Program-made: the position numbers and the translations under genes
IMG/VR virus record: IMGVR_UViG_3300022542_000629
Span: 1 to 48,798 of that record
Reading direction: 5' to 3' (one strand)
Length of the DNA stretch: 48,798 nt
From: a virus
Notes under the pieces: generated by a model
The model's database searches: none
Told to the model about the DNA's origin: nothing
Seen by the model: the letters and a program-made list of their open reading frames with translations, nothing else
In this document: positions 1 to 48,798 of the stretch, piece after piece
How the letters are laid out: the number at the start of each line of letters is the position of its first letter
Numbering within the stretch: the first letter of the stretch is position 1

Positions 1-141
1 GCCAGCGCCGCCTCGAAGCCGGTGTCGGGCAGGTTGCCCAGGTTGCCTGCGGTTTGGCCGTAATCTGCTTTAATCGAGCGGCCGCCAGGAGCACCAGAGG
101 CTTCCCAATCTATCCCGTCTCCGCCGTGAACTGTTCGGCTA
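1..141. repeat. Terminal overlap copy A (identical to 48658..48798)
   Basis: 141/141 identity between the first and last 141 nt, checked base by base. Implies a circular or terminally redundant unit of 48657 bp. Confidence 0.95.
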
Positions 142-821
142 GTATATGGCGGCGATGACAGGCAGAGCCATGCCCGCTCTAGTACCTCGCCCAGCCGCCG
201 CGAGTCGCCCTGCACGATGACCGCCGTGCCCGGCATCCCTTGCGCCTCCCACGTCTCTATGTTCCCGTGATACCGATGCGCCCCCGTGCGCGGTATCTTG
301 CCGCTGTTGCGCACGTAGGACGTTGACGCGGGCCTAGTGAGCAACGTCGCCTGGCGTGTCTTGACTACGGTAGCCCACTCTGTGCCCGGTAGCGGTAGTG
401 GCTTGAACTCTCGCTCATCCGCCACTATGCCCGCTTTCATTATGCACTCAGGACACCAGTGGCGGCCGTCATTGTAACGCGCTTTTCCCCAACGGCCCTG
501 GAAGCGCGCCCAGTCGGCCTTGCTTATGCCGGTACAGTCGCAGCCCTGGCCCATGTCCACGAACCGCTGTTCTAACTCCACGCCGATGAAGTTCAGGCCG
601 TGGCACATCGCTTCCAGTGCGAAGCCGCCGATTCCAGAGAAGCAATCAATCACAGTTTGACCTGGCTCAATCCAGCCTTCCTCCAGCGCGTGCTCGTAGA
701 TGCGCACGGACAGGCCGTAACTGTTTTTTGCCGGATGCGAAAACGACTCAGGTCGGAGTCGGTTCTGGCCCCAACCCTCGCGGTAGAGTCCGTGCCAGCT
801 GTCCATTGGAACCTCGCTCAT
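1..821 (-). CDS. DNA (N6-adenine/N4-cytosine type) methyltransferase, N-terminal part of a junction-spanning gene. Continues in frame at 48657 down to 47799.
   Basis: ATG at 819..821 overlaps (ATGA) the stop of 818..1165. I hand-checked every codon of this frame from 821 to 1 and found no stop. SAM motif I IDCFSGIGGF is at 621..650, preceded by SHPAKNS. The first catalytic motif LSSPPY is at 144..158. Confidence 0.85.
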   Translation of the reverse strand, partial: MSEVPMDSWHGLYREGWGQNRLRPESFSHPAKNSYGLSVRIYEHALEEGWIEPGQTVIDCFSGIGGFALEAMCHGLNFIGVELEQRFVDMGQGCDCTGISKADWARFQGRWGKARYNDGRHWCPECIMKAGIVADEREFKPLPLPGTEWATVVKTRQATLLTRPASTSYVRNSGKIPRTGAHRYHGNIETWEAQGMPGTAVIVQGDSRRLGEVLERAWLCLSSPPYTSRTVHGGDGIDWEASGAPGGRSIKADYGQTAGNLGNLPDTGFEAAL

Positions 822-1165
822 CTCAGCCACGCGACTGCACGCCGCCACCACCGAACCAAGCAGAACAATGGCCCCCAGGCCAGTTCGTTGACCACGACCC
901 TATGCCCTGCTTCTGCCTCATCCCACGTTGAATAGCGCCACTGATCTTGATCATGCTCGCCGCCGAATACCATCGTCTCAAACAGAAGCGGCGGGCCATC
1001 ACCGAACTGATGATCGAGGCCGAGGAATACCGTTGACACTCTAATGTCCTTGCTAAGTGTTGTCTGCTTGACTATCCTGTCCGCCGTCTCAAACTGGGTT
1101 GCCCAGGTGATAACGTCGGATACCTCAACCGGTTCTTTGCCGTCCAAGATATAATGTTCTGTCAT
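818..1165 (-). CDS. Hypothetical protein (115 aa)
   Basis: ORF track. RBS AAAGGAGAGAAATG. Stop overlaps the next start (ATGA). Contains LFETMVFGG...RYSTWDEAEAGH. Confidence 0.65.
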   Translation of the reverse strand: MTEHYILDGKEPVEVSDVITWATQFETADRIVKQTTLSKDIRVSTVFLGLDHQFGDGPPLLFETMVFGGEHDQDQWRYSTWDEAEAGHRVVVNELAWGPLFCLVRWWRRAVAWLR

Positions 1166-1203
1166 TTCTCTCCTTTGTCTCTATTGCCCGCGCCGTCGGC
1201 TAC
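1163..1203 (-). repeat. Duplicated translation-initiation/intergenic cassette, copy 1
   Basis: Minus strand reads GTAGCCGACGGCGCGGGCAATAGAGACAAAGGAGAGAAATG. 37 nt (1167..1203) are identical to 1636..1672. Confidence 0.9.
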
Positions 1204-1635
1204 TCATCCATTTGTCCTAATGCCATCGTCCCACTGCGACCAGTCCCAGTCAAAGTGCTCGCATATTATCTCCAAGATAGGCTTACCATAGAAATGATAG
1301 TTGCAGTATTCATCCTCAACTTGCGCGAGCAAGTCATCCTCACCTGCAAGCCACAGCCAGGCGATGCAATGCATAACTGAACGATTGGCAGAGATACCAC
1401 GGCTGTTGTTTGCCTTGCCCCAAGCGAATTCCATATAAGCATGCATCCGCTTAATAGGCACACCAATCATAGCCACTGCCTCTTGCCAATTCTGTTCTGT
1501 TACATCATCCTTTAGAAACGGTCGCGCATTACTAAAGTCCAAGTAGTTAATGTATTCGCCGGTCTCGAAGCCCAGCAGGTCGTCGTCCTTGCGTGTTTCA
1601 ATGCGTTTGACAATCTCATCTTGCGTTCTCATCAT
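1204..1635 (-). CDS. Hypothetical protein (143 aa)
   Basis: ORF track. Preceded by the duplicated RBS cassette. Confidence 0.65.
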   Translation of the reverse strand: MMRTQDEIVKRIETRKDDDLLGFETGEYINYLDFSNARPFLKDDVTEQNWQEAVAMIGVPIKRMHAYMEFAWGKANNSRGISANRSVMHCIAWLWLAGEDDLLAQVEDEYCNYHFYGKPILEIICEHFDWDWSQWDDGIRTNG

Positions 1636-1672
1636 TCTCTCCTTTGTCTCTATTGCCCGCGCCGTCGGCTAC
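1633..1672 (-). repeat. Duplicated translation-initiation/intergenic cassette, copy 2
   Basis: 1636..1672 is identical to 1167..1203. It includes the stop of the upstream gene, the spacer, the SD and the ATG. Confidence 0.9.
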
Positions 1673-2505
1673 AGGCTCAGGGGCGGCGGAGTTCTCATGT
1701 CGCCGCGCAACTCGACCAGGCAGCCCTGGCGCATCCTTGAATACAGGTAACCAACCGGCTCAGAAGTCGGCAGGCTCACCGTCGGATCGTCGTTTGTGGC
1801 GAATACTGTCAGGTGCGATCCGATCCTGCGATACCTGGTATCCGCAAGTAACCAAAGCCGTTCCTGCGCCCATCCTGTTTCGTGGAAGCGCGTCACCTCG
1901 TCCAGCGCCAGCACTGGAATATCGAGCAGCCGCTGCCAGAAGCCGGACGACTTGTTGTCACTATTGAACAATGAGCGCAAGTGATCAAGCACCAGCGCGA
2001 ACGGTGCATAAAATGCCTCAATCTGCTTGTGCCTCATCTCGTTGACCACGATCTGTAGCGCCAACGTCTTGCCGCCGCCAAAGTCTCCATAGAACGCCAA
2101 GAAGCCGCAGCGGTTGCGGATAGCGTCCTCCATTGCGCGCTTCGCCGCCAGGCGCTGCTTGCTCAGTATCCCGCCGATATTGGTTCGCCACGCCACCAGG
2201 CGATTGTCCAGTTCCGCGCCTTGTAGCCCACAGTTTGCCGTAATGTACTGGAGATGGCGATTATTGCCGCAAGTGTCGCAAGGCGTCAACTTACCGAACC
2301 GCGCATCACCAGGCGGCGCACCCTTACGCACCCAACCGATGCCGCCGCAAGATGGGCAGGTCGGCGGTTGCGGCACGCCATACATCTCAGCGCGGTATGC
2401 TTCTTGTGCCTTGACAGACTGCGAGAAGTCAAGCATTGAGGCCCCCAATGATTGGCGGGCGGTAGTTGGGCGCTCTTGGGTTTGTTGATTGGAATTTGGC
2501 TCCAT
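1669..2505 (-). CDS. DnaC/IstB-like AAA+ ATPase (helicase-loader-like) with an N-terminal CxxCxGxG zinc motif
   Basis: Walker A GDFGGGKT and Walker B VLALDEV. N-terminal CPSCGGIG...CDTCG. An alternative start at ATG 2436 would reduce the overlap with the upstream gene from 77 nt to 8 nt. Confidence 0.75.
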   Translation of the reverse strand: MEPNSNQQTQERPTTARQSLGASMLDFSQSVKAQEAYRAEMYGVPQPPTCPSCGGIGWVRKGAPPGDARFGKLTPCDTCGNNRHLQYITANCGLQGAELDNRLVAWRTNIGGILSKQRLAAKRAMEDAIRNRCGFLAFYGDFGGGKTLALQIVVNEMRHKQIEAFYAPFALVLDHLRSLFNSDNKSSGFWQRLLDIPVLALDEVTRFHETGWAQERLWLLADTRYRRIGSHLTVFATNDDPTVSLPTSEPVGYLYSRMRQGCLVELRGDMRTPPPLSL

Positions 2506-3334
2506 GCTGCTGTCCTCCCTCTCTCCACGCCTTGAACTTTCCCCATGTCTCTCTTACCTGCGCAGGCCTTGGCGCATCGCCCTTCTTGCCGCGCCAGTCG
2601 TTGGCGTACCACCAGGTGGCGAAGGGCTCCATATCGGCGGGGGTTGCGCTGTCTTTACGCAATATCTTCTCGGACTGGTTGAGTTGCTTACGCTGAGTGC
2701 TTGTGAGAGTGGTTAGGTTGATCTGGCAGACGCTTGCCAATACTGCGAACATCTCACGCGCCTCCTGCTGTTTGGGTGAAGGTTCGCGCTTTGACTTAGG
2801 CTCAGAGGGTGGGGCGGTAGCCGCCGAAGGCGAGTCTTTAAGTGCATCTGAATCTGCCTGTGAATCTACATGTGCATCTGAATCTGAATCTGAATCTGAA
2901 TCTGACACCAACTTAGTTGGAGTTTCCTCTTGACCTACTCCCGACCTACTCTCGACCTTGTCTTGACCTTCATCTCCTTTGGGGTCAACGTAACTGGGCG
3001 GTGTGGGAAAGTTACTCTCGGCTTCTTTGGAGGTATCACCTTGATAACCGTGCCAGGTTGGAATCCAGAAATATTCTCTCCCGTTGGCATTATAGCGTTC
3101 AACCATCCCGTGATTGGCATACCAGTTCATAGCCGTTGCTATCATCTCAGGCGTTACATCTTCACGAACGGTCATCACCTTTGACTTAATCCAAGAAGGG
3201 GTATCTAGTCCGCGCCCGCGCCTATCTAGGCCGAGGGGTAGCATTACCCATAGCAAACGGTGAAAGTCATCTGGCATCTCGTTTATGTCTAAACTCTCAG
3301 TTGCCTTCACGTGTAACTTACGCCATTTGGGCAT
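2429..3334 (-). CDS. Replication initiator / replisome organiser (DnaD-like C-terminal region) with an acidic (SD)n linker
   Basis: 301 aa, sited directly upstream of the loader. C-terminal WWYANDWRGKKGDAPRPAQVRETW is typical of phage DnaD/organiser domains. The linker reads SDSDSDSDSD. Confidence 0.55.
   Translation of the reverse strand: MPKWRKLHVKATESLDINEMPDDFHRLLWVMLPLGLDRRGRGLDTPSWIKSKVMTVREDVTPEMIATAMNWYANHGMVERYNANGREYFWIPTWHGYQGDTSKEAESNFPTPPSYVDPKGDEGQDKVESRSGVGQEETPTKLVSDSDSDSDSDAHVDSQADSDALKDSPSAATAPPSEPKSKREPSPKQQEAREMFAVLASVCQINLTTLTSTQRKQLNQSEKILRKDSATPADMEPFATWWYANDWRGKKGDAPRPAQVRETWGKFKAWREGGQQHGAKFQSTNPRAPNYRPPIIGGLNA
2842..2905. repeat. Microsatellite (ATCTGA x5 at 2876..2905) plus a 15-nt direct repeat gtgcatctgaatctg (2842..2856 and 2872..2886)
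   Basis: Read directly from the sequence. Encodes the SD repeat of the initiator linker. Confidence 0.9.
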
Positions 3335-3349
3335 TGTAATTCGTCCTTG

Positions 3350-3598
3350 TCAATGTGCTTTTGAAAAAACAGTATCCCCGTGAATCTCTGCCCATGCCGC
3401 TAGACAATGCGAGCACATCCTATCTGTTGCCGTCTCTTGTTTCCCACAGTCGCATTGATATGCGCCGTCAATTACGGTAACGCCATACTCTCCCTCTCCA
3501 CCACTCACAAGCCAGGTGTCGGGCATGATCTTCTGCGCTGTGAGAATGTAGCGGGCACGGTGCCGAGTTCTTTGAGTTCCGTAGCAATCTTTACTCAT
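3350..3598 (-). CDS. SWIM-type zinc-finger protein (82 aa) with an Arg-rich N-terminus
   Basis: CxC...CxH pattern in YQCDCGKQETATDRMCSHC. N-terminal GTQRTRHRARY. RBS AAAGGAG. Confidence 0.6.
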   Translation of the reverse strand: MSKDCYGTQRTRHRARYILTAQKIMPDTWLVSGGEGEYGVTVIDGAYQCDCGKQETATDRMCSHCLAAWAEIHGDTVFSKAH

Positions 3599-3603
3599 AG
3601 ACT

Positions 3604-3698
3604 CCTTTCAAAACAAAAACCGCCCTTTGGGGTTATCTCGTAGCCCCGTAGCGTCCCTGGCACTCAGGGAGGCTACGCGACAACCCCAAAAAACGGTT
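3604..3698 (-). terminator. Compound stem-loop with a U-run (intrinsic-terminator-like or attenuator) just upstream of the SWIM gene RBS
   Basis: Inner hairpin 3647..3677 has 12 bp with one G.G mismatch and a 5-nt loop. The outer helix pairs 3618..3634 with 3682..3698 (9 + 5 bp). On the minus strand it is followed by TTTTTGTTTTGAAAGGAG. Confidence 0.6.
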
Positions 3699-3745
3699 GC
3701 TTGTGTGCCACTATTTGGCCCGCTACAGGCTTTTCCTTCACTCAT

Positions 3746-3773
3746 ATTATACGCCTTTTGCGGAATTTGTCAA
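3746..3773 (-). promoter_or_regulatory. Consensus sigma70-type promoter P1 (TTGACA-N16-TATAAT)
   Basis: Minus strand reads TTGACAAATTCCGCAAAAGGCGTATAAT. It overlaps the stop of 3770..3955. Confidence 0.75.
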
Positions 3774-3955
3774 GCCTCCAACCTATACGCCTCTCGTTCT
3801 CCCGCCTCATATTCCCGCAACCGCTTCTTCGCTTCTCTTTCCAACCGCTCTTGCTCACGTCGGTATCGGATTATCATGATAGCGATTGGAATACTCAGAA
3901 GCAGCCCAAGAGCCAATCCACCTATGCAGTACATTCCTAATCCAGCGAACATCAT
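3770..3955 (-). CDS. Small membrane protein (61 aa from ATG 3955; the track ORF starts at TTG 3991)
   Basis: RBS GAGGAGG upstream of ATGATG. One transmembrane segment (GLGMYCIGGLALGLLLSIPIAIMII) and a charged coiled tail. Confidence 0.55.
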   Translation of the reverse strand: MMFAGLGMYCIGGLALGLLLSIPIAIMIIRYRREQERLEREAKKRLREYEAGEREAYRLEA

Positions 3956-3980
3956 TGCCTCCTCAAAATGTCGAGAATGC

Positions 3981-4094
3981 CTAATCTCCAAACAATTCCA
4001 TATCCTGTTTACAGACTAGCCAATACACCACAGCCACCACCAGCACTGCCACCGTCACCGCTGCCACGATGATTAGAGCCGCTTGGCTGATCAT
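3981..4094 (-). CDS. Possible 37-aa single-TM peptide (below the ORF-track cutoff)
   Basis: Hand translation MISQAALIIVAAVTVAVLVVAVVYWLVCKQDMELFGD. The ATG sits 1 nt after the upstream stop, with GAGGG 9 nt upstream. Confidence 0.35.
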   Translation of the reverse strand: MISQAALIIVAAVTVAVLVVAVVYWLVCKQDMELFGD

Positions 4095-4095
4095 G

Positions 4096-4383
4096 TTAGT
4101 TGCCCTCGTTGCCTATCTCTGGCTCGTTGGGAGTGAGTATATACAGCGGCAGTTTGCACCGCATCCGCAGCCCGATCAGCAACTGCACCACGCGCCCGCT
4201 GGAGACGTGGCTGCGCTCATAGTCTGCGAAGGCTTGCGTTATTGCGCCCGGCGTCCGCTTGCCCGCTGCGTCAGTAATCGGCTCATCGTGCTGCTCTACG
4301 ATTTCGTCGAGCAACGCGACGAGCGGCGTTTCACGCGTCCACGCTGCGCCTCTCAAAACCTCGCGTACTTCATCTAGCGTCAT
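4096..4383 (-). CDS. Hypothetical protein (95 aa from ATG 4383)
   Basis: RBS GGAGGAAAGG 4 nt upstream of ATG 4383. The longer track ORF (to 4497) overlaps the upstream gene. Confidence 0.55.
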   Translation of the reverse strand: MTLDEVREVLRGAAWTRETPLVALLDEIVEQHDEPITDAAGKRTPGAITQAFADYERSHVSSGRVVQLLIGLRMRCKLPLYILTPNEPEIGNEGN

Positions 4384-4558
4384 CGTCCTTTCCTCCTGTT
4401 GTTCTGTAGCAGGCATCATTGCCCTCCATCCTCTCATCATCCCGTGCCCGCTCAGCCTCTGCCGCCAGGCGCTCGGCTTCCTCTTGCTCGCCGGCACGCA
4501 TTGCCTCTACTAATCTAATCCATAGACTTTCGGTATCTTGCTTTTTCCCTTCGTTCAT
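4370..4558 (-). CDS. Hypothetical acidic coiled protein (62 aa)
   Basis: RBS GGAGGAAG. ATGA overlap with the stop of 4555..5040. Confidence 0.5.
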   Translation of the reverse strand: MNEGKKQDTESLWIRLVEAMRAGEQEEAERLAAEAERARDDERMEGNDACYRTTGGKDDDAR

Positions 4559-5040
4559 TGCGCTTCCTCCTTGTTCAGTTGCGGTCCAAGCAGTTCCCAA
4601 ATTCCGCTATTCCGCAGCCAGTACCGCATGCGCCGCAGCGCCTGCGCCTCTACCTGCCGCACGCGCTCGCGGGTTGTGCCTGTCACCGCCGTCACCTCCT
4701 CCAGCGTATACCGTGGCCCCTCCAGCCCGAACCGCCACGTTAGCACCTGCATATCTCGCTCGTTCAGCATAGCCAGGGCCTGCCGTAACAGTACCTCAAC
4801 GCCGTCAATGAGCACCAGGTGCTTGCCAAGTAGCGAGCGCAAAAGCAGCGTCCACGCCTCGACTTGCCAGCCAGGTAGCGTCGGCGGCTCATAGACGTAC
4901 GGCTCATCTTCCGACAACACGCGGCTCAGTGCCCAGCGCACGAACGCGGAGCGGTTGAGGCCGCGCCTGGCAGCGGCTTCGTCTATGCTCGCCAGCAGCC
5001 CGTCGGACACGGGAACGTTGAGATGTCGCCTCATTGTCAT
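4555..5040 (-). CDS. Ribbon-helix-helix (CopG/Arc-like) domain fused to a sigma-70 region 4 domain
   Basis: N-terminal RRHLNVPVSDGLLASIDEAAARRGLNRSAFVRWALSRVL is RHH-like. C-terminal LNERDMQVLTWRFGLEGPRYTLEEVTAVTGTTRERVRQVEAQALRRMR matches a textbook region 4.2 HTH. Confidence 0.7.
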   Translation of the reverse strand: MTMRRHLNVPVSDGLLASIDEAAARRGLNRSAFVRWALSRVLSEDEPYVYEPPTLPGWQVEAWTLLLRSLLGKHLVLIDGVEVLLRQALAMLNERDMQVLTWRFGLEGPRYTLEEVTAVTGTTRERVRQVEAQALRRMRYWLRNSGIWELLGPQLNKEEAQ

Positions 5041-5165
5041 AGGTTCTCCTCTGTCCTATCAGCGTTATCACTCGCCCGGCCTGCCACTACCATGATGCAG
5101 AGCACCAGAATAGCGAGAATGAGGAAGGCAATGGCGGGGCGGCATAGTTGGCTAAGTTGTATCAT
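5037..5165 (-). CDS. Possible 42-aa single-TM peptide
   Basis: Hand translation MIQLSQLCRPAIAFLILAILVLCIMVVAGRASDNADRTEENL. Its stop overlaps ATG 5040 (ATGA) and its start overlaps the end of 5152..5688. Confidence 0.4.
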   Translation of the reverse strand: MIQLSQLCRPAIAFLILAILVLCIMVVAGRASDNADRTEENL

Positions 5166-5688
5166 TGCTCTTTGCCTCCCTCTCTGGCTCCAGTTCCGCC
5201 AGGCGCTGCTTGATCTGCGTCAATGCTCCGTGGGCTCTGCGGTAAATGAACTCATCACTGGCATACCATTTTAACGTATTCATCGCGATTGTCAGACACT
5301 CATCCCTGACGCGGTTCTCGTGCATCGCCCGCGCCAGCATTCGTTGCGACGCTTCATAACGATGTTGCCAATCAATGCACTTCTCTGGCACGCTGAGCCT
5401 GCGCGCTGCCAGTTCCCGTGCCTTGGCGTCGGTAGTCGGCGCATCGTAGCCAATCCAGTCGCCGGACTTCATATTGGCCTCCAATGTTACTTGGCAGAAT
5501 GTACAATCATAGCAAACAATAGGCATTGAATCTCCACACTCTGTGCAATGTTCAGAGTGCTGGAGAGAGCCACGCCCACTCCTGCCGTGCTCAACCCGCA
5601 TATCGGGCGCTCCGCAAACCGGACAATCTTCGTATGTGATAACGCCATTTGGCGCGAAGTAGCGATCAGTCCATTCATTGGTTGTCAT
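5152..5688 (-). CDS. Cys-rich (zinc-ribbon-like) hypothetical protein (178 aa)
   Basis: CPVCG...HCTECG...CYDCTFC motifs. ORF track. Confidence 0.6.
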   Translation of the reverse strand: MTTNEWTDRYFAPNGVITYEDCPVCGAPDMRVEHGRSGRGSLQHSEHCTECGDSMPIVCYDCTFCQVTLEANMKSGDWIGYDAPTTDAKARELAARRLSVPEKCIDWQHRYEASQRMLARAMHENRVRDECLTIAMNTLKWYASDEFIYRRAHGALTQIKQRLAELEPEREAKSNDTT

Positions 5689-5968
5689 CGTTCGCCTCTA
5701 GCATCGCCCGCGCGAACTCTGAGAATACGACTGGCAACCGCTTGCGGAATTCGGTTACTGTGATGTGATGTTCCTTTTTCGTATTCTCATTTGCTATCTT
5801 CACAGCGTCCACGTCACTGATGCCAACGAGATGGCCGAATGCCACATAGAACGTTCGGTCCTTGCCAGTCGCCTTCTTGGCATCGCCATAGACAGCAGCG
5901 ACAAATAGATCGAAAAGCTGCCTGTGAGATATTGTCACTGTTCCCGTGATAGTGCTAACTTTCATCAT
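5675..5968 (-). CDS. Hypothetical protein (97 aa)
   Basis: ORF track. RBS GGAGGAGAATGATGA, overlapping the upstream stop. Confidence 0.6.
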   Translation of the reverse strand: MMKVSTITGTVTISHRQLFDLFVAAVYGDAKKATGKDRTFYVAFGHLVGISDVDAVKIANENTKKEHHITVTEFRKRLPVVFSEFARAMLEANDDNQ

Positions 5969-6894
5969 TCTCCTCCAGCCAGCGCCTCGCGGATGCGGGC
6001 GGCGAGGGCGCGGGCATCTTTGGCATCTTCACGGTCTAGGGCCGAGAGACCTCTTTCAGCAAACGTGTATCTACTCGCGAGCACCTGGGCACTACCTGCC
6101 AACCGCTCTAGCAACTCCGCCAGTTCCTCCGTCACCAGTTGCGCCAGTACCTCGGCGCGTTCGGCGCGTTGGATTAGCAAAGAGATGCGCAGGGCGATAG
6201 AGGCATCATACTTGCCCTCTACCTGGTGTTCATCCAGCGCCCCGCGTATGTTCGTTAATACAAGCCTGCAATCACTGACATACTCATCCGCCTCCTGCCG
6301 CAACTGGCGCTCGGCCTGTAGCGTCTCTACCATTTCCTGTCCCGTGATCTCTACCTCAATTGGCTCAGCATCCAAGTCGGCTTGTGCCTGTGCCAATTGC
6401 CTTTTCAGCCCCTCCGCCTCCGCCGGGCAGAGCCATAGTTCTTGGACTTCGTCGCTTTGCTCCTGCATCTTTTTGCGCATCTTGTTGCGCTCTTTCTCGG
6501 CAGCCCGGCAAGTTTTATACCAGTAGTCGCGGCTCTTTACCATGTTCGCCACCTGTTGCGCCCGTGTTGGGTAGTAGAAGTCACCCAGCGCCTCGTCCAC
6601 GGCGGCCAGCTCATCGTGGGTCTGCGCCAGTTTAGTCAATGCCTTGGCAAGCGGATGATTAGAGCAAGACTTGATATGCTCTGTCACTACGCTGAACGCA
6701 TCGACGCCCGCCGCTTGAAAGTCGCAGTATCCGCACCTTTGTGTGGCTGCGCAGGGCTCTAATTCAACGTGCGTCCCGCGTCCCCAGTGCAGATCTTGGA
6801 CGCCTGGCTCAACCTCAGTTACCTGGAATAAATCGCCAACCCCTGGCGCTTCTTCATCGTCTCTATCATAAAGTTGCATCGTATATGGCGACAT
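5965..6894 (-). CDS. Hypothetical protein with a long coiled-coil region (309 aa)
   Basis: ORF track. Heptad-like E/Q/L/A-rich central and C-terminal regions. Confidence 0.6.
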   Translation of the reverse strand: MSPYTMQLYDRDDEEAPGVGDLFQVTEVEPGVQDLHWGRGTHVELEPCAATQRCGYCDFQAAGVDAFSVVTEHIKSCSNHPLAKALTKLAQTHDELAAVDEALGDFYYPTRAQQVANMVKSRDYWYKTCRAAEKERNKMRKKMQEQSDEVQELWLCPAEAEGLKRQLAQAQADLDAEPIEVEITGQEMVETLQAERQLRQEADEYVSDCRLVLTNIRGALDEHQVEGKYDASIALRISLLIQRAERAEVLAQLVTEELAELLERLAGSAQVLASRYTFAERGLSALDREDAKDARALAARIREALAGGE

Positions 6895-6895
6895 A

Positions 6896-7480
6896 TCATT
6901 TCTCCTTTTCTAATCTTTCCCTAACCGCCACCAGCGCCCATGTCGGCTTGTCGCCCGACACCGGAAACCCGACGACGCTAAAGCCGCCGGTAGCGACGTC
7001 CCAGGCTGTCATCTCGACGGTGGCCTCGACTTTGTCACTGGCATAGTGGCGGCCTTTCATAATGTCAAATTCGCGGCGCAGGCGAGCCGACGACCAGGTG
7101 CCTTTCTTGTCGGTCTTGGCAAATTCCTCGCCCAGTTCTCGCCGCCGGAACTCGTAATCGGTCGCCAGGCGCAGCGCATTGCCAGGATTGTCGGTTTCCA
7201 TCACGGCCTTGTAGAGTGACAGGGGGGCGTCTGGCCGTATGTCCTCATCACTGAATATCTCTGCCATTCGTGCCAATACGTTAACGCTGTGCACCGTTGA
7301 CTGGCCCCACAGGTGTGCCAGCCAGAGGGCCAGGCGCGGGGGAGGGTCTTCATTGCGGTATGCCCGGTCGTGTGTGACGGCAAAGTGAGCCAGTCGCATC
7401 TCGTCTATGAGAACTTCGGTCTTGCTTTCCTTTACCATGATCGCCCAAGCCTCAAAAGTGTCCAGGTCTAGTTCTATCAT
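6896..7480 (-). CDS. Hypothetical protein (194 aa from ATG 7480)
   Basis: RBS GGAGGGAGCA before ATG 7480. The upstream part of the track ORF (to 7654) overlaps two other genes. Confidence 0.55.
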   Translation of the reverse strand: MIELDLDTFEAWAIMVKESKTEVLIDEMRLAHFAVTHDRAYRNEDPPPRLALWLAHLWGQSTVHSVNVLARMAEIFSDEDIRPDAPLSLYKAVMETDNPGNALRLATDYEFRRRELGEEFAKTDKKGTWSSARLRREFDIMKGRHYASDKVEATVEMTAWDVATGGFSVVGFPVSGDKPTWALVAVRERLEKEK

Positions 7481-7581
7481 TGCTCCCTCCACTGTCTCCA
7501 GTTCCACAGCGCCAGCACTGCGAAACAGGGGAATAGAAAAGCGTACAGGGCTATGAAGTTGGCTAGTCTGCCGGGTTGCAT
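7477..7581 (-). CDS. Possible 34-aa TM peptide
   Basis: Hand translation MQPGRLANFIALYAFLFPCFAVLALWNWRQWREQ. Its stop overlaps ATG 7480 (ATGA). Confidence 0.3.
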   Translation of the reverse strand: MQPGRLANFIALYAFLFPCFAVLALWNWRQWREQ

Positions 7582-7754
7582 CGCTCTTCCTCTGCGACTT
7601 CGACGGGCTCAACCCAGTGATGGACAATAGCATCGTATTGGTTGTTGCGGGCATCAGCTATTTGCGCTGCTTCTTTGTGAGTGTTGAATATAGGCTGGCC
7701 GTGTCCCTCTGTGCCCGTAGCCGTCCTCCAGTTAATGCGATACTTTGTTGTCAT
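7563..7754 (-). CDS. Hypothetical protein (63 aa from ATG 7754)
   Basis: RBS GGAAGGAGAG before ATG 7754. Confidence 0.5.
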   Translation of the reverse strand: MTTKYRINWRTATGTEGHGQPIFNTHKEAAQIADARNNQYDAIVHHWVEPVEVAEEERCNPAD

Positions 7755-7834
7755 AACTCTCCTTCCCATTGCGGCGACGGGATGCGCCGCCGGTACTGCT
7801 GATAGCGCCCCGTCCCTTTTCCGGGGACGATCCC

Positions 7835-8230
7835 TCACTGAGAGACACGACTGCTATCTTCATTACTCTCTCTTTTTTGCAAGATATGGGTTTTAAGATG
7901 ATGATTCGCGCATAGAATAACGCAGCAACGCATTTCCCTTTTTAGTCGTCTGCGGCTGTAATTTAGCATTAAGCTCACCTTGAAAGTCTCATGGCCATTA
8001 GGGGCATGAAATACTAGCATATCAGGATCACGGACCTCACAGCTAGGCCAACTGCAACCCATAAAACTTTTATAGCGATTGACGAATTTTTGGTTCCAAG
8101 TATAATGCGCTATTTGCTGCATCCTACGCCTTTTTCTATGGATCTTATTATATGCTTTACACTTCTCTTTGTTGGCTCTATAATAGGCTCTTTGGTGTGC
8201 CCTCTTTTCATCTAGGTTTTTGTATGGCAT
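7835..8230 (-). CDS. HNH-family homing endonuclease-like protein (131 aa) in an AT-rich island
   Basis: LVFHAPNGHE...ILCANHHLKTH. RBS AGGAGCATAAG before ATG 8230. The region from about 7860 to 8400 is visibly more AT-rich than its flanks. Confidence 0.5.
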   Translation of the reverse strand: MPYKNLDEKRAHQRAYYRANKEKCKAYNKIHRKRRRMQQIAHYTWNQKFVNRYKSFMGCSWPSCEVRDPDMLVFHAPNGHETFKVSLMLNYSRRRLKREMRCCVILCANHHLKTHILQKRESNEDSSRVSQ

Positions 8231-8325
8231 CTTATGCTCCTGTTCTATACTTATTCTGACTAATCTCATTGGTGCGCGAATTGGGGACATGCCCCCGCCC
8301 GTAGCCTCAGAGATTAGCCAGTATT

Positions 8326-8354
8326 AGTATAGAACATTTTGATGAGCCTGCCTA
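8326..8354 (-). promoter_or_regulatory. Candidate promoter for the HNH gene (TAGGCA-N17-TATACT)
   Basis: Read on the minus strand, about 95 nt upstream of ATG 8230. The -35 box is weak. Confidence 0.3.
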
Positions 8355-8588
8355 GTAACAAAGAGCATCTATTTCCTATGACATTTGTCATATCATGCAC
8401 GGGGCCGGTCTCGATCCGGCCATTGGTAGCCTACCTGAGCCATATCTACCCTACCCTATTCAGCGGAGTGCTTGCTCCGGCGTCTCAGGGGCAGGTATGT
8501 CATCCAAGCCATACAGCCCGTGCGTGGGGGGCGCTACGAGATTATTAAGTCCGGGCTGCCGACGCTAGAGCCAGCGGTTCGGCTGCTG

Positions 8589-9875
8589 TTATTTAGCCTC
8601 GTTCAAGTCTAACTCTTGCTGCCCGGCATCCTTCATCGCCTGGTAGAGTACCAACCGGCACTCCTCAGAAGCAACGCCAGAAGGTATCCATGCTGGCTTG
8701 CCATCTTCGCCGGCGGGAGCCTCTAGCCACTTCGCCGTGGCTCGTGCTTCTTTTGCAATCAATAGCCCGGTATGCTCTACATCGAATACCCAGGACAATA
8801 TCAGGTGACGTTCCAGATCAGTATCGCCACCCTCTGGCCTCGCCAGCGCCTTGCCCATCATTGCGGCGATGCGCTGTACCAGGCGAGTGTCAGGCGGTTC
8901 TTGCTGATCATCGGGTGGGCGGTGAGCGTCGGAGAAGTCGTCGGCCTCGCCTTTTATCCACCCGCCGTTATTGCGGAGGCGGAGGCGGGTTTGGGCAGGG
9001 TCATAGGGGCGTGAGCCATTGGCGGCGGGCTGTTCCTTGGCCTTGGCTTTAACCTTGGCTTTTGCTCTTGGCTTCCGCTTCTTGGCTGGCACCCCTTCGT
9101 TGAGCCAGGCGATCAATGCAATGCCCAGGTCTTCGCCGGGCTTCTCAATTATCTCATCCTGGTACTTGCCCGTTCGGTCTTTTATGATGTGGATATTGTG
9201 CTCAGGGCTAATGTCCATGAGCAAGTCAAACTCATATTCAATACCCTTGCCCTGGACTGGCGCAAGCCCGACGCGCACCGGCTTCATCTTGCCGTTTCTG
9301 TCTGTTGTCGTTGTCCATTCCGTTTTAGTGCGCATCGTGGCTATGATGTGACCGCCGAAGTCAAGAATGGCCTCCACGAATCGCCGCTGCTTGGGCGTTC
9401 CCATGCTCCATGCCGACCAGGTGTTGCCTCTGAATTTTGTGGTTGCGAGGCGGTCAACTTCCTCGAGCAATTCCCGCCAAGCGTGGCTTAGGCTGTCTAT
9501 GATGAGAATGTCATAGCCCACGCTATCGGCTGCACTGATCGCAGCGCAATAGGTGTCAATGTCCTTTTTCGGCAACTCCAGTACGTCAAAGGTAAACCGA
9601 TCAGCGTACTTGCTAGCGCTGCCCCGCTCGGTATCTATCAGCGCGATCTTGCCGCCCATGCCGGTTGCGATGCGCAAGGAGGTGAATGTCTTACCGCTGC
9701 CAGACGTACCGAATATTGCGAGGCGGAGTTTAGACTGTGCTTTCGTTGCGGGGGTAAAAGTAAATGTACTCATTTCCTGTCTCTCCTTTGTGATATTGGC
9801 GCAGCCACCGGGGAGCCAGCCCTTCCGTGCGGGCCGCGTTACGTTTTTGTTTCCCTGAACCTTTTGAGTTGTCAT
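8589..9875 (-). CDS. Sak4-like RecA-fold ATPase (AAA_24-type) with a C-terminal extension of about 165 aa
   Basis: Walker A FGTSGSGKT and Walker B ILIIDSLSH. The alternative start ATG 9773 (RBS AAAGGAGAGACAGGAA) gives the usual short N-terminus. Lys-rich linker KRKPRAKAKVKAKAK. Confidence 0.7.
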   Translation of the reverse strand: MTTQKVQGNKNVTRPARKGWLPGGCANITKERQEMSTFTFTPATKAQSKLRLAIFGTSGSGKTFTSLRIATGMGGKIALIDTERGSASKYADRFTFDVLELPKKDIDTYCAAISAADSVGYDILIIDSLSHAWRELLEEVDRLATTKFRGNTWSAWSMGTPKQRRFVEAILDFGGHIIATMRTKTEWTTTTDRNGKMKPVRVGLAPVQGKGIEYEFDLLMDISPEHNIHIIKDRTGKYQDEIIEKPGEDLGIALIAWLNEGVPAKKRKPRAKAKVKAKAKEQPAANGSRPYDPAQTRLRLRNNGGWIKGEADDFSDAHRPPDDQQEPPDTRLVQRIAAMMGKALARPEGGDTDLERHLILSWVFDVEHTGLLIAKEARATAKWLEAPAGEDGKPAWIPSGVASEECRLVLYQAMKDAGQQELDLNEAK

Positions 9876-9931
9876 CTTTGGCTGGGGCCTCCTTTTGCTT
9901 CTGCGTTTTGGGCCGACACCTATCTGCTAGA

Positions 9932-9960
9932 ATTATAACATAGTTTGTGGCATTTGTCAA
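9932..9960 (-). promoter_or_regulatory. Consensus promoter P2 (TTGACA-N17-TATAAT, with TGn extended -10)
   Basis: Minus strand reads TTGACAAATGCCACAAACTATGTTATAAT. Confidence 0.8.
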
Positions 9961-10208
9961 GTTTTGGTTTTCACTTCTATTTCATTAGCCTCTCCCTTCA
10001 CCGCCGCTATGGCGGCGTCTGCAATCCCCAGGCAGCGCCATTGGTTATCTGTGGAAAGATCTGCGATTTCCTCCAGCGCCTCCAGCATCTGCGGCGCGTT
10101 GGCCAATGAGCGTGCTCGCTGTTCGTCCTGACAACTCATTAGATACCATCCCTCGTCATCATAGACAGTATACATCCCGTTCTTGCCCGGCCCAACTTCC
10201 CAAGTCAT
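9957..10208 (-). CDS. Hypothetical protein (83 aa from ATG 10208)
   Basis: RBS AAAGGAGAAAAAAGCA before ATG 10208. Confidence 0.55.
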   Translation of the reverse strand: MTWEVGPGKNGMYTVYDDEGWYLMSCQDEQRARSLANAPQMLEALEEIADLSTDNQWRCLGIADAAIAAVKGEANEIEVKTKT

Positions 10209-10609
10209 TGCTTTTTTCTCCTTTCCACAAATTCTGGGAATGCCCCCGCTGGGATACGCCACGCGCCGCCGCCGCCCCTGCCGCCCGGCCCTCGCAGCTT
10301 GAATGCGCCGGGGAACAGACCCTCGCGCGCCCAGTTGCCCATGCGCTGCGCTGAGGGCAGATCGTCAAAGACACTCATCTCTACCAATCTGGTAGCGGCC
10401 TGAGCGATGGTATACCAGGTGTCCATGTCAGAGGCAATAATCTCCAGTGCCTCATCTAACGTATCCGCTATGTGGGCGATCTTCGGCACCATGACCATCC
10501 ACTTGCCGCCCTTGTCCTGTCTGCGGAACTCAACAAAAGCGGTGCTCATGACACCGTTATTGGTAACATACCATCTGTCATTGCCAGTCCTCACGGTATC
10601 AGATTCCAT
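10205..10609 (-). CDS. DNA-binding protein with an excisionase/MerR-like HTH at the C-terminus (134 aa)
   Basis: WYTIAQAATRLVEMSVFDDLPSAQRMGNWAREGLFPGAFKL...WRIPAGAFPEFV resembles the HTH_17/Xis family. RBS GGAGGAGG. Confidence 0.5.
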   Translation of the reverse strand: MESDTVRTGNDRWYVTNNGVMSTAFVEFRRQDKGGKWMVMVPKIAHIADTLDEALEIIASDMDTWYTIAQAATRLVEMSVFDDLPSAQRMGNWAREGLFPGAFKLRGPGGRGGGGAWRIPAGAFPEFVERRKKQ

Positions 10610-10823
10610 TCTTGTCCTCCTCCTCTGCCCGCAAGCGATCAGCCTCGCGCACCCGCGCAACCTGTGCGCTTGGCGGCTCTGCTGGTGACAGTAGCCGTTC
10701 CGCGATCGCAATAAACACGTGGGCAGTTGCGAGCGTGGCGGTAACTTGTGCCCACTCTACACTGATGTCCGCGCTAGCGGCAGAGCGGGCGAGTCTTTTT
10801 GCCTCTGCCAAGTGATCCGTCAT
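10599..10823 (-). CDS. Hypothetical protein (74 aa)
   Basis: RBS AAGGAGGAAAGA before ATG 10823. Confidence 0.5.
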   Translation of the reverse strand: MTDHLAEAKRLARSAASADISVEWAQVTATLATAHVFIAIAERLLSPAEPPSAQVARVREADRLRAEEEDKNGI

Positions 10824-10892
10824 TCTTTCCTCCTTGTCTAGTATTCCGCCCCGGCGCGGCGAAAGCACACGCACCGGAGCGGGTTGCTATCG

Positions 10893-11105
10893 TCAATCAT
10901 CTGCCGTGAGTAATGCGCCACATTCGAGACAATGATATTCATCATCGTTATAATCTGGATGATCGATTTCCAACTCTGCATTGAGCCAAGAACACCAGCA
11001 CACAGCGCACAGGTCAACGGGCAGGGTTGCGCTGGGATCATTGCTGTTGAATTCTAACTTGTAAATTTCAATTACTGTTTCATCTGAATTATCCAGACGT
11101 GGCAT
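10893..11105 (-). CDS. Small zinc-ribbon-like protein (70 aa)
   Basis: CAVCWC...CLECG. The ATG is 1 nt after the upstream stop. Confidence 0.5.
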   Translation of the reverse strand: MPRLDNSDETVIEIYKLEFNSNDPSATLPVDLCAVCWCSWLNAELEIDHPDYNDDEYHCLECGALLTADD

Positions 11106-11106
11106 C

Positions 11107-11526
11107 TCATCTCTCCAATCCCGCGCTCTCGCGGCTGTCCTCAATCTGGCTCACCGGCTCGGGCTCGGCGGCCAGCGCGGCGTAGTCAGGCTGCATCGGG
11201 TCAGCAATGCACCACTTTGTTAATATGTCATTCGTTGGTACTGGCGTGTAGTCATCGGGGATGACTATTGGCCAGTTACAACGCGGGCATGGGTAGTAGA
11301 GATATTCATCTGTGAGAGATTCATGATACCGATACCACGGTGCCAGCGCCTCGATTTCACAGTCTGTCATCTCTGTTAGTGTTTCACGATGCACTGCTTG
11401 CATCCCGTGGTCAGTACCGCACCGGCGGCAGCCCGTGAACTTGCGCCTGCCGCCGAGACGGGCCTGGGTGGACTCGTGGCGGCGGTCTTCTCGCTCCAGG
11501 TCTAAGCGTTGTTCTGTGCTCATCAT
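11107..11526 (-). CDS. Cys-rich hypothetical protein (139 aa from ATG 11526)
   Basis: CRRCG...CPRCN. ATGA overlap with the stop of 11523..11735. Confidence 0.5.
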   Translation of the reverse strand: MMSTEQRLDLEREDRRHESTQARLGGRRKFTGCRRCGTDHGMQAVHRETLTEMTDCEIEALAPWYRYHESLTDEYLYYPCPRCNWPIVIPDDYTPVPTNDILTKWCIADPMQPDYAALAAEPEPVSQIEDSRESAGLER

Positions 11527-11735
11527 ACTGTCTCCAATTCTCTGTCTCCAAAGTCTATATAGGAAACCGCCCCTCTCGTCCTGGGATAACAAATCATCAA
11601 TTCTGCCTCGTAGCCATCCGATGACGTGAATGGCTTCAGGCTGACGGTGGCGGTCGTGCAATTGTCCAGGTTGCATCCGCGCCGATGTATCTTGCCGCAA
11701 TGTGGACACGTCAATTCGTGATAATGGTAAGTCAT
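11523..11735 (-). CDS. Small zinc-ribbon-like protein (70 aa)
   Basis: CPHCG...C..C. RBS TAAGGAGGAAATAGG. Confidence 0.55.
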   Translation of the reverse strand: MTYHYHELTCPHCGKIHRRGCNLDNCTTATVSLKPFTSSDGYEAELMICYPRTRGAVSYIDFGDRELETV

Positions 11736-11799
11736 CCTATTTCCTCCTTATGCTCTTGCGCCCCCGTCCCAGCGCCGGGGCCGGGCCGGGGTGCGCGGG

Positions 11800-12012
11800 T
11801 TAGTGACGCTCACTAAAAGTATGCATCCAGTAGAAGAGTACCTGCCCGGCTTGATCTTTGGATAACTCGGTAAACTCATCTAGCAGATACGGAACTGCTC
11901 CATACATGTTGGTTTCTCCGCTTTCCCGGAGATCGTCTAGGAAGCCCAAGTATAAGCATTCATCTGCATCGGTAACGAATTCCGGTCGCTCACCCTTTCC
12001 TTCTGTCATCAT
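11800..12012 (-). CDS. Hypothetical acidic protein (70 aa)
   Basis: RBS GAAGGAGGAG before ATGATG 12012. Confidence 0.55.
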   Translation of the reverse strand: MMTEGKGERPEFVTDADECLYLGFLDDLRESGETNMYGAVPYLLDEFTELSKDQAGQVLFYWMHTFSERH

Positions 12013-12064
12013 CTCCTCCTTCGAATTCGGCCACCGTCTCTCGGTCGCCGTCATGTCGGCTCAA

Positions 12065-12277
12065 CTATTCCTTGGTCCAATACTTTACGCCAAACAGCCA
12101 CGTCAAGCCAATTATAGGCATGACAGCGGGCCAGAGAATAGCCCCAAGAGAACACTGTAAAAATATCTCCAAGCCTTTCCTACCACATAGAAACTCACTC
12201 AATACTTGAATTGCGCCAAGGACACCTAAGAGGTATACCGTGCTACCACATAGAATTGTCCATCCAGTTGCATCCAT
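12065..12277 (-). CDS. Small membrane protein (70 aa, 2 predicted TM segments)
   Basis: RBS TAAGGAGGACAAG. Hydrophobic segments are visible in the translation. Confidence 0.55.
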   Translation of the reverse strand: MDATGWTILCGSTVYLLGVLGAIQVLSEFLCGRKGLEIFLQCSLGAILWPAVMPIIGLTWLFGVKYWTKE

Positions 12278-12525
12278 CTTGTCCTCCTTAAATATTTATA
12301 ATATCAACCCGACGTGACGAGGGCCGAGGCCCTGCGTCGTTTCGTAGCCTCCCTCCAGCCTCCCCGGTGGCTCTCTCGTACCCGATGGTCATACCCCTGT
12401 GCCTGGTAATTACACCACAGCGCATTTACTGGCAGGATTCCAACACCTGCACCTGGGGTATGATGTTCGGGCGGGCTCCCGTCGGTTCGGCTGCCGGGCA
12501 TCGATAGCCCGGTGGCGAGGGACGG

Positions 12526-12879
12526 CTACTCAACTCTGATTTTAACATTGGCCTGATCCAAGGTTGTTGGATCAAATCCTCTAGTCCAGAGATAGCCGTA
12601 TTTTGCAGGGCCTTCTAGGTTGCTCGTACTGCCAAAGGCCCAGGTGTGAGAAATGCGCCGCCCGCCATAGAACCAGGCAGTATTGAAAAACGCCCCACCC
12701 AGGTTTTGAAAAGCCCTGTCGTTGCTAATAGCCTCATCCAACTGCTTGAGTGTCCCCTCATAGTCCGGGGTGTTTGGCGTTTCAATGCTGTACGCATCTT
12801 CACCCGTGGGTGTGCAACTCCAGCCCCACCCAAACTTCCTGCTCCTGCGGTAATTCTTGACTGTGATCTCCTCAGACAT
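12526..12879 (-). CDS. Hypothetical protein (117 aa)
   Basis: RBS AAAAGGAGAGCA. ORF track. Confidence 0.6.
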   Translation of the reverse strand: MSEEITVKNYRRSRKFGWGWSCTPTGEDAYSIETPNTPDYEGTLKQLDEAISNDRAFQNLGGAFFNTAWFYGGRRISHTWAFGSTSNLEGPAKYGYLWTRGFDPTTLDQANVKIRVE

Positions 12880-12931
12880 TGCTCTCCTTTTCCATTCTCT
12901 TGCCGCCGCCCTGCGAACCGGCGGCGGGTTG

Positions 12932-13117
12932 CTACCAGTTCAATTTAGCCTCTTCTATTTCCGTATGCTCCCAATCCTCCGTGACATGGAGGCAATTCTC
13001 ACATACTTCCACGTCACCGATTGTAGTGTGGACTACATAGAACTGTTGACCATAGTCTCTGGCAAAGTTATATTCCTCTAGACAAAAATAACAAGTGAAG
13101 TGGTCCTTTTTTATCAT
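12932..13117 (-). CDS. Small zinc-ribbon protein (61 aa)
   Basis: CYFC...CENC. RBS GGAGGAGGAGAGCA. Confidence 0.55.
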   Translation of the reverse strand: MIKKDHFTCYFCLEEYNFARDYGQQFYVVHTTIGDVEVCENCLHVTEDWEHTEIEEAKLNW

Positions 13118-13177
13118 TGCTCTCCTCCTCCATTTCTGCGCCGGCGCGGTCGCACGGGGCCGCGCTGGCTGTAATTA

Positions 13178-13411
13178 CTAGATTGCTATCGCCTTTGCCA
13201 GATGATTGAAAAAGCGCATTGCGTCGCCGTTAATGAAGTCGATCTTGACCAATGCGTTTTTGATCTGCGCCCGTTCCTGCTTAGTAGCAATCTTGACGTG
13301 CTCAATCACTACCGCCAGCGGGATGAGGTTGGGGCCGCTTGCACCCTCAACCTCAAAGATGTGGTCGGTGTCCAGTTCCTTCTCGCTCACGAACCTATCA
13401 ATCCAGAACAT
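13178..13411 (-). CDS. Hypothetical protein (77 aa)
   Basis: RBS AAAAGGAGAGACCA. ORF track. Confidence 0.55.
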   Translation of the reverse strand: MFWIDRFVSEKELDTDHIFEVEGASGPNLIPLAVVIEHVKIATKQERAQIKNALVKIDFINGDAMRFFNHLAKAIAI

Positions 13412-13438
13412 TGGTCTCTCCTTTTATTGAATTATCCT

Positions 13439-13780
13439 CTACCATCCCGCTCGTTTGCAGATACGCGAGTCGGTCGCCAAGGCATCCATTACGTAGTTAT
13501 CGGCTACGTCCCAGATTGCCCATTCACTGTCCTCTCCAAAGTACGAGTCTGGATATTTTGCCATGAGCGTGAAGGCGGCTGCTATCAAGTCCTCAACTGT
13601 GCTATTTGTCCGGCTGAGCGCATCCTTGACCAGTGAATAGTTGTGATACACGCCCTCAACAATTGCCTCTACCAATTCGCAATCTCTCAGATCGTCGGCG
13701 AAGATGCAAGATTTGAGGTCTTGCACTGTCCACCAGACCTTGGCATTTCTGATATTATCTATAACGTCTATGAATAACAT
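13439..13780 (-). CDS. Hypothetical protein (113 aa)
   Basis: RBS TAAGGAGAGCA. ORF track. Confidence 0.6.
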   Translation of the reverse strand: MLFIDVIDNIRNAKVWWTVQDLKSCIFADDLRDCELVEAIVEGVYHNYSLVKDALSRTNSTVEDLIAAAFTLMAKYPDSYFGEDSEWAIWDVADNYVMDALATDSRICKRAGW

Positions 13781-13823
13781 TGCTCTCCTTATATTCCTCT
13801 GATGAATTATCCTCAGCCCTTCC

Positions 13824-13850
13824 TGGCCCCCTCGAAGGAGTCGAACCTTC
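13824..13850 (-). other. tRNA-like 3' element: T-arm, a 7-nt G-rich strand and CCA. Not a complete tRNA.
   Basis: Minus strand reads GAAGG-TTCGACT-CCTTC-GAGGGGG-CCA. The T-loop consensus is present, but I could not find a matching 5' acceptor strand or an anticodon arm upstream. Confidence 0.45.
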
Positions 13851-13898
13851 GTTTCTGCAACCCGCTAGGGGCCAGCAGGGGCCGAGGGGCCGCTGCCT

Positions 13899-13927
13899 GC
13901 GCTTTTGTCCAGATGCGCTAACTGGTG
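13899..13927 (-). promoter_or_regulatory. Conserved boxB-like hairpin, copy 1 (RNA: CACCAGUUA-GCGC-AUCUGGACAAAA-GCGC)
   Basis: Begins 3 nt after the stop of 13931..14146. Shares the CACCAGTT lead and the CTGGACAAAA loop with the copy at 14208..14238. Confidence 0.5.
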
Positions 13928-13930
13928 ATT

Positions 13931-14146
13931 TTAGTCTCCAAAGATCAAGCCTTCTATATCCCACTCAACTTCATATCCGCGCTCTTCTGCGAACCGCTCT
14001 TGACGGATACGCTCGTTAACTGCGTCGCCGGCGTCAACGTACTTCTCGAAAACCTTGCCGCTGGGCCAGGTGGCTGTGAACCTTGTCAGTCCTGCTCCCA
14101 GGCATCCTTTTGCATCTTCTTTGATTACTACTGTACCTTTAGACAT
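13931..14146 (-). CDS. Hypothetical protein (71 aa from ATG 14146)
   Basis: RBS AAAAGGAGGGTAAA before ATG 14146. Confidence 0.55.
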   Translation of the reverse strand: MSKGTVVIKEDAKGCLGAGLTRFTATWPSGKVFEKYVDAGDAVNERIRQERFAEERGYEVEWDIEGLIFGD

Positions 14147-14207
14147 TTTACCCTCCTTTTGGGTTTCTCTCTTGGTTATCAAGGCGGGACTTCTACCCGC
14201 CGACCAT

Positions 14208-14238
14208 GCGCGTTTTGTCCAGGTCGCGCAACTGGTGG
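14208..14238 (-). promoter_or_regulatory. Conserved boxB-like hairpin, copy 2 (RNA: CACCAGUU-GCGCG-ACCUGGACAAAA-CGCGC)
   Basis: Begins 3 nt after the stop of 14242..14514. Its stem differs from copy 1 by compensatory changes while the loop is conserved. Confidence 0.5.
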
Positions 14239-14241
14239 ATA

Positions 14242-14514
14242 TTATTCTACTGTGTTGAATTCGTGAGTTGCTATTGCAACCTCTTCCAGATTTACCGTTT
14301 CCATTTCCATTTCTATGATGGTGTATGTATAGGGAGTTCCCAGTATCATCTCCCCGTTCTCGTTGAAGTCTGGGGCGTCTGCGTTGTACCCCTTGTAGTC
14401 CAGTTGGAAAATTCTGTTTTGCTGTGTTAACCTGCGTTGGGGATTGTCCAAGCTTGTTACATAAGTCCGTCCTGCCTTAAAGGCTTCTTTTGCATACCGT
14501 GGTAGGCTTTTCAT
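14242..14514 (-). CDS. Hypothetical protein (90 aa), first gene downstream of promoter P3
   Basis: RBS AAAGGAGAGAAATG. ORF track. Confidence 0.6.
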   Translation of the reverse strand: MKSLPRYAKEAFKAGRTYVTSLDNPQRRLTQQNRIFQLDYKGYNADAPDFNENGEMILGTPYTYTIIEMEMETVNLEEVAIATHEFNTVE

Positions 14515-14746
14515 TTCTCTCCTTTAGGGTTTCGAGTAGATGCTCTCTTCATAGCCAGCCCCATTTGCTGACGACCCTGCCCAGTTGCCCGCTAGTCTCT
14601 CCTCTAGCGCCTCCCTGCCCCCGGGCTGTTTGTCTTTGCCGATCCCGCTTCCGGCTTACCAGTTACTTTTCAGCCTGCTGCGACTTACTCCTGTTCGCTT
14701 TCTGCGTTTTCGGTTGTTCAGGTTCTTTGTTTCCTTATCTACTATT

Positions 14747-14775
14747 ATTATACTACATTACTATACCATTGTCAA
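14747..14775 (-). promoter_or_regulatory. Consensus promoter P3 (TTGACA-N17-TATAAT)
   Basis: Minus strand reads TTGACAATGGTATAGTAATGTAGTATAAT, inside a 475-nt non-coding gap. Confidence 0.8.
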
Positions 14776-14932
14776 GTGTTTTCGGCAAAGTTGCACAAAC
14801 GTGCAAGAAAAGTGTGCCAATGTGCATAAAAAGCGGGTTTTGGGGTACGTTAGCGTGTAAAAAAGGGGCGGCATGGAGCGGTGAGGATCAGTGAGAAGTT
14901 GACGAGAATCACGTAGGCGTGTAACGGTAGGA

Positions 14933-14965
14933 TGTGAAAAGGCCCGACGCCCCTCAGCGCCGGGC
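14933..14965 (-). terminator. Intrinsic-terminator-like hairpin after 14990..15283
   Basis: GCCCGGCGC-TGAGGG-GCGTCGGGC (9 bp with 1 mismatch), followed by CTTTTCAC on the minus strand. The U-run is short. Confidence 0.45.
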
Positions 14966-14989
14966 TTCTTGGGGTACTACAGAAATGAC

Positions 14990-15283
14990 CTAGCCTGCAT
15001 TCGCCGTGGCAGTGAATTGCGTTTGCGCTATCTTTCCCGCTGTCAGTTGTAATGCCAGTGCCACCTCCAGCCTCTCGATGCGCTCAGAGTGTTCACGGAT
15101 CACCGCTGCGTTTGCGATGATCTGCAACCGCTGATCCTTGTCCTCGTTGAGTATAGCACGAGTTTCTAGTCTCCTAATATGCTCGTCTTGCAGCGCTACT
15201 TGCTGCTCCAGTGTGATGCGCGCTACTTGCTCAGTTTGGTTCATTTGACTCCTTTCATTCTGATAGTCTGTCTCCAAATTCAA
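14990..15283 (-). CDS. Hypothetical coiled-coil protein (97 aa)
   Basis: ORF track. RBS AAAGGAGTCAA. Confidence 0.55.
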   Translation of the reverse strand: MNLETDYQNERSQMNQTEQVARITLEQQVALQDEHIRRLETRAILNEDKDQRLQIIANAAVIREHSERIERLEVALALQLTAGKIAQTQFTATANAG

Positions 15284-15304
15284 GCGTCGCCTGTGTCTCC
15301 AGCG

Positions 15305-15823
15305 TCAGGCCGGGAGCGGGGGTTGAACCTTATACCTTGTGATGGTAGCAGGTTGCAAGTGAAAAGATGTTAAACACCCGCTTGCGGAAAGTTCACTGAG
15401 GGAGATAGCGACAAACCAAGAACTTCTATCTGGGTTAGATATTTCCCGCCTCGCCTTTTCAAAGAGCCCTGCCTCGCGCATTTGGTTGAGATCGACGAGA
15501 ATCCATTCTGAGATGTGGCCGTTATTTGTCCAGCCATAGAGATACCAGTCACAAAAACCCTCGCGCAATTTGTGAAGTTCTGTTGGTATACCGCTTGGGC
15601 GGCGGCTTCGGATTGTCAAATCTCGATACCCGATATTGCTTCGGCGTACTCTAACGGCAACGCTGCCACCTATAACTTCTATGACCAGGTCAGTCGCTTC
15701 TTTTGTGTCTCTTGTTTCTGGGGCAATCTCAATCTTGACAATGTGCATAGTATTGTCTTTGAGTATGCTTGTCACTTGCGCCAGGCGTTGATCTGACCAG
15801 TAGCGATCAGCCTTATAACTCAT
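15305..15823 (-). CDS. Hypothetical protein (172 aa)
   Basis: ORF track. ATGA overlap with the methylase stop. A nuclease fold (TDLVIEV...RVR) is only a guess. Confidence 0.6.
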   Translation of the reverse strand: MSYKADRYWSDQRLAQVTSILKDNTMHIVKIEIAPETRDTKEATDLVIEVIGGSVAVRVRRSNIGYRDLTIRSRRPSGIPTELHKLREGFCDWYLYGWTNNGHISEWILVDLNQMREAGLFEKARREISNPDRSSWFVAISLSELSASGCLTSFHLQPATITRYKVQPPLPA

Positions 15824-16818
15824 GCCTCATCCCCCCATATCTCAAAGCCCTCCCTTGGCTTGCGGGCGAAAACATCCAGACGCGGCGGTGGGCTGGCAAG
15901 CCTCACGCGCTCATAGAATACGTCTGGCTTCTCTGAGTGTTTGGTTACCGGCGCATCAAACGATAGTTTGAGCCCCATCCGTTCAAGCTTCAGGCTGCCG
16001 ATGCGTCCGAATAATACCAGTTCGGTATTATACATCCACGAGTAAGGTGTCATGCCGGTTGGTTTTACCCAGGTCATCACGCATTGGTATTTGACACCCC
16101 ATTCTGAGAATAAGTCAAAAGCAGCGGGTAGGTGTTTGTGGGTAGTCCATAAGTAGATATGGCAACCATCTTCTGAGGCTAGTTCCCGCAAGGGCAACTT
16201 GGCGATTTCCTCAATGCTCATTGTATGATAGTCAAATCTATCCTGGTTGGGGCGGGCATCCCGGATTATCTTTTGTGTGGGCCAGGGCGGGTCGATGACT
16301 ATAGTCTTATAGCGATGATCAGAACTAGCCTCAAAGGAAAGGATATTGTCAGTAGTTTCTTGTTGCTCTTTTTCAAGCCGTAGTTTCTTTGCCAATCTCA
16401 CTAATCCCATGCTAGTCAATTCTTTTTTGTCCTTGGCTTTTACCTCAACTATGTACTGCTCAAAGGTTTCTGGTGGCACTTCAGCCTCTAGTTGCCAGCG
16501 GCTAGCAGCGCCCCATGATAGATTGTTTTCTTGTAGTGTTGCCGTGTAAGTTAATTCAACCTCCTCCATGCTGGAGGAGGTTAAATCGCTTCGCTTGCCT
16601 GATATTCGTTCTATGCCTGCCAAGAACTCGCCCGCCCGGCGCTCTGCCCGCAACTTCACTTCAGCAGCATCGTTTTGCATCTCTAAGCCGTATTCAGCCA
16701 AGCGGAAGCATTGCCGCATCGCCTCTGCCTGATTGCGAATATTCTTGATTTCGGCGACTGTCTTTGCCTGAGCCAATGCAGTTTCAATGGCGTTCAATTG
16801 AACTAATGCGTTTGACAT
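15820..16818 (-). CDS. MT-A70-family N6-adenine DNA methyltransferase with a helical N-terminal domain
   Basis: IVIDPPWP catalytic motif, HSEKP, and DVFARKPREGFEIWGDE at the C-terminus. RBS GGAGGTAAA before ATG 16818 (the track ORF starts at 16863). Confidence 0.75.
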   Translation of the reverse strand: MSNALVQLNAIETALAQAKTVAEIKNIRNQAEAMRQCFRLAEYGLEMQNDAAEVKLRAERRAGEFLAGIERISGKRSDLTSSSMEEVELTYTATLQENNLSWGAASRWQLEAEVPPETFEQYIVEVKAKDKKELTSMGLVRLAKKLRLEKEQQETTDNILSFEASSDHRYKTIVIDPPWPTQKIIRDARPNQDRFDYHTMSIEEIAKLPLRELASEDGCHIYLWTTHKHLPAAFDLFSEWGVKYQCVMTWVKPTGMTPYSWMYNTELVLFGRIGSLKLERMGLKLSFDAPVTKHSEKPDVFYERVRLASPPPRLDVFARKPREGFEIWGDEA

Positions 16819-16947
16819 TTTACCTCCATAAAAGACGACTCCCACGAGCCCCGGCGTCTGCATTTGTCAAGAGGCAAACGAGTTTAGGCTGTGGGAGTCA
16901 CGGGCACAAAAAAGCCGCCGTGCTCGCGTGTGCCTCTTGACGGGTTT

Positions 16948-16976
16948 AGTATACCATGAAAGCCTTGAAAAGTCAA
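16948..16976 (-). promoter_or_regulatory. Near-consensus promoter P4 (TTGACT-N17-TATACT, TGn), leftward early promoter
   Basis: Minus strand reads TTGACTTTTCAAGGCTTTCATGGTATACT. Its -35 box lies 11 bp from the -35 of the divergent P5. Confidence 0.7.
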
Positions 16977-16987
16977 TGTCAAACCAC

Positions 16988-17016
16988 TTGACACCAGCCC
17001 GTTTTTTTGCTATAAT
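16988..17016 (+). promoter_or_regulatory. Consensus promoter P5 (TTGACA-N17-TATAAT, TGn), rightward
   Basis: TTGACACCAGCCCGTTTTTTTGCTATAAT, 70 nt upstream of ATG 17086. Confidence 0.8.
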
Positions 17017-17085
17017 GGTGTAGATAGGGGTTCGCTTGTGCTTACGCAAGCGCAAAACTAAAACTACATAGCATGGGAGGTTACG

Positions 17086-17343
17086 ATGGACTTCGGAGAT
17101 GCAATCGTGAACGGCATCCCGCTGGTATTTGTCATTGCGGGCCTGGTGCAGTTTGCCAAAAAGTTCAACTTGAAAGGTGAGGCCTGCACGGCGCTGAGTT
17201 TGGGACTCGGCGTCGTTTTGGGTGTAGCGTACCAGTTGCAGGCCGGACTGCCGACCGACTTCGCCGGTTGGTTCGGCGCTATTGTCTATGGCTTGGCGCT
17301 GGGTATTACAACATCAGGCTTGTATAACGTCGTCAAGAAGTAA
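17086..17343 (+). CDS. Holin-like small membrane protein (85 aa, 3 predicted TM segments)
   Basis: RBS GGGAGG. Hydrophobic segments IPLVFVIAGLVQF, ALSLGLGVVLGVAY and FGAIVYGLALGITTSGL, with a KK tail. Resembles the LL-H/phi LC3 holin families. Confidence 0.5.
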   Translation: MDFGDAIVNGIPLVFVIAGLVQFAKKFNLKGEACTALSLGLGVVLGVAYQLQAGLPTDFAGWFGAIVYGLALGITTSGLYNVVKK

Positions 17344-17571
17344 GCGCGGGATCCTCCTTATTCCTTCTTACCCGCGCAACAGGGAGCCAGTCGTGGCATT
17401 CGGTGAGGCCCGTTAGGTTAATGATTGCTCGCATGAACGCCAACGCGGGTACTGGCTCCGGAGTACAGCAGCCGTCCAGCAGCGGCTGCGAGCGGACGCC
17501 GGGGGCGCATGTAAGCCAGTTACTCCTTTACGCATTGCGCTCCCGGCTTGGGAATAGAATAAGGTGAATAA

Positions 17572-19203
17572 ATGTCAAAACAGCGCATAGCTATTGTATC
17601 TGTCTCAGTGCTGGCTATTATCGTGGCGCCGGCGATTTTCATCTTCAACATGTCCTTACCTGATGTACCATCTCAGGAATGGTGGGACGACTGCCCACTT
17701 GACCAGATTTGTTCAACTACGGCTCCACAATCTACCTATACGCCCCAGTATACCCACACCCCAGATCCAACGCCTACCTGCCGGCCTACCACCACCTGCC
17801 CGCCCGCTTCTACCGCCCTTCCCACGTCCACGTTGCTTCCCACATCCACGGCGTGGCCGACCCAGCCATACACATCAACCGCCATGCCAGCCCTTACTCC
17901 AACCCCTACGCCGACCGCACCGGCCACGCCTGTCTCTGGTGAAGTGCGCGCCTTCCCCAGCGCAGAGGGCTTTGGAGCAAACTCGATAGGCGGTCATGGC
18001 GGCAGAGTCATCGAGGTGACAAATCTGAACAATAGCGGCCCCGGCAGCCTGCGGGCAGCGATTGAGGCGAACGGACCGCGCATCGTCGTCTTTCGCATCG
18101 GCGGCACAATCGAACTCCAATCAGGTATGAATCTCACCAATCCCTTCATCACCATCGCCGGCCAAACTGCACCCGGCGGCGGCATCACGCTGAAAAACGC
18201 CATAAGCAACAGATATACTCCCATCACAATTTGGACTCACGATGTAATCATACGCTACATCAGGTCTCGGCCTGGTGCTTCTCGCGATCCGGCCAGCGCG
18301 TTGGACGCAATCCAGATGGTTTATGAGAATGCTTACAACATCATCCTCGACCATTGCTCGTTTAGCTGGTCCACCGACGAGGTGGCGTCAACGTGGGGCA
18401 GCGCGCGCGACATCACGATTCAGTGGTGTATCATTGCTGAAGGATTGAACGACAGCACGAACAAAAAAGGACCGCACTCGTGCGGCCTCATCCTTGGCAG
18501 TGACGGCGCGCACAGCATCTCAGTTCATCATAATCTACTGGCTCATCACAGCGATCGAAGCCCGCGCATCAAAACCGGCGGACTCGTCGATTTCGTGAAT
18601 AACGTCATCTATAACCCCGGTGCACAGGCGGGCCTGTTCTCCGCTGGCTCGCTCATCAACTATGTCGGTAACTATGTCGTCGCCGGTGCCGACACCGACA
18701 CCTACGAGGTGAAAGCCTACGCGCCCACCTACGTTCTCGGCAATATCGGCCCGCACCGGCCAACCAACGACCTGCCAGAAAGTTTCATCGTCCGGTCAGA
18801 CCTGCGCTATAACCTGGTAGATACCAGGTTTGACGCCCCTGCCGTCATTACTCAATCCGCACTATTAGCACACGACTACATACTGGCCGACGCCGGTGCC
18901 AACGCTGGCATAGACTGTACTGGTGTATTTTATGAGCGCCGCGACACCGTAGACGCACGCATCGTCAATGACGTAATCAACGGTACCGGCAGCATCATAG
19001 ACGATCCGTCCGAGGTTGGTGGCTGGCCCGCACTGGCGGCAGGCACGCCCTGCACCGACGCTGATCACGACGGCATGCCGGATGAGTGGGAGAACATACA
19101 CGGCTTTGATCCGAACGACGACGCCGACGGTCCTGCCGACACTGATGGGGATGGGTACACCAACATCGAGGAATACCTGAACGGAACAGAGCCGAACGAC
19201 TGA
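17572..19203 (+). CDS. Signal-anchored pectate-lyase-like polysaccharide lyase (PL1-type beta-helix) with a Thr/Pro linker and C-terminal Asp-rich calcium-binding-type repeats
   Basis: N-terminal TM segment IAIVSVSVLAIIVAPAIFIF and a T/P-rich linker. AFPSAEGFGANSIGGHGGRVIEVTNLNNSGPGSLRAAI...ITIAGQTAPGGGITL. C-terminal DADHDGMPDEWE...DTDGDGYTNIEEYLNG. Confidence 0.7.
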   Translation: MSKQRIAIVSVSVLAIIVAPAIFIFNMSLPDVPSQEWWDDCPLDQICSTTAPQSTYTPQYTHTPDPTPTCRPTTTCPPASTALPTSTLLPTSTAWPTQPYTSTAMPALTPTPTPTAPATPVSGEVRAFPSAEGFGANSIGGHGGRVIEVTNLNNSGPGSLRAAIEANGPRIVVFRIGGTIELQSGMNLTNPFITIAGQTAPGGGITLKNAISNRYTPITIWTHDVIIRYIRSRPGASRDPASALDAIQMVYENAYNIILDHCSFSWSTDEVASTWGSARDITIQWCIIAEGLNDSTNKKGPHSCGLILGSDGAHSISVHHNLLAHHSDRSPRIKTGGLVDFVNNVIYNPGAQAGLFSAGSLINYVGNYVVAGADTDTYEVKAYAPTYVLGNIGPHRPTNDLPESFIVRSDLRYNLVDTRFDAPAVITQSALLAHDYILADAGANAGIDCTGVFYERRDTVDARIVNDVINGTGSIIDDPSEVGGWPALAAGTPCTDADHDGMPDEWENIHGFDPNDDADGPADTDGDGYTNIEEYLNGTEPND

Positions 19204-19217
19204 AAGAGAGGTAAAAA

Positions 19218-19628
19218 ATGGACTATGTCATTCTACACGACGAGCTAACCACTGACCCGCTCACACGCGGCTACTCTACAATGACCGATGCCGAGGCCGC
19301 AGATGACCTCAATACCAGCTACCGCACACACACGCTCCAACGATTAGACCAAGCCGATGTCTACAACGCCGTTGCGCTAACAGAGTTCGCCGCTCTCGCG
19401 CAAGCCGAAAAACAAGAGACGTGGGACATCATCCACATTGGCGGACCAAGCGGGCTATGGGTCAGACCAGGCGATACAGCACGAGCACGCTTGATCAACA
19501 TTTTTGGCGCACAATCGGACACAATCCAGGCCCTAGCGGTGCTATTGACCCGGGACATCAGCCGGGCCGAGGAATTGGGTTTAGGAACAGTCAAGCCCGG
19601 GCACGTCGCTAAAGCCCGCGCATTATGA
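19218..19628 (+). CDS. Hypothetical protein (136 aa)
   Basis: ORF track. RBS GAGAGG. Confidence 0.6.
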   Translation: MDYVILHDELTTDPLTRGYSTMTDAEAADDLNTSYRTHTLQRLDQADVYNAVALTEFAALAQAEKQETWDIIHIGGPSGLWVRPGDTARARLINIFGAQSDTIQALAVLLTRDISRAEELGLGTVKPGHVAKARAL

Positions 19629-19636
19629 GGTGAGAA

Positions 19637-20080
19637 ATGGCTAACGAAATCAATTGGAGTGACTACCCAGCGGCAACAACGTATTTAACTACCGAACTGA
19701 ATGCCCTCGCCGACGGCGGTAACAAACTTGGTGCAGAGATAGACAATACCGCCAATGGCGACATGTACATGGATCTCGAATTGTACGTCGCTGAACAGGG
19801 ATCAGCACGAGGTAGCGGGGCTTACGTAGCCCTGTACATCCTGCCGAGCGTAGATGGCACAAACTATTGCTATGGCGGCGACAGCCTTGATCCGCCTGCC
19901 AACACATGGACGGCCAACTTCCTCCTCGACGCAGCGGTCACCGCACGCTATGCCACGCTCACCCACATTCTACTCCCAGCCAGCAAGTTCAAATTACTGC
20001 TGATCAACGAGACAGGCCAGGCGTTCGCAGCCACCAGTACTACCCTCAAGTACACGATTTACAACGAGGAGATTCAGTGA
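19637..20080 (+). CDS. Hypothetical, probably virion-associated protein (147 aa)
   Basis: ORF track. RBS GAGGTGAG. Confidence 0.6.
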   Translation: MANEINWSDYPAATTYLTTELNALADGGNKLGAEIDNTANGDMYMDLELYVAEQGSARGSGAYVALYILPSVDGTNYCYGGDSLDPPANTWTANFLLDAAVTARYATLTHILLPASKFKLLLINETGQAFAATSTTLKYTIYNEEIQ

Positions 20081-20928
20081 GTAAACTGCTCCGCCAGCGA
20101 TGGGGACTCAACAGGCCGCCGTCCGGGCCGTTCACGATCAACCATGCCTCGCCGCAGAGCATAGGGCTTGTGGCCTGGTGGCCGACGCTGGGAAGCCAGG
20201 GCACGACAGTACTCAGGGATTTGGCTGGCGCATACGACGCCGATTTAGCTGCTGGAGCTGCTCGCCCAACGTGGATATTAGATCCCACCGTGGGCTGGAT
20301 ACTAAGCTATGATGGCGGCGATTACGTCGATACAAACACTGAGACAGTAGGTAGTACTGGTCTCTTTTGTCAAGCAGCTGAGTCCTTTTCTGTCAGTGTG
20401 TGGCATGTTATCGGCGGCGCCAGCACGGGGACAGTCGTCGCGCGGGGGGTGGCGGCGATAGCAAATCGAACCTTTCAAATATTCTTCGCCGGTCCTGCTA
20501 ACTCGACGCCTACTGTTGTCCTGCGCGGGAGTGTTAACAATACAAATGCAGGGCTCCGTGATGGGACACTGCATCTTAGCACGGTCACGTGGGATGGTAT
20601 TGTTGCTCGGTATTATGCTGACGGAAGGTTTCACAGCAATCTGAACGTTGGTGCTGCTGCCGAAAACGCAGGGCAGCGTATAATCATCGGAGCTAGGACC
20701 AATGGCGCGGCTTACTATTTGACTGGCAGCATAGGGCCAGTCAGAATCTATGACCGCGCACTTATTGACACCACAAATTGGCAACTTTATGACCCAGCGA
20801 CACGCTGGGAGTTGTACAAGCCCACCCGGCGGCTTTGGCAAGTCAAGGCACCCGCAGCGATAGGTATCTTTCCGCCAGTTCCAGGTGCAATACACCGCCT
20901 ACGCAAATTTCCGCATTTGAGAATGTGA
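20077..20928 (+). CDS. LamG/concanavalin-like lectin-fold protein (283 aa, GTG start)
   Basis: GTGA start/stop overlap with GAGGAG 6 nt upstream. Pattern FSVSVW...G..HLSTVTWDG...YADG...IIIGAR...LTGSIGPVRIYDRAL is typical of Laminin_G_3. Confidence 0.55.
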   Translation: MSKLLRQRWGLNRPPSGPFTINHASPQSIGLVAWWPTLGSQGTTVLRDLAGAYDADLAAGAARPTWILDPTVGWILSYDGGDYVDTNTETVGSTGLFCQAAESFSVSVWHVIGGASTGTVVARGVAAIANRTFQIFFAGPANSTPTVVLRGSVNNTNAGLRDGTLHLSTVTWDGIVARYYADGRFHSNLNVGAAAENAGQRIIIGARTNGAAYYLTGSIGPVRIYDRALIDTTNWQLYDPATRWELYKPTRRLWQVKAPAAIGIFPPVPGAIHRLRKFPHLRM

Positions 20929-20943
20929 GGTAAATGAAATGAG

Positions 20944-21588
20944 TTATGGGACTTCACCGGTTTTTATCCAATGCAACCCTGCCCATCTAAGCCTTCGAGC
21001 TGTGCGCGCCTTGTTTTCTTTTGGTGTTACTGGCTCCATATGCTCTGGATTAACACAAGTAGGATTACAACAAAGATGATCAAGTTCATATCCATTAGGT
21101 ATTTTGTCTATATGCTGTTCATAGAGCCAACGGTGCGCTTGATAATGGATGCTTTTCTTTATTTCACTATCCCAAATAGCCAGTTGTGCCCTGCCCCTGT
21201 TATTGACAGACCGTTGCCAAATCCAGCAACCCGTTTCTTTTTCGACTATCCATTTACGTCCAGAAAGGGCTATGGCATGACCCCGAACATATTTCATTGG
21301 ATACCCTGCCACTACGCCATCTTTGTTGCGAGTATGTGTACATATTGGGGTCTTTTCACCGCAACCACACAGACACAGACCCGATGGATTGGGGTTTTCA
21401 GGCTTTTTCAATCCCCTTTTTTTATGCCAATCAATTTTGCGATCAGCTTTTTTGAGACACTCGCGGCATCTCGCTTTTCGTCTATACGCCTTACGGCCCT
21501 TAGGCAAGCAACCTGATTGATCAAAAGCATCGCGCGGGAGAAGCCGTTTACAATTTTTACAAATAAAATGGGTTTTAAGCGGTGGCAT
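20944..21588 (-). CDS. HNH (HNH_3-type) homing endonuclease with zinc fingers, antisense to the late operon
   Basis: ELDHLCCNPTCVNPEHMEPVTPKENKAR. CKNCK...CRECL. RBS AAGGAGCATT before ATG 21588. AT-rich. Confidence 0.7.
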   Translation of the reverse strand: MPPLKTHFICKNCKRLLPRDAFDQSGCLPKGRKAYRRKARCRECLKKADRKIDWHKKRGLKKPENPNPSGLCLCGCGEKTPICTHTRNKDGVVAGYPMKYVRGHAIALSGRKWIVEKETGCWIWQRSVNNRGRAQLAIWDSEIKKSIHYQAHRWLYEQHIDKIPNGYELDHLCCNPTCVNPEHMEPVTPKENKARTARRLRWAGLHWIKTGEVP

Positions 21589-21644
21589 AATGCTCCTTAG
21601 ATGCGCATTAGTAATGGGTGTTATTGTACCACAGGGAGGGTAGG

Positions 21645-22097
21645 ATGTCAAGGATGTACAGCGCAGTTTTCGAGGAAGTTGCAGTTACAGCAGTACAAGA
21701 CCTGTTTGAAATCGTAGCACCCGCTGACTCCGTGGTCATCATTCACATGTTTGAGGTTAGCCAATCCTCGGATACCGACAGTGAACAGTTAAACCTGCTG
21801 TTCCACCGTGGCAGCACCAGCGGTTCGGGTGGCAGCACCCCAACGCCACGACCGTTAGCCGTAGGAGATGCTGCCTTCGGCGGCACAGTGGAGGCGAATA
21901 ACACCAGTCAAAGCACGGAAGGTGTTCACCTCCACGCGGCGAGTTTCAATGTCTTGAACGGCTACATGTGGATGCCGACACCGGAGGCGCGGATTATCCT
22001 CTCGCCGTCCGGGCGACTCATCATAGAACTACAAACAGCACCAGCCGACTCGTTGACGATGAGCGCTACAGTAGTGTTCGAGGAAATCGGTGGGTAA
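21645..22097 (+). CDS. Hypothetical structural-module protein (150 aa)
   Basis: RBS GGGAGGGTAGG before ATG 21645. ORF track. Confidence 0.55.
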   Translation: MSRMYSAVFEEVAVTAVQDLFEIVAPADSVVIIHMFEVSQSSDTDSEQLNLLFHRGSTSGSGGSTPTPRPLAVGDAAFGGTVEANNTSQSTEGVHLHAASFNVLNGYMWMPTPEARIILSPSGRLIIELQTAPADSLTMSATVVFEEIGG

Positions 22098-23070
22098 TTA
22101 CATCTATCGTCGCCCGTTTGACTATCGTGCTCGCCGTGTCAACAGGACCAGCCAGTATGTCGAGACTATATTGACACTGGCTCGTGCAATGGCTGTTGCA
22201 CAGATAGGTGACGTCGCTGCGCAATCTGTCACTAGTCTGGATCGTACCGATAATCTGGCGACTAGCGCAGATGTAGCAGCGTCGGCTATTTCCACACTGA
22301 CCCGCCAGATGGACGCGGTAAGCAGCGCCGAGGTTTCCGCCCTTGCCGCCGTCATCCTGGGACGCACTGAGACGATAGCAGCAGCGGCGATGCTGGCTTT
22401 TAACGTGGCTTTGACGCTGGCGCGCTCGTTGAATATCTCTGCTAGTGCGGATGCCAGTGCGGATGTATCTACGAGTCTTCCCCGCACTGGTGCGTTGGCA
22501 ATGCAGGCCGATGCAACCGCCGAGGCTACAGAAGCATTTGCGCGGCAACTGGCCGCTACTATGGCTGCCGCTGCAACTACAGCGGCAAATTTAATTTTGA
22601 GCCGTGGGGACGGTTTGACTTCACAGGCTGCTGCTACTGCTGATGCAATATTGGCATTGGCACGGCAGGTGATAATAGCCGCAAGCGCGCAAGTGAGCGC
22701 CGAGGCTGCTATGACGTTGGCCCACGCTGAGGCGTTAACGACTCAAGCGGTGCTAGTGATCGAAGCGGCCTTGACACTGGCACGGCAGATGGACATCAGT
22801 ACATTGGGGCAGGCGGATACATCGGCCACGCTGACGTTGTCACTAGAGCGTGCCGTGATCTCACTATCTGAGGCTGCCGCCTATGCCGATATAACATTGA
22901 CGAATGAACGCGCATTGGCGCTGGTAACTGATATCATTGGACAGATATTAGCAATCTGCCGCGCGATGATCATAGCATCGGAGAGTCGGGCGGTGATAGT
23001 ACCGGTAGAGAGTCGGGCAACGATAGTTGCAAGTGAGAGTCGGGCGATGATAATTCCCTGCTCAGAATGA
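22090..23070 (+). CDS. Ala-rich repeat protein (326 aa; about 13 copies of a 20-residue unit plus 3 C-terminal 9-residue repeats)
   Basis: GTG start overlaps the previous stop. Recurring x-L-x-L-A-R-x(7)-A-x(3)-A-x-A units (LTLARAM, LTLARSL, LALARQV, LTLARQM...). Same strand as the operon. Confidence 0.55.
   Translation: MGNYIYRRPFDYRARRVNRTSQYVETILTLARAMAVAQIGDVAAQSVTSLDRTDNLATSADVAASAISTLTRQMDAVSSAEVSALAAVILGRTETIAAAAMLAFNVALTLARSLNISASADASADVSTSLPRTGALAMQADATAEATEAFARQLAATMAAAATTAANLILSRGDGLTSQAAATADAILALARQVIIAASAQVSAEAAMTLAHAEALTTQAVLVIEAALTLARQMDISTLGQADTSATLTLSLERAVISLSEAAAYADITLTNERALALVTDIIGQILAICRAMIIASESRAVIVPVESRATIVASESRAMIIPCSE
22981..23061 (+). repeat. 27-nt tandem repeat x3 (gagagtcgggc at 22981, 23008 and 23035)
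   Basis: Read directly from the sequence. Encodes ESRAVIVPV / ESRATIVAS / ESRAMIIPC. Confidence 0.9.
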
Positions 23071-23089
23071 TAGAATTGGAGGTAGTAAA

Positions 23090-23662
23090 ATGAGTGCAGT
23101 ATCACAAGATAGCAAGTTAGGGATGAGTGCAGGTGCACAGGCACAGGCGGGCGCGCACATGAACGCTAGTCGTTATCTATCCGTTCATTATCGAGTGGAG
23201 GCATTCGATCCGCAAGGCAATCTAAAGTGGATTGAGGAATTCGATAACCTGGTAGTCAATGTCGGCCTGGATGATTCGCTCGACAAGCATCTCAAAGGCT
23301 CAAGTTATACCGCCGCCTTTTATGTTCTGTTGACCGATGGCACGCCGACAGTAGCCGCCGCCGATACGATGGCCTCCCACGCTGGATGGACGGAGGTTAC
23401 GGCCTATGATGAGGCGAACCGCCCGACGCTGACGCTGGGCTCAGTGAGCGGACAAAGCGTGGATAACAGCGCGAACAAGGCGGTGTTTACAATTGATACG
23501 AATAACACGACGATGGGCGGCTGTGGCGTTACTACTAACAACACGAAAGGCGGCTCGACAGGCACGCTCTACGGCGCAGGTGCGTTCACAGCAGGCGACA
23601 AGACGCTGGACGATAATGATGTATTGAACGTCCAGGTGACGTGTACCGCCGCCGCCGCGTAA
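23090..23662 (+). CDS. Hypothetical structural-module protein (190 aa)
   Basis: RBS GGAGGTAGTAAA. ORF track. Confidence 0.6.
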   Translation: MSAVSQDSKLGMSAGAQAQAGAHMNASRYLSVHYRVEAFDPQGNLKWIEEFDNLVVNVGLDDSLDKHLKGSSYTAAFYVLLTDGTPTVAAADTMASHAGWTEVTAYDEANRPTLTLGSVSGQSVDNSANKAVFTIDTNNTTMGGCGVTTNNTKGGSTGTLYGAGAFTAGDKTLDDNDVLNVQVTCTAAAA

Positions 23663-23674
23663 GCAGGAGGCGCT

Positions 23675-24001
23675 ATGGCTGACACTTTTGACAAAGACCC
23701 CGATGACGTACTGAATTACTATGTGATTTGGTATGTGTGGCTGGGGACAAGTAATACCATTGCCAGCCAGACGACAGCTGACGTATCTGGTATCACCGTG
23801 GATAGCAGTGCTATCAACTCCGGCGCGGTGACAGTAGACGGCGTGGAGTATCCTGCCAATACCGTCGTGACAATCCGGCTCAGTGGCGGCGCGGCGCGGG
23901 CTGAATATGCTATCACTAATCACATTGTCAGCAGTAACAGCGAGGAGAAGAGTCATACGTTTGTAATTCAGGCGCGGAGCAGTGACAGCAGTGATATTTG
24001 A
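23675..24001 (+). CDS. Hypothetical structural-module protein (108 aa)
   Basis: RBS GCAGGAGG. ORF track. Confidence 0.6.
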   Translation: MADTFDKDPDDVLNYYVIWYVWLGTSNTIASQTTADVSGITVDSSAINSGAVTVDGVEYPANTVVTIRLSGGAARAEYAITNHIVSSNSEEKSHTFVIQARSSDSSDI

Positions 24002-24052
24002 GCGCCCTTTTGGGCAGATCTGGAGTTGGGGCAGGTGGAGTAGATAGAGGCA

Positions 24053-24505
24053 ATGGGACGCGATGCGCCGAAGCAGTGGATTGAATATAGATTTCGAGAT
24101 GCGCTAGCCATTCTTTTGGACGGCAAGACAGAGGTTCCGTTGCGTTCTGGCAAAGCAGATATAGTGACGAGCACCCATGTCTATGAAGTGAAACGTTGCC
24201 GCCAATGGAAGCATGCCATTGGTCAGGCGCTGGTGTATGCTTCTGAGGTTGGCTTGCGGTCCGGCATTGCATTGTTTGGCTGGTCGCCTACCGAAGAGGT
24301 GATTCAGACTATCGGCGATGCTTGCTCGCGATTGCACATTGATTTGCTGTTCCATTTCTTTGATGATGATAGTGGCATGGTGTACGGTGGCGACATGGCA
24401 TGTTTCACTCGAATACCTAAGCCTCTTGGTTTGCCCGATATGGATTTTGAGATGATAGTTCGCCCTTGGGAAATTCCTCGGCGATTCCGCGAAGGCGTGA
24501 TGTAA
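24053..24505 (+). CDS. PD-(D/E)XK-type nuclease-like protein (150 aa)
   Basis: GKADIVTSTHVYEVKRCRQWKHAIGQALVY fits the D-x(8)-E-x-K pattern. Lies immediately upstream of TerS. Confidence 0.45.
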   Translation: MGRDAPKQWIEYRFRDALAILLDGKTEVPLRSGKADIVTSTHVYEVKRCRQWKHAIGQALVYASEVGLRSGIALFGWSPTEEVIQTIGDACSRLHIDLLFHFFDDDSGMVYGGDMACFTRIPKPLGLPDMDFEMIVRPWEIPRRFREGVM

Positions 24506-24506
24506 A

Positions 24507-24980
24507 ATGGCGCGTGTAACGTATTTGAGAAACCTGCCGAACGGGGTTATTGACAAGCTCATTAAGTATATCCGCGCTGGCGCATTTCCTTATATCGCAG
24601 CGCAGGCTTGCGGTATTCCCAAGTCTACCTGGTATCGCTGGATGAATAGCGGAAGCAAGGGACGAAAGCCGTATAGGGAATTATGGGACAAGGTACAGAG
24701 TGCACAGGCGGAGGCGCGAGTCGTAGCTGAGAATAAGGTATTTGGCGGGACTCCATTGGCCTGGCTGCGCTATGGGCCAGGCCGCGAACGGCCCGGCAGG
24801 CCAGGGTGGACGGATAGTAAGCAGATTGAGATTAGCGGGAAAGATGGCGAGCCGCTGAGCGTGACGCATCACTTTGACCAGGCACTAAAACGAGCATACA
24901 GTGACAATGGCAATGACAGCACTGGACAGGTATCTAACAACGGCGGCGAAAGCGAAGTGTCCGAAGGATCAAATACTTAA
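24507..24980 (+). CDS. terS: Terminase small subunit (HTH type)
   Basis: Position upstream of TerL. AAQACGIPKSTWYRWMN helix-turn-helix. Confidence 0.65.
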   Translation: MARVTYLRNLPNGVIDKLIKYIRAGAFPYIAAQACGIPKSTWYRWMNSGSKGRKPYRELWDKVQSAQAEARVVAENKVFGGTPLAWLRYGPGRERPGRPGWTDSKQIEISGKDGEPLSVTHHFDQALKRAYSDNGNDSTGQVSNNGGESEVSEGSNT

Positions 24981-26295
24981 CTTTCGCGAAGGTGAATATT
25001 GCGCCCAGCCTAAGCAACTGCGCTTTCACGCGGCGGCGCGGCTGGCTGATGTGGAGGGTGGGCCAACGCAGATAGGCTACGGTGGCGCACGTGGCGGCGC
25101 GAAGTCTCACGGGCTGTTTGCTCAGTTAACACTCGATGATTGCCAGCGAGCACCAGGTATCAAGGCCCTCTACCTACGCAAAGTAGGCAAACAGGCGAGG
25201 GAGCAGTTCGAAGACCTGCGCGGCAAGGTATTGCACTCGACAGCGCACAGTTATAAAGCGCACCTCGGAGTAGTCAAGTTTCCAAATGGTTCACAACTGT
25301 TCATCGGGCACTTTAAGAATGAGAGCGACGTTGACGCTTACCTGGGCCTGGAGTATGAGGTTATCGCAATCGAAGAGGCTACAACCCTCACGGCGATGAA
25401 GTACCAGGCCCTGCGTGACAGCAACCGCACCAGTCGTGACAACTTTCGCCCGCGCATCTATACCAGCACAAATCCGGGCGGAGTTGGACACTCGTGGTAC
25501 AAGCGGCGCTACATTGACCCGTGGCAGGGTGGCAACGAGACGGATACTCGCTTTATCTTTGCTACCGTTGCCGACAATGCTTTCGTAGATCCAGACTACA
25601 AGCGCAAACTCGAAGAGAACACCGGCTGGCGATTGCGAGCCTATCGTTATGGCGACTGGGATATAGCCGCCGGCCAGTTCTTTACAACCTGGCGGCGTGA
25701 TGTACACGTGATAGAACCTTTTCACGCGCCACTCGATTGGACGTGGTGGGCCTCAATGGACTATGGCTTTGTACATCCGACTGTGGTGCACCTGTTTGCC
25801 AGAGACGGCGACGGGATGACCTACATTGTGGATGAGCACTATCAACCCGGCTGGCTGGTGAAACGCCACGCCGAAGCCATTAAGGCGATGTTTGACCGTA
25901 ATAGCGTCAACTATGGCAGGCTGGAGCGGTTCGTAGCGGGCGCTGATGTGTTTGCCAGGAAAGGCAACTCAGAGACTAGCATAGCGCAACAGTATGAGCA
26001 GCACGGGTTGAAACTAGAGCCTGCCAATATGGACAGGATCAACGGCGCGGCACAGATGCTTGACTTACTTGGAGACGTTGACGCCGGGCAAGCGCCACGG
26101 ATGAAGATATTCAGCAGGTGCGCACAACTGATTGAATGCATTCCGGCAATGCAGCATGATCCGCGCAGGCCAGAGGACGTGATGAAAGTGGACGCTGACG
26201 AGGAAGGGTTGGGCGGTGACGATGCCTACGACTCGGCCCGCTACGCTTGTATGGAACTGGACAGCCTGGTGAAGCACCGGGCGAGGGTATACTAA
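24901..26295 (+). CDS. terL: Terminase large subunit
   Basis: 464 aa with P-loop-like GYGGARGGAKSH, followed by the portal gene. The start is uncertain (GTG 24901, ATG 24907 or ATG 24913). Confidence 0.8.
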   Translation: MTMAMTALDRYLTTAAKAKCPKDQILNFREGEYCAQPKQLRFHAAARLADVEGGPTQIGYGGARGGAKSHGLFAQLTLDDCQRAPGIKALYLRKVGKQAREQFEDLRGKVLHSTAHSYKAHLGVVKFPNGSQLFIGHFKNESDVDAYLGLEYEVIAIEEATTLTAMKYQALRDSNRTSRDNFRPRIYTSTNPGGVGHSWYKRRYIDPWQGGNETDTRFIFATVADNAFVDPDYKRKLEENTGWRLRAYRYGDWDIAAGQFFTTWRRDVHVIEPFHAPLDWTWWASMDYGFVHPTVVHLFARDGDGMTYIVDEHYQPGWLVKRHAEAIKAMFDRNSVNYGRLERFVAGADVFARKGNSETSIAQQYEQHGLKLEPANMDRINGAAQMLDLLGDVDAGQAPRMKIFSRCAQLIECIPAMQHDPRRPEDVMKVDADEEGLGGDDAYDSARYACMELDSLVKHRARVY

Positions 26296-27741
26296 ATGGC
26301 AATTGACTTGGCAGAACTGGCCTTCGCAGGCTGGCAGACAGAAGAGGAACGCACGCGGCAAAAGAACGTCGTGCTAGTACGCGAGTACTACGACGGCGAC
26401 CAGCACGTCAAGTTGACGCAGCGTCAAAAGGAATACCTCGGCTTCGTGGATAGCGGGCGCTTTGCAATCAACTACTGCGCCACTGTCGTCAACGCGGTAT
26501 GGGAACGGCTCATCGTGGCAGCGCTGGCTTCTAAGGACGAGGCTTTTTCAGTGGCTGCCTGGGACTGGTGGCAGCGCAACCGTATGGACGAGAAACAGGA
26601 CGGCGTGCACCGCGGCACAGTACGGGACGGTGAGTACTTTGTCATCATAGACCTGGATGATGAACTACAGCCGCGCCTCACACCTCACCTGCGCTACACC
26701 GATCCATTGAGTGGTGGATCAGGCTTTGGATGCAAAGCGCATTATCCCAATGACCTGACCTCGCTACCGATGCTCTATGCCACCAAGAGATGGACAGAGA
26801 CAGTGACGCTAGAGAACGGCAAGCCAGAGACACGGCAGAGGATGACCGCCTACTATCCCGACCAGATACGCAAGTATCGCCAGGCAGCGCGGGCAGGTGA
26901 GAGCGGTTGGGTTCCACACTCAGACGATGGCGATACCACATGGCCCTTGCCGTGGGTAGACGCGCAAAGCAGGCCGCTCGGCATTCCAGTTATTCACTTT
27001 CGCAACCCCGACAGCAAGTCCGAGATATGGGACGCTATCCCGCCACAGGACATGGTGAACAAGACAGCAGTTGACATTCTAGCCGCTGCCGATGCCGCTG
27101 GATTTCCTATTCACATTGCGCAAGGGTTTTCTGCCACCACAGATGGCAAGCCGCCGGACAGTGACGGCGACAATTACTTGAAACTAACGCCAGGCTGCTG
27201 GATTGAGATACCCAAAGATGCTACAGCCAGCAAGATAGAGGGTAGCGACCTGTCACCGTTACTCAGCGCGCTAGATAGTTGGATCACCAAACTAGCGCAG
27301 GTCACAGACACGCCCACGAACCGCTTCCAGATCACCCGTCAGATAGCAGCGGAGGGCACGCTCAAACAGCAAGAGGCGGTACTGTTGTCAAAGGTGCGTG
27401 TGCGGCAAGTTAGGTTTGGCAACAGTTGGGAAGATGCGATGTATATGGCCCGCCGCTTAGCAAATACCTTCGGCAATGCCGGGTTGAACGAAGATGCGAT
27501 GCTCGAAGTTGAGTGGGTTCCTGCCGCTACCAGGGACGAGAAGGAACACATCGAGACGCTGGGTCTAAAGCGTGAAAAGTTGAACGTCCCGCTGGAGACG
27601 CTGTGGGCAGAGGCAGGCTATTCACAAGAGGAAATTGACGCGATGCTGGCTACTGAGGAGTACCAGGCGCGGTTGAATATGCAGCGGCAAGCGGCGGCGA
27701 TGTTTGGACAGGAGACAGAGGAAGAGGAGGACAATGCCTAA
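26296..27741 (+). CDS. Portal protein
   Basis: 481 aa between TerL and the MuF-like gene. Acidic C-terminus. Confidence 0.8.
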   Translation: MAIDLAELAFAGWQTEEERTRQKNVVLVREYYDGDQHVKLTQRQKEYLGFVDSGRFAINYCATVVNAVWERLIVAALASKDEAFSVAAWDWWQRNRMDEKQDGVHRGTVRDGEYFVIIDLDDELQPRLTPHLRYTDPLSGGSGFGCKAHYPNDLTSLPMLYATKRWTETVTLENGKPETRQRMTAYYPDQIRKYRQAARAGESGWVPHSDDGDTTWPLPWVDAQSRPLGIPVIHFRNPDSKSEIWDAIPPQDMVNKTAVDILAAADAAGFPIHIAQGFSATTDGKPPDSDGDNYLKLTPGCWIEIPKDATASKIEGSDLSPLLSALDSWITKLAQVTDTPTNRFQITRQIAAEGTLKQQEAVLLSKVRVRQVRFGNSWEDAMYMARRLANTFGNAGLNEDAMLEVEWVPAATRDEKEHIETLGLKREKLNVPLETLWAEAGYSQEEIDAMLATEEYQARLNMQRQAAAMFGQETEEEEDNA

Positions 27742-28699
27742 CCGCCGCCCCTCCATCCGAGCCGCCCTGCGCACTAACCGTGAACTGGGCAAGCTGTTCG
27801 CCAGGCTGGGCACAGCCGAACACCCACGCGGCAAGGTGCTGGTGGCGTACCGCAATGCACGACGGGCGCTCAGGGATGTGTTGAGAAGGCCTGGGCCAAT
27901 GATGACACTGGAGGCGCGGGAAGTTATAGCCGGGCTCAAAGATAGCGTGCGCACAGTTGCAGATACTACACTGAACAGGGCCAGGGCACTAGGCTGGAAG
28001 CAAGCGGAGATTGAGGCGCGGGTATGGGGGCTAGAGCCGCTAATGCCATACGTGGACACCGTGGCAATGACCGGCGCTTGGACTGGCGTGATTGAGCAAC
28101 AAGAGCGCGGTATACTGGCGACGCTGGCAACCGGTGCAGACCCGGCGCTCATTCTAGGCAGTGATACTACCGTCGGACTATTACGGCCAGATACCGTGAC
28201 GCGGGAAGGTGCACGCTGGCTGGCAACAGCAGCGGGCTTGGCACTCATTGGCGCATTGCAACCGGCAGTGCAGGCATCAGGCCGCGCATGGGGCAAACAG
28301 GCAATAGCCGCGATAGATGCCGTGACAACAGAGTGCTGCCTGCGCGTACACGGGCAGATCGTGCCAGTGGACAAAAAGTTTCACACGATCGGCTCACCTG
28401 CCTGGGCTGACTATCAAGACTGGTCTCCATTCCATTGGAACTGCCGAACGTCTGTCGGGATGGTTCCGCTAGATGAAGCCGACGACGATCTAACAGCGAT
28501 GCTATTGGCGCAGTCGGCGGGCGAGCAGGAGAAGCGGGCGGCCGCCAGGGCGCGCATTGCAGAGATAATGGATGCGCTAGTGGACAAGGGCACGATACCA
28601 AGCGCCCGCCGCCGGGCCGATGACACGAAGGCAATAATTGAATTGCGTGAGGAATTATTAGCATTAAGACAGCGGGGTGGATATGCAACAGGCTCTTGA
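27734..28699 (+). CDS. Head morphogenesis protein (SPP1 gp7 / Mu F-like)
   Basis: CCLRVHGQIVP...SPFHWNCRTSVG motif. RBS GAGGAGGACA before ATG 27734. Confidence 0.75.
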   Translation: MPNRRPSIRAALRTNRELGKLFARLGTAEHPRGKVLVAYRNARRALRDVLRRPGPMMTLEAREVIAGLKDSVRTVADTTLNRARALGWKQAEIEARVWGLEPLMPYVDTVAMTGAWTGVIEQQERGILATLATGADPALILGSDTTVGLLRPDTVTREGARWLATAAGLALIGALQPAVQASGRAWGKQAIAAIDAVTTECCLRVHGQIVPVDKKFHTIGSPAWADYQDWSPFHWNCRTSVGMVPLDEADDDLTAMLLAQSAGEQEKRAAARARIAEIMDALVDKGTIPSARRRADDTKAIIELREELLALRQRGGYATGS

Positions 28700-28724
28700 C
28701 ATTTCAGGTCAAAATTGGTATAAT
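28696..28724 (+). promoter_or_regulatory. Consensus promoter P6 (TTGACA-N17-TATAAT, TGn) overlapping the MuF stop codon
   Basis: TTGACATTTCAGGTCAAAATTGGTATAAT. Confidence 0.8.
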
Positions 28725-28934
28725 GGATACTAGATTGAGGGCGTTTTTAGAGATTGCGCGCCGGGCACTCATCATGATGCTAGGAGCGCTCGAAGATTAC
28801 TTAGAGATGAGTAGGAGTATACCACCAAAACACAAGAGACAATAATCAAATAGCCTCCGGGTAACCTGCGGCACACTTTTCAGACCAGCGTGATACCGGT
28901 CTAAGTGCGCCGCTTTTGCGTTTGGAGTAGAGCA

Positions 28935-29015
28935 ATGCCGATAATGAATTGTAAGGCGAAAGGCAAGCCCGGCTATAAATTTGGGGCCAGCGGGCTTTGC
29001 AAGGTACGGCCATAA
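28935..29015 (+). CDS. Possible 26-aa ORF (MPIMNCKAKGKPGYKFGASGLCKVRP), or a frameshifted N-terminus of the scaffold gene
   Basis: GGAG 7 nt upstream of the ATG. The scaffold frame (+1 relative to this ORF) is already open from 28981. Confidence 0.3.
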   Translation: MPIMNCKAKGKPGYKFGASGLCKVRP

Positions 29016-29055
29016 CAGCCCGCAAGGGCAAATAGTAACAGGGAGGTATGCCGAG

Positions 29056-29718
29056 ATGGCAGAGGAACAGGTACAGGTCGAGACGACCACAGAACAGGTT
29101 GAGACAACCACAGAACATACTGATAGCGGGACGCTGGAGGTAGTACTACAGTCGGGAGACTCGACACGAGAAGCCTTGCAGGCTGAACTGGACAATGCTA
29201 AGGCCGCGCTAAAACGTGTCAACGCCGAAAGCGCCAAGCGGCGCAAGCAGTTAGAGACGTTTGACATAGCGGAGAAGAAGCGCAAAGAGGCCGAACTATC
29301 CGAGGTGGAGAAGGCGCAGGCACAAGCGAAGGACTGGAAGAGCAAGTTTGAGTTGCTCACCTCAGAGTTTAACGTGGCACAGATGCGTGCTGCGTTCTAT
29401 GATGAGGCAGATGAACAAAAACTCTCATTCGTCAACGCGCAAGCCAAGCGAGACGCCTTCACGCTGAGTGACTTGTCAGGCGTGGTAACAGACGAGGGTG
29501 AGATGACCGGGATGGTCGAGGCTGTCAAGGCACTCACCAAGAGCCACCCGCACCTATTCGGCACGGCGCAAACATCAAAGGACATCAACGCCCTCGATAC
29601 TGGCAAAGGCAAAGGCAAGGCCACAGAAGCTGAAATGATCGAATATGCTGCCAACGCTGGGATAGATGTGCAATATCTTAATCCCGAGATGGTGGCACTA
29701 GCAATTCACGGGAGGTAA
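29056..29718 (+). CDS. Scaffolding protein
   Basis: Coiled, charged 220-aa protein between MuF and the decoration/capsid genes. RBS GGGAGG. Internal VETTTEQ x2 repeat. Confidence 0.65.
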   Translation: MAEEQVQVETTTEQVETTTEHTDSGTLEVVLQSGDSTREALQAELDNAKAALKRVNAESAKRRKQLETFDIAEKKRKEAELSEVEKAQAQAKDWKSKFELLTSEFNVAQMRAAFYDEADEQKLSFVNAQAKRDAFTLSDLSGVVTDEGEMTGMVEAVKALTKSHPHLFGTAQTSKDINALDTGKGKGKATEAEMIEYAANAGIDVQYLNPEMVALAIHGR

Positions 29719-29723
29719 ATGAA

Positions 29724-30101
29724 ATGGCTGCGATCACAATTGGAACTGACATCAAGCCTTTAGGGAAGGCTATTGCTGAGAGGGTGACGCTAGGGGCTAC
29801 TGTCACGAAGGGCCACCCAATCACGCTCCAGTCCGATGGCTACTGGGATCACACTGATACCGACACGGCGCAGTTGACCGTTGCCGTAGCCGTTCAGGGC
29901 GGGGCAGTGGGCGAGCGGGTAGACGCCGTGGTACATGGGCGCATCCAGTGCCTCAGCGGGGCCACGCCAGGCTCGCTGGTCTATGGTTCAGATACCGTTG
30001 GGGCCTACGACGACGCTGCGGGAACCAAGAGTACTATCATCGGCTATGCATGGAGCGCCACGGTGCTCTTTGTCCAGCCGCAGATCGTGGACTTGGCATA
30101 A
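29724..30101 (+). CDS. Head decoration protein (DUF2190-like)
   Basis: 125 aa immediately upstream of the capsid gene, with the Gly/Val-rich pattern typical of this family. Confidence 0.6.
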   Translation: MAAITIGTDIKPLGKAIAERVTLGATVTKGHPITLQSDGYWDHTDTDTAQLTVAVAVQGGAVGERVDAVVHGRIQCLSGATPGSLVYGSDTVGAYDDAAGTKSTIIGYAWSATVLFVQPQIVDLA

Positions 30102-30118
30102 TCAGGAGGTAAACAAAA

Positions 30119-31213
30119 ATGGCTACAGGACGAAGAGATACAACCCACCTGGTCATGCTGACAGGCTGGGACGCGACAGCATTAGAAGAGTTCAAGTTGC
30201 TGGATGGCACGACCTACGGTCAAGTGGTGGCGATGCTCAATACCAATCTGACCGGGCTCAACGCTGAGTTCGCCGGGGACTGGATGACCGGATTATATAG
30301 CGTAGATGACCAGCCAGACCTGGAGTACCGGGTTGGTGCCAGCAACGCGATGGAAGATCACACTGAGTATGGATTGCCCGATGCACAGCGCGCCGAGACA
30401 GAAGGTCACATGTTGCCGCTGAAACAGCGCGACTATATGCTTGGCTGGACATACGACTACTTGCGCGATGCCAGGATGCCACAGATTGAGGCTGACATCT
30501 ACGCCGGCGTCAAGGCAGCGAGGGACATCCGCCGCCAGCGCATCTTGCGGCGCTTGCTCAAACGCGGTGACGACAGTGGGGCCGCGCTCAAGTTGGGCAC
30601 GGGTGGCTACTCCCCCGGCTTCGCCACCGCCGCAGCCTCGACCTCAGTAGACTATACGCCACCGGCGAACGCGGGAACCTCGTTTGACAGCGACCATGAA
30701 CACTACGTTGGTATTGCCGGCGGAGTATTCACTAACGCCGTCTTCACCGACGCCTACGATGAGCTAAGAGAGCACGGCTTTGAGCCGCCTTTTGAGTTCA
30801 TCATCGGCCCAAGCGACCGGGCCGCTGTCGAGGCGTTAACCAACTTCACCGCCGCTGCTGACAACCTCATCATCTATGGTGCTACCCAGGATCGGGCGCG
30901 AGTGCCGGGCGAGTACATCGGCACTATCTCACACTTCATGGTGCGGGAGGTTAGAGGCGTTCCTCAGTACTACGGGTTCGGCTACAAGACCTTTGGACGC
31001 CTGAGCCGTAAGAACCCGCTGCGCGTCCGCCTTCACAAAGGTGAGAGCGCTCTCCGGGTACTGGCAATGCCTCACCCGAATGCAGGGACTGGGATTGTCC
31101 CGCTCCAGAATTTGATGACATATATCGAGTTCGGCGTGGGTGTCTATGATCGCACCAACGGGACGGCGCGTTACGTGAACAATGCGACCTGGGCCGATGG
31201 CACAGCAACCTAG
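30119..31213 (+). CDS. Major capsid protein
   Basis: 364 aa in the expected position, with strong RBS AGGAGGTAAACAAAA and a strong hairpin downstream. Confidence 0.8.
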   Translation: MATGRRDTTHLVMLTGWDATALEEFKLLDGTTYGQVVAMLNTNLTGLNAEFAGDWMTGLYSVDDQPDLEYRVGASNAMEDHTEYGLPDAQRAETEGHMLPLKQRDYMLGWTYDYLRDARMPQIEADIYAGVKAARDIRRQRILRRLLKRGDDSGAALKLGTGGYSPGFATAAASTSVDYTPPANAGTSFDSDHEHYVGIAGGVFTNAVFTDAYDELREHGFEPPFEFIIGPSDRAAVEALTNFTAAADNLIIYGATQDRARVPGEYIGTISHFMVREVRGVPQYYGFGYKTFGRLSRKNPLRVRLHKGESALRVLAMPHPNAGTGIVPLQNLMTYIEFGVGVYDRTNGTARYVNNATWADGTAT

Positions 31214-31221
31214 TACAAGCC

Positions 31222-31243
31222 GGGGAGGGGCCTTCCCCTCCCC
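31222..31243 (+). terminator. Strong GC hairpin after the capsid gene (GGGGAGGGG-CCTT-CCCCTCCCC), no U-run
   Basis: A 9-bp perfect stem read from the sequence. Probably an mRNA-stabilising or partial terminator element. Confidence 0.5.
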
Positions 31244-31260
31244 GCTAAACTGGAGGTAAC

Positions 31261-31875
31261 ATGACAGAGAGACAAAAGCAGTGGTTACGGTACTTCTTGC
31301 TCGTGATTGCTATTCTGGTGGCTGGCTACTTCGGCGTGCGCTATCCGTTGCCTGAGATGCCGGAGTTCGTGCCGCCAGAGGGTATAGAACTTCAGGCTGT
31401 CGGGCCTACCCGTTTCCGTAGAATCTACATAGATCACGATGCGACCGTGGCAGGCGTACTCACTGCCAGCGGCGGAGTGGTTGGAGATGTGACAGGTGAT
31501 GTCGTGGGCAATGTCACCGGTGATGTCACGGGTGACGTGACGGGTGACCTGACAAACTCCAACTTCTTGATTTTAACCGAACAGACGGCTATCAGTGTGA
31601 CGGCGCAGGCGTTCATCACTCCAACAGGCACGCTCCAGCCCCTGACTTCTGCTGCCGCCGTGTCCACCAGCCTCAGCACCGCGATTATGTCGGGAACGAC
31701 CACAGGTGAGTTGCTCATTCTCGCAAATGAGAATGCCAGCGATATCATCACGATAGTCGGCACCGGCGCTAACGTGGAGTGCAAAGCAGACATTGCCTTG
31801 GGTGCCGGTGACACATTGTGGCTGTGGTGGAATGCGGTAGACTGGGAATGCCTGAGCGGCTACGACAACAGCTAG
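31261..31875 (+). CDS. N-terminally TM-anchored protein with a (GDVT)n repeat (204 aa)
   Basis: TM segment WLRYFLLVIAILVAGYFGV. VGDVTGDVVGNVTGDVTGDVTGDLT is encoded by a 12-nt periodic repeat at 31484..31555. Confidence 0.6.
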   Translation: MTERQKQWLRYFLLVIAILVAGYFGVRYPLPEMPEFVPPEGIELQAVGPTRFRRIYIDHDATVAGVLTASGGVVGDVTGDVVGNVTGDVTGDVTGDLTNSNFLILTEQTAISVTAQAFITPTGTLQPLTSAAAVSTSLSTAIMSGTTTGELLILANENASDIITIVGTGANVECKADIALGAGDTLWLWWNAVDWECLSGYDNS

Positions 31876-31884
31876 GAGACTACT

Positions 31885-32067
31885 ATGAAGTGTCCAGCCT
31901 GCGGCAAGCAAACGGAAGGCAGAGATCACAACAAGCGCGGCTTGCGCTGTACATTCTGTTGGGCGCGAGTGCCCGATGAACTACCTGAGCCGCCCAAGCC
32001 GAGGCGAAGGCGAAAAAAGCGTCTGCCAACAGAGGTAGAACTTGCTACCACTCTAGCGAATGAGTAA
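31885..32067 (+). CDS. Small zinc-ribbon protein with a basic tail (60 aa)
   Basis: CPACG...CTFC. RBS AGGAGA. Confidence 0.5.
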   Translation: MKCPACGKQTEGRDHNKRGLRCTFCWARVPDELPEPPKPRRRRKKRLPTEVELATTLANE

Positions 32068-32495
32068 TGGCCTTCACCTACGATGATACCCTAGCTGCTG
32101 ATCGCGACCGGGTACGCTTTGCGTTGCAAGACACAACGATAGACAGCGGCCCCAAGCCAGACGGCGGAAACTTCACAAATAGCGAGTTAGGTGGATTGGT
32201 TACACTCGAAGGCGAGTGGCAGCGGGCCGTCGCTGCCGGATTTGAGGCACTGGCCGCTATCTGGACGCAGTATGCCGACCTGAGCGAGGGGCCGCACAAA
32301 GAGACACTCTCACAGATTGCCGGAGGCCACCGCAAGAGCGCAGCCCTGTGGCGCGCCCGTAGTGGATCCGCCACACCTGCACGGGTAGCAGGTATCATCA
32401 AAATGGATGGCTACTCAGACGATGTTACCAGCGATGATGTAAATACCGCCAGTGAATACGGCATAACTTGGGAATATGTGAGAGTAAAAGATTAA
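32067..32495 (+). CDS. Head-tail connector/adaptor protein
   Basis: N-terminal DRDRVRFALQDT motif common in gp6-like adaptors. TAATG coupling. Confidence 0.55.
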   Translation: MAFTYDDTLAADRDRVRFALQDTTIDSGPKPDGGNFTNSELGGLVTLEGEWQRAVAAGFEALAAIWTQYADLSEGPHKETLSQIAGGHRKSAALWRARSGSATPARVAGIIKMDGYSDDVTSDDVNTASEYGITWEYVRVKD

Positions 32496-32839
32496 TGACT
32501 AGCGCCGGGTTCACGCTACGGGCCAATACCGCCGCCAGTACCAAGCGTTCGCCGATGATGACAGACGGCAAGGTGGGAGCGGCTACTGAGAATATAGCCA
32601 GCCTCAAGTGTTATCCGCTGGTACAGTTGAGTGATCCGGCGCTGATAGAGCAGTTCGCCACGAAGGCGGCCAGCCTGGTCTACGAGACATTTGTCCAGAA
32701 CGGGGTGGACATTCTAGCGGGCGACGTGCTGATAGTAGATAGCACGGATTATCTGGTGGTGGGCGTCAACGCCTATCCCTGGCCTGGCCCGGGTGGCAAT
32801 CGGCTACACGTCATCGTGGAGGGAGTGCAAACGCTATGA
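32495..32839 (+). CDS. Head-tail joining (head closure-like) protein
   Basis: Position in the module. TAATG start/stop overlap. Confidence 0.5.
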   Translation: MTSAGFTLRANTAASTKRSPMMTDGKVGAATENIASLKCYPLVQLSDPALIEQFATKAASLVYETFVQNGVDILAGDVLIVDSTDYLVVGVNAYPWPGPGGNRLHVIVEGVQTL

Positions 32840-33240
32840 GCGTAGATCTATCCATTAAGGGCTTGCAAGAAGCGCAGCGGGCCAATCTCCAGATGATACG
32901 GGCGATGAAGCCCAGCGGCGCGCTTGGGCGGGCCATACAGTACGCAGGGCTGGCAATGCACCGTCACGTTGTACCTTCTACGCCGCACCAGTACGGTGCG
33001 CTGCGAGCAGCGCATACGATAGAGAATAAACCGCTACAGGCACGCATCTATATCAACCCAGGCGCACGCGCGCCGCGCAGCAAGCAGCGCCCGGCGGCTT
33101 ACGGCGCAATTCTGCACGGTCACGGTATGATACCCGGCCTGCGCAGCGGTATCCGCGCATTCTATGCCTATAGCGTCCAGACCTACGGCGACAAGGTGGC
33201 GAAGGGCGCGATCCGCGAGTTTAAGAGGGCGCTTCCATAA
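32836..33240 (+). CDS. HK97 gp10-like tail/neck component
   Basis: Position in the module, ATGA overlap, size 134 aa. Confidence 0.5.
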   Translation: MSVDLSIKGLQEAQRANLQMIRAMKPSGALGRAIQYAGLAMHRHVVPSTPHQYGALRAAHTIENKPLQARIYINPGARAPRSKQRPAAYGAILHGHGMIPGLRSGIRAFYAYSVQTYGDKVAKGAIREFKRALP

Positions 33241-33665
33241 TGGCGACACGCAAGGCAGCACGGGAGACATTATATGCAGTGGCAGTAGCATATATGACTA
33301 CCTGTGAGGAAGTCAATGATTACTTTAAGTCGGATCCAAAAGGCAAGTCTCCTGTGCTGTGCCTGCACGGCCGGGGCACACTAGCAAAGCCCTTCACGGC
33401 CAGAGGGAACCGTCCATCCTATGACTTTGACTTTATCACATATGTCCGACGCAGTGGCGAAGGCATTACAGAAGCCACAGCAGAGGACACATTAGATGAT
33501 GTGGCGCACCAACTTTATGAGATGGTGGAGGCGAACGATTGTAATGTTATCTGGCAGAGCCTCACCTATTCAGAGCCTAGCACGGCGCTGCCCGTGGACA
33601 TCGGCGGCGTGCCGTACTGGATGGAGGTGACAAGTCTGGCAATGGAGGTGATGAGTAGTGGATAA
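33240..33665 (+). CDS. Tail completion/terminator-like protein
   Basis: Position in the module. TAATG overlap. Confidence 0.45.
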   Translation: MATRKAARETLYAVAVAYMTTCEEVNDYFKSDPKGKSPVLCLHGRGTLAKPFTARGNRPSYDFDFITYVRRSGEGITEATAEDTLDDVAHQLYEMVEANDCNVIWQSLTYSEPSTALPVDIGGVPYWMEVTSLAMEVMSSG

Positions 33666-33912
33666 GTATAGAGTGCTAGCACGTATCTGGCACACCGGCG
33701 ATGGGTGTTACTACGAGACAGACGCAAACGTAACGATGACACACCTAGCGGACTTTCAAATCAAGCGGCTCATAGCGCAGGGCGTGATTGAGCCAGTGGA
33801 GAAGCCAAAACGCAAGAAACGGGAGGTAAAACAGCATGGCAACACTGACAATACAGGAAACGACCATAGCGGGGATAACACCAACGTGGACATCAGCCGC
33901 GGAGGCCGGTGA
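33658..33912 (+). CDS. Hypothetical protein (84 aa, GTG start)
   Basis: RBS GGAGGTGATGAGTA. Its last 77 nt overlap the next gene. Confidence 0.4.
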   Translation: MDKYRVLARIWHTGDGCYYETDANVTMTHLADFQIKRLIAQGVIEPVEKPKRKKREVKQHGNTDNTGNDHSGDNTNVDISRGGR

Positions 33913-34165
33913 CGAGTTTCTCAATACCGGCGATTGCTATTGTGAAGTCAAAAACGGCAGTGGCTCAGGGATCACCGTAACCGTGGCGACGCCAGGTAAG
34001 GTTGAGGGATTGGAAATCGAGGATCCTACTGTCGCAGTAGTGGCTACGACCGGCGTCAAGAGGTTCGGGCCATTCGATCCGAGCATCTGCAATAACTCAT
34101 CTGGGCGGGTAGCGATAACCTACAGCGCCCACGCCAGCGTCACGGTTGGCGCGTTCAAACTTTAG
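33836..34165 (+). CDS. Hypothetical tail-module protein (109 aa)
   Basis: RBS GGGAGGTAAAACAGC. Confidence 0.55.
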   Translation: MATLTIQETTIAGITPTWTSAAEAGDEFLNTGDCYCEVKNGSGSGITVTVATPGKVEGLEIEDPTVAVVATTGVKRFGPFDPSICNNSSGRVAITYSAHASVTVGAFKL

Positions 34166-34175
34166 GAGGTAGATT

Positions 34176-34625
34176 ATGGCGCAGACGACAGCAGCGATTA
34201 GCTTTAAGGATGTGAAGGTTGAGACTTCACCGGACAATTCAAACTGGACAGATGTCAGCGGTTTCGCCTCTGCCGTCTCAGTGGACGGTGGGGAAAGAGC
34301 GACCGGTGTCAAGTACACCTTTGACGGCGACACGGCCATTTTGCGCAGTGCCAAGCGCGGGCCGCTGACCGTTACCGTCAACGTGGCCTACACGGAGGGC
34401 GCAAGTGACCCGACCGAAGTCATCCGCGCTATCTATGAGGCGGGCTCAGACTTCTACGTTCGCTGGTCTCCGAAAGGCGGCGACTCATCCGAGTTCCTGT
34501 ACACCACAGCGGCAGGCATCGTTAAGAACCCGCTGTACCCAGGCGGCGAGGCTGAGAGCGGCGACCCGGTAATGGTTGACTTCGTGCTGGAGACGCCTAG
34601 CATCACCAAGTCGGCGGTAGCGTAG
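34176..34625 (+). CDS. Major tail (tube) protein
   Basis: 149 aa directly upstream of the chaperone pair. RBS TAGGAGGTAGATT. Confidence 0.65.
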   Translation: MAQTTAAISFKDVKVETSPDNSNWTDVSGFASAVSVDGGERATGVKYTFDGDTAILRSAKRGPLTVTVNVAYTEGASDPTEVIRAIYEAGSDFYVRWSPKGGDSSEFLYTTAAGIVKNPLYPGGEAESGDPVMVDFVLETPSITKSAVA

Positions 34626-35011
34626 TGCCTGCCCGCAGCCCTGCAGGCGGGGCTGGCAAGCCCAAGACGGATAAACCCAAGCCCAAGCCGCTAGAGCCAG
34701 GCGAATTCTACAATGAGGCGCTGGGTTGCCGATTCACATTGCCCGAACCGTTCCGCCTACGCCACGTGGAACAATACGAGGCAGGACGTGACAAAGCGAA
34801 AGCCAGCGGTGCGCAGTTTGCGCCGTCTGTCAACTGGACGGGCGCGCTAGAGATAATCGGGGATTGGGACTGCGAGGCGTTGCCTGATCCGCACAAGTTA
34901 TCACCGGCTGACCTGGAAGACGTGCACGGCCCGGTGCTCCAGGTTGTGATGTGGGTTGGTAGTCAAGTCAACGTCTACGTACTATCCAAGCTCTACATCC
35001 CAAAAAACTAA
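34625..35011 (+). CDS. Tail assembly chaperone (G-like, zero-frame product)
   Basis: Position between the tail tube and tape measure genes. Ends ...IPKN* with the slippery site inside the last codons. Confidence 0.65.
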   Translation: MPARSPAGGAGKPKTDKPKPKPLEPGEFYNEALGCRFTLPEPFRLRHVEQYEAGRDKAKASGAQFAPSVNWTGALEIIGDWDCEALPDPHKLSPADLEDVHGPVLQVVMWVGSQVNVYVLSKLYIPKN

Positions 35012-35307
35012 TCCTCGCGGCTGGCGACTGTGCTACAGACGACGACTGCCCGCCGCCGAGGGAGTTGATCAATGCGTGGCGGTGTAACAGATATAAAACA
35101 TTGCCAGAACCAGGCGGCATGCGTGACCAGTTAGCCGGTGACATAGAACGGATAGAGGCAGCGGAGACCGTCTACGATGCGGTGTCAAGTTGGCGCAGAA
35201 TGTTTTATGATGGCATAGGTGGCGGCGCGGCTCATTGGCAACGCACACATCGGCATTATTGGCACGTTACGCAACAATGGATGAGGTTGAAAGATGCCAA
35301 CCTATAG
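34625..35307 (+). CDS. Tail assembly chaperone G-T fusion made by a -1 frameshift at A_AAA_AAC (35002..35008)
   Basis: After a -1 slip the frame reads KKLILAAGDCATDDDCPPPRELINAWRCNRYK... with no stop, and merges with ORF 35065..35307. The frames were checked by coordinate arithmetic. Confidence 0.7.
35002..35008 (+). other. Slippery heptamer A_AAA_AAC for -1 programmed frameshifting
   Basis: Zero-frame codons cca aaa aac taa. The X_XXY_YYZ pattern is read directly from the sequence. Confidence 0.7.
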
Positions 35308-37474
35308 CCTCGACATCATCATCAAAGCCATAGACCAGGCCAGTGCCAACCTCAAAACCGTTGGCGGCTCACTGGGCACGCTGGGACAAGAGGCAAGTAA
35401 CGCAGCGCAATCCCTCCAGCCGCTAGGCTTGGGCCTAGCGGCTCTGTCTGCCACGGGTGGCGCACTCATCGGCACAGCGGCGATGACCGCCGCTCGTGTT
35501 CAAGTCCTCGGAACGGTTCTTGAAACGGTTGGCGGAAACGCTGGCTATTCTAAAGAGGAACTGGCCGCCTTTGAAGCTGGCCTCATGGAGACGGGCATCA
35601 CCGCCGGCGCTTCTCGCCAGGGCCTCATCCAGATGGCACAGGCGGAAATAGACCTATCCCACGCAACAGACCTCGCGCGGCTAGCACAGGACGCTGCTGT
35701 TATTGCTAACCTCAACTCTTCTGAAGCTTACGAGAGGCTAATTACAGGCATCCAGCGCGGTGAGATAGAACTGCTGAAAACAATGGGCCTCACTGTGGAC
35801 TTTGCTGGTGCTTACAAGATAATGGCAGCGCAGTTAGGCAAGACTACGCAGGAGTTGACGGCCAGTGAGAAGATGCAAGCCCGCCTTAATGAGACCATGA
35901 AGGCAGGCGAAGGTATAAGTGGCGTCTATATCAATGCAATGGATGACGTGGGCAAAAAGATGGGCAGCATCAAGGGTGACGTTCAGGATGCTGCTAATGC
36001 CCTAGGTCAGGCATATCTCCCAGCAATGGGAAAGGCTGTAGATGCCACACGCGACGCCCTGGCCTGGTTCACTGAACTGGACGCGGGCACACAAAAGAAT
36101 ATTGCAACCTTCTTGGGCCTGGGTACAGCGGTAACAGGCGCGGGTGGCGCGCTCATTCTTGCTACGCCGAAGATCATCACAATGGTCGGCACCCTCTCGA
36201 CACTGGTAACGATGACTAGTAATGTCGGCGCTGGTTTCTCGCTATTCACCAGCGGGGCGAGCATGGCACAGGTTGCCTCGCTAGGGCTGGCCGGGGCCAT
36301 CGGCGGAGTTGTATTGCCTCTTACCCTCTTTGCTGCCGCAATGGCTGGTGTAATATGGGCAGCGCAACAGATACCAGAATCGATGAAGCGCTCTACCGAG
36401 TCCATCATTGGCATGGGTGAGGCGTCAATATGGTTTGAGGGCGTGGGCGCAGACCTGCAAGCGGGCATGGAGGCAACGACCGTATCTGCGGAAGCCTATG
36501 AATTGGGAATGACCAACCTACTTCATGAGACGCACCGCCTCAATGCCGGTCAACGCAAACTGACCGGAAGTGTTGCTGACGTAGATGTACAATTGGGGGA
36601 GACGGCTACAGAAGTTGTCACGTATGCTAGTGAAATGAGCATGCTCACAGAGGCACTGGAGGGGCCAGTCTCAAAGGCCAATGAGGATTACACGGCGCAA
36701 CAAGTGAGAATTAGCCACGAACTTATTGAGGCAAGGAAACGATTAAAGGAACTAGGAGCACAGCACGGTAATTATGACGGTGAGATAGCAGAGACAGAGG
36801 CAACGCTGGTGAGCCTGGAAGGCGAACTGGTGAGCTTGGACGCCCAGCACCGCGCCGTGATGAACCAAATTGTCTATGACATGATGATGGCCCGCCTGGC
36901 AACAGAGGGCTGGACAAGCGCCGAAACAGAACTGGCATTAGAGACAGCCAGAGCGATGGGCATCATAGATGAGGAAACATGGGCGGCGGCAACGAATATG
37001 AATGCCGCGCTCGATAGTTTTGCCGAAGGCGAGTCGGTAGACAATACGATCAATTCAATCTTGGGAATAGGTGAGGAAATAAGCGGGCTGGGGCCAGTAG
37101 CCAGTGAAGCAGGCACGGGAATTGGGGCGGGTATATCAAGTGGGGCTGCTGAGGGCGTCGAGGCAATCGACAAGGTAACAGCGGCGATCATGGGCGTACC
37201 GAAGACTATTGACATCGTCACAAATTACTCATCTACAGGTGTTCCCCCCTGGCACGCTGCTAGTGGCGAGGTAGGCTATCAGCACGGCACTGACTACGTG
37301 CCGCGCACCGGTTGGGCTTACTTACACAAAGGCGAGGCGGTGCTACCTGCGCAGGTGGCGGCGCAATATAGAGCCGGTGATACTAATTTTAATATCTCTG
37401 CAAACTATGCTTACCAATCTGAGCGCAGTCTGTGCGATGACATCCGAATAATGCAACTACTGAGTGTGCAATGA
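35294..37474 (+). CDS. Tape measure protein
   Basis: 726 aa downstream of the chaperones. Helical, Ala/Gly-rich, with hydrophobic central segments. Confidence 0.8.
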   Translation: MPTYSLDIIIKAIDQASANLKTVGGSLGTLGQEASNAAQSLQPLGLGLAALSATGGALIGTAAMTAARVQVLGTVLETVGGNAGYSKEELAAFEAGLMETGITAGASRQGLIQMAQAEIDLSHATDLARLAQDAAVIANLNSSEAYERLITGIQRGEIELLKTMGLTVDFAGAYKIMAAQLGKTTQELTASEKMQARLNETMKAGEGISGVYINAMDDVGKKMGSIKGDVQDAANALGQAYLPAMGKAVDATRDALAWFTELDAGTQKNIATFLGLGTAVTGAGGALILATPKIITMVGTLSTLVTMTSNVGAGFSLFTSGASMAQVASLGLAGAIGGVVLPLTLFAAAMAGVIWAAQQIPESMKRSTESIIGMGEASIWFEGVGADLQAGMEATTVSAEAYELGMTNLLHETHRLNAGQRKLTGSVADVDVQLGETATEVVTYASEMSMLTEALEGPVSKANEDYTAQQVRISHELIEARKRLKELGAQHGNYDGEIAETEATLVSLEGELVSLDAQHRAVMNQIVYDMMMARLATEGWTSAETELALETARAMGIIDEETWAAATNMNAALDSFAEGESVDNTINSILGIGEEISGLGPVASEAGTGIGAGISSGAAEGVEAIDKVTAAIMGVPKTIDIVTNYSSTGVPPWHAASGEVGYQHGTDYVPRTGWAYLHKGEAVLPAQVAAQYRAGDTNFNISANYAYQSERSLCDDIRIMQLLSVQ

Positions 37475-38355
37475 ACCTAGACGTTATCGTCAATGGCATA
37501 GAGTACAGCCTGGATGACGGTACTTATTGTCAACACCTGGGCCACGACGGCGTGGGCATGATGCCATCTCACCGACTCACCCAACGCGGGCCAATGCAAC
37601 ACGGCGTAACCGACCTGGGCTTTCGTGGCGATCCGCGCACCGTGCAATTAGCGCTGCTCATAGAAGGCATGTCCATGAGCAACTATTGGGCCCGGCGCAC
37701 GGCATTGATGAATCTGTTCAAGCCAACAAACGATGCACTCAAATTGCGGTTCACACTAGAAAACGGCGACGTGCGTCAATTGGATTGTCAATTTGTCGGC
37801 AATATGAACCTGGGAAGCCAAGAGAAGATGCGTTACACGCACGCTGCCGGAGTGACGCTAAGAGCCGCCGATCCTTCATTCTATGACCCTGTCAGCAAGA
37901 CGGCGATCTTTGCGCTAGGTGGTGGCTCAGCGGCATTTGAGATTCCAATGGCGATACCGCTAAATATTGGCGTTAGTACGCTCAATCAGGCAGTGACGAT
38001 TGACTATGACGGCAGTTGGTTAGCATATCCGTATCGCATACGCATCACCGGCCCCATCACCGACGCCTGCGTAACCAACCTGGCGACAGATGAGAAGTTG
38101 GACTTTGATGGTACTACGATAGCCGCTGCCGACTATTATGATATAGATTGCCGTTATGCATACAAAACTGTGCTAGATAGCAGCGATGTAAACAAGATAG
38201 CCGATTTGACAGAGGATAGTGACCTGGCAACCTGGCATTTAGCAGCAGATCCCGACATAACAGACGGCCAGAACGGGATCCAGGTGTCAGGTACATCAGT
38301 GACGGCAGCAACGGAAGTTATAATTCAATGGTTTGATAGGTTTGTAGGGATATGA
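37471..38355 (+). CDS. Distal tail protein (Dit-like)
   Basis: 294 aa immediately after the tape measure gene, with ATGA overlap. Confidence 0.6.
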   Translation: MNLDVIVNGIEYSLDDGTYCQHLGHDGVGMMPSHRLTQRGPMQHGVTDLGFRGDPRTVQLALLIEGMSMSNYWARRTALMNLFKPTNDALKLRFTLENGDVRQLDCQFVGNMNLGSQEKMRYTHAAGVTLRAADPSFYDPVSKTAIFALGGGSAAFEIPMAIPLNIGVSTLNQAVTIDYDGSWLAYPYRIRITGPITDACVTNLATDEKLDFDGTTIAAADYYDIDCRYAYKTVLDSSDVNKIADLTEDSDLATWHLAADPDITDGQNGIQVSGTSVTAATEVIIQWFDRFVGI

Positions 38356-39327
38356 TTAGCGATTGCCCCACCTGGCAATGTTTCCGGCTTTGCCACCCAA
38401 TGGCGCGATTCGCATCAGATGCTCATAGAATTTGTCACTTTTGAGGTAGCACTCGCGGCATAGTTCGGACTTTTTTGATTTGTTTTTGCGCCCGCAGTTT
38501 GGGCAGACAGTTTTAGGCTTTGGTTTGTTGAACTTTGAAAAGTCGCTCACGGCATGAAGCATTCTATCTTGCTTGACTGGATGATAGAAGTGCCCGCCAA
38601 GGGCACGGAAATCTTCCCGCCGTATGCTAAGGCCATAAAGTTTTTTACCTGATTTTAAGATACTTACTAAGCGTAGATTAGCGTGTCTATTTCCAGCAGA
38701 ATCAAGAAGCGCAGGGAGTTGCAGAATCCATTCTTGGGTGTTGCGAATACGAATACCGCCGTTGGCTTGTACATAGCCATCGCCGTCAATGGCAGCAGAA
38801 ACGAACGCCATTTTATCAGGAAGGCTGGCCTTGAATAGGAAAGCAGGAATGATGGACTTGCCAGAGCATTGCCGATCCATCCAGCGAGCAAAGAGAGTGG
38901 AATAGCAACGGATATGGTAGATTATACCACCAGCCTTAATGTGAATATTGTGCTTTTCATTATCAACACTTCTTTGCACCATTCTTGTCCTTTTGGCTGG
39001 GAGTCCAACATGGGAAAGGCACCTTTCGAGATGGTCAAGTATTTCTGTTATTGTATTGCAAAGGGCAACGCCCCTGGCCGCCTTAGATTTATAGTTGCGA
39101 AGAAGCGTTCCATCCGTGAGAAAGAAGCCGATTATGTACGCCAATTCTGGCGAAGAGCCAGGAAAAGTCCACTGGTGAGTGATACCCTGACCAGGAGACA
39201 GGTCATTGGCTTTTGCTATTCTACCAACGACATATCTGGAGCAATTACATTTTTCAGCAATCTGGCCTTGTGTATATTGGCGCAATTGCAAATATTCAAG
39301 AACTTTCTGGTGATTTACTTTGGGCAT
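38356..39327 (-). CDS. LAGLIDADG homing endonuclease (double motif) with an N-terminal HTH and a C-terminal zinc ribbon, antisense to the tail operon
   Basis: LAYIIGFFLTDGTL and FVSAAIDGDGYV motifs. CPNCG...CRECY. RBS AAGGAGCAAAACA before ATG 39327. AT-rich. Its stop codon abuts the Dit stop with no spacer. Confidence 0.7.
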   Translation of the reverse strand: MPKVNHQKVLEYLQLRQYTQGQIAEKCNCSRYVVGRIAKANDLSPGQGITHQWTFPGSSPELAYIIGFFLTDGTLLRNYKSKAARGVALCNTITEILDHLERCLSHVGLPAKRTRMVQRSVDNEKHNIHIKAGGIIYHIRCYSTLFARWMDRQCSGKSIIPAFLFKASLPDKMAFVSAAIDGDGYVQANGGIRIRNTQEWILQLPALLDSAGNRHANLRLVSILKSGKKLYGLSIRREDFRALGGHFYHPVKQDRMLHAVSDFSKFNKPKPKTVCPNCGRKNKSKKSELCRECYLKSDKFYEHLMRIAPLGGKAGNIARWGNR

Positions 39328-39390
39328 TGTTTTGCTCCTTCTGCTAATATAGAATAGCAGAAGTATACCATATAATAGGAGATATGTCAA

Positions 39391-40458
39391 ATGGCTGAGA
39401 AGGGCCTCCTCTTTACAACCGGTGCGACCGGTGACGGCGCGACCGCTTATACTCAGGCAGAGGTTATCCGCTGGCAGCGGCAATTCTTTGTCGGCGCTGA
39501 CAATGAAGGTGTAGCGAAGGATTATCTCAATGAACTAGCGACGACCGGTACTTCCTCACCGGTGGCAACCAATACGGGCGCGGCCCTCATCTTCGGCTTT
39601 CCCTACTGGAATACCGCCAGCGTTGACACTGCCATCCCTACGCCCTCTGCCAATACGCGTATTGACCGCCTCGTGCTGCGCGCCAATTGGTCAGCGCAGA
39701 CCGTGAGAATAACGCGCATCGCAGGCACAGAGGGCACAGGCAACCCGCCGTCTATCGTGCAAACTGATGGCACGACCTGGGACATCCCGCTTTGCCAGGC
39801 GAGTATCACGACCGGCGGTGTCATCACCGTGACAGATGAACGCGAATTCCTTCACCCGAATATCGCTGTTGATGGAGATATGATTGACGATGACACCATA
39901 GACAGCCAGCACTATACTAATGGCTCAATTGACTTGGCGCATATGTCGGCCAATTCGGTTGATAGTCCGCAATATGTAGACGGCTCAATTGATCTGGCCC
40001 ACATGTCGGCTAACTCGGTTGATAGTGACCAGTACGTAGATAGCTCAATTGACACAGTACACCTTGCCGACGATTCAGTAGATGATACAAAGATAGGCAA
40101 TAGAGTACCGCAATTCTTTCGGCGGCAGGGCGGGAGCGCTACTATCTGGAGCACGGAAGGCACGACGACTTATACGCCGACATTAGTCAGAATGCAAGCA
40201 GGATGTGTCGAATGGACTGGCTCGGCAACTAACGCTGGTTATGTGATAGTAACGTTTCCTACTACCTTTTCCTATGCACCCATAGTCATCCCTACGATCT
40301 ATTCTGCCACCGATACGCAAAATGATATTAGCGTCGCCATCCAGTCTCCAGCGACAAACCAGGTTTATTTGGTATGGGTAGACACCGGCGGCGGGACACA
40401 CACGAGCGTCAAGATCAATTGGCTTGCGGTAGGTCCGTATACTGATCCGCCGCCATAG
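39391..40458 (+). CDS. Tail fibre / receptor-binding-like protein with an internal 20-aa tandem repeat
   Basis: 355 aa. GSIDLAHMSANSVDS(P/D)QYVD x2 plus a partial third copy (60-nt DNA period, 39922..40053). RBS AGGAGA. Confidence 0.55.
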   Translation: MAEKGLLFTTGATGDGATAYTQAEVIRWQRQFFVGADNEGVAKDYLNELATTGTSSPVATNTGAALIFGFPYWNTASVDTAIPTPSANTRIDRLVLRANWSAQTVRITRIAGTEGTGNPPSIVQTDGTTWDIPLCQASITTGGVITVTDEREFLHPNIAVDGDMIDDDTIDSQHYTNGSIDLAHMSANSVDSPQYVDGSIDLAHMSANSVDSDQYVDSSIDTVHLADDSVDDTKIGNRVPQFFRRQGGSATIWSTEGTTTYTPTLVRMQAGCVEWTGSATNAGYVIVTFPTTFSYAPIVIPTIYSATDTQNDISVAIQSPATNQVYLVWVDTGGGTHTSVKINWLAVGPYTDPPP

Positions 40459-40607
40459 CCCAGAATGATAACCTTACTCTGCCGCCGTTGGCGCTGGCTG
40501 CTCTCGCTGTTCTGCCGTAAGCGCGGAATGAAGATACTGCTTATGATACCAACTGAGGTTAATTAACAGTAGCGCCCTCTATCACGTGGACAAGGAGTTG
40601 TCAAGCC

Positions 40608-43115
40608 GTGGATTACTATGTAGATAACAGCGGCGCGGATGGCGATGGTTCAATCGGCAATCCGTGGAATAATATCGCCGGGCACACTGCTGACCTGAGC
40701 GCGGGCGATACAATGCACGTGCGCGGCGATTCGCCGGGCAGTCGTATCTACGTCGAATCCCCGATTGTCTGTGAGATTGTAGGCTCAAGTGGTAGCCGAG
40801 TCACGCTCAAGGCATATACCGGCGAAGGCGTCACTATCAAGACGCCTGGCGCAAATCATTCTATCAGCCTGCGCGCCAACTACTGGACATTAGATGGCCT
40901 CGATTTCGACAAAGATTATATCGGCCACTCTCAAATTCAGATTCGCGCCGCCAATTATGCTATCATCCAAAACTGTGATTTGGCACAGAGTGGGGGCGAC
41001 GGTGCAATCTACTTCGCAGGTGGCTACACCACCACGAACACGTTAATAGATAACTGCATAATCCGCGACACGTTCAAGACGAACGTCAGCGATTCCCATG
41101 GCATTTTGATTGCAGGCACGCGATCGGGTATCACGATTAGCAATTGCACTATCTATGATATTCGCGGCGATGGCATCTGTGCCCTCGGGGGCGAACCTGT
41201 AACCACTGTCACTGTAGAAGATTGCCATCTGTACACGACAATCGGAAAATGTTCGGAGAACGGCTGTGACTTTAAGTCCGGTGACCCAACCATCCGTGAC
41301 TGTGTATTCAACGGCTTCCGCTATTGCGACGGGACGTGTGGAGGCAACGGCGGCGGCATCGGCGCAGCCCTCGTCATCCAGAACGATGTCACTGATTGCC
41401 TGGTGGAAGACAACGAATTCTACGATTGTGAAAGCGGAATTGCGGTTGGCGAGTTCAACGGTGGAACCATCCAGAAAAATCTCTTCTATGAGTTCGTGCC
41501 AGAGTCTCCCTCGCCGGCCTGGCTGGCAGCGGCAGTCTGGGTGTCGTGGAACGACGGCTTGGAAATTCACGACAACACGTTTCACGATATGCCAGAATAT
41601 TTATATCGGCTATCTAGTACGGCCACAAATATTGAATTTCGCAATAACTTGGCGTATGATACCAATCAGATCGGCGTAAGTGAGGGTGCTTCTTATGACA
41701 GCGATTACAACGGTTGGTTTGATTGCACGGATACGCTAGTTGGTGCACATGATACAACTGGCAGCGGCGATCCTGGTTTTGTGAATGCTGCTGGTGATGA
41801 TTACACCCTGCTCGCGACTAGCGTCTGCATAGATAAAGGAGTAGACGTCGGGCTGCCTTACAACGGCACTGCGCCAGACCTGGGTTATGCCGAATACGAG
41901 GGGGGAGCGGGGCTAATTACACTGGGGCTTGCACTGGGTGTAGGATTCAGCGCAACCGTAACCTGGGCATCACCGCCACCGGAGACGGCAGCAGGCGTGG
42001 CTGGCGCGGCGTATAAATTACGTTTCTATTCCCCTGCTGGCGTGCTCGTTGCTGAAACTACTGACTTTGGGGTACTCGCTTATACCAAGCGCGTCAATAT
42101 TCCCGGTTTGCTTAAATTTAACATGCGTGGTGATCACGGCAGCGTGGCACTATTGGAGAATAGAAGTCAAATCGAGGTATGGCGACGCAATGAGCGGCGC
42201 GGGCTAGATTGGCACTGTGATTTTTATGGCTTGTATCTCAGCCAAGAACGGCAATATGCCGAGCGTAATATCTTCACCGCCTACTGTCCCGGACAAATGT
42301 GGCTCCTAGCTACTCGCATCATAGCCTGGTACACGGAGACGACGAACCGGACAGTATTCACCGGCATCGCTGCTGAGACGATCATGAAAACGCTGGTAGA
42401 TTATAATGCCTGCGCCAACGCTACAATGGCCAACGGGCGACTGCGGGAGGGAGCAATCACAGGTTTGAGTATTCAAACAGATGGAGCGGCGGGCAATACG
42501 CTGAGTTGGAAATGTGCATATAAGAACCTGCTCGTGGAATTGCAGGATTTGGCGATGGCAGCCGGTGGGGATTTTGACCTCATCAAAACAGCAGCGCAAG
42601 CATGGGAATTTCGCTGGTATACCGGTCAACGGGGAGCCGACAGGCGCTCGACCGTTATCTTTGCGCATGAGCGCGGGAATATGGCTAACCCGCGCTATCA
42701 TCATGGCCGGATAAATGAAAAGACGGTAGCCGTCGTGGGCGGGCAAGGTGAGGAGGACGAGAGAGACACACGAATTATGCTTGGCGATGATTATAGCGTC
42801 AGTAACGATATAGAGACATTCGTGGATGCCCGAACTCGCACATCGCCACTAGGATTGCAGGATGCCGGCAATGAACGCCTGAATAAATTGCGAGCACGCG
42901 AACGATTTACCTGGGAGGTGGTACAGGCGCCTGCATGTTTTTACGGTCAGGTTATCAGTGGCGGCGATTATGAACTAGGAGACCTGGTAACCGCCCGTGC
43001 ATTTGGTATTGAAAAGGAGCACAAAATTAGCGGAGTGACGGTTACCGTCGCTCCATCTTCCAAGCAATTCGAGGTGATTGATATAGAAATAGAGACACCG
43101 GTAACAGCACCATGA
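40608..43115 (+). CDS. Fusion of an N-terminal right-handed beta-helix (pectate-lyase-fold depolymerase-like) domain to a C-terminal siphovirus tail-tip (Tal / Gp37-like) domain
   Basis: GTG start. MDYYVDNSGADGDGSIGNPW and repeated NC(D/I/T)I..xxGDGI beta-helix rungs in the first ~430 aa. The C-terminal ~390 aa resembles prophage tail-tip proteins. Confidence 0.6.
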   Translation: MDYYVDNSGADGDGSIGNPWNNIAGHTADLSAGDTMHVRGDSPGSRIYVESPIVCEIVGSSGSRVTLKAYTGEGVTIKTPGANHSISLRANYWTLDGLDFDKDYIGHSQIQIRAANYAIIQNCDLAQSGGDGAIYFAGGYTTTNTLIDNCIIRDTFKTNVSDSHGILIAGTRSGITISNCTIYDIRGDGICALGGEPVTTVTVEDCHLYTTIGKCSENGCDFKSGDPTIRDCVFNGFRYCDGTCGGNGGGIGAALVIQNDVTDCLVEDNEFYDCESGIAVGEFNGGTIQKNLFYEFVPESPSPAWLAAAVWVSWNDGLEIHDNTFHDMPEYLYRLSSTATNIEFRNNLAYDTNQIGVSEGASYDSDYNGWFDCTDTLVGAHDTTGSGDPGFVNAAGDDYTLLATSVCIDKGVDVGLPYNGTAPDLGYAEYEGGAGLITLGLALGVGFSATVTWASPPPETAAGVAGAAYKLRFYSPAGVLVAETTDFGVLAYTKRVNIPGLLKFNMRGDHGSVALLENRSQIEVWRRNERRGLDWHCDFYGLYLSQERQYAERNIFTAYCPGQMWLLATRIIAWYTETTNRTVFTGIAAETIMKTLVDYNACANATMANGRLREGAITGLSIQTDGAAGNTLSWKCAYKNLLVELQDLAMAAGGDFDLIKTAAQAWEFRWYTGQRGADRRSTVIFAHERGNMANPRYHHGRINEKTVAVVGGQGEEDERDTRIMLGDDYSVSNDIETFVDARTRTSPLGLQDAGNERLNKLRARERFTWEVVQAPACFYGQVISGGDYELGDLVTARAFGIEKEHKISGVTVTVAPSSKQFEVIDIEIETPVTAP

Positions 43116-43330
43116 ACATACAAGAGAGAATAGCGTCAGCGTCACGATTACGAGAGCTGGAGAGGCGCATCGCCGCATTAGAGGCGCGTGAGCGCTCATT
43201 GACGTGGTATCTATCTACGGAAGATTTGAAACTAATAGATGCTGGGAGCGCCGGGGCCACTCAGCAGGATTGGGTGGAAATAACTGTAAATGATGTGCAA
43301 GGATACCTACGCGTTTTCAGCACAAAGTGA
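43112..43330 (+). CDS. Small coiled-coil protein (72 aa)
   Basis: ATGA overlap. ORF track. Confidence 0.5.
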   Translation: MNIQERIASASRLRELERRIAALEARERSLTWYLSTEDLKLIDAGSAGATQQDWVEITVNDVQGYLRVFSTK

Positions 43331-43338
43331 GGTGGACG

Positions 43339-44385
43339 ATGACGAACCTTCTTCATAATCCAGGCTTCGAAGCCGACTGGGGCGCAGGCGCATCTCACGA
43401 GGCGCTGATCTGCCGACCCGATACGCCGCCGTACCAGTCGACCGTGGGGAATATTTTCACACCTTCCGGCGGCTGGCTGACCTGGTTCAAGCACGACCCT
43501 GGCACCTTTGATCAGCCAGAGGTGCGGGATGCCTGGGCGGCGCAGTATCCACGCCGCGTGCACAGCGGCGAGAAGGCGATACTCCTGTTCACGTTCAACC
43601 GCCGCCACGATGCGGGCTTCCTGCAACAGGTGCAAGTTGAGCCGGGGCAGCGGTTGCGCCTGACAGCGTTCGCGCATGCTTGGTCAAATCATAACCTGGA
43701 GGGCCACGCGGGCTGCGCCGACGACGGGCGCTGCTCGTGCGGCGTGGGCAGAGAAGTCGTGGCAATCCGCACCGACGAAGTACCGCCGCTGAACGGCGAT
43801 CCGTGGAACGACGCCAGGGGGAACTTTGCCTTCACCGTCGGCATTGACCCGACCGGTGGCATCGACCCGCGAGCCGACACCGTTGAGTGGGGGACGTCAT
43901 GGGCGATATACAACGGCTATTGCCAGCAACTCAGTGTTGAGGCGGAGGCACGAGCGGAGACGGTGACCGCGTTCCTGCGCAGCACAACGATGTGGCGGTT
44001 CAAGCATAATGATGCCTACTGGGACGACGCGGCGCTGGTAGTCGTAGAGGAAGAACCGCCAGAGCCACCTCCGCCAGAAGAGCGGGGCTTGCCGCGAGTT
44101 CAGTATGAGAGAACTTATACCTTACTCCCACCCGACGCAGACGCAGAATGGGCGCTCGCAGTGATAGATGCGACGTGGGACGCGAAGCGATTTACGATTG
44201 GCGGATCAGCTGACGACGCCGGAATCGGCGACCTTGATTATCGCCGCATCATCGCCGTTAATCCCGGCGGTTGGCCCAGTGACCTGGCCGACTTCTATGC
44301 CGAGCACTATCCCGGTGTTGAATACATACCGATTAAGGCGACGACGCCAAAGGCGCTAAGAGAAGCACTAGAAGGGTTAGAATAG
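43339..44385 (+). CDS. CBM_4_9-like carbohydrate-binding protein with an unknown C-terminal domain (348 aa)
   Basis: LHNPGFEADWG opening typical of CBM4/9-type jelly rolls. PPEPPPP linker. RBS GAGGTGG before ATG 43339. Confidence 0.5.
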   Translation: MTNLLHNPGFEADWGAGASHEALICRPDTPPYQSTVGNIFTPSGGWLTWFKHDPGTFDQPEVRDAWAAQYPRRVHSGEKAILLFTFNRRHDAGFLQQVQVEPGQRLRLTAFAHAWSNHNLEGHAGCADDGRCSCGVGREVVAIRTDEVPPLNGDPWNDARGNFAFTVGIDPTGGIDPRADTVEWGTSWAIYNGYCQQLSVEAEARAETVTAFLRSTTMWRFKHNDAYWDDAALVVVEEEPPEPPPPEERGLPRVQYERTYTLLPPDADAEWALAVIDATWDAKRFTIGGSADDAGIGDLDYRRIIAVNPGGWPSDLADFYAEHYPGVEYIPIKATTPKALREALEGLE

Positions 44386-44466
44386 CGTTAGAATGACGTT
44401 AGAAAAGGTTAGATTGTTAGAACAACATTAGAATAAGGTTAGAATAACGTTAGAGCGAGGTTAGAA
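44376..44466 (+). repeat. Array of nine GTTAGAA-type heptamers at 11-bp phasing
   Basis: Copies start at 44376, 44387, 44398, 44408, 44416, 44427, 44438, 44449 and 44460. A tenth isolated copy is at 44656..44662. Confidence 0.95.
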
Positions 44467-44660
44467 TGGACGACATCACGATCACGGGGTATAGCTTCAT
44501 TGTCGCCGACAACACCAGCTACCTACCGTCTGCCGCCGGTGCTCAGAATGAGACGCTAGGGCCTGGCAAAAAAGAGGACTGGGAAGATGCCATGCTGGTG
44601 GCATCTGGACTTCTGCCACGGCTGATAGCGCAGGCGAGGGAGGAGAGATTAGGAGGTTAG
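44466..44660 (+). CDS. Hypothetical protein (64 aa)
   Basis: The ATG lies inside the last heptamer (GAGGTTAGAATG). ORF track. Confidence 0.5.
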   Translation: MDDITITGYSFIVADNTSYLPSAAGAQNETLGPGKKEDWEDAMLVASGLLPRLIAQAREERLGG

Positions 44661-44661
44661 A

Positions 44662-45408
44662 ATGAACGCCATAGACGAACTACTCAAAGACCTAAATAGC
44701 GGCGGGCTGATATTCCGCCCTGCTGATCCCGCGCGCATCTCACTCTCAGTTGACCTCGTGCGTCTCACAGAACTAGCGGCGACGACAGTAGTATTTGAGC
44801 CTGGCGTGGACTTCCTCATCCTGACGCCACGCCTGCGTGCCGAGATGAAGGTGCTGGCACCTGGCCTTACTCTCTATTCACAGCGTGATCCACGCTGGCG
44901 CAATCTCGTCTATGCCGGCGGCATGACATTCGGCAAGGCCGGTTGCTACGTCACTGCCGTGGCCATGATACTGAGCCTCGCAGGCTACACCGACGACCCG
45001 CCGACGGTGGCGGCCAAACTGCGTGAGGCGGGATGCTTCTCTGGTGCACTACTGGGGCGACCCGATAGGATACCGGATGCATACCCGCGCATGCGCTACG
45101 ACGGGCCAGTAGATGTAAGCCATGACGGCCCGCTGCGTTGGCATCATGGCGCGGCAGACATGAAGCGGTTCAAGGCAGAACTGGCGAAGGGGCCTTGCAT
45201 CTTCGAGGCAGATTTCATTCCTATCACGGCAAAGTTTAATCAACACTTTTGCGTCGCCGAGCGATTCACACCAGACGGCAAGGATTTGATTATCGCCGAT
45301 CCGTGGGATGGGACGCGCACCAGATTGCTAGAGCGTTACGCCCAAGATCACTGGGACTTAAGTCGGGCACTCTACGGCATGCGCTTACTTCGCATCAAAG
45401 GAACCTAA
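44662..45408 (+). CDS. Putative endolysin, C39-like cysteine peptidase fold
   Basis: YSQRDPRWRN...GKAGCYVTAVAMIL (Cys nucleophile region) and ...HFCVAERF...IIADPWDG (His/Asp region), the pattern of Peptidase_C39_2-like proteins. Confidence 0.5.
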   Translation: MNAIDELLKDLNSGGLIFRPADPARISLSVDLVRLTELAATTVVFEPGVDFLILTPRLRAEMKVLAPGLTLYSQRDPRWRNLVYAGGMTFGKAGCYVTAVAMILSLAGYTDDPPTVAAKLREAGCFSGALLGRPDRIPDAYPRMRYDGPVDVSHDGPLRWHHGAADMKRFKAELAKGPCIFEADFIPITAKFNQHFCVAERFTPDGKDLIIADPWDGTRTRLLERYAQDHWDLSRALYGMRLLRIKGT

Positions 45409-45409
45409 C

Positions 45410-45691
45410 ATGGCAGTCACAAACAAAATGCTACTCGACGAACTCGGACGCCTCCAGTCCCGCGTCAATGAACTGGCCGCTGGCATTGCATTAGTATGCG
45501 AACGCGCGGCGAAACTGGAGACCTGGTGTAATGGGCATAACGAGAACGTGCATCCACGCATGCGCGAACGCATCGACGCTGTGGCAGGCGCACAGGTGCG
45601 GCAGGGTGAGCGGCTGTGGAAAGTTGCCCTGCAGATTGCCAATCTCGCGGCGCTACTGGCGACGATGACCAAGCTGGCGGGCGCTTGGTAA
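45410..45691 (+). CDS. Lysis-associated small protein with a C-terminal hydrophobic helix (XhlA/holin-like)
   Basis: N-terminal coiled region and C-terminal WKVALQIANLAALLATMTKLAGAW. Lies next to the endolysin-like gene. Confidence 0.4.
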   Translation: MAVTNKMLLDELGRLQSRVNELAAGIALVCERAAKLETWCNGHNENVHPRMRERIDAVAGAQVRQGERLWKVALQIANLAALLATMTKLAGAW

Positions 45692-46137
45692 GCCTTTGCC
45701 TCGCCGCTTGTATCACCGCGGATACCTGCCAAGCGCTGCCGAGCGAGTGCCCGCCGCTGCTTCCGGGCTGGGCCACGCCACGCTGGATACATGATGCTGC
45801 CGGGATAGTGGCCGGCGAGACGGTGCACGACTGCGCCACGTGCGACCGGTGGATTGCGTGCACGGTGGTCAAGGACGTGACGCTGCGCGGGTATCACCCG
45901 TGGCGATTGAGGCCCGGTCGCTGGCACGGGTGGAGGCGGCCCGGGGAGCGACACCTAACGGCAGTTGAGGCCGCGCTCAAAGGCGAATGTAGGGACACGC
46001 CGGAATGTGCCTATCTCGGCTCGCTTTCAGACTACACTCGAAACTGGCGTTTCAATCTGGCGCGTGAGCAACAGGTGTCGGCTATTGGCAATTCCCGGGG
46101 CGTCATTGTCTGTGTCCTGCCACTCAATGATAACTGA
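45616..46137 (+). CDS. Cys-rich hypothetical protein; start unresolved
   Basis: The only in-frame ATG (45616) overlaps the previous gene by 76 nt. TTG 45685 is an alternative start. Contains 8+ Cys residues (CQALPSEC, CATCDRWIAC, CRDTPEC). Confidence 0.4.
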   Translation: MESCPADCQSRGATGDDDQAGGRLVSLCLAACITADTCQALPSECPPLLPGWATPRWIHDAAGIVAGETVHDCATCDRWIACTVVKDVTLRGYHPWRLRPGRWHGWRRPGERHLTAVEAALKGECRDTPECAYLGSLSDYTRNWRFNLAREQQVSAIGNSRGVIVCVLPLNDN

Positions 46138-46263
46138 CTTCCCTTCATGCTCAAATTCGTCACGGTGCGGGCTGCTATGCTCCTTCTCTAGCATGCAGAC
46201 GAATGAACAGTTTACGCTGCTGCGGTAATAGCCTGAGAGATACAATATATCACCGCATATCAT
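46027..46263 (-). CDS. Possible 78-aa protein convergently overlapping the end of the plus-strand arm
   Basis: AGGAGG 9 nt upstream of ATG 46263. Overlaps 45616..46137 by 111 nt on the opposite strand. Confidence 0.3.
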   Translation of the reverse strand: MICGDILYLSGYYRSSVNCSFVCMLEKEHSSPHRDEFEHEGKSVIIEWQDTDNDAPGIANSRHLLLTRQIETPVSSVV

Positions 46264-46298
46264 GTCAAGCCCCCTCCTATATCTAGTCACTCAAACAA

Positions 46299-46601
46299 CT
46301 AACTCGTATAAATCCGCAGCGCCTCAGTTCCCAGCGGCAAGTCAGCGATCTTGATGATCATGCCGTTGCTATACTTTACATCACCCTCGCCTCGGATGCT
46401 GATGGAAATCATCTCGCCAGTGGGCATGTCAATTTCCTCATCTGGTAACCGGCTATCATTGCCTAATGCCTCTTGTAGATATTCTATTATCCGGTTCGGC
46501 GGCTCAATACCTATTGCAACGAGAGCATTGTAAGCTAGCAGATATTCCAAGTCATCCTCGCTAACTTTACGATGCGCTTCCACGTAGACGCTAACTGACA
46601 T
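46299..46601 (-). CDS. Hypothetical protein (100 aa), last gene of the leftward arm
   Basis: ORF track. RBS GGAGGTGAATA. Confidence 0.6.
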   Translation of the reverse strand: MSVSVYVEAHRKVSEDDLEYLLAYNALVAIGIEPPNRIIEYLQEALGNDSRLPDEEIDMPTGEMISISIRGEGDVKYSNGMIIKIADLPLGTEALRIYTS

Positions 46602-46840
46602 TATTCACCTCCTGTATCTAACCACTCAAACAGCCGCCCCCCACAGCACGCCAGCAGGATCAGCGACCGGTGTTCCTGCCACGTCTCACCGGTGGCCTGG
46701 CCCAGTGCCTCGGCCAGTTGCTCGATGTCGAAGGCGCAAAATTGGCTAGCATCCCAGCGCCCTTTGATTGCTAGATAGCGATTACTTTGGCGCAGTGAGA
46801 AGATGAGCGGCCCGCCGGTTTCCTTGGTTGTTAGGAACAT
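46601..46840 (-). CDS. Hypothetical protein (79 aa from ATG 46840)
   Basis: RBS GGAGGAGGCGAC before ATG 46840. Confidence 0.55.
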   Translation of the reverse strand: MFLTTKETGGPLIFSLRQSNRYLAIKGRWDASQFCAFDIEQLAEALGQATGETWQEHRSLILLACCGGRLFEWLDTGGE

Positions 46841-47064
46841 GTCGCCTCCTCCACTCTCGCCAACTCCACCTTCATCGGCTCGGCACCCGCCACGGGCGCT
46901 TGCCACGTCAGCGTGTCGCCGATCGCCATCGCGCTGAGCAATCGCACCAGCGGCGCTTTAAGGCTCAGGCACTCTTTGCCATCGCCACCAGTTGCGACGA
47001 CGCGAAGTTGCAACTCCTCGTTATTCAGCTTAACTGTCACGATCATGCCAAGTTTTAGTTTCAT
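46831..47064 (-). CDS. GreA/GreB C-terminal-domain-like protein (77 aa, no coiled-coil finger)
   Basis: LGMIVTVKLNNEELQLRVVATGG...LSLKAPLVRLLSAMAIGDTLTWQAP...MKVELARVE matches the pattern G..V.v....ee....iVg.....iS..SPla.aLlG...GD.v. RBS CAGGAGGCAAG. Confidence 0.55.
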   Translation of the reverse strand: MKLKLGMIVTVKLNNEELQLRVVATGGDGKECLSLKAPLVRLLSAMAIGDTLTWQAPVAGAEPMKVELARVEEATCS

Positions 47065-47459
47065 CTTGCCTCCTGTCTTGGTATAACTACTATTTCCACG
47101 CGCGGCCTGTCGCACCCGATGCGTTTGGTGATGAGTGCGCTAAATATCTGGCTATCGTCGTGATAGACGATGCCTTGTAAGGAATCCGCGATGCTCTTGG
47201 CGAGGTTGTCGTAATCCACGCGCCGCCTATCTGCACGGTAGAATGTCAGTTGAATCGATAGCGGCCCCTTCATTGGTTCCTGCGTCCACGTCAGCGCCGC
47301 CGCGTCCCTGATCAACGCCTCATAGTCCCTGGTGGCTTCTGGCGTGTAAGCATGGCCGTCTACAACGCGCGGGCGACCCTTTGGAATTGGATTGCCCCCT
47401 ACCGTCAATTCAAAGATGCGGCGGGAACCGTAGAATGCTTGCTTCTCAGTCACTGGCAT
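47061..47459 (-). CDS. rusA: RusA-family Holliday junction resolvase
   Basis: PKGRPRV...YTPEATRDYE...DYDNLAKSIADSLQGIVYHDDSQI. RBS GAGGAGG before ATG 47459. Confidence 0.75.
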   Translation of the reverse strand: MPVTEKQAFYGSRRIFELTVGGNPIPKGRPRVVDGHAYTPEATRDYEALIRDAAALTWTQEPMKGPLSIQLTFYRADRRRVDYDNLAKSIADSLQGIVYHDDSQIFSALITKRIGCDRPRVEIVVIPRQEAR

Positions 47460-47631
47460 CCTCCTCTGCATCATCAGGCAGACGCTGATATGCCCACCAC
47501 AGTGCCCGATCGCAAGCAGCGATAACTGACAACGGCGGCATTTGTTTGAGTGCCCACCGCACCAGAAAGTTGACCGCCTCAGCCGTTGTTTTATCATCTG
47601 GACTTGTGCCATAGTTTATGATCTCTGTCAC
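47446..47631 (-). CDS. Hypothetical protein (61 aa, GTG start)
   Basis: GTGA overlap with the stop of the upstream micro-ORF. Confidence 0.4.
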   Translation of the reverse strand: MTEIINYGTSPDDKTTAEAVNFLVRWALKQMPPLSVIAACDRALWWAYQRLPDDAEEDASD

Positions 47632-47729
47632 CGCCCGCCCACCCCTGGCTTGCGGAAGCCGAACACCAAGATGAGTACGCAAATCACAGCCGCGAATAAA
47701 AGCAAACCTAAAACTACGTATCCTAACAT
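47628..47729 (-). CDS. Possible 33-aa TM peptide
   Basis: Hand translation MLGYVVLGLLLFAAVICVLILVFGFRKPGVGGR. RBS GGAGGCAGTGCA. Confidence 0.4.
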   Translation of the reverse strand: MLGYVVLGLLLFAAVICVLILVFGFRKPGVGGR

Positions 47730-47798
47730 TGCACTGCCTCCATAACGTCTAGTTCAAACTGTAGCAGATTCTCACAAGTAGGGCTTTGGTGCGAGCGG

Positions 47799-48798
47799 TC
47801 ACTGCGGCTTTTCCATGCATAAAATCAACTCCCAGTCGATGCGCGGTGCTCCCTTTTTCTCGCATAAAATTCTGAAAAAGCTCTTATACCACTTCTCCAT
47901 GCTTACTTCATCACCGTCCAACGTGATCTGCATAATGTCAGCATTCTTGTTCATCCAGGCGCGATGCTTGCAGACAGTGTGGAAGCCGACAGACTGGCAT
48001 AGCGCCTCCCATTGCCCAGGGAAATCTACCAGCCGCCCCGACCTGACGAACATTTTAAGAACCCATATCGCATGCCCGCCCGGCGCGAGCACCTTATAGA
48101 CCTCCTCCAATATCTGCCTACTTGCGGCCCAGAACGTGGAGCCGGTTTCGTTGCCCATTTGTCCTTCGGTTTGTCCATATTCGTCAGTTTGCCCAGCGAG
48201 TACTGAGCCAACATGTCCAAATTTCTCGCGGTTGGCAGCATTCAAATTATGCGCTACGTCACTGGTTTCCCACGGCGGCGATGATAGGCAAAGTTCCGCC
48301 CTCCCCGTCTCCGCGCCCGCCTCCAGCGCCGCCGCGTGGTCGCCGGTGGGCAGGGCGGCGAGTTGGCCGTCAGACTGCGGGATGTCATAGTCACGCTTGC
48401 ATCGGTTGTATGCCTCATCCTTGTCGTAGGAATGAAAGCCTTTTGTCTCGCCGCCTTTGACGTAAGTGGACTGGAATGGAGGTGAGGACAGGGCCAAGTC
48501 AAAAGAGCCTTCGGGCATCTGCGCCAGTTGACCCGGGCCACTTCCATAACCGTTCATTATGCGCGCCTGTGAATTTGGCCCGGCCTTACCTAGTTTCTCA
48601 ATATCTATTCCAGGCTTGCCCTCACGAATACTGCCAATGTAGGGCGGTGAGCCCAGGGCCAGCGCCGCCTCGAAGCCGGTGTCGGGCAGGTTGCCCAGGT
48701 TGCCTGCGGTTTGGCCGTAATCTGCTTTAATCGAGCGGCCGCCAGGAGCACCAGAGGCTTCCCAATCTATCCCGTCTCCGCCGTGAACTGTTCGGCTA
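47799..48798 (-). CDS. Same methyltransferase, C-terminal part. The last 141 nt duplicate 1..141.
   Basis: The frame of ORF 47799..48557 stays open upstream to the window end (...TGFEAALALGSPPYIGSIREGKPGIDIEKLGKAGPNSQARIMNGY...). 48657 is divisible by 3, so it joins 1..821 in frame, giving 559 aa in total. SPPY at 48639..48650, SPPF at 48474..48485, SPPW at 48270..48281, then VLAPGGHAIWVLK. Confidence 0.8.
   Translation of the reverse strand, partial: SRTVHGGDGIDWEASGAPGGRSIKADYGQTAGNLGNLPDTGFEAALALGSPPYIGSIREGKPGIDIEKLGKAGPNSQARIMNGYGSGPGQLAQMPEGSFDLALSSPPFQSTYVKGGETKGFHSYDKDEAYNRCKRDYDIPQSDGQLAALPTGDHAAALEAGAETGRAELCLSSPPWETSDVAHNLNAANREKFGHVGSVLAGQTDEYGQTEGQMGNETGSTFWAASRQILEEVYKVLAPGGHAIWVLKMFVRSGRLVDFPGQWEALCQSVGFHTVCKHRAWMNKNADIMQITLDGDEVSMEKWYKSFFRILCEKKGAPRIDWELILCMEKPQ
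48658..48798. repeat. Terminal overlap copy B (identical to 1..141)
   Basis: Same as copy A. The identity runs exactly to both window edges. Confidence 0.95.

What the first reader, a model, noticed from the sequence alone, without database searches (positions are those of the whole stretch)
4555..5040. Ribbon-helix-helix domain fused to a lone sigma-70 region 4
The 161-aa product starts with a CopG/Arc-type RHH (RRHLNVPVSDGLLASIDEAAARRGLNRSAFVRWALSRVL). It ends with a textbook sigma region 4.2 HTH (YTLEEVTAVTGTTRERVRQVEAQALRRMR), preceded by LNERDMQVLTWRFGL. Regions 1-3 (-10 recognition and core binding) are missing, so it cannot be a normal sigma factor. Region 4 recognises the -35 hexamer and docks on the beta-flap. 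This same genome carries five perfect TTGACA -35 boxes. A dimeric RHH fused to region 4 could sit on -35 elements as a repressor, or compete with host sigma for the flap. That would be functionally analogous to anti-sigma or appropriation strategies such as T4 AsiA, but built from a sigma fragment. It is translationally coupled (ATGA overlaps) to a 42-aa TM peptide upstream and a 62-aa acidic protein downstream.
Basis: partly seen in the sequence, partly recalled or inferred. Interest (0 to 1): 0.7.

Follow-up and report, generated by a model that had tools for sequence, protein, structure and literature searches.

The report
Phage RHH protein with self-capped sigma-4
A small early protein of an uncultivated phage joins a ribbon-helix-helix dimerisation and DNA-binding domain to a copy of the host sigma factor's -35-reading domain, together with a copy of the RNA polymerase helix that normally holds that domain, so it probably reads promoter DNA without the polymerase.

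Summary
ORF 4555..5040 (-) encodes 161 aa with a CopG-type RHH (Pfam RHH_1, above threshold) and a complete group-1 sigma region 4 (Sigma70_r4, E 1.4e-13; 1.3-2.0 A rmsd to solved SigA domain 4). No sigma region 2/3 is found in the protein or elsewhere in the genome. Both ATGA overlaps are real.

The conserved helix between the two domains (res 57-72, LLLRSLLG; family LLRGLFG) matches the RNAP beta flap-tip helix (E. coli RpoB 901-907 LLRAIFG), which is sigma-4's natural docking partner. Phage relatives without the RHH bridge the similarity. P0163 has 14/19 identities to RpoB 895-913. P0083 has LLRAIFG exactly. Residues 52-161 model as one compact domain (pTM 0.81).

The protein therefore looks like a natural version of the laboratory sigma4-flap-tip chimeras, dimerised by an RHH. 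It fits RNAP-independent reading of -35-like DNA, that is promoter occlusion, or decoy action.

The family is tiny: about 13 members, all in related uncultivated phages. One relative carries two tandem copies with an added alpha-CTD. The composition is well supported. The function is inferred, not shown.

The parts
4555..5040 (-). Whole gene: 161-aa RHH / flap-tip-like helix / sigma region 4 protein (stop codon at 4555-4557)
   Evidence: ORF list and sequence. Pfam. 12 conserved relatives.
5046..5051 (-). Shine-Dalgarno GAGGAG, 5 nt upstream of the ATG at 5040
   Evidence: Read from the sequence.
4906..5028 (-). Ribbon-helix-helix domain (residues 5-45): strand region RHLNVPV, helix A 13-25, turn G27-x-x-x-S31, helix B 30-42
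   Evidence: RHH_1 E 1.8e-5, above the cutoff. RHH families hit 7/10 members and Sigma70_r2 hits 0/10. VapB and CopG-like hits. Helices in the AF2 model. G27 and S31 are conserved.
4873..4905 (-). Pro-rich flexible tether (residues 46-56, EPYVYEPPTLP)
   Evidence: pLDDT below 50 for residues 46-56 in the full-length model.
4825..4872 (-). Beta-flap-tip-helix look-alike (residues 57-72, GWQVEAWTLLLRSLLG). L66, L67, L70 and L71 correspond to RpoB L901, L902, I905 and F906.
   Evidence: L66, L67, R68, L70 and G72 are invariant. E. coli RpoB has LLRAIFG at 901-907. The motif occurs once in 2.24 M background residues, and that hit is RpoB. Bridging relatives are P0083 and P0163 (14/19 identities to RpoB 895-913, E 6e-6). 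The helix has pLDDT 84-94 in a compact domain with pTM 0.81.
4561..4806 (-). Sigma-70 region 4 (4.1 + 4.2 + C-terminal helix; residues 79-160), group-1 (RpoD/SigA) type
   Evidence: Sigma70_r4 E 1.4e-13. RpoD/RpoS C-termini. PDB sequence hits to SigA domain 4. Foldseek rmsd 1.3-2.0 A and 47-53% identity to 1ku3, 1ku7, 1rio and 4g6d.
4621..4677 (-). Recognition helix of the HTH (residues 122-140, TTRERVRQVEAQALRRMRY). R124, E125, R126, R128 and Q129 correspond to sigma70 R584, E585, R586, R588 and Q589.
   Evidence: Alignment to the E. coli sigma70 C-terminus and to Taq SigA region 4.
5037..5165 (-). Upstream 42-aa hydrophobic (single-TM-like) peptide, ATGA-coupled. It is conserved in synteny and fused in frame to the RHH protein in relative L005.
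4370..4558 (-). Downstream 62-aa acidic helical protein, ATGA-coupled, with a conserved EEAERLAAEAE core in relatives. No family match.
9932..9960 (-). Nearest upstream perfect promoter (TTGACA-17-TATAAT with TG), and the likely start of the leftward operon that contains the gene (inferred)
   Evidence: All genes between it and the gene lie on the same strand.
16971..16993 (.). Candidate target only: cluster of -35 hexamers at the divergent promoters (AGTCAA TGTCAA accac TTGACA). Binding was not tested.
   Evidence: The back-to-back layout is kept in relatives L158 (N6) and L159 (N10).

Best explanation
The gene encodes an early regulator of an uncultivated, apparently lytic dsDNA phage, built from three modules. 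(1) An N-terminal ribbon-helix-helix that should make it a dimer and may contact DNA. (2) An amphipathic helix that copies the hydrophobic patch of the RNAP beta flap-tip helix. (3) A complete copy of domain 4 of a primary sigma factor. The flap-tip-like helix packs in cis into the groove that sigma-4 normally uses to sit on the polymerase. The sigma-4 module is thus held in its holoenzyme-like, DNA-reading conformation without RNAP. Two such modules hang from the RHH dimer on about 11-residue flexible tethers. The dimer binds -35-type hexamers (TTGACA-like) on phage and/or host DNA and occludes them from host holoenzyme, so it acts as a repressor or shut-off factor at -35-dependent promoters. 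What is shown: the domain composition, the absence of regions 1-3, conservation, synteny and the flap-tip sequence match. What is strongly inferred: capping in cis. What is inferred: DNA binding to -35-like sites. What is speculative: which promoters are affected, and any roles of the coupled TM peptide and acidic protein as tether or antagonist.
For: - RHH and Sigma70_r4 both score above the curated cutoffs.
- The sigma-4 fold matches solved SigA domain 4, with or without -35 DNA, at 1.3-2.0 A.
- The DNA-contact positions R554, R562, T572, L573, R584, R586 and Q589 are invariant in 13 close members. The two base-reading positions E585 and R588 switch together to S/Q and H in 4 of 13, even between near-identical sequences (P0002 vs P0004). 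That is the pattern expected for a DNA-specificity change.
- The activator-contact positions 593, 600 and 603 vary.
- Flap-tip mimicry: the family-invariant LLR-x-L-F-G lies 30-31 residues before RFGL. RpoB has LLRAIFG at 901-907. The regex occurs only in RpoB among 2.24 M background residues. P0163 has 14/19 identities to RpoB 895-913, E 6e-6, and that is the best-matching place in RpoB. All of these align in register.
- L901, I905 and F906 are published sigma-4 interface residues of the flap-tip helix (PMC10216364).
- Residues 52-161 fold as one domain, with pLDDT 89 and pTM 0.81.
- Engineered sigma4-flap-tip chimeras are used precisely to mimic holoenzyme sigma-4 (PMC10245118).
- The phage runs on consensus sigmaA promoters: five 12/12 sites, and 30 promoter-like sites against 13.8 +/- 3.4 expected in the left arm. 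TTGACA targets therefore exist, including an inverted pair TGTCAA-N5-TTGACA at the divergent promoters.
- Relatives add an alpha-CTD, the other promoter-upstream reader of RNAP.
Against: - No binding data exist.
- I could not inspect model coordinates, so docking of the helix in the flap groove specifically is not verified.
- A 20-column profile of the family helix does not single out RpoB (5.5 bits, E 17). The link rests on the 7-residue core and on the intermediates P0083 and P0163.
- In L006, which has the Q585/H588 variant, the phage promoters are still TTGACA. The target may therefore not be the canonical -35.
- The more distant alpha-CTD paralogs have lost R584 or R588/Q589.
- The spacing of the inverted -35 pair is not conserved: N5, N6 and N10.
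- All strong phage promoters are of one class, so indiscriminate -35 occlusion would also hit the phage itself.
- No repeated RHH-type operator was found.
Confidence: 0.42

Rival explanations
1. Decoy. The free-standing sigma-4/flap-tip unit (plus alpha-CTD in relatives) imitates the surface of holoenzyme that activators, anti-sigma-like factors or other sigma-4-directed proteins recognise. It titrates them away from RNAP. The RHH only dimerises the protein or localises it.
For: The module reproduces the composite sigma-4/FTH surface. RHH-less versions of about 100 aa exist (P0163, P0083), and as monomers these would be weak DNA binders. Fusion to alpha-CTD, the other classical activator target, recurs independently (P0012 and its tandem paralog; L019).
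Against: The activator-contact positions 593, 600 and 603 are the variable ones, while the DNA-contact positions are invariant. The RHH keeps its DNA-binding hallmarks, G27 and S31. No candidate partner has been identified.
Confidence: 0.2
2. RHH-directed operator repressor. Specificity comes from the RHH ribbon binding a phage operator. The sigma-4 module adds non-specific or auxiliary DNA contacts, or higher-order oligomerisation, as in Mnt/Arc-type regulators with extra C-terminal domains.
For: RHH profile hits to CopG, Arc, VapB and HicB-type repressors. The ribbon residues vary between relatives, as expected for differing operators. The gene sits in an early operon.
Against: No repeated operator-like motif was found near the promoters. 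The sigma-4 DNA-contact residues are under tighter conservation than the ribbon. RHH-less family members exist.
Confidence: 0.15
3. RNAP-bound wedge, or sigma appropriation. By reciprocal exchange, the phage sigma-4 sits on the RNAP flap tip and the phage flap-tip-like helix captures host sigma-4. This displaces or re-spaces -35 recognition, as gp39 and AsiA do in outcome. It includes the first reader's idea of competition for the flap.
For: Both interaction surfaces are conserved. Flap-tip helices in engineered chimeras can swap to a neighbouring sigma-4 in crystals (PMC10245118).
Against: The helix is only about 7 residues from sigma-4 helix 1, and the two are predicted to form one compact domain with pTM 0.81. 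That favours binding in cis. An intramolecular partner would out-compete RNAP.
Confidence: 0.1
4. One half of a split sigma factor: the region-4 subunit that works with a separate region-2 subunit, as in SigO-RsoA or T4 gp55/gp33.
For: It is a lone region 4 in a phage.
Against: There is no region 2/3-like ORF in any frame of the complete genome (best E 0.03-0.7, and that match is the gene's own RHH). The apparent RHH/region-2.2 resemblance fails at profile level (HHalign probability 4.7%). The flap groove appears to be capped in cis.
Confidence: 0.03

Closest known systems
Engineered sigma4-beta-flap-tip-helix chimeras (e.g. PDB 3T72, 7KUF, 8CWT, 8D5V, 6IDO)
   Same: One polypeptide carries sigma region 4 and the beta flap-tip helix, so that sigma-4 adopts its holoenzyme state off the polymerase (PMC10245118; PDB hits).
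   Different: Those chimeras are laboratory constructs with the helix at the C-terminus on an artificial linker. Here the arrangement is natural and phage-encoded, the helix is N-terminal and diverged (LLLRSLLG vs LLRAIFG), and an RHH is added.
Domain 4 of primary (group 1) sigma factors, RpoD/SigA
   Same: 47-53% identity and 1.3-2.0 A rmsd. The protein keeps regions 4.1 and 4.2, the C-terminal helix and the TRERxRQ recognition helix.
   Different: There are no regions 1-3, so no core binding through region 2 and no -10 recognition or DNA melting. The tail differs (W148 for R608, Y140-W141 for H600-P601).
Phage and plasmid RHH repressors (Arc, Mnt, CopG) and RHH antitoxins (VapB, HicB)
   Same: N-terminal RHH profile matches, small size and an early-gene location.
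   Different: None of these carries a sigma-derived HTH. No toxin partner is adjacent.
T4 AsiA and Thermus phage P23-45 gp39 (phage factors acting at the sigma-4 / flap / -35 nexus)
   Same: They target the same step of initiation. The likely outcome is the same: loss of -35-dependent transcription. This comparison is from memory plus the papers listed.
   Different: There is no sequence or fold similarity. Those factors bind sigma-4 or the flap on RNAP. This protein is itself made of sigma-4 and a flap-tip copy, and probably acts on DNA or as a decoy.
LuxR/GerE/NarL-type dimeric HTH regulators
   Same: The HTH fold is sigma-4-like and is used as a dimeric DNA reader on paired half-sites (from memory).
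   Different: The sequence is clearly Sigma70_r4, not GerE. Dimerisation would come from an RHH.
Auto-annotated 'Sigma70_r4 domain containing protein' and 'RNA polymerase alpha' mini-proteins of uncultured phages (BFVD/UniProt)
   Same: These are stand-alone sigma-4 or alpha-CTD proteins of 80-170 aa in phage metagenomes.
   Different: They are uncharacterised, and most lack both the RHH and the flap-tip motif.

Membership tests
Ribbon-helix-helix (CopG/Arc/MetJ) superfamily | Profile match above the curated threshold | tested here: met
   RHH_1 24.9 bits against a cutoff of 20.5. RHH_1 hits 7/10 members. RHH_5, RHH_3, HicB_lk, TacA1 and NikA-like also hit.
Ribbon-helix-helix (CopG/Arc/MetJ) superfamily | Strand-helix-turn(G-x-x-x-S/T/N)-helix topology | tested here: inconclusive
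   Helices 13-25 and 30-42 are predicted, and G27 and S31 are conserved. The ribbon strand is not formed in the monomer model, as expected for a strand that only pairs in the dimer.
Ribbon-helix-helix (CopG/Arc/MetJ) superfamily | Obligate dimer that inserts the ribbon into the major groove | not testable with these tools
   No multimer or DNA modelling, and no experiment, was available.
Sigma-70 family sigma factor | Region 2 (core binding, -10 recognition and melting) | tested here: not met
   No Sigma70_r2/r3 hit at E<=10, and 0/10 members hit. HHalign of the N-terminus against a region-2 alignment gives probability 4.7%. None is found elsewhere in the genome.
Sigma-70 family sigma factor | Region 4 (4.1 + 4.2 HTH) | tested here: met
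   Sigma70_r4 E 1.4e-13, structure match and alignment.
Group-1 sigma domain 4 as a -35 reader | Conserved -35 contact residues R584, E585, R586, R588, Q589 | tested here: met
   The window protein has R124, E125, R126, R128 and Q129. In 4 of 13 relatives E585/R588 become S or Q and H. Actual DNA binding was not tested.
Natural sigma-4 / beta-flap-tip module | Flap-tip core L-L-R-x-[ILV]-[FL]-G at a fixed distance before region 4.1 | tested here: met
   The bridging sequence P0163 has 14/19 identities to RpoB 895-913.
Natural sigma-4 / beta-flap-tip module | The helix occupies the flap-binding groove of sigma-4 | tested here: inconclusive
   A compact single-domain model (pTM 0.81; helix pLDDT 84-94) supports this. 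Coordinates could not be inspected or superposed on 8CWT or 7KUF.
LuxR/GerE HTH | GerE/LuxR profile match | tested here: not met
   No such family was reported at E<=10 for the protein or at E<=1 for 10 members.
Type II antitoxin (VapB/HicB-like RHH) | Adjacent cognate toxin gene | tested here: not met
   The neighbours have no Pfam, PHROG or PADLOC match. The RHH is fused to sigma-4 instead of to a toxin-binding tail.
MZA defence system sigma (MzaA) | Full-length MzaA architecture | tested here: not met
   Only the last 60-65 residues of the model (its sigma-4) match, at 59 bits against a cutoff of 800 and 37.7 bits in PADLOC.
AsiA / gp39 / P7-type RNAP-binding phage factors | Sequence or fold similarity | tested here: not met
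   Foldseek against PDB and BFVD returns only sigma-4 or RHH proteins.

The most novel reading that the evidence does not exclude
These phages rebuild the upstream promoter-recognition face of bacterial RNA polymerase as a free-standing protein. The pieces are the beta flap tip plus sigma domain 4, with alpha-CTD added in relatives. The protein would be used as an RNAP-surface mimic in one of three ways: as a competitor for -35/UP DNA, as a decoy for sigma-4- and alpha-CTD-directed regulators, or as a wedge that swaps partners with host sigma-4 and the flap. That would be a host-takeover principle with no described natural counterpart.
Probability: 0.3. Interest if true: 0.88.

Novelty: new variant of a known kind. 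Interest (0 to 1): 0.72.

Why it matters
The sigma-4 / flap-tip / -35 junction is the control point that many activators, anti-sigmas and phage takeover proteins act on. All known phage factors there (AsiA, gp33, gp39, P7, gp67) are unrelated proteins that bind the host parts. Here a phage appears to have copied the host parts themselves, sigma-4 from rpoD and the flap-tip helix from rpoB, and in relatives alpha-CTD from rpoA. It has joined them to an RHH. This is the same design that structural biologists invented in order to study sigma-4 off the polymerase.

If the protein binds -35 DNA on its own, it gives three things:
- a natural, soluble, dimeric -35 reader;
- a new route to host shut-off or temporal control;
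- a tool for probing promoters.

The natural E585/R588 variants would be a ready-made series of specificity changes.

Tried and rejected
- **N-terminus as a degenerate sigma region 2.2-2.3.** A pairwise resemblance exists (GLLASIDEAAARRGLNRSAFVRW vs [24 protein letters not shown]; phmmer E 0.03-0.8). It fails at family level (HHalign probability 4.7%; Sigma70_r2 hits 0/10 members against RHH in 7/10).
- **Split sigma.** There is no region-2 ORF anywhere in the genome.
- **Truncated or frameshifted full sigma.** The upstream ORFs are a TM peptide and a zinc-ribbon-like protein, and length and architecture are conserved in relatives.
- **Specific link to the MZA defence system.** Only a generic sigma-4 match was found.
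- **Genome-wide TTGACA enrichment as evidence of many binding sites.** The count is 46 against 21.5 +/- 4.4 in dinucleotide shuffles. It is not enriched under an order-4 Markov model, which expects 52.6. Not informative.
- **Candidate operators.** The palindrome TTGCAC-N4-GTGCAA occurs once. AGATAGG after the -10 element is enriched (11 against 4.0 expected) but is mostly not at promoters. Repeat scans of the regulatory region gave nothing convincing.
- **Full 20-column profile of the family helix against RpoB.** Not significant. Only the core motif and the intermediates carry the link.
- **Short-segment searches of the PDB.** Nothing useful.
- **Cultured relatives.** No DNA or capsid-protein match in 50,697 phage records. 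No full-length homologue in INPHARED or in 185,579 GTDB genomes, so the host is unknown.
- **tRNA and Rfam scans.** Nothing found.
- **Literature.** No paper on a natural RHH-sigma4 or flap-tip-sigma4 protein in the held library.
Full report
**1. The observation**

- Pfam gives RHH_1 at residues 9-39 (E 1.8e-5, 24.9 bits; cutoff 20.5). It gives Sigma70_r4 at residues 88-139 (E 1.4e-13, 50.5 bits; cutoff 24.1).
- PHROGs gives 'RNA polymerase sigma factor' for residues 82-149 and several CopG-like repressor families for residues 7-46.
- NCBIfam matches only the C-terminal 60-70 residues of RpoD, RpoS, RpoH and MzaA models, plus a VapB-type RHH at the N-terminus.
- Both ATGA overlaps are in the sequence. 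One is at 5037-5040 with a 42-aa hydrophobic peptide. The other is at 4555-4558 with a 62-aa acidic protein. A GAGGAG ribosome-binding site precedes the start.

**2. It is a real, conserved gene in a small phage clade**

- A search of 5.8 billion proteins found nine other full-length proteins of 158-163 aa at 54-65% identity, all from metagenomes.
- A profile search of 1.84 billion cluster representatives found only three hits below 1e-30. These are the protein's own cluster, a fragment (P0011) and a 232-aa relative (P0012). Everything else is ordinary sigma factors or sigma-4-only proteins.
- IMG/VR adds three phage contigs.
- 185,579 GTDB genomes contain no full-length member, only housekeeping sigma C-termini.
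- INPHARED has none.
- Gene order is conserved around the gene in relatives: zinc-ribbon-like protein, about 43-aa TM peptide, this gene, then an acidic protein with the core EEAERLAAEAE.

**3. The genome**

- The window has a 141-bp direct terminal repeat, so it is a complete phage genome.
- The left arm (minus strand) carries an MT-A70 methylase, an AAA_24 ATPase, an HNH endonuclease, a replication initiator and a DnaC-like loader. RusA lies at the right end. The right arm is structural.
- No integrase, phage RNAP or second sigma fragment was found in the parts scanned.
- There is no similarity to any cultured phage.
- The phage uses textbook sigmaA promoters. Five sites are perfect 12/12 TTGACA-N16/17-TATAAT, with -35 hexamers starting at 14775(-), 9960(-), 3773(-), 16988(+) and 28696(+). 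Several more are 10-11/12, and most have an extended -10 TG. Relatives do the same.
- The gene lies in the leftward operon downstream of the 9960 promoter.

**4. Structure**

- The full-length AF2 model has mean pLDDT 78. It shows RHH helices 13-25 and 30-42, a disordered stretch at 46-56, a confident helix at 58-71, and then the four to five helices of sigma-4.
- Foldseek places the C-terminal part on solved SigA domain 4, alone or with -35 DNA, lambda cI, phage G1 gp67 or WhiB1. The rmsd is 1.3-2.0 A at 47-53% identity.
- Sequence search of the PDB agrees.
- Aligned to E. coli sigma70, R124, E125, R126, R128 and Q129 correspond to R584, E585, R586, R588 and Q589, the -35 recognition residues. 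Their role is from memory of Campbell 2002 and the classical suppressor genetics.

**5.

The segment between the two domains is the most conserved part of the family. W58, A62, T64, L66, L67, R68, L70 and G72 are invariant. Its core, LLR-[GS]-L-F-G, is the core of the RNAP beta flap-tip helix. E. coli RpoB, translated from NC_000913, reads PEEKLLRAIFGEK with LLRAIFG at 901-907.

The hydrophobic positions i, i+1, i+4 and i+5 (L66, L67, L70, F/L71) correspond to RpoB L901, L902, I905 and F906. L901, I905 and F906 are listed as the sigma-4 interface of the flap-tip helix in a holoenzyme structure paper (PMC10216364). That paper cites Geszvain 2004 for the hydrophobic patch.

The match is short, so I tested it several ways.
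- (a) The regex LLR[GSA][ILV]FG occurs once in 2.24 million residues of six-frame background. That one hit is RpoB.
- (b) In every family member the motif sits 30-31 residues before RFGL of region 4.1. In P0012 the distance is 32 and in P0083 it is 35.
- (c) RHH-less phage relatives bridge the gap. P0083 (117 aa) has LLRAIFG exactly. P0163 (101 aa, on a 47-kb phage-like contig) starts VTPEVKLLGAIFGEKLSKV. By BLASTP this has 14/19 identities to RpoB 895-913, E 6e-6, and that is the best-matching place in the 1342-aa protein.
- (d) MAFFT puts RpoB, P0163, P0083, the window family and P0012 in one register.
- (e) Residues 52-161 modelled alone give pLDDT 89.2 and pTM 0.81. The N-terminal helix has pLDDT 84-94, so the region models as one compact domain rather than a floppy appendage.

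Two caveats apply. A full 20-column profile of the family helix does not single out RpoB. I also could not inspect coordinates to confirm that the helix lies in the flap groove.

**6. What this implies**

[quoted passage not shown] Such chimeras appear among the PDB hits. The phage protein looks like a natural version of that construct, hung on an RHH.

If the groove is filled in cis, the module neither needs the polymerase flap nor is free to bind it. It favours a self-contained sigma-4 that acts on DNA or on sigma-4-directed proteins.

Conservation supports DNA.
- The backbone and base contacts R554, R562, T572, L573, R584, R586 and Q589 are invariant in 13 close members.
- The activator-contact positions 593, 600 and 603 vary.
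- E585 and R588 switch together to S/Q and H in four members, even between otherwise near-identical sequences.
- R588H is, from memory (Siegele 1989), a classical altered-specificity allele for the -35 hexamer.
- GST-dimerised region 4 binds -35 DNA (Dombroski 1992, from memory). An RHH-dimerised, capped sigma-4 is therefore a plausible stand-alone -35 reader.

Candidate sites exist. These are the consensus -35 boxes of the phage's own promoters, and notably the inverted pair TGTCAA-accac-TTGACA plus a tandem TTGACT at the divergent promoters, 16971-16993.

**7. Points against the simple -35-occlusion story**

- The spacing of the inverted pair is N5, N6 and N10 in three relatives.
- Phage L006 carries the Q/H variant yet still uses TTGACA promoters.
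- All strong promoters of this phage are of one class, so indiscriminate occlusion would also silence the phage.
- No RHH-type operator was found.

For these reasons I give the DNA-reader/occluder model only about 0.4. I keep three rivals: a decoy model, an RHH-operator model and an RNAP 'wedge' model.

**8. Relatives widen the picture**

- P0012 (232 aa) is RHH plus flap-tip-like helix plus Sigma70_r4 plus RNA_pol_A_CTD (alpha-CTD E 3e-11).
- On its 2.2-kb contig, the gene just upstream of P0012 is a second copy of the same four-module architecture, with a different recognition helix.
- An unrelated viral contig (L019) encodes a sigma-4 region followed by an alpha-CTD-like C-terminus without an RHH (read by eye, not profile-tested).
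- Small sigma-4-only and alpha-CTD-only proteins are present in phage structure databases, and I found no study that characterises them.

Phages thus repeatedly assemble fragments of the RNAP promoter-recognition surface into small proteins.

**9. Comparison with known systems and novelty**

- It is not a sigma factor, because region 2 is absent.
- It is not an antitoxin, because there is no toxin gene.
- It is not LuxR-type.
- It is not related to AsiA, gp39 or P7.

Its parts belong to known families (RHH; Sigma70_r4). The combination, and above all the built-in flap-tip helix, is not described in any paper I could find. I file it as a new variant of a known kind, a phage DNA-binding regulator. 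There is a real chance (about 0.3) that it represents a new takeover principle, an RNAP-surface mimic.

Noticed in passing
L162:6001-6306 (P0163) and L163:730-1083 (P0083): These are RHH-less natural flap-tip-helix + sigma-4 mini-proteins (101 and 117 aa). P0163 lies on a 47-kb phage-like contig that also carries RusA, DUF5131 and an N6_N4 methylase. P0083 is known only from short metagenome contigs (at most 2.8 kb) with no informative neighbours. P0163's N-terminus has 14/19 identities to E. coli RpoB 895-913.
   Followed up: partly
L160:3-836 and L160:838-1536: Two tandem paralogous genes each encode RHH + flap-tip-like helix + sigma region 4 + RNAP alpha-CTD. Their recognition helices differ (SAPRVRQ vs TRMRIIR).
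   Followed up: partly
L019 (IMG/VR contig 3300029822_000193), ORF covering 7163-7321: A 215-aa phage protein has a sigma region 4-like segment, a coiled-coil-like stretch and an alpha-CTD-like C-terminus. There is no RHH and no flap-tip motif. The architecture was read by eye from the sequence and was not profile-tested.
   Followed up: no
L005:7869-8462: In this relative the about 43-aa TM peptide ORF runs in frame into the RHH-sigma4 ORF, giving 197 aa. This is either a natural fusion, which would hint at membrane tethering, or an assembly indel.
   Followed up: partly
window 1-141 and 48658-48798: An exact 141-bp direct terminal repeat. The window is a complete phage genome with no relatives among 50,697 deposited phage records.
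   Followed up: yes
window 16948-17016: Back-to-back divergent consensus promoters whose -35 hexamers form TGTCAA-N5-TTGACA, with an extra tandem TTGACT. The same back-to-back layout occurs in relatives L158 (N6) and L159 (N10).
   Followed up: partly
window 16855-16945 (-); L158:2716-2806; L159:5896-5986: The 5' leader of the leftward early transcript is highly conserved. It has an 11-13 bp stem, GUCAAGAGGCA / UGCCUCUUGAC, that encloses about 46 nt. There is no covariation among the three sequences, so RNA structure and a DNA site cannot be told apart.
   Followed up: partly
window 14730-14747, 9915-9932, 17017-17028; also L001:4476, L006:1933, L158:4445 (start of the -35 hexamer): A shared box, (T)AGnAGATAGG, lies 2-4 nt downstream of the -10 element of several early promoters in this phage and its relatives. 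AGATAGG occurs 11 times against 4.0 +/- 2.0 expected, but most copies are not at promoters.
   Followed up: partly
window 7835-8290 (-), 20944-21651 (-), 38356-39483 (-): There are two HNH endonuclease genes. A third ORF has LAGLIDADG-like motifs by eye (not profile-tested). The last two lie on the opposite strand inside the structural arm, each behind its own near-consensus promoter (-35 hexamers starting at 21651 and 39390), like free-standing homing endonucleases.
   Followed up: no
window 17572-19203 (+): A 543-aa protein has an N-terminal TM segment, a Pro/Thr-rich linker and a bacterial TSP3-repeat C-terminus (weak Pfam hit). It is the first large gene of the rightward arm. The function was not pursued.
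   Followed up: no

Follow-up and report, generated by a model that had tools for sequence, protein, structure and literature searches.

What maintains nine head-to-tail copies of a short motif exactly in the gap that separates the last tail-region gene of a phage from its lysis genes, and would such an array be read as DNA or as RNA? The locus lies in a 48,798-nt phage sequence that was analyzed as a whole (hereafter the window), a circular contig with an arbitrary start that is not at the array; the phage is uncultivated and probably infects Anaerolineae bacteria. As far as sequence comparison can tell, the array has the look of an element that selection keeps for controlling the expression of the lysis genes, and the reading that we favor, with a probability of about 40%, is that it acts at the mRNA level on the translation of the lysis cassette and is read by a putative sequence-specific factor.

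The array occupies positions 44376–44468 on the + strand and consists of nine units with the core (G/A)TTAGA(A), starting at 44376, 44387, 44398, 44408, 44416, 44427, 44438, 44449, and 44460. A motif scan confirmed all nine positions given in the initial annotation, while the 11-bp spacing that it had counted in seven of the eight intervals was found in six (11, 11, 10, 8, 11, 11, 11, 11); TRF described the array with a period of 11 and 7.5 copies. Units 1–4 form block A (44376–44415, +; GTTAGAATAGC, GTTAGAATGAC, GTTAGAAAAG, GTTAGATT, with lengths of 11, 11, 10, and 8 nt) and units 5–8 form block B (44416–44459, +; GTTAGAACAAC, ATTAGAATAAG, GTTAGAATAAC, GTTAGAGCGAG, each 11 nt). The array fills the untranslated gap between two genes, beginning at the stop codon of the upstream one and ending on the ATG of a 64-aa gene. 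The in-frame TAG of the upstream gene (44383–44385) falls within the 4-nt spacer of unit 1 and not, as first annotated, in its core, where the TAG (44378–44380) is out of frame. At the downstream end, unit 8 finishes with GAGG, which serves as the Shine-Dalgarno (SD) site of the 64-aa gene, and unit 9, GTTAGAATG (44460–44468, +), provides the SD-to-start spacer together with the ATG. This start context (GAGGTTAGAATG) was correctly recognized from the outset, as was the same register at the lysin ATG (GGAGGTTAGAATG), where a second copy of the element, formed by two degenerate units GATTAGGAG GTTAGAATG (44645–44664, +), extends over the last bases of the 64-aa gene and bears the lysin SD and ATG. 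The array-type context was found only at these two starts, the other genes in the window having ordinary GGAGGT-N5-8-ATG sites.

Exact GTTAGAA occurs nine times on both strands of the window, compared with 3.3 ± 1.6 times in shuffled sequences (nine or more in 0/100 shuffles). Seven of the nine matches fall within 44376–44662 on the + strand; the remaining two (570 and 11052, minus strand), which had been noted by eye as the only other copies, are at chance level, and no second array site was detected elsewhere in the phage genome when both strands were scanned. All units are in sense orientation within a co-directional gene block. At the RNA level, UAG recurs every 11 nt (8-nt spacers), with a second UAG 2 nt further on in unit 1 only; there are 13 stop codons per 90 nt, in all three frames, just 6 C residues, and a weak predicted fold (−12.7 kcal/mol for 95 nt). 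At the DNA level, the cumulative unit offsets (0, 11, 22, 32, 40, 51, 62, 73, 84) add up to 8.0 turns (10.5 bp per turn), each unit lying within ± 0.2 turn. The promoter scan of 44376–44470 gave no promoter-like call, and no terminator-like site was found at the array.

The upstream gene (43327–44385, +; 352 aa) is the last tail-region gene before the lysis cassette and ends with the codons CTA GAA GGG TTA GAA TAG (L E G L E stop), a unit-like sequence. It had no match in Pfam or PHROGs, which leaves its initial label as CBM-like without family support; its homologs in relatives precede the array or the lysin. The 64-aa gene (44466–44660, +) is real, with homologs at 66% and 63% identity; it has the same place behind the array in relative L362 and is present in L363 without any array. 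It gives the appearance of a cassette that entered between two junction units. The lysin (44662–45408, +) has a Peptidase_C39_2 catalytic domain after a family-specific N-terminal domain of ~60 aa that is fused to Amidase_2 in relatives. The rest of the cassette (45410–46137, +) comprises a 93-aa gene and a gene of about 150–173 aa, co-directional with the lysin and last of the + strand block, whose homologs come after the lysin in L255, L128, and L298. Elsewhere, the window encodes a RHH-Sigma70_r4 protein (4555–5040), a Gre-like protein (46831–47115), and the terminase genes terS/terL (24.5–26.3 kb), the latter ~20 kb away from the array. Among the window ORFs scanned against Pfam and PHROGs (about two thirds of all), no Par or replication-initiator family, no Trans_reg_C or ParR-type protein, and neither an integrase nor a repressor was found. 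No tRNA was found, and a suppressor or recoding function was therefore dropped.

Searches for known counterparts were negative for GenBank phages (DNA and protein), for single proteins in the first IMG/VR searches, and for Rfam, which gave no match at gathering score in the window and only chance-level ones at E values up to 10 in 44200–44800. Literature searches gave only primers and unrelated matches for the heptamer and nothing relevant on repeats upstream of endolysins. A two-unit DNA pattern proved too unspecific (120 chance matches), and three- and four-unit patterns mostly recovered unrelated arrays: perfect 11-mer tandem repeats, arrays near the ends of T7-like contigs, and ori-like iterons upstream of DnaB_N-like or NinB-like genes.

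The comparison proposed in the initial annotation, whether related phages carry the array between the same genes, had a divided outcome. It is present there and in register in L255, L362, L124, L126, L127, L212, L331, L357, L358, L211, and L300, and absent in several relatives of the same gene order (L123, L128/129, L132, L133, L210, L355/356, L360/361), in which the upstream stop abuts or overlaps the lysin ATG and an ordinary AGGAGG lies within the upstream gene. Because some relatives do without it, the array is dispensable. The diverged relatives L362 and L255 have orthologous 8-unit arrays in which block A keeps its order of lengths, including the odd 10- and 8-nt units; the lengths common to the three genomes are 11, 11, 10, 8, 11, 11, (11), 11, and the last two units are identical or near-identical (unit 8 of the window is shared unchanged with L255, and L362 departs from it by 1 nt). 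The other array-bearing relatives have 2–5 units, often degenerate, giving an allelic range of 0, 2, 3, 4, 5, 8, and 9 units. The array ends with GTTAGAATG at the start codon in all array-bearing relatives except L357 (start unit GTTAGGATAATG), and the window and L362 each show this register at two different genes, the L362 counterpart of the lysin-start copy, GGATTAGAATGA, being a stop/start overlap. Identical arrays were recovered from independent assemblies of the same phage (L001/L002, L127/L298/L299, L358/L359). The locus is at the same time a mosaic joint, where upstream genes come with or without an extra C-terminal domain, the following gene is either the small gene or the lysin, and the lysins carry C39_2, Amidase_2, or M23 catalytic domains after the same N-terminal domain. 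Taken together, the alignments identify the array as a family trait, stably inherited and homologous among relatives, rather than an accident of one genome.

Between pairs of the window, L362, and L255, TTAGA is identical in 33–34 of 35 positions (94–97%) and the spacers in 10–18 of 24 (42–75%; core vs. spacer Fisher p from 1e−5 to 0.015), while third codon positions of the flanking genes are 41–62% identical in most cases and 25% in the lysin N-terminus. Since the core is far more conserved than both the spacers and the flanking third codon positions, this pattern marks it as being under purifying selection, with spacers that evolve almost freely. A neutral hypervariable tandem repeat (VNTR) was rejected on the core/spacer contrast, the identical arrays across assemblies, and the unit-length pattern kept across diverged genomes. 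One sub-lineage (L212, L331, L357, L358, L211, L300) no longer has the core in its middle units, so the constraint is lineage-dependent. Functional relevance of the array is supported by its presence in register in several relatives together with the selection on its core. The initial annotation had offered a lysis operator or an RNA-level effect among several possibilities; both are viable and are favored among its options.

As to origin, the unit would be a tandem duplicate of an ancestral coupled stop/start junction, AGG-TTA-GAA-TGA, that encoded R-L-E-stop for the upstream gene, with AGG as SD and ATGA as overlapping start; internal ATGs would have been lost after duplication, mostly to ATA. 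In agreement with such an origin, stop and start overlap in the L362 junction GGA TTA GAA TGA, the sequence ...AATGA is still present in internal units of L126 and of the window, and unit 1 encodes the R-L-E-stop with which upstream genes end. A pristine array would also form a relay of overlapping mini-ORFs (ATG AGG TTA GAA TGA); this was considered as the selected function and rejected, as it survives in L126 only and the internal ATGs are mostly lost.

Under the favored mRNA-level reading, the array would work in cis on the late polycistronic mRNA, where direct stop/start coupling would be replaced by a 50–90-nt, C-poor, weakly structured leader of start-site look-alikes that makes the lysis-gene start independently accessible. 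A putative UUAGA reader of phage or host origin would bind cooperatively along the repeats, with the two sites nearest the start bracketing the SD, and its binding would set the amount or timing of lysis-gene translation, in a response that would grow steeper or stronger as units are added. For the region from −17 to +8, the predicted opening energy is lower at array-bearing than at array-less starts (Mann-Whitney p = 0.002), a modest contrast between phylogenetically non-independent loci. We infer that the conserved 10- and 8-nt units fit a flexible single strand more easily than rigid side-by-side binding on a duplex. On the other side, the fixed register with the ATG is explicable by the origin alone, and the cumulative spacing of 8.0 turns is what a DNA-face model predicts; we also know of no RNA-binding protein that reads 5-nt cores at an 11-nt pitch. 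Direct reading by the ribosome was rejected: UUAGA is not complementary to the anti-SD region, and pairing with the 16S 3′ tail would amount to just 4–5 A/U pairs in the wrong order relative to the SD, judged on a generic 16S 3′ end that may differ from the host rRNA.

RNA operators that cover start sites are known for TRAP (9–11 G/UAG triplets), CsrA (several GGA sites, one on the SD), and HutP (UAG repeats). The array shares with them reiterated short single-strand motifs, poorly conserved spacers, last motifs over SD and AUG, and a variable number of sites, and every unit contains UAG, as in TRAP/HutP-type motifs. The spacing differs, being 2–3 nt for TRAP and 4 nt for HutP compared with 8 nt here, GGA is absent from the array units, and no TRAP, HutP, or CsrA homolog is known to be linked to these phages. 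A closer likeness in position is offered by the start-associated sequences (SAS/ESAS) of Cluster K mycobacteriophages, 13-bp motifs dispersed as single copies at 11–19 or more early-region gene starts, for which a role in translation initiation is suspected, with a reader that may come from host or phage and may be RNA or protein (Pope et al. 2011, PMC3203893). Both elements are phage-specific and asymmetric, keep one orientation, lie at the ribosome-binding site a few bases before the ATG and sometimes over the upstream stop, persist in diverged relatives ahead of genes from different families, and are suspected to act in translation initiation; in our case it is GTTAGAATG that holds this position, at two window starts and at the lysin or small-gene start of the array-bearing relatives other than L357. 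They differ in that the array has 2–9 tandem phased copies at one locus and one or two lysis-gene starts, instead of single copies dispersed over many. The SAS motif GGGATAGGAGCCC is unrelated to RGGTTAGAAT, and the conserved part contains the SD in SAS, while in the array it is the spacer TTAGA, with variable SD-like GG.

The main rival, a DNA-level operator array, which is possible but on balance unlikely, would be bound head to tail on one duplex face by a winged-helix (OmpR/PhoB/ArcA-type) or ribbon-helix-helix (ParR/omega-type) protein of host or phage, acting as a graded roadblock, or less likely as an activator, for RNA polymerase passing from the structural genes into the lysis cassette. 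OmpR/PhoB/ArcA boxes are direct repeats of a 7-bp core and a 4-bp spacer, with a GT(T)A-type core at a 10–11-bp pitch, situated at or upstream of the promoter −35, and ArcA operators have 2–5 repeats. The initial annotation had pointed to PhoB/OmpR, and the 7 + 4 geometry at about one helical turn is indeed real: the array has the head-to-tail arrangement, the ~11-bp pitch (6/8 intervals of 11 bp, with the 10- and 8-bp units as exceptions to the box of 6–7-bp core and 4–5-bp spacer), the GTTA-type core, the free spacers, and the variable repeat number. The phasing of its units to within ± 0.2 turn over 8.0 turns agrees with this reading, and a protein that reads bases predicts conservation of the core only. 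Unrelated phages have GTTAGA/TTAGA arrays at 11 bp in apparently DNA-level contexts, upstream of replication genes (L213, L221, L291, L370) or near contig ends beside terminase-like genes (L224, L262). Moreover, RHH-Sigma70_r4 homologs occur in 4/4 array-bearing genomes with enough coverage (the window, L255, L358, and the L331 contig), in a comparison that covered array-bearing genomes. The promoter geometry of such boxes, however, is lacking, as the last unit overlaps the ATG of an operon-internal gene, with no room for a −10 element, start site, and leader, and no sigma-70-like promoter was called. The conserved 8- and 10-bp units would set neighboring proteins out of register or make them clash, no second site exists in the genome and no unit near the RHH-sigma4 genes of relatives, and Trans_reg_C or ParR-type proteins are missing among the scanned window ORFs.

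For roadblock action, the array would be a clustered counterpart of the stoperators of mycobacteriophage L5, which are single 13-bp sites, scattered about 30 per genome, bound by the prophage repressor and thought to block elongating RNA polymerase. Like the array, they are asymmetric, follow the direction of transcription, and occupy small gaps between genes, close to stop and start codons. Unlike them, the array is one cluster with no copies elsewhere, in a phage with no integrase or repressor among the scanned ORFs. Stoperators have themselves been contrasted with SAS (PMC3203893).

More doubtful is a passive spacer with no trans-acting reader, in which a decayed tandem duplication of the stop/start junction would have been kept only for uncoupling lysin translation from that of the preceding gene, for stops in all frames, and for an unstructured start. 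The duplication origin that it shares with the mRNA-level reading is well supported, and the 13 stops in 90 nt over three frames, the 6 C residues, the more accessible array-bearing starts, the degenerate middle units of one sub-lineage, and the dispensability of the element all suit it. Most single-base core variants in relatives also keep a stop (GTAAGA, GTGAGA, GTTTGA, GTTAAA, GCTAGA), but this retention is not significant, 13/18 possible single-base variants keeping one anyway. Low structure, stops, and few C residues would be satisfied by very many sequences, and 33–34 of 35 identical TTAGA positions beside near-neutral spacers in three genomes are not predicted; concerted evolution would have homogenized the spacers as well.

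Two further readings have little to recommend them. That the junction unit is a linker, serving as microhomology for the exchange of lysis cassettes between phages with arrays as scars or amplifications, is very improbable: the array does lie at a mosaic joint with a variable upstream C-terminus, a small gene or lysin behind it, and varied lysin catalytic domains, and the small gene is bracketed by the junction unit in the window and in L362, but a 7–11-nt match is short for recombination, the small gene comes without the motif in L363, and a linker needs one copy, which leaves eight or nine phased copies and selection on each core unexplained. We give hardly any credence to tandem promoter elements, either TTAGAA as −35 with TAGAAT as −10 or −35-like sites for a phage sigma-like factor. 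The 11-bp period sets TTAGAA and TAGAAT exactly 17 bp apart, TAGAAT agrees with TATAAT in 5/6 positions, the late −35 of SPO1 is CGTTAGA, a sequence present in three units, and the phage has a Sigma70_r4 protein. Nevertheless, the scan called nothing in the array, TTAGAA agrees with TTGACA in just 3/6 positions, the T that should be critical at the end of the −10 ranks with the least conserved positions while the G of TAGAAT is invariant, relatives with 2–4 units have no space for −35, −10, start site, and leader before the ATG, and the host lineage appears to use the canonical TTGACA-17-TAAAAT promoters seen in L211/L212. Sigma-dependent pausing at the −10-like TAGAAT was rejected on the same variable T and invariant G.

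The pac site, centromere, or iteron origin first suggested for the array, that is, an essential DNA-handling site (pac/cos for the small terminase, plasmid-type centromere, or origin), has next to no probability, since the element is dispensable in close relatives of the same gene order whose stop and start touch, varies from 2 to 9 copies with decayed middle units, lies ~20 kb from terS/terL among tail and lysis genes with no Par or Rep protein among the scanned ORFs, and is not at the start, arbitrary as that is, of the circular contig, although such sites typically consist of phased direct repeats, there is one array per genome, and similar arrays stand at replication genes and near genome ends of unrelated phages. 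R1 parC/ParR iterons and the pac repeats of small terminases are essential and lie next to par or terminase genes. The array resembles R1 parC/ParR in its roughly ten 11-bp direct repeats in two blocks and in the cooperative reading by an oligomerizing protein that is proposed for it; it differs in having a tail-region gene, the 64-aa gene, and the lysin as neighbors in place of partition genes, and in a copy number of 0–9 among relatives. The match of nine repeats with the subunit number of TerS rings is numerology, given that the copy number varies.

Returning to control at the mRNA level, phage fitness depends heavily on when lysis occurs, and this timing is commonly attributed to holin triggering. 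A more far-reaching form of our reading, rather improbable in itself, would make the array a lysis clock that runs at translation, acting upstream of holin timing or in its place, in which an oligomeric UUAGA-reading RNA-binding protein of the phage or its Anaerolineae host closes or opens the lysis start cooperatively, with a sharpness that evolution tunes through the repeat number (0–9). A variant, almost equally novel, would have a host two-component response regulator read the repeats on DNA and thus couple lysis to a physiological signal of the host. To our knowledge, conserved cis elements for translation or transcription of lysis cassettes are little documented, and we know of none for phages of Chloroflexota/Anaerolineae, nor of a cultured model for these phages. 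The element offers a compact and testable handle, with 90 nt, an invariant 5-nt core, and a natural series of 0, 2, 3, 4, 5, 8, and 9 units, that may help to isolate the reader protein and to learn if repeat number tunes lysis. It also points to a simple evolutionary route, in which a coupled stop/start junction is amplified by duplication into a regulatory array, and which may apply to other intercistronic repeats.

The window represents a phage genome assembled as a circle of 48,657 bp, its start being arbitrary and its two ends sharing an exact 141-bp overlap (1-141 = 48658-48798); its source is JGI metagenome 3300022540, with a second assembly available from SRR7716470. The minus-strand genes occupy the arc that leads from about 17 kb backwards across the origin to 46.3 kb, while the plus-strand genes extend from 17.5 to 46.1 kb in the order terS/terL (24.5-26.3 kb), tail genes and lysis genes, a layout that places the repeat array (44376-44468) among genes of a single direction. 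Neither promoter-like nor terminator-like sites were called at the array, no tRNA was found in the window, and neither an Rfam family nor a similar phage in GenBank was found. Related endolysin-like proteins (lysins) were named from Anaerolineae/Chloroflexi MAGs, one being located on a 4.87-Mb Anaerolineae contig, and the hosts are therefore, going by these names, probably Anaerolineae.

Nine plus-strand units were read from positions 44100-44900, namely GTTAGAATAGC, GTTAGAATGAC, GTTAGAAAAG, GTTAGATT, GTTAGAACAAC, ATTAGAATAAG, GTTAGAATAAC, GTTAGAGCGAG and GTTAGAATG, starting at 44376, 44387, 44398, 44408, 44416, 44427, 44438, 44449 and 44460, respectively. All nine starts agree with the initial annotation, while its 11-bp spacing holds for six of the eight intervals instead of seven, and the in-frame stop TAG, which it had placed in copy 1, lies in the unit 1 spacer (44383-44385) and not in the core. 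Tandem Repeats Finder reported a period of 11 and 7.5 copies. TTAGA is unchanged in 9/9 units, and the array region carries 13 stops in 90 nt, covering all frames, and only 6 C in 90. The array takes up the entire interval separating a 352-aa gene (43327-44385, plus strand; no Pfam or PHROG match) and a 64-aa ORF (44466-44660, plus strand), which is followed by the lysin (44662-45408, plus strand; Peptidase_C39_2, E = 8.6e-7). Both the 64-aa gene and the lysin bear GGAGGTTAGAATG at their starts, the latter with a degenerate unit, ATTAGGAG, just before it; the remaining window genes have ordinary GGAGGT-N5-8-ATG sites. Exact GTTAGAA occurs nine times in the window vs. 3.3 ± 1.6 in shuffles (nine reached in 0/100), and seven of the nine matches are confined to 287 bases on the plus strand, where the background rate predicts ~0.01 copies, which leads us to exclude a chance origin of the cluster.

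A census was based on lysin homologs and the fetched loci encoding them (L-numbers). The number of units was nine (plus two at the lysin start) in the window, eight in L255 (same metagenome as the window) and L362, four in L124, three in L125 and L126, two in L127 (= L298 = L299), about five with decayed middle ones in L212, L331, L357, L358/359 and L211, about four, decayed, in L300, and zero in L123, L128/129, L132, L133, L210, L355/356, L360/361 and L363. Every array is closed by GTTAGAATG on a start codon, with the sole exception of L357, which has GTTAGGATAATG. In the array-less relatives the lysin ATG is overlapped or abutted by the upstream stop, and an AGGAGG site lies within the last upstream codons. 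The element is kept while neighbouring genes are shuffled: some upstream genes have an additional C-terminal domain and others do not, the small gene is missing from part of the loci, and the lysin carries C39_2 or Amidase_2 after a common N-terminal domain of ~60 aa. Homologs 66% and 63% identical show the 64-aa gene to be real; one lies behind the L362 array and one in the array-free L363.

The ~60-aa domain (MN/S-x-I-x-E-L-F/L-x-D-x-N-G-G...; window 44662-44850, L255 1662-1850, L363 from 507) is joined in relatives to three catalytic domains, Peptidase_C39_2, Amidase_2 and Peptidase_M23. The 64-aa protein also matches 4-7 repeated stretches in proteins of 781-1669 aa (P0227, P0229, P0230) and could be such a repeat domain occurring on its own. 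In L211 (6730-6883) and L212 (6733-6895) a GIY-YIG/NUMOD3 homing-endonuclease gene has been inserted just behind the lysin; in front of it, the two loci share a nearly identical stretch of 150 bp that contains a canonical TTGACA-17-TAAAAT promoter. A GIY-YIG gene lies behind the lysin in L360/L361 too. The array-less L210 encodes, directly behind the lysin, a 209-aa receiver-domain (Response_reg) protein (4513-5142) with no recognisable output domain.

The small gene of L362 ends in GGA TTA GAA TGA, its stop overlapped by the lysin ATG, and in array-bearing phages unit 1 (AGG TTA GAA TAA/TAG) supplies the closing R-L-E-stop of the upstream gene; AATGA can still be read in internal units of L126 and the window. 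The 11-nt unit GGTTAGAATGA thus appears to be a complete coupled junction, comprising an SD-like GG, the TTA GAA codons as spacer and the ATGA overlap. The array would have arisen by tandem duplication of such a stop/start junction, which would explain the stop in the first unit, the start in the last and the fixed ATG register, and internal ATGs would mostly have turned into ATA.

The arrays of the window, L362 and L255 are orthologous (unit lengths 11,11,10,8,11,11,(11),11), their MAFFT alignment containing a single gap, one unit long; in the last two units the window and L255 agree fully, and L362 departs from them by one base. Among these three, TTAGA positions were identical at 33-34 of 35 and spacers at 10-18 of 24 (conservation contrast, Fisher p 1e-5 to 0.015), with flanking-gene identities of 0.41-0.62 at third codon positions in most genes (0.25 in the lysin N-terminus) and 0.59-0.92 at second positions. 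Selection is maintaining the unit spacing and five bases per unit. Concerted evolution was rejected as the cause of core conservation, as the spacers would be homogenised as well. Separate assemblies of one phage had identical arrays, and we therefore exclude a hypervariable or neutral repeat.

The invariant core calls for a sequence-specific reader, since structure avoidance, stops in all frames and low C would not be enough to hold five bases constant across 25 units. We tentatively place this reading at the RNA level (probability roughly 0.4), because the units lie on the sense strand of a transcribed gap, the SD lies between the two start-proximal units, which also cover the ATG, the conserved unit lengths of 8 and 10 nt are easier to accommodate on a flexible strand than in rigid binding to a duplex, and opening was predicted to be easier at array-bearing than at array-less starts (Mann-Whitney p = 0.002; loci not phylogenetically independent). 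A DNA operator, which we consider less likely, would suit the 7+4 repeat geometry, the total length of 84 bp (8.0 helical turns) and the RHH-Sigma70_r4 protein, which is encoded by the window and by all array-bearing relatives with coverage, but promoter geometry is absent at the array and there is no second site in the genome or around the sigma4 genes, no TTAGA pairs being found near these genes in the window and relatives. The pac, centromere or origin proposed in the initial annotation is disfavoured, as the dispensability, graded copy number and single occurrence per genome of the array point to an element that modulates the lysis cassette and not to an essential DNA-handling site. Readings as a promoter, a pausing site, a mini-ORF relay, an rRNA-pairing site, a recombination linker or a passive spacer were also weighed, as rivals or as rejected ideas.

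The RHH-Sigma70_r4 protein of the window (4555-5040, minus strand) is a 161-aa fusion of ribbon-helix-helix (Pfam E = 1.8e-5) and sigma-70 region 4 (E = 1.4e-13) with homologs in L255, L358, L472 and L473, and is a candidate late regulator. A small protein at 46831-47115 (minus strand) resembles the GreA/GreB C-terminal domain (Pfam E = 1.9e-4; its 21.8 bits fall short of the 26.9 cut-off), has a homolog only in L255 among the fetched loci, and is possibly a factor with which the phage acts on RNA polymerase. Other repeats in the window are ATCTGA x10 plus the 11-mer CTCTCGACCTA x3.9 (2846-2969), which lie within the minus-strand ORF 2429-3334 and are probably coding sequence for a repetitive peptide segment (Ser/Asp-rich and related) and not an intergenic site, as well as a 27-bp repeat (22981-23052, 2.7 copies) and a 60-bp repeat (39922-40053, 2.2 copies) in plus-strand structural-block genes. 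Arrays of 3-5 units of GTTAGA or ATTAGA, pitched at 11 bp, also occur in unrelated phages: in L213 (7528-7566), L221, L291 and L370 they precede genes of the replication region (DnaB_N-like or NinB-like), and in L224 and L262 they are ~300 bp or less from contig ends and adjoin terminase-like genes.

Among described systems, the start-associated sequence of Cluster K mycobacteriophages comes nearest, a conserved motif at the RBS position, in one orientation, whose reader is unknown (PMC3203893). The array is likewise conserved, single-oriented and at the RBS position, but the start-associated sequence occurs as single copies scattered over many genes (PMC3203893). The geometry is akin to response-regulator boxes and ParR iterons, and the logic to TRAP- or CsrA-type multi-site operators or L5 stoperators, yet the array lacks a defining feature of each. 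We rate it as a phased direct-repeat cis-regulatory array in an unusual place and an unstudied phage group, for which the selection signal is solid and the mechanism is one that we infer; the natural allelic series of unit numbers makes the element experimentally tractable.

Follow-up and report, generated by a model that had tools for sequence, protein, structure and literature searches.

Amino-methyltransferases are defined by one SAM motif and one (D/N/S)PP(Y/F/W) loop, and in the fused double methyltransferases motif I and the whole domain are duplicated. Several specificities in one polypeptide are found in the multispecific phage C5-cytosine methyltransferases, in which a single SAM-binding core carries tandem variable modules of ~40-55 aa with short conserved anchors. 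These modules lie between motifs VIII and IX and serve recognition alone; each enzyme has only one catalytic Pro-Cys loop. The modules are non-redundant, their number differs between related phages and they can be reordered or deleted. The purpose of such enzymes is to evade several restriction systems, and their multispecificity has been shown experimentally. M.SPRI, M.Phi3TI, M.H2I and others were reportedly described by Wilke in 1988, Walter in 1992 and Trautner in 1996.

The window analysed here is the whole stretch of 48,798 nucleotides of the IMG/VR virus record IMGVR_UViG_3300022542_000629. Judged from its motifs, one gene in the window encodes a phage orphan amino-methyltransferase. 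The gene runs across the ends of the window. An exact terminal direct repeat of 141 bp (1..141 equals 48658..48798) reduces the sequence to a circular unit of 48,657 bp, and translation of the minus strand from 821 to 1 and onwards from 48657 to 47799 gives one ORF of 559 aa plus stop with no internal stops, in agreement with the original prediction of a single junction-spanning gene. The start codon ATG (821..819) overlaps the stop codon of the upstream ORF 818..1165 (ATGA). The public JGI contig Ga0247425_1000051, with a length of 48,712 bp (48,657 + 55), crosses the junction of the window (238..1 followed by 48657..44799) without a single mismatch over 4,097 nt, and the homologue entries P0001 and L080, which both come from the public contig, cross it with 0 mismatches as well. 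The overlapping plus-strand ORFs 48122..48460 and 48476..48730 were not taken as genes in view of the strong homology on the minus strand. The gene is located in a replication/recombination module, beside RusA and a DnaC-like loader. The coordinates of its parts are presented in Table 1.

Table 1. Parts of the methyltransferase gene, with positions in the 48,798-nt window
Feature	Position	Strand	Basis and remarks
Methyltransferase CDS, 5' part, aa 1 to 274	1..821	-	Joined translation and ORF list
Methyltransferase CDS, 3' part, aa 274 to 559 and stop codon 47801..47799	47799..48657	-	Joined translation
Second copy of terminal overlap	48658..48798	no strand	Identical to 1..141; linearisation artefact of circular assembly; counted once in gene
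HPAK, aa 29-32, family-invariant	726..737	-	Invariant alignment columns; aligned to TTHA0409 HPAPFP
Motif I VIDCFSGIGGF (SAM-binding loop), aa 57-67, sole copy	621..653	-	PF01555 match
Motif II IGVELE	587..570	-	Sequence
Cys4 (CxC...CxxC) insertion, putative zinc ribbon, between motifs II and III	444..542	-	Sequence
Motif III / strand beta3 VIVQGDSRRL, aa 201-210	192..221	-	G205, D206 and S207 invariant; structure model
Cassette 1, aa 215-268	18..179	-	SPPY 155..144; loop type T0; repeat HMM 2.5e-16
Cassette 2, first 17 nt, aa 269 to 274	1..17	-	Continues at 48657
Cassette 2, remainder to aa 323	48510..48657	-	SPPY 48650..48639; loop type T0; repeat HMM 5e-17
Cassette 3, aa 324-391	48306..48509	-	SPPF 48485..48474; loop type T24; repeat HMM 9e-12; 13-aa spacer after
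Cassette 4 (last), aa 392-447	48138..48305	-	SPPW-E 48281..48267; singleton loop type; repeat HMM 1e-10
Catalytic core, C-terminal half, aa 448-559	47802..48137	-	Helix TFWAASRQILEEVY, strand VLAPGGHAIWV, remaining strands
TFW...VLAPGGHAIWV	48137..48060	-	Sequence

The motif X-I-II part of the protein (the query) matches PF01555 (N6_N4_Mtase) with 37.4 bits at a gathering cut-off of 26.7. The match is limited to aa 27-90, which corresponds to profile positions 160-218 of 221. HPAK is the counterpart of the HPxxxP element which precedes motif I in PF01555 enzymes, and residues D59, F61 and G63 of motif I are invariant in the family alignment. The query contains both the FxGxG of motif I (DCFSGIGG, aa 57-67) and the (D/N/S)PP(Y/F/W) of motif IV (SPPY, SPPY, SPPF and SPPW, the first at aa 223), and the core is arranged in the order HPAK, motif I, motif II, Cys4 insertion, motif III, motif IV and the rest. 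This is at variance with the order IV - TRD - I that defines the beta class (PMC7544214), and since motif I precedes motif IV the query is best classified as a permuted PF01555 relative and not as a formal beta-class member. Its SAM-binding core appears to be the PF01555 (beta-class-like) fold in reversed linear order, and because of this reversal the usual position of the TRD falls at the chain termini. The order of I before IV is also that of gamma-class/Trm11-like enzymes, and aTrm11 is a structural neighbour of the model of P0009, a homologue with two cassettes. The search of Pfam gave no match of the query to PF00145, and its motifs are those of an amino-methyltransferase and not of the C5-cytosine Pro-Cys type; nor did it match PF01170 or PF05175, to which some homologues have precomputed matches. 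The Cys4 insertion, which distinguishes the query from PF01555 enzymes, has cysteines that are at least 90% conserved in the family alignment and is modelled confidently by AlphaFold2.

The best solved relative is TTHA0409 from Thermus thermophilus (PDB 2zie/2zif/2zig), a putative DNA methylase. The alignment of TTHA0409 (2zie) covers the N-terminal part that holds motif I, a cassette (EVLASFPEASVHLVVTSPPYW) and also the segment after motif IV (YEDTPGQLG...RLLVPGG), and the C-terminal half of the query core, which has a pLDDT >90, was aligned to residues 55-132 of TTHA0409. HPAxxP, motif I (DxFxGxG) and motif II (GxELE) are common to the query and the PF01555 enzymes with TTHA0409 as closest solved structure, and so are a P-E-x-S-x-D-hydrophobic strand followed by SPPY, then YxxxPGQLG, and a helix followed by LxPGG. 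The putative substrate of the query, DNA, would be the same as that of PF01555 enzymes.

A further difference is that PF01555 enzymes have one motif IV per SAM-binding domain, whereas the query has four and members of its family have 1-12. The segment which is single in normal enzymes, i.e., beta4, Ser-Pro-Pro-aromatic, the loop after motif IV and YGxxxGQLGxMP, is present in the query in four non-identical copies. Such a cassette is ~55 aa long and consists of a beta4-like strand with SPPx, a variable loop of 25-50 aa (~10 in TTHA0409) and YGxxxGQLGxMP. The original prediction had reported one motif I and four SPP[Y/F/W] copies, and every coordinate was found to be correct when rechecked. It had also stated that the whole module from SPPx to GQ(L/M)G is quadruplicated ahead of the VLAPGG strand; a 57-position repeat HMM trained on family members other than the query bears this out with four matches (aa 219-266, 270-323, 324-378 and 392-443). 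From the composition of the protein 0.0105 SPP[YFW] would be expected, so that the probability of four or more is ~5e-10, and none of 200,000 shuffles of the query protein contained more than two. Pairwise identity of the modules is 22-46% at the protein level and 34-55% at the DNA level, and exact DNA repeats inside the CDS reach 11 nt at most. Because of the low DNA identity the modules are not taken to be an assembly artefact, and the concern that they come from a collapsed or expanded repeat is thereby answered. Recent slippage or concerted evolution was rejected as well, the modules being orthologous by position among close homologues and diverged in DNA.

The query belongs to a large family. 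A search with a cassette profile against 1.84 billion representative proteins gave 1,731, 1,211 and 346 matches at E<=1e-3, 1e-10 and 1e-30, the 1,731 matches being clusters at 50% identity, and up to 12 cassette stretches per protein were found. The first 120 homologues have 1 to 11 modules with a mode of 4, and the protein length tracks the number of modules (r=0.73). Both halves of the core are common to 225 of 243 proteins. The modules are thus conserved across a large family, which disposes of the suspicion that they are a non-conserved linker absent from homologues. The family is mostly phage-borne, with full-length relatives on at least 64 IMG/VR viral contigs, and uninterrupted full-length homologues of the same architecture are found inside long linear contigs (e.g., P0002, P0005, P0011 and L009-L015). 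A scan of species-representative genomes gave only seven loci, all in MAGs (Phycisphaerae, Chloroflexota, Nitrospirales, Gammaproteobacteria, Pirellulales and Solirubrobacteraceae). None of 50,697 GenBank phage records matched the query protein by tblastn at E<=1e-5, and therefore no annotated cultured relative could be used. NCBIfam has no model for the family and gave only sub-threshold motif I matches; some members are labelled "hypothetical protein" by NCBI and others are mislabelled. Full-text literature searches for proteins with SPPY/DPPY motifs in tandem or in several copies gave nothing relevant, and all of these searches are consistent with the original view that the arrangement has not been described.

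The cassettes are conserved wherever they are located in the array. SPP[YFW] is intact in 232 of 240 first cassettes, in 750 of 812 internal cassettes (92%) and in 229 of 240 last cassettes. The hydrophobicity of the strand is the same at the three positions, and YG..GQLG and the MPxG before the strand are kept in all of them. Among 1,295 cassettes the first residue of motif IV is always Ser and never Asn. The residue after SPPx depends on position, with Glu in 63% of the last cassettes vs 7% of internal and <5% of first cassettes, and by this criterion the last cassettes form a distinguishable class. Cassette 4 of the query, with its SPPW at 48281..48270, bears the Glu signature.

The loops fall into at least 49 recurrent types, 49 being the number of types with five or more members. 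The aromatic residue of SPPx goes with the loop type (T1 has F in 35 of 36 cases, T0 has Y in 51 of 54, T9 has W in 13 and F in 8), and the loops of T6, T9 and T10 are helical. Many types are found at all three positions (first/internal/last: T0 11/34/9, T2 4/22/10, T24 3/4/3), and P0080 has a single cassette of type T9, a type seen elsewhere mostly at internal or last positions. T15, T16, T22, T25, T28 and T29 are never first or last; all 69 of their cassettes are internal. Cassettes of the same type are seldom present in one protein: 6 such duplicates were observed vs 27.4 +/- 4.8 after shuffling, with a minimum of 12 in 2,000 shuffles. The order is highly variable, since 86 of 125 recurrent type pairs are seen in both orders and 204 distinct ordered type strings exist among 224 proteins. 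Close homologues with N-cores that are 74-82% identical and C-cores that are up to 92% identical nevertheless have 2-5 cassettes each, which suggests that cassette turnover is fast on a conserved core. The family thus has the trait of the multispecific enzymes, tandem variable modules in a single catalytic domain with a number that differs between related phages. The query itself, with T0 in both cassette 1 and cassette 2, has one of the rare same-type duplicates. Very recent tandem duplicates assemble poorly, and the deficit of duplicates could be slightly inflated by this. A TALE-like code with one base per cassette was considered and rejected; the number of types greatly exceeds four, and a type is seldom repeated within a protein, although recognition sites often contain the same base more than once.

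Motifs I and IV are located at the C-terminal ends of the adjacent strands beta1 and beta4, and the aromatic residue of motif IV stacks on the flipped base (PMC7544214). We propose that the single SAM pocket is served by the cassettes as alternative inserts, each providing active site and target recognition, a model which we find plausible while giving it somewhat less than an even chance. The anchors of one cassette (strand, SPPx, YG, GQLG) would complete the single SAM-binding core, and the type-specific loop of each cassette would read a different DNA context, so that one polypeptide would have several specificities. Docking of the cassettes would be mutually exclusive, and the choice would either be fixed when the protein folds or be exchanged later. 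The sequence points to DNA as the target, and from the homology, the context in a phage replication module and the structural neighbours named N4-cytosine methylases we infer that the methyl group is transferred to the exocyclic amine of C or A in DNA. Because motif IV always starts with Ser the target is probably cytosine-N4, with adenine-N6 as the alternative. The role would be protection of the phage DNA from host restriction.

In favour of alternative cassettes we count the identity of the core (PF01555, TTHA0409 and the neighbours of P0009) together with the family-wide cassette trait; the independent non-redundant types, their permuted order and the retention in all cassettes of elements which only a core would need; and the fast turnover on a conserved core, T9 alone in P0080 and the phage context. 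Against it we count the two T0 cassettes of the query and the physical demands of exchanging a central beta strand, and we know of no natural enzyme in which such an exchange is documented. The AlphaFold2 models of the query and P0009, which lend no support to alternative docking, also count against it. In the model of the query region 219-444 has a pLDDT <50 and no cassette is placed. As the core is also split in this model its Foldseek search against PDB, with 0 matches at E<=1e-3, is uninformative. The P0009 model, with 187 PDB hits at E<=1e-3, resembles class I SAM methyltransferases and also viral proteins named N4-cytosine or DNA methylases; of its two cassettes the last alone is modelled as a strand (E276-281, pLDDT ~70), and the first is unmodelled. 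Because only this last cassette is docked, and because last cassettes have a signature of their own, four equivalent alternative loops cannot be regarded as established. The other original suggestion, a decoy for anti-methylase defence, found no support in any of the results.

The same observations lead to another model, which is possible but which we hold with clear reservation. One resident catalytic cassette, most likely the last, would form beta4 and motif IV, and the upstream cassettes would be accessory pseudo-active sites in a flexible array between helix alphaC and beta4. The accessory SPPx pockets and loops could bind DNA, flipped bases or other partners and tune affinity, processivity and site choice non-catalytically. 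Besides the docking in P0009, in which the first cassette is disordered, the Glu signature and the types which are only internal hint at such a division into one resident and several accessory cassettes. It also fits the special spacer which precedes the last cassette in both the query and P0009, and the array as a whole, which contains 15% Gly and has low pLDDT. A resident last cassette leaves unexplained that the buried-strand pattern, the SPP-aromatic, YG..GQLG and the turn before the strand are kept in internal cassettes as strictly as in terminal ones, that types such as T0, T2 and T24 are found at all positions and that T9 can be the sole cassette of a protein. The AlphaFold2 confidence of ~70 for the docked strand is modest as well.

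It is unlikely that all cassettes fold into a continuous beta/alpha repeat, an extended sheet or solenoid between beta4 and beta5, with a row of SPPx loops which might for example grip an unwound DNA strand and of which only the loop adjacent to SAM would be catalytic. The regular ~55-aa unit of strand, loop (helical in T6, T9 and T10) and next strand, and a copy number which varies as in solenoid proteins, would agree with this. AlphaFold2 is usually good at modelling solenoids, yet it predicted the repeat neither in the query nor in P0009. Free permutation of the order and frequent gain and loss speak against packing between specific neighbours, and the deficit of same-type duplicates would be unexpected for a purely structural repeat. 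We consider it very improbable that the enzyme is a protein (glutamine) methyltransferase or self-regulated, with the GQ of each YGxxxGQLG as substrate or pseudosubstrate, cf. HemK/PrmC acting on GGQ, and the cassette array as a substrate or autoinhibitory string. Every cassette does have the conserved Gly-Gln, and NPPY enzymes of the superfamily methylate glutamine (PMC7544214), but PGQLG is found after SPPY also in TTHA0409, a putative DNA methylase with a single module, and thus appears to be part of the fold, the motif in this family has Ser and never Asn, the genomic context is DNA replication/recombination, and the repetition of strand and SPPx would be left unexplained. That the array is an artefact of a mis-assembled or falsely circularised repeat, or a spurious ORF, is hardly credible even though the contig ends inside the repeat region and the gene is whole only once circularised, given the diverged modules with no long exact repeat and with positional orthologues in close homologues, the public contig which spans the junction without mismatch, and the homologues of the same architecture inside long linear contigs.

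Returning to the alternative-cassette model, it has a counterpart in engineered alternate-frame-folding and mutually exclusive folding proteins, in which a segment of the fold is duplicated and the copies compete for one slot, and with which AlphaFold has difficulty (e.g., PMC12344692, PMC5133956). By analogy, such difficulty with competing copies may explain the low confidence obtained here. The designs are laboratory constructs with two identical or near-identical copies, whereas the present family is natural and has up to 12 diverged copies, whose competition is hypothetical. We tentatively suggest a natural alternate-frame enzyme, in which a single SAM-binding Rossmann core without a fixed central strand is completed by any one of N specificity-bearing cassettes, although we think this rather less likely than not. 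If true, one phage gene would give rise to a set of methyltransferase isoforms, recombination at the conserved anchors would shuffle specificities across phages, and a code relating cassette to motif could be read from metagenomes with methylation calls. An enzyme whose cassettes alternately complete the fold would also exemplify mutually exclusive folding in nature, which is rare.

Like the fused double methyltransferases the query has more than one motif IV per polypeptide; unlike them it has a single motif I, single strands beta1-3 and beta5-7, and one N-core and one C-core. The family systematically breaks the rule of one motif and one loop, with up to 12 catalytic-type loops per SAM pocket which are shuffled between phages. 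Even if there is one resident loop and the others are accessory pseudo-sites, it is a large unannotated family with at least 1,700 clusters at 50% identity. The closest likeness is to the multispecific C5 enzymes, which are also phage-encoded and combine one core with tandem non-redundant variable modules in variable number. The difference is that each module here has its own catalytic tetrapeptide and central beta strand, and that the multispecificity of the present family is inferred only. If each cassette corresponds to a target, this would be the first multispecific N4C/N6A enzyme and a new way in which one small viral gene protects against many restriction systems, and it could supply epigenetic engineering with natural, exchangeable specificity cassettes. 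The family would then, by analogy, be the amino-methyltransferase counterpart of the multispecific phage C5-methyltransferases.

The original prediction placed a methyltransferase gene across the junction of a circular genome, and this gene is real. Positions 1..141 of the window are an exact direct repeat of 48658..48798, and the identical ends show that the assembly is a circle of 48,657 bp, cut open to give the window. Joined, the minus strand (821..1 followed by 48657..47799) encodes 559 aa with zero internal stops, and every motif coordinate predicted for it was correct on recheck. A public JGI contig of 48,712 bp (48,657 + 55), which encodes a protein fragment 100% identical to the methyltransferase (P0001), crosses the junction with 0 mismatches in 4,097 nt. 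This contig of the same phage is cut elsewhere, at window coordinate 238, also within the methyltransferase gene.

The protein carries four SPP[YFW] motifs. From its own composition 0.0105 would be expected by chance (P for at least four ~5e-10), and none of 200,000 shuffles contained more than two. The four modules are only 22-46% identical to each other in protein and 34-55% in DNA, and the longest exact DNA repeat inside the gene is 11 nt; this divergence and this repeat length rule out a repeat that was collapsed or expanded in assembly. That the array is an artefact is accordingly a reading we give almost no credit.

Pfam finds a sole match, PF01555 (N6_N4_Mtase), covering aa 27-90 only, which is the C-terminal motif X-I-II part of the profile. 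The best solved relative, TTHA0409 from Thermus thermophilus (PDB 2zie), aligns as three pieces: its C-terminal HPAPFP...DPFAGTG...GVEL with the N-terminus of the phage protein, its N-terminal EVLASFPEASVHLVVTSPPYW with one repeated unit, and its YEDTPGQLG...RLLVPGG with the end of unit 4 and the C-terminal core. This makes the phage protein a PF01555-like amino-methyltransferase whose elements run in reversed linear order, from HPAK through motifs I and II, a Cys4 (CxC...CxxC) insertion, motif III (QGDSR) and motif IV to a helix, the VLAPGG strand and the last strands. The usual position of the TRD coincides with the chain termini in the permuted enzyme, so the Cys4 insertion may join in DNA binding. 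As such enzymes are standardly defined, motif I ends strand beta1 and motif IV the adjacent strand beta4; within motif IV, residue 1 touches the target amine, and the aromatic residue stacks against the flipped-out base (PMC7544214). From the motif Ser and annotated structural neighbours only, we infer that the target is N4-C or N6-A.

The repeated unit, here called a cassette, consists of a beta4-like strand with SPPx, a variable loop and a YG..GQLG element. A cassette HMM (57 positions, consensus GDFDAVVSSPPYADSLGGGGNGIDPGKLADNGRRHGSGKGAGGGYGESPGQLGNMPE) built from 182 units, all from family members other than the phage protein, matches the latter four times with E 1e-10 to 5e-17, which bears out the four modules originally proposed. 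A search of 5.8 billion proteins gave 446 relatives, and homologues with other module numbers exist: the best 120 of the 446 have 1 to 11 SPP[YFWH] motifs each (mode 4, median spacing 58 aa), and P0078, P0092, P0080 and P0025 are single-cassette proteins. Cassette number correlates with protein length (r=0.73) on a constant core of ~330 aa, and both core halves are common to 225/243 proteins, most of the remainder resembling fragments. An exhaustive search of 1.84 billion representative proteins with the cassette profile gave 1,731 proteins at an E-value of 1e-3, 1,211 at 1e-10 and 346 at 1e-30, with a maximum of 12 cassette stretches per protein. The multi-cassette architecture is a widely conserved family trait.

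Conservation was analyzed by position in 1,295 HMM-detected cassettes. An intact SPP[YFW] is kept by 232/240 first, 750/812 internal and 229/240 last cassettes; residue 1 of the tetrapeptide is Ser with few exceptions, and neither Asp nor Asn occurs there. Strand hydrophobicity, YG..GQLG and the MPxG turn before the strand are equally conserved at all positions. SPPH, with His for the aromatic residue, occurs in ~2% of cassettes family-wide, concentrated in loop types T18 and T25.

These types come from clustering 1,176 variable loops (SPPx to YG..GQL) of 243 proteins. Forty-nine types recur, each with 5 members or more, an outcome that depends on the clustering parameters. Examples are T0 (TVHGxxGIDxxKLTGNxxGxNSQ), T3 (SDDPxKRGGLFRDPKR) and T1 (GGTxxxxxGPLADxxLxxRHAAGN); the phage protein has, in order, T0, T0, T24 and a singleton type. 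Types T5, T13 and T27 are enriched among first cassettes, T8 and T9 among last ones. Same-type duplicates within one protein were seen 6 times, against 27.4 +/- 4.8 by label shuffling and a lowest count of 12 in 2,000 shuffles; such tests overstate independence because the proteins are phylogenetically related, and assemblies may miss some tandem duplicates of very recent origin. There are 204 distinct ordered type strings among 224 proteins, and 86 of the 125 type pairs co-occurring in at least 3 proteins are seen in both orders. The cassettes are thus combinatorial and non-redundant. The SPPx aromatic residue co-varies with loop type, which means that catalytic tetrapeptide and loop are inherited as one unit.

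Close relatives of the phage protein share 74-82% identity with it in the N-core and as much as 92% in the C-core, and they have 2-5 cassettes; the best matches of its cassettes among them stand at corresponding positions. Among P0002-P0013 the N-core is 74-82% identical to that of the phage protein throughout and the C-core (aa 444-559 of the phage protein) exists in two versions, 86-92% or 49-55% identical to it, a pattern suggestive of intragenic recombination that broke the gene in or beside the cassette array. In the single-cassette P0092 (385 aa), around ...YGDHPAQLGAMREGEFSAGQLGVESGETFW, a second GQLG and the core helix come straight after the cassette end AQLGAMREGEF; recombination between conserved anchors seems to have left a deletion scar here.

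The genome is siphovirus-like (large terminase, portal, major head, tape-measure and minor tail proteins). The methyltransferase belongs to a minus-strand replication and recombination module with a RusA-like resolvase, a DnaC-like loader, a replication initiator and a Sak4-like protein. With the MT-A70 gene, the phage has two unrelated amino-methyltransferases. In locus L008, the second gene upstream of the one for P0009, a two-cassette homologue, encodes 143 aa; set beside the phrog_5706 ORF, it may hint at a conserved neighbourhood. The pectate-lyase-like protein, encoded upstream of the terminase and distant from the tail genes, may be a depolymerase. IMG/VR has at least 64 viral contigs (15-140 kb) with full-length relatives, and 185,579 species-representative genomes gave only 7 loci, all in MAGs; tblastn of 50,697 GenBank phage records (E<=1e-5) found none. 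One 114-kb viral contig (IMGVR_UViG_2721755344_000002) carries two paralogues, L058 and L059, ~37 kb apart.

Features of the methyltransferase and its genome (window coordinates)
Feature	Position	Strand	Remarks
Cys4 insertion CxC...CxxC, conserved	444..542 (aa 94-126)	-	putative zinc ribbon, between motifs II and III
ORF immediately upstream of methyltransferase	818..1165	-	stop overlaps methyltransferase ATG (ATGA); no family match
Small ORF upstream of methyltransferase	1204..1635	-	phrog_5706, function unassigned in phrog
MT-A70 family methyltransferase	15820..16863	-	PF05063, 2.4e-18; phrog_359
543-aa protein	17572..19203	+	phage pectate-lyase-like / hydrolase families; phrog_27797, 9e-69

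AlphaFold2 models aa 1-218 and 445-559 of the phage protein with pLDDT mostly >90 and the array (aa 219-444) with <50, and no cassette supplies beta4; Foldseek with this model was uninformative. P0009, with a core 78-89% identical, gave a better model (pTM 0.73), in which strand E276-281 directly before the last SPPF is formed (pLDDT ~70) and the first cassette stays <50. The whole of this model resembles class I SAM methyltransferases (187 PDB hits, E<=1e-3), and further matches are viral proteins whose annotation is N4-cytosine methylase or DNA methylase. Duplicated, competing segments are poorly handled by AlphaFold (PMC12344692), and we therefore take these results as weak evidence.

Our tentative preference is that each cassette would be an alternative active-site and recognition insert completing a single SAM pocket, and that several of them in one enzyme would make a multispecific methyltransferase directed against restriction. 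Every cassette keeps exactly the elements that have a role only inside the core, the variable loops are located at the enzyme-substrate contact, and non-redundancy and shuffling are expected of specificity modules. The main rival, which we consider somewhat less likely, holds that one resident cassette, probably the last, is accompanied by accessory pseudo-sites. It draws on the P0009 model, on a last-cassette signature (Glu after SPPx in 63% of last vs 7% of internal cassettes) and on types T15, T16, T22, T25, T28 and T29, internal in 69/69 cases. A joint solenoid of cassettes is improbable, and glutamine methylation or autoinhibition very improbable; like the artefact, both are less likely than the two leading readings.

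We found no description of the multi-cassette architecture in searchable literature or curated family libraries, and the chance that it embodies a new folding or specificity principle is substantial. The core is related to the beta-class PF01555 enzymes and works alike. Two features that define those enzymes have no match here: their order of motifs and the single motif IV in each domain. The cassette array may be likened to the recognition modules that multispecific phage C5-methyltransferases carry in tandem; the chemistry is different, and in the present family the catalytic loop and a strand of the core are part of each module.
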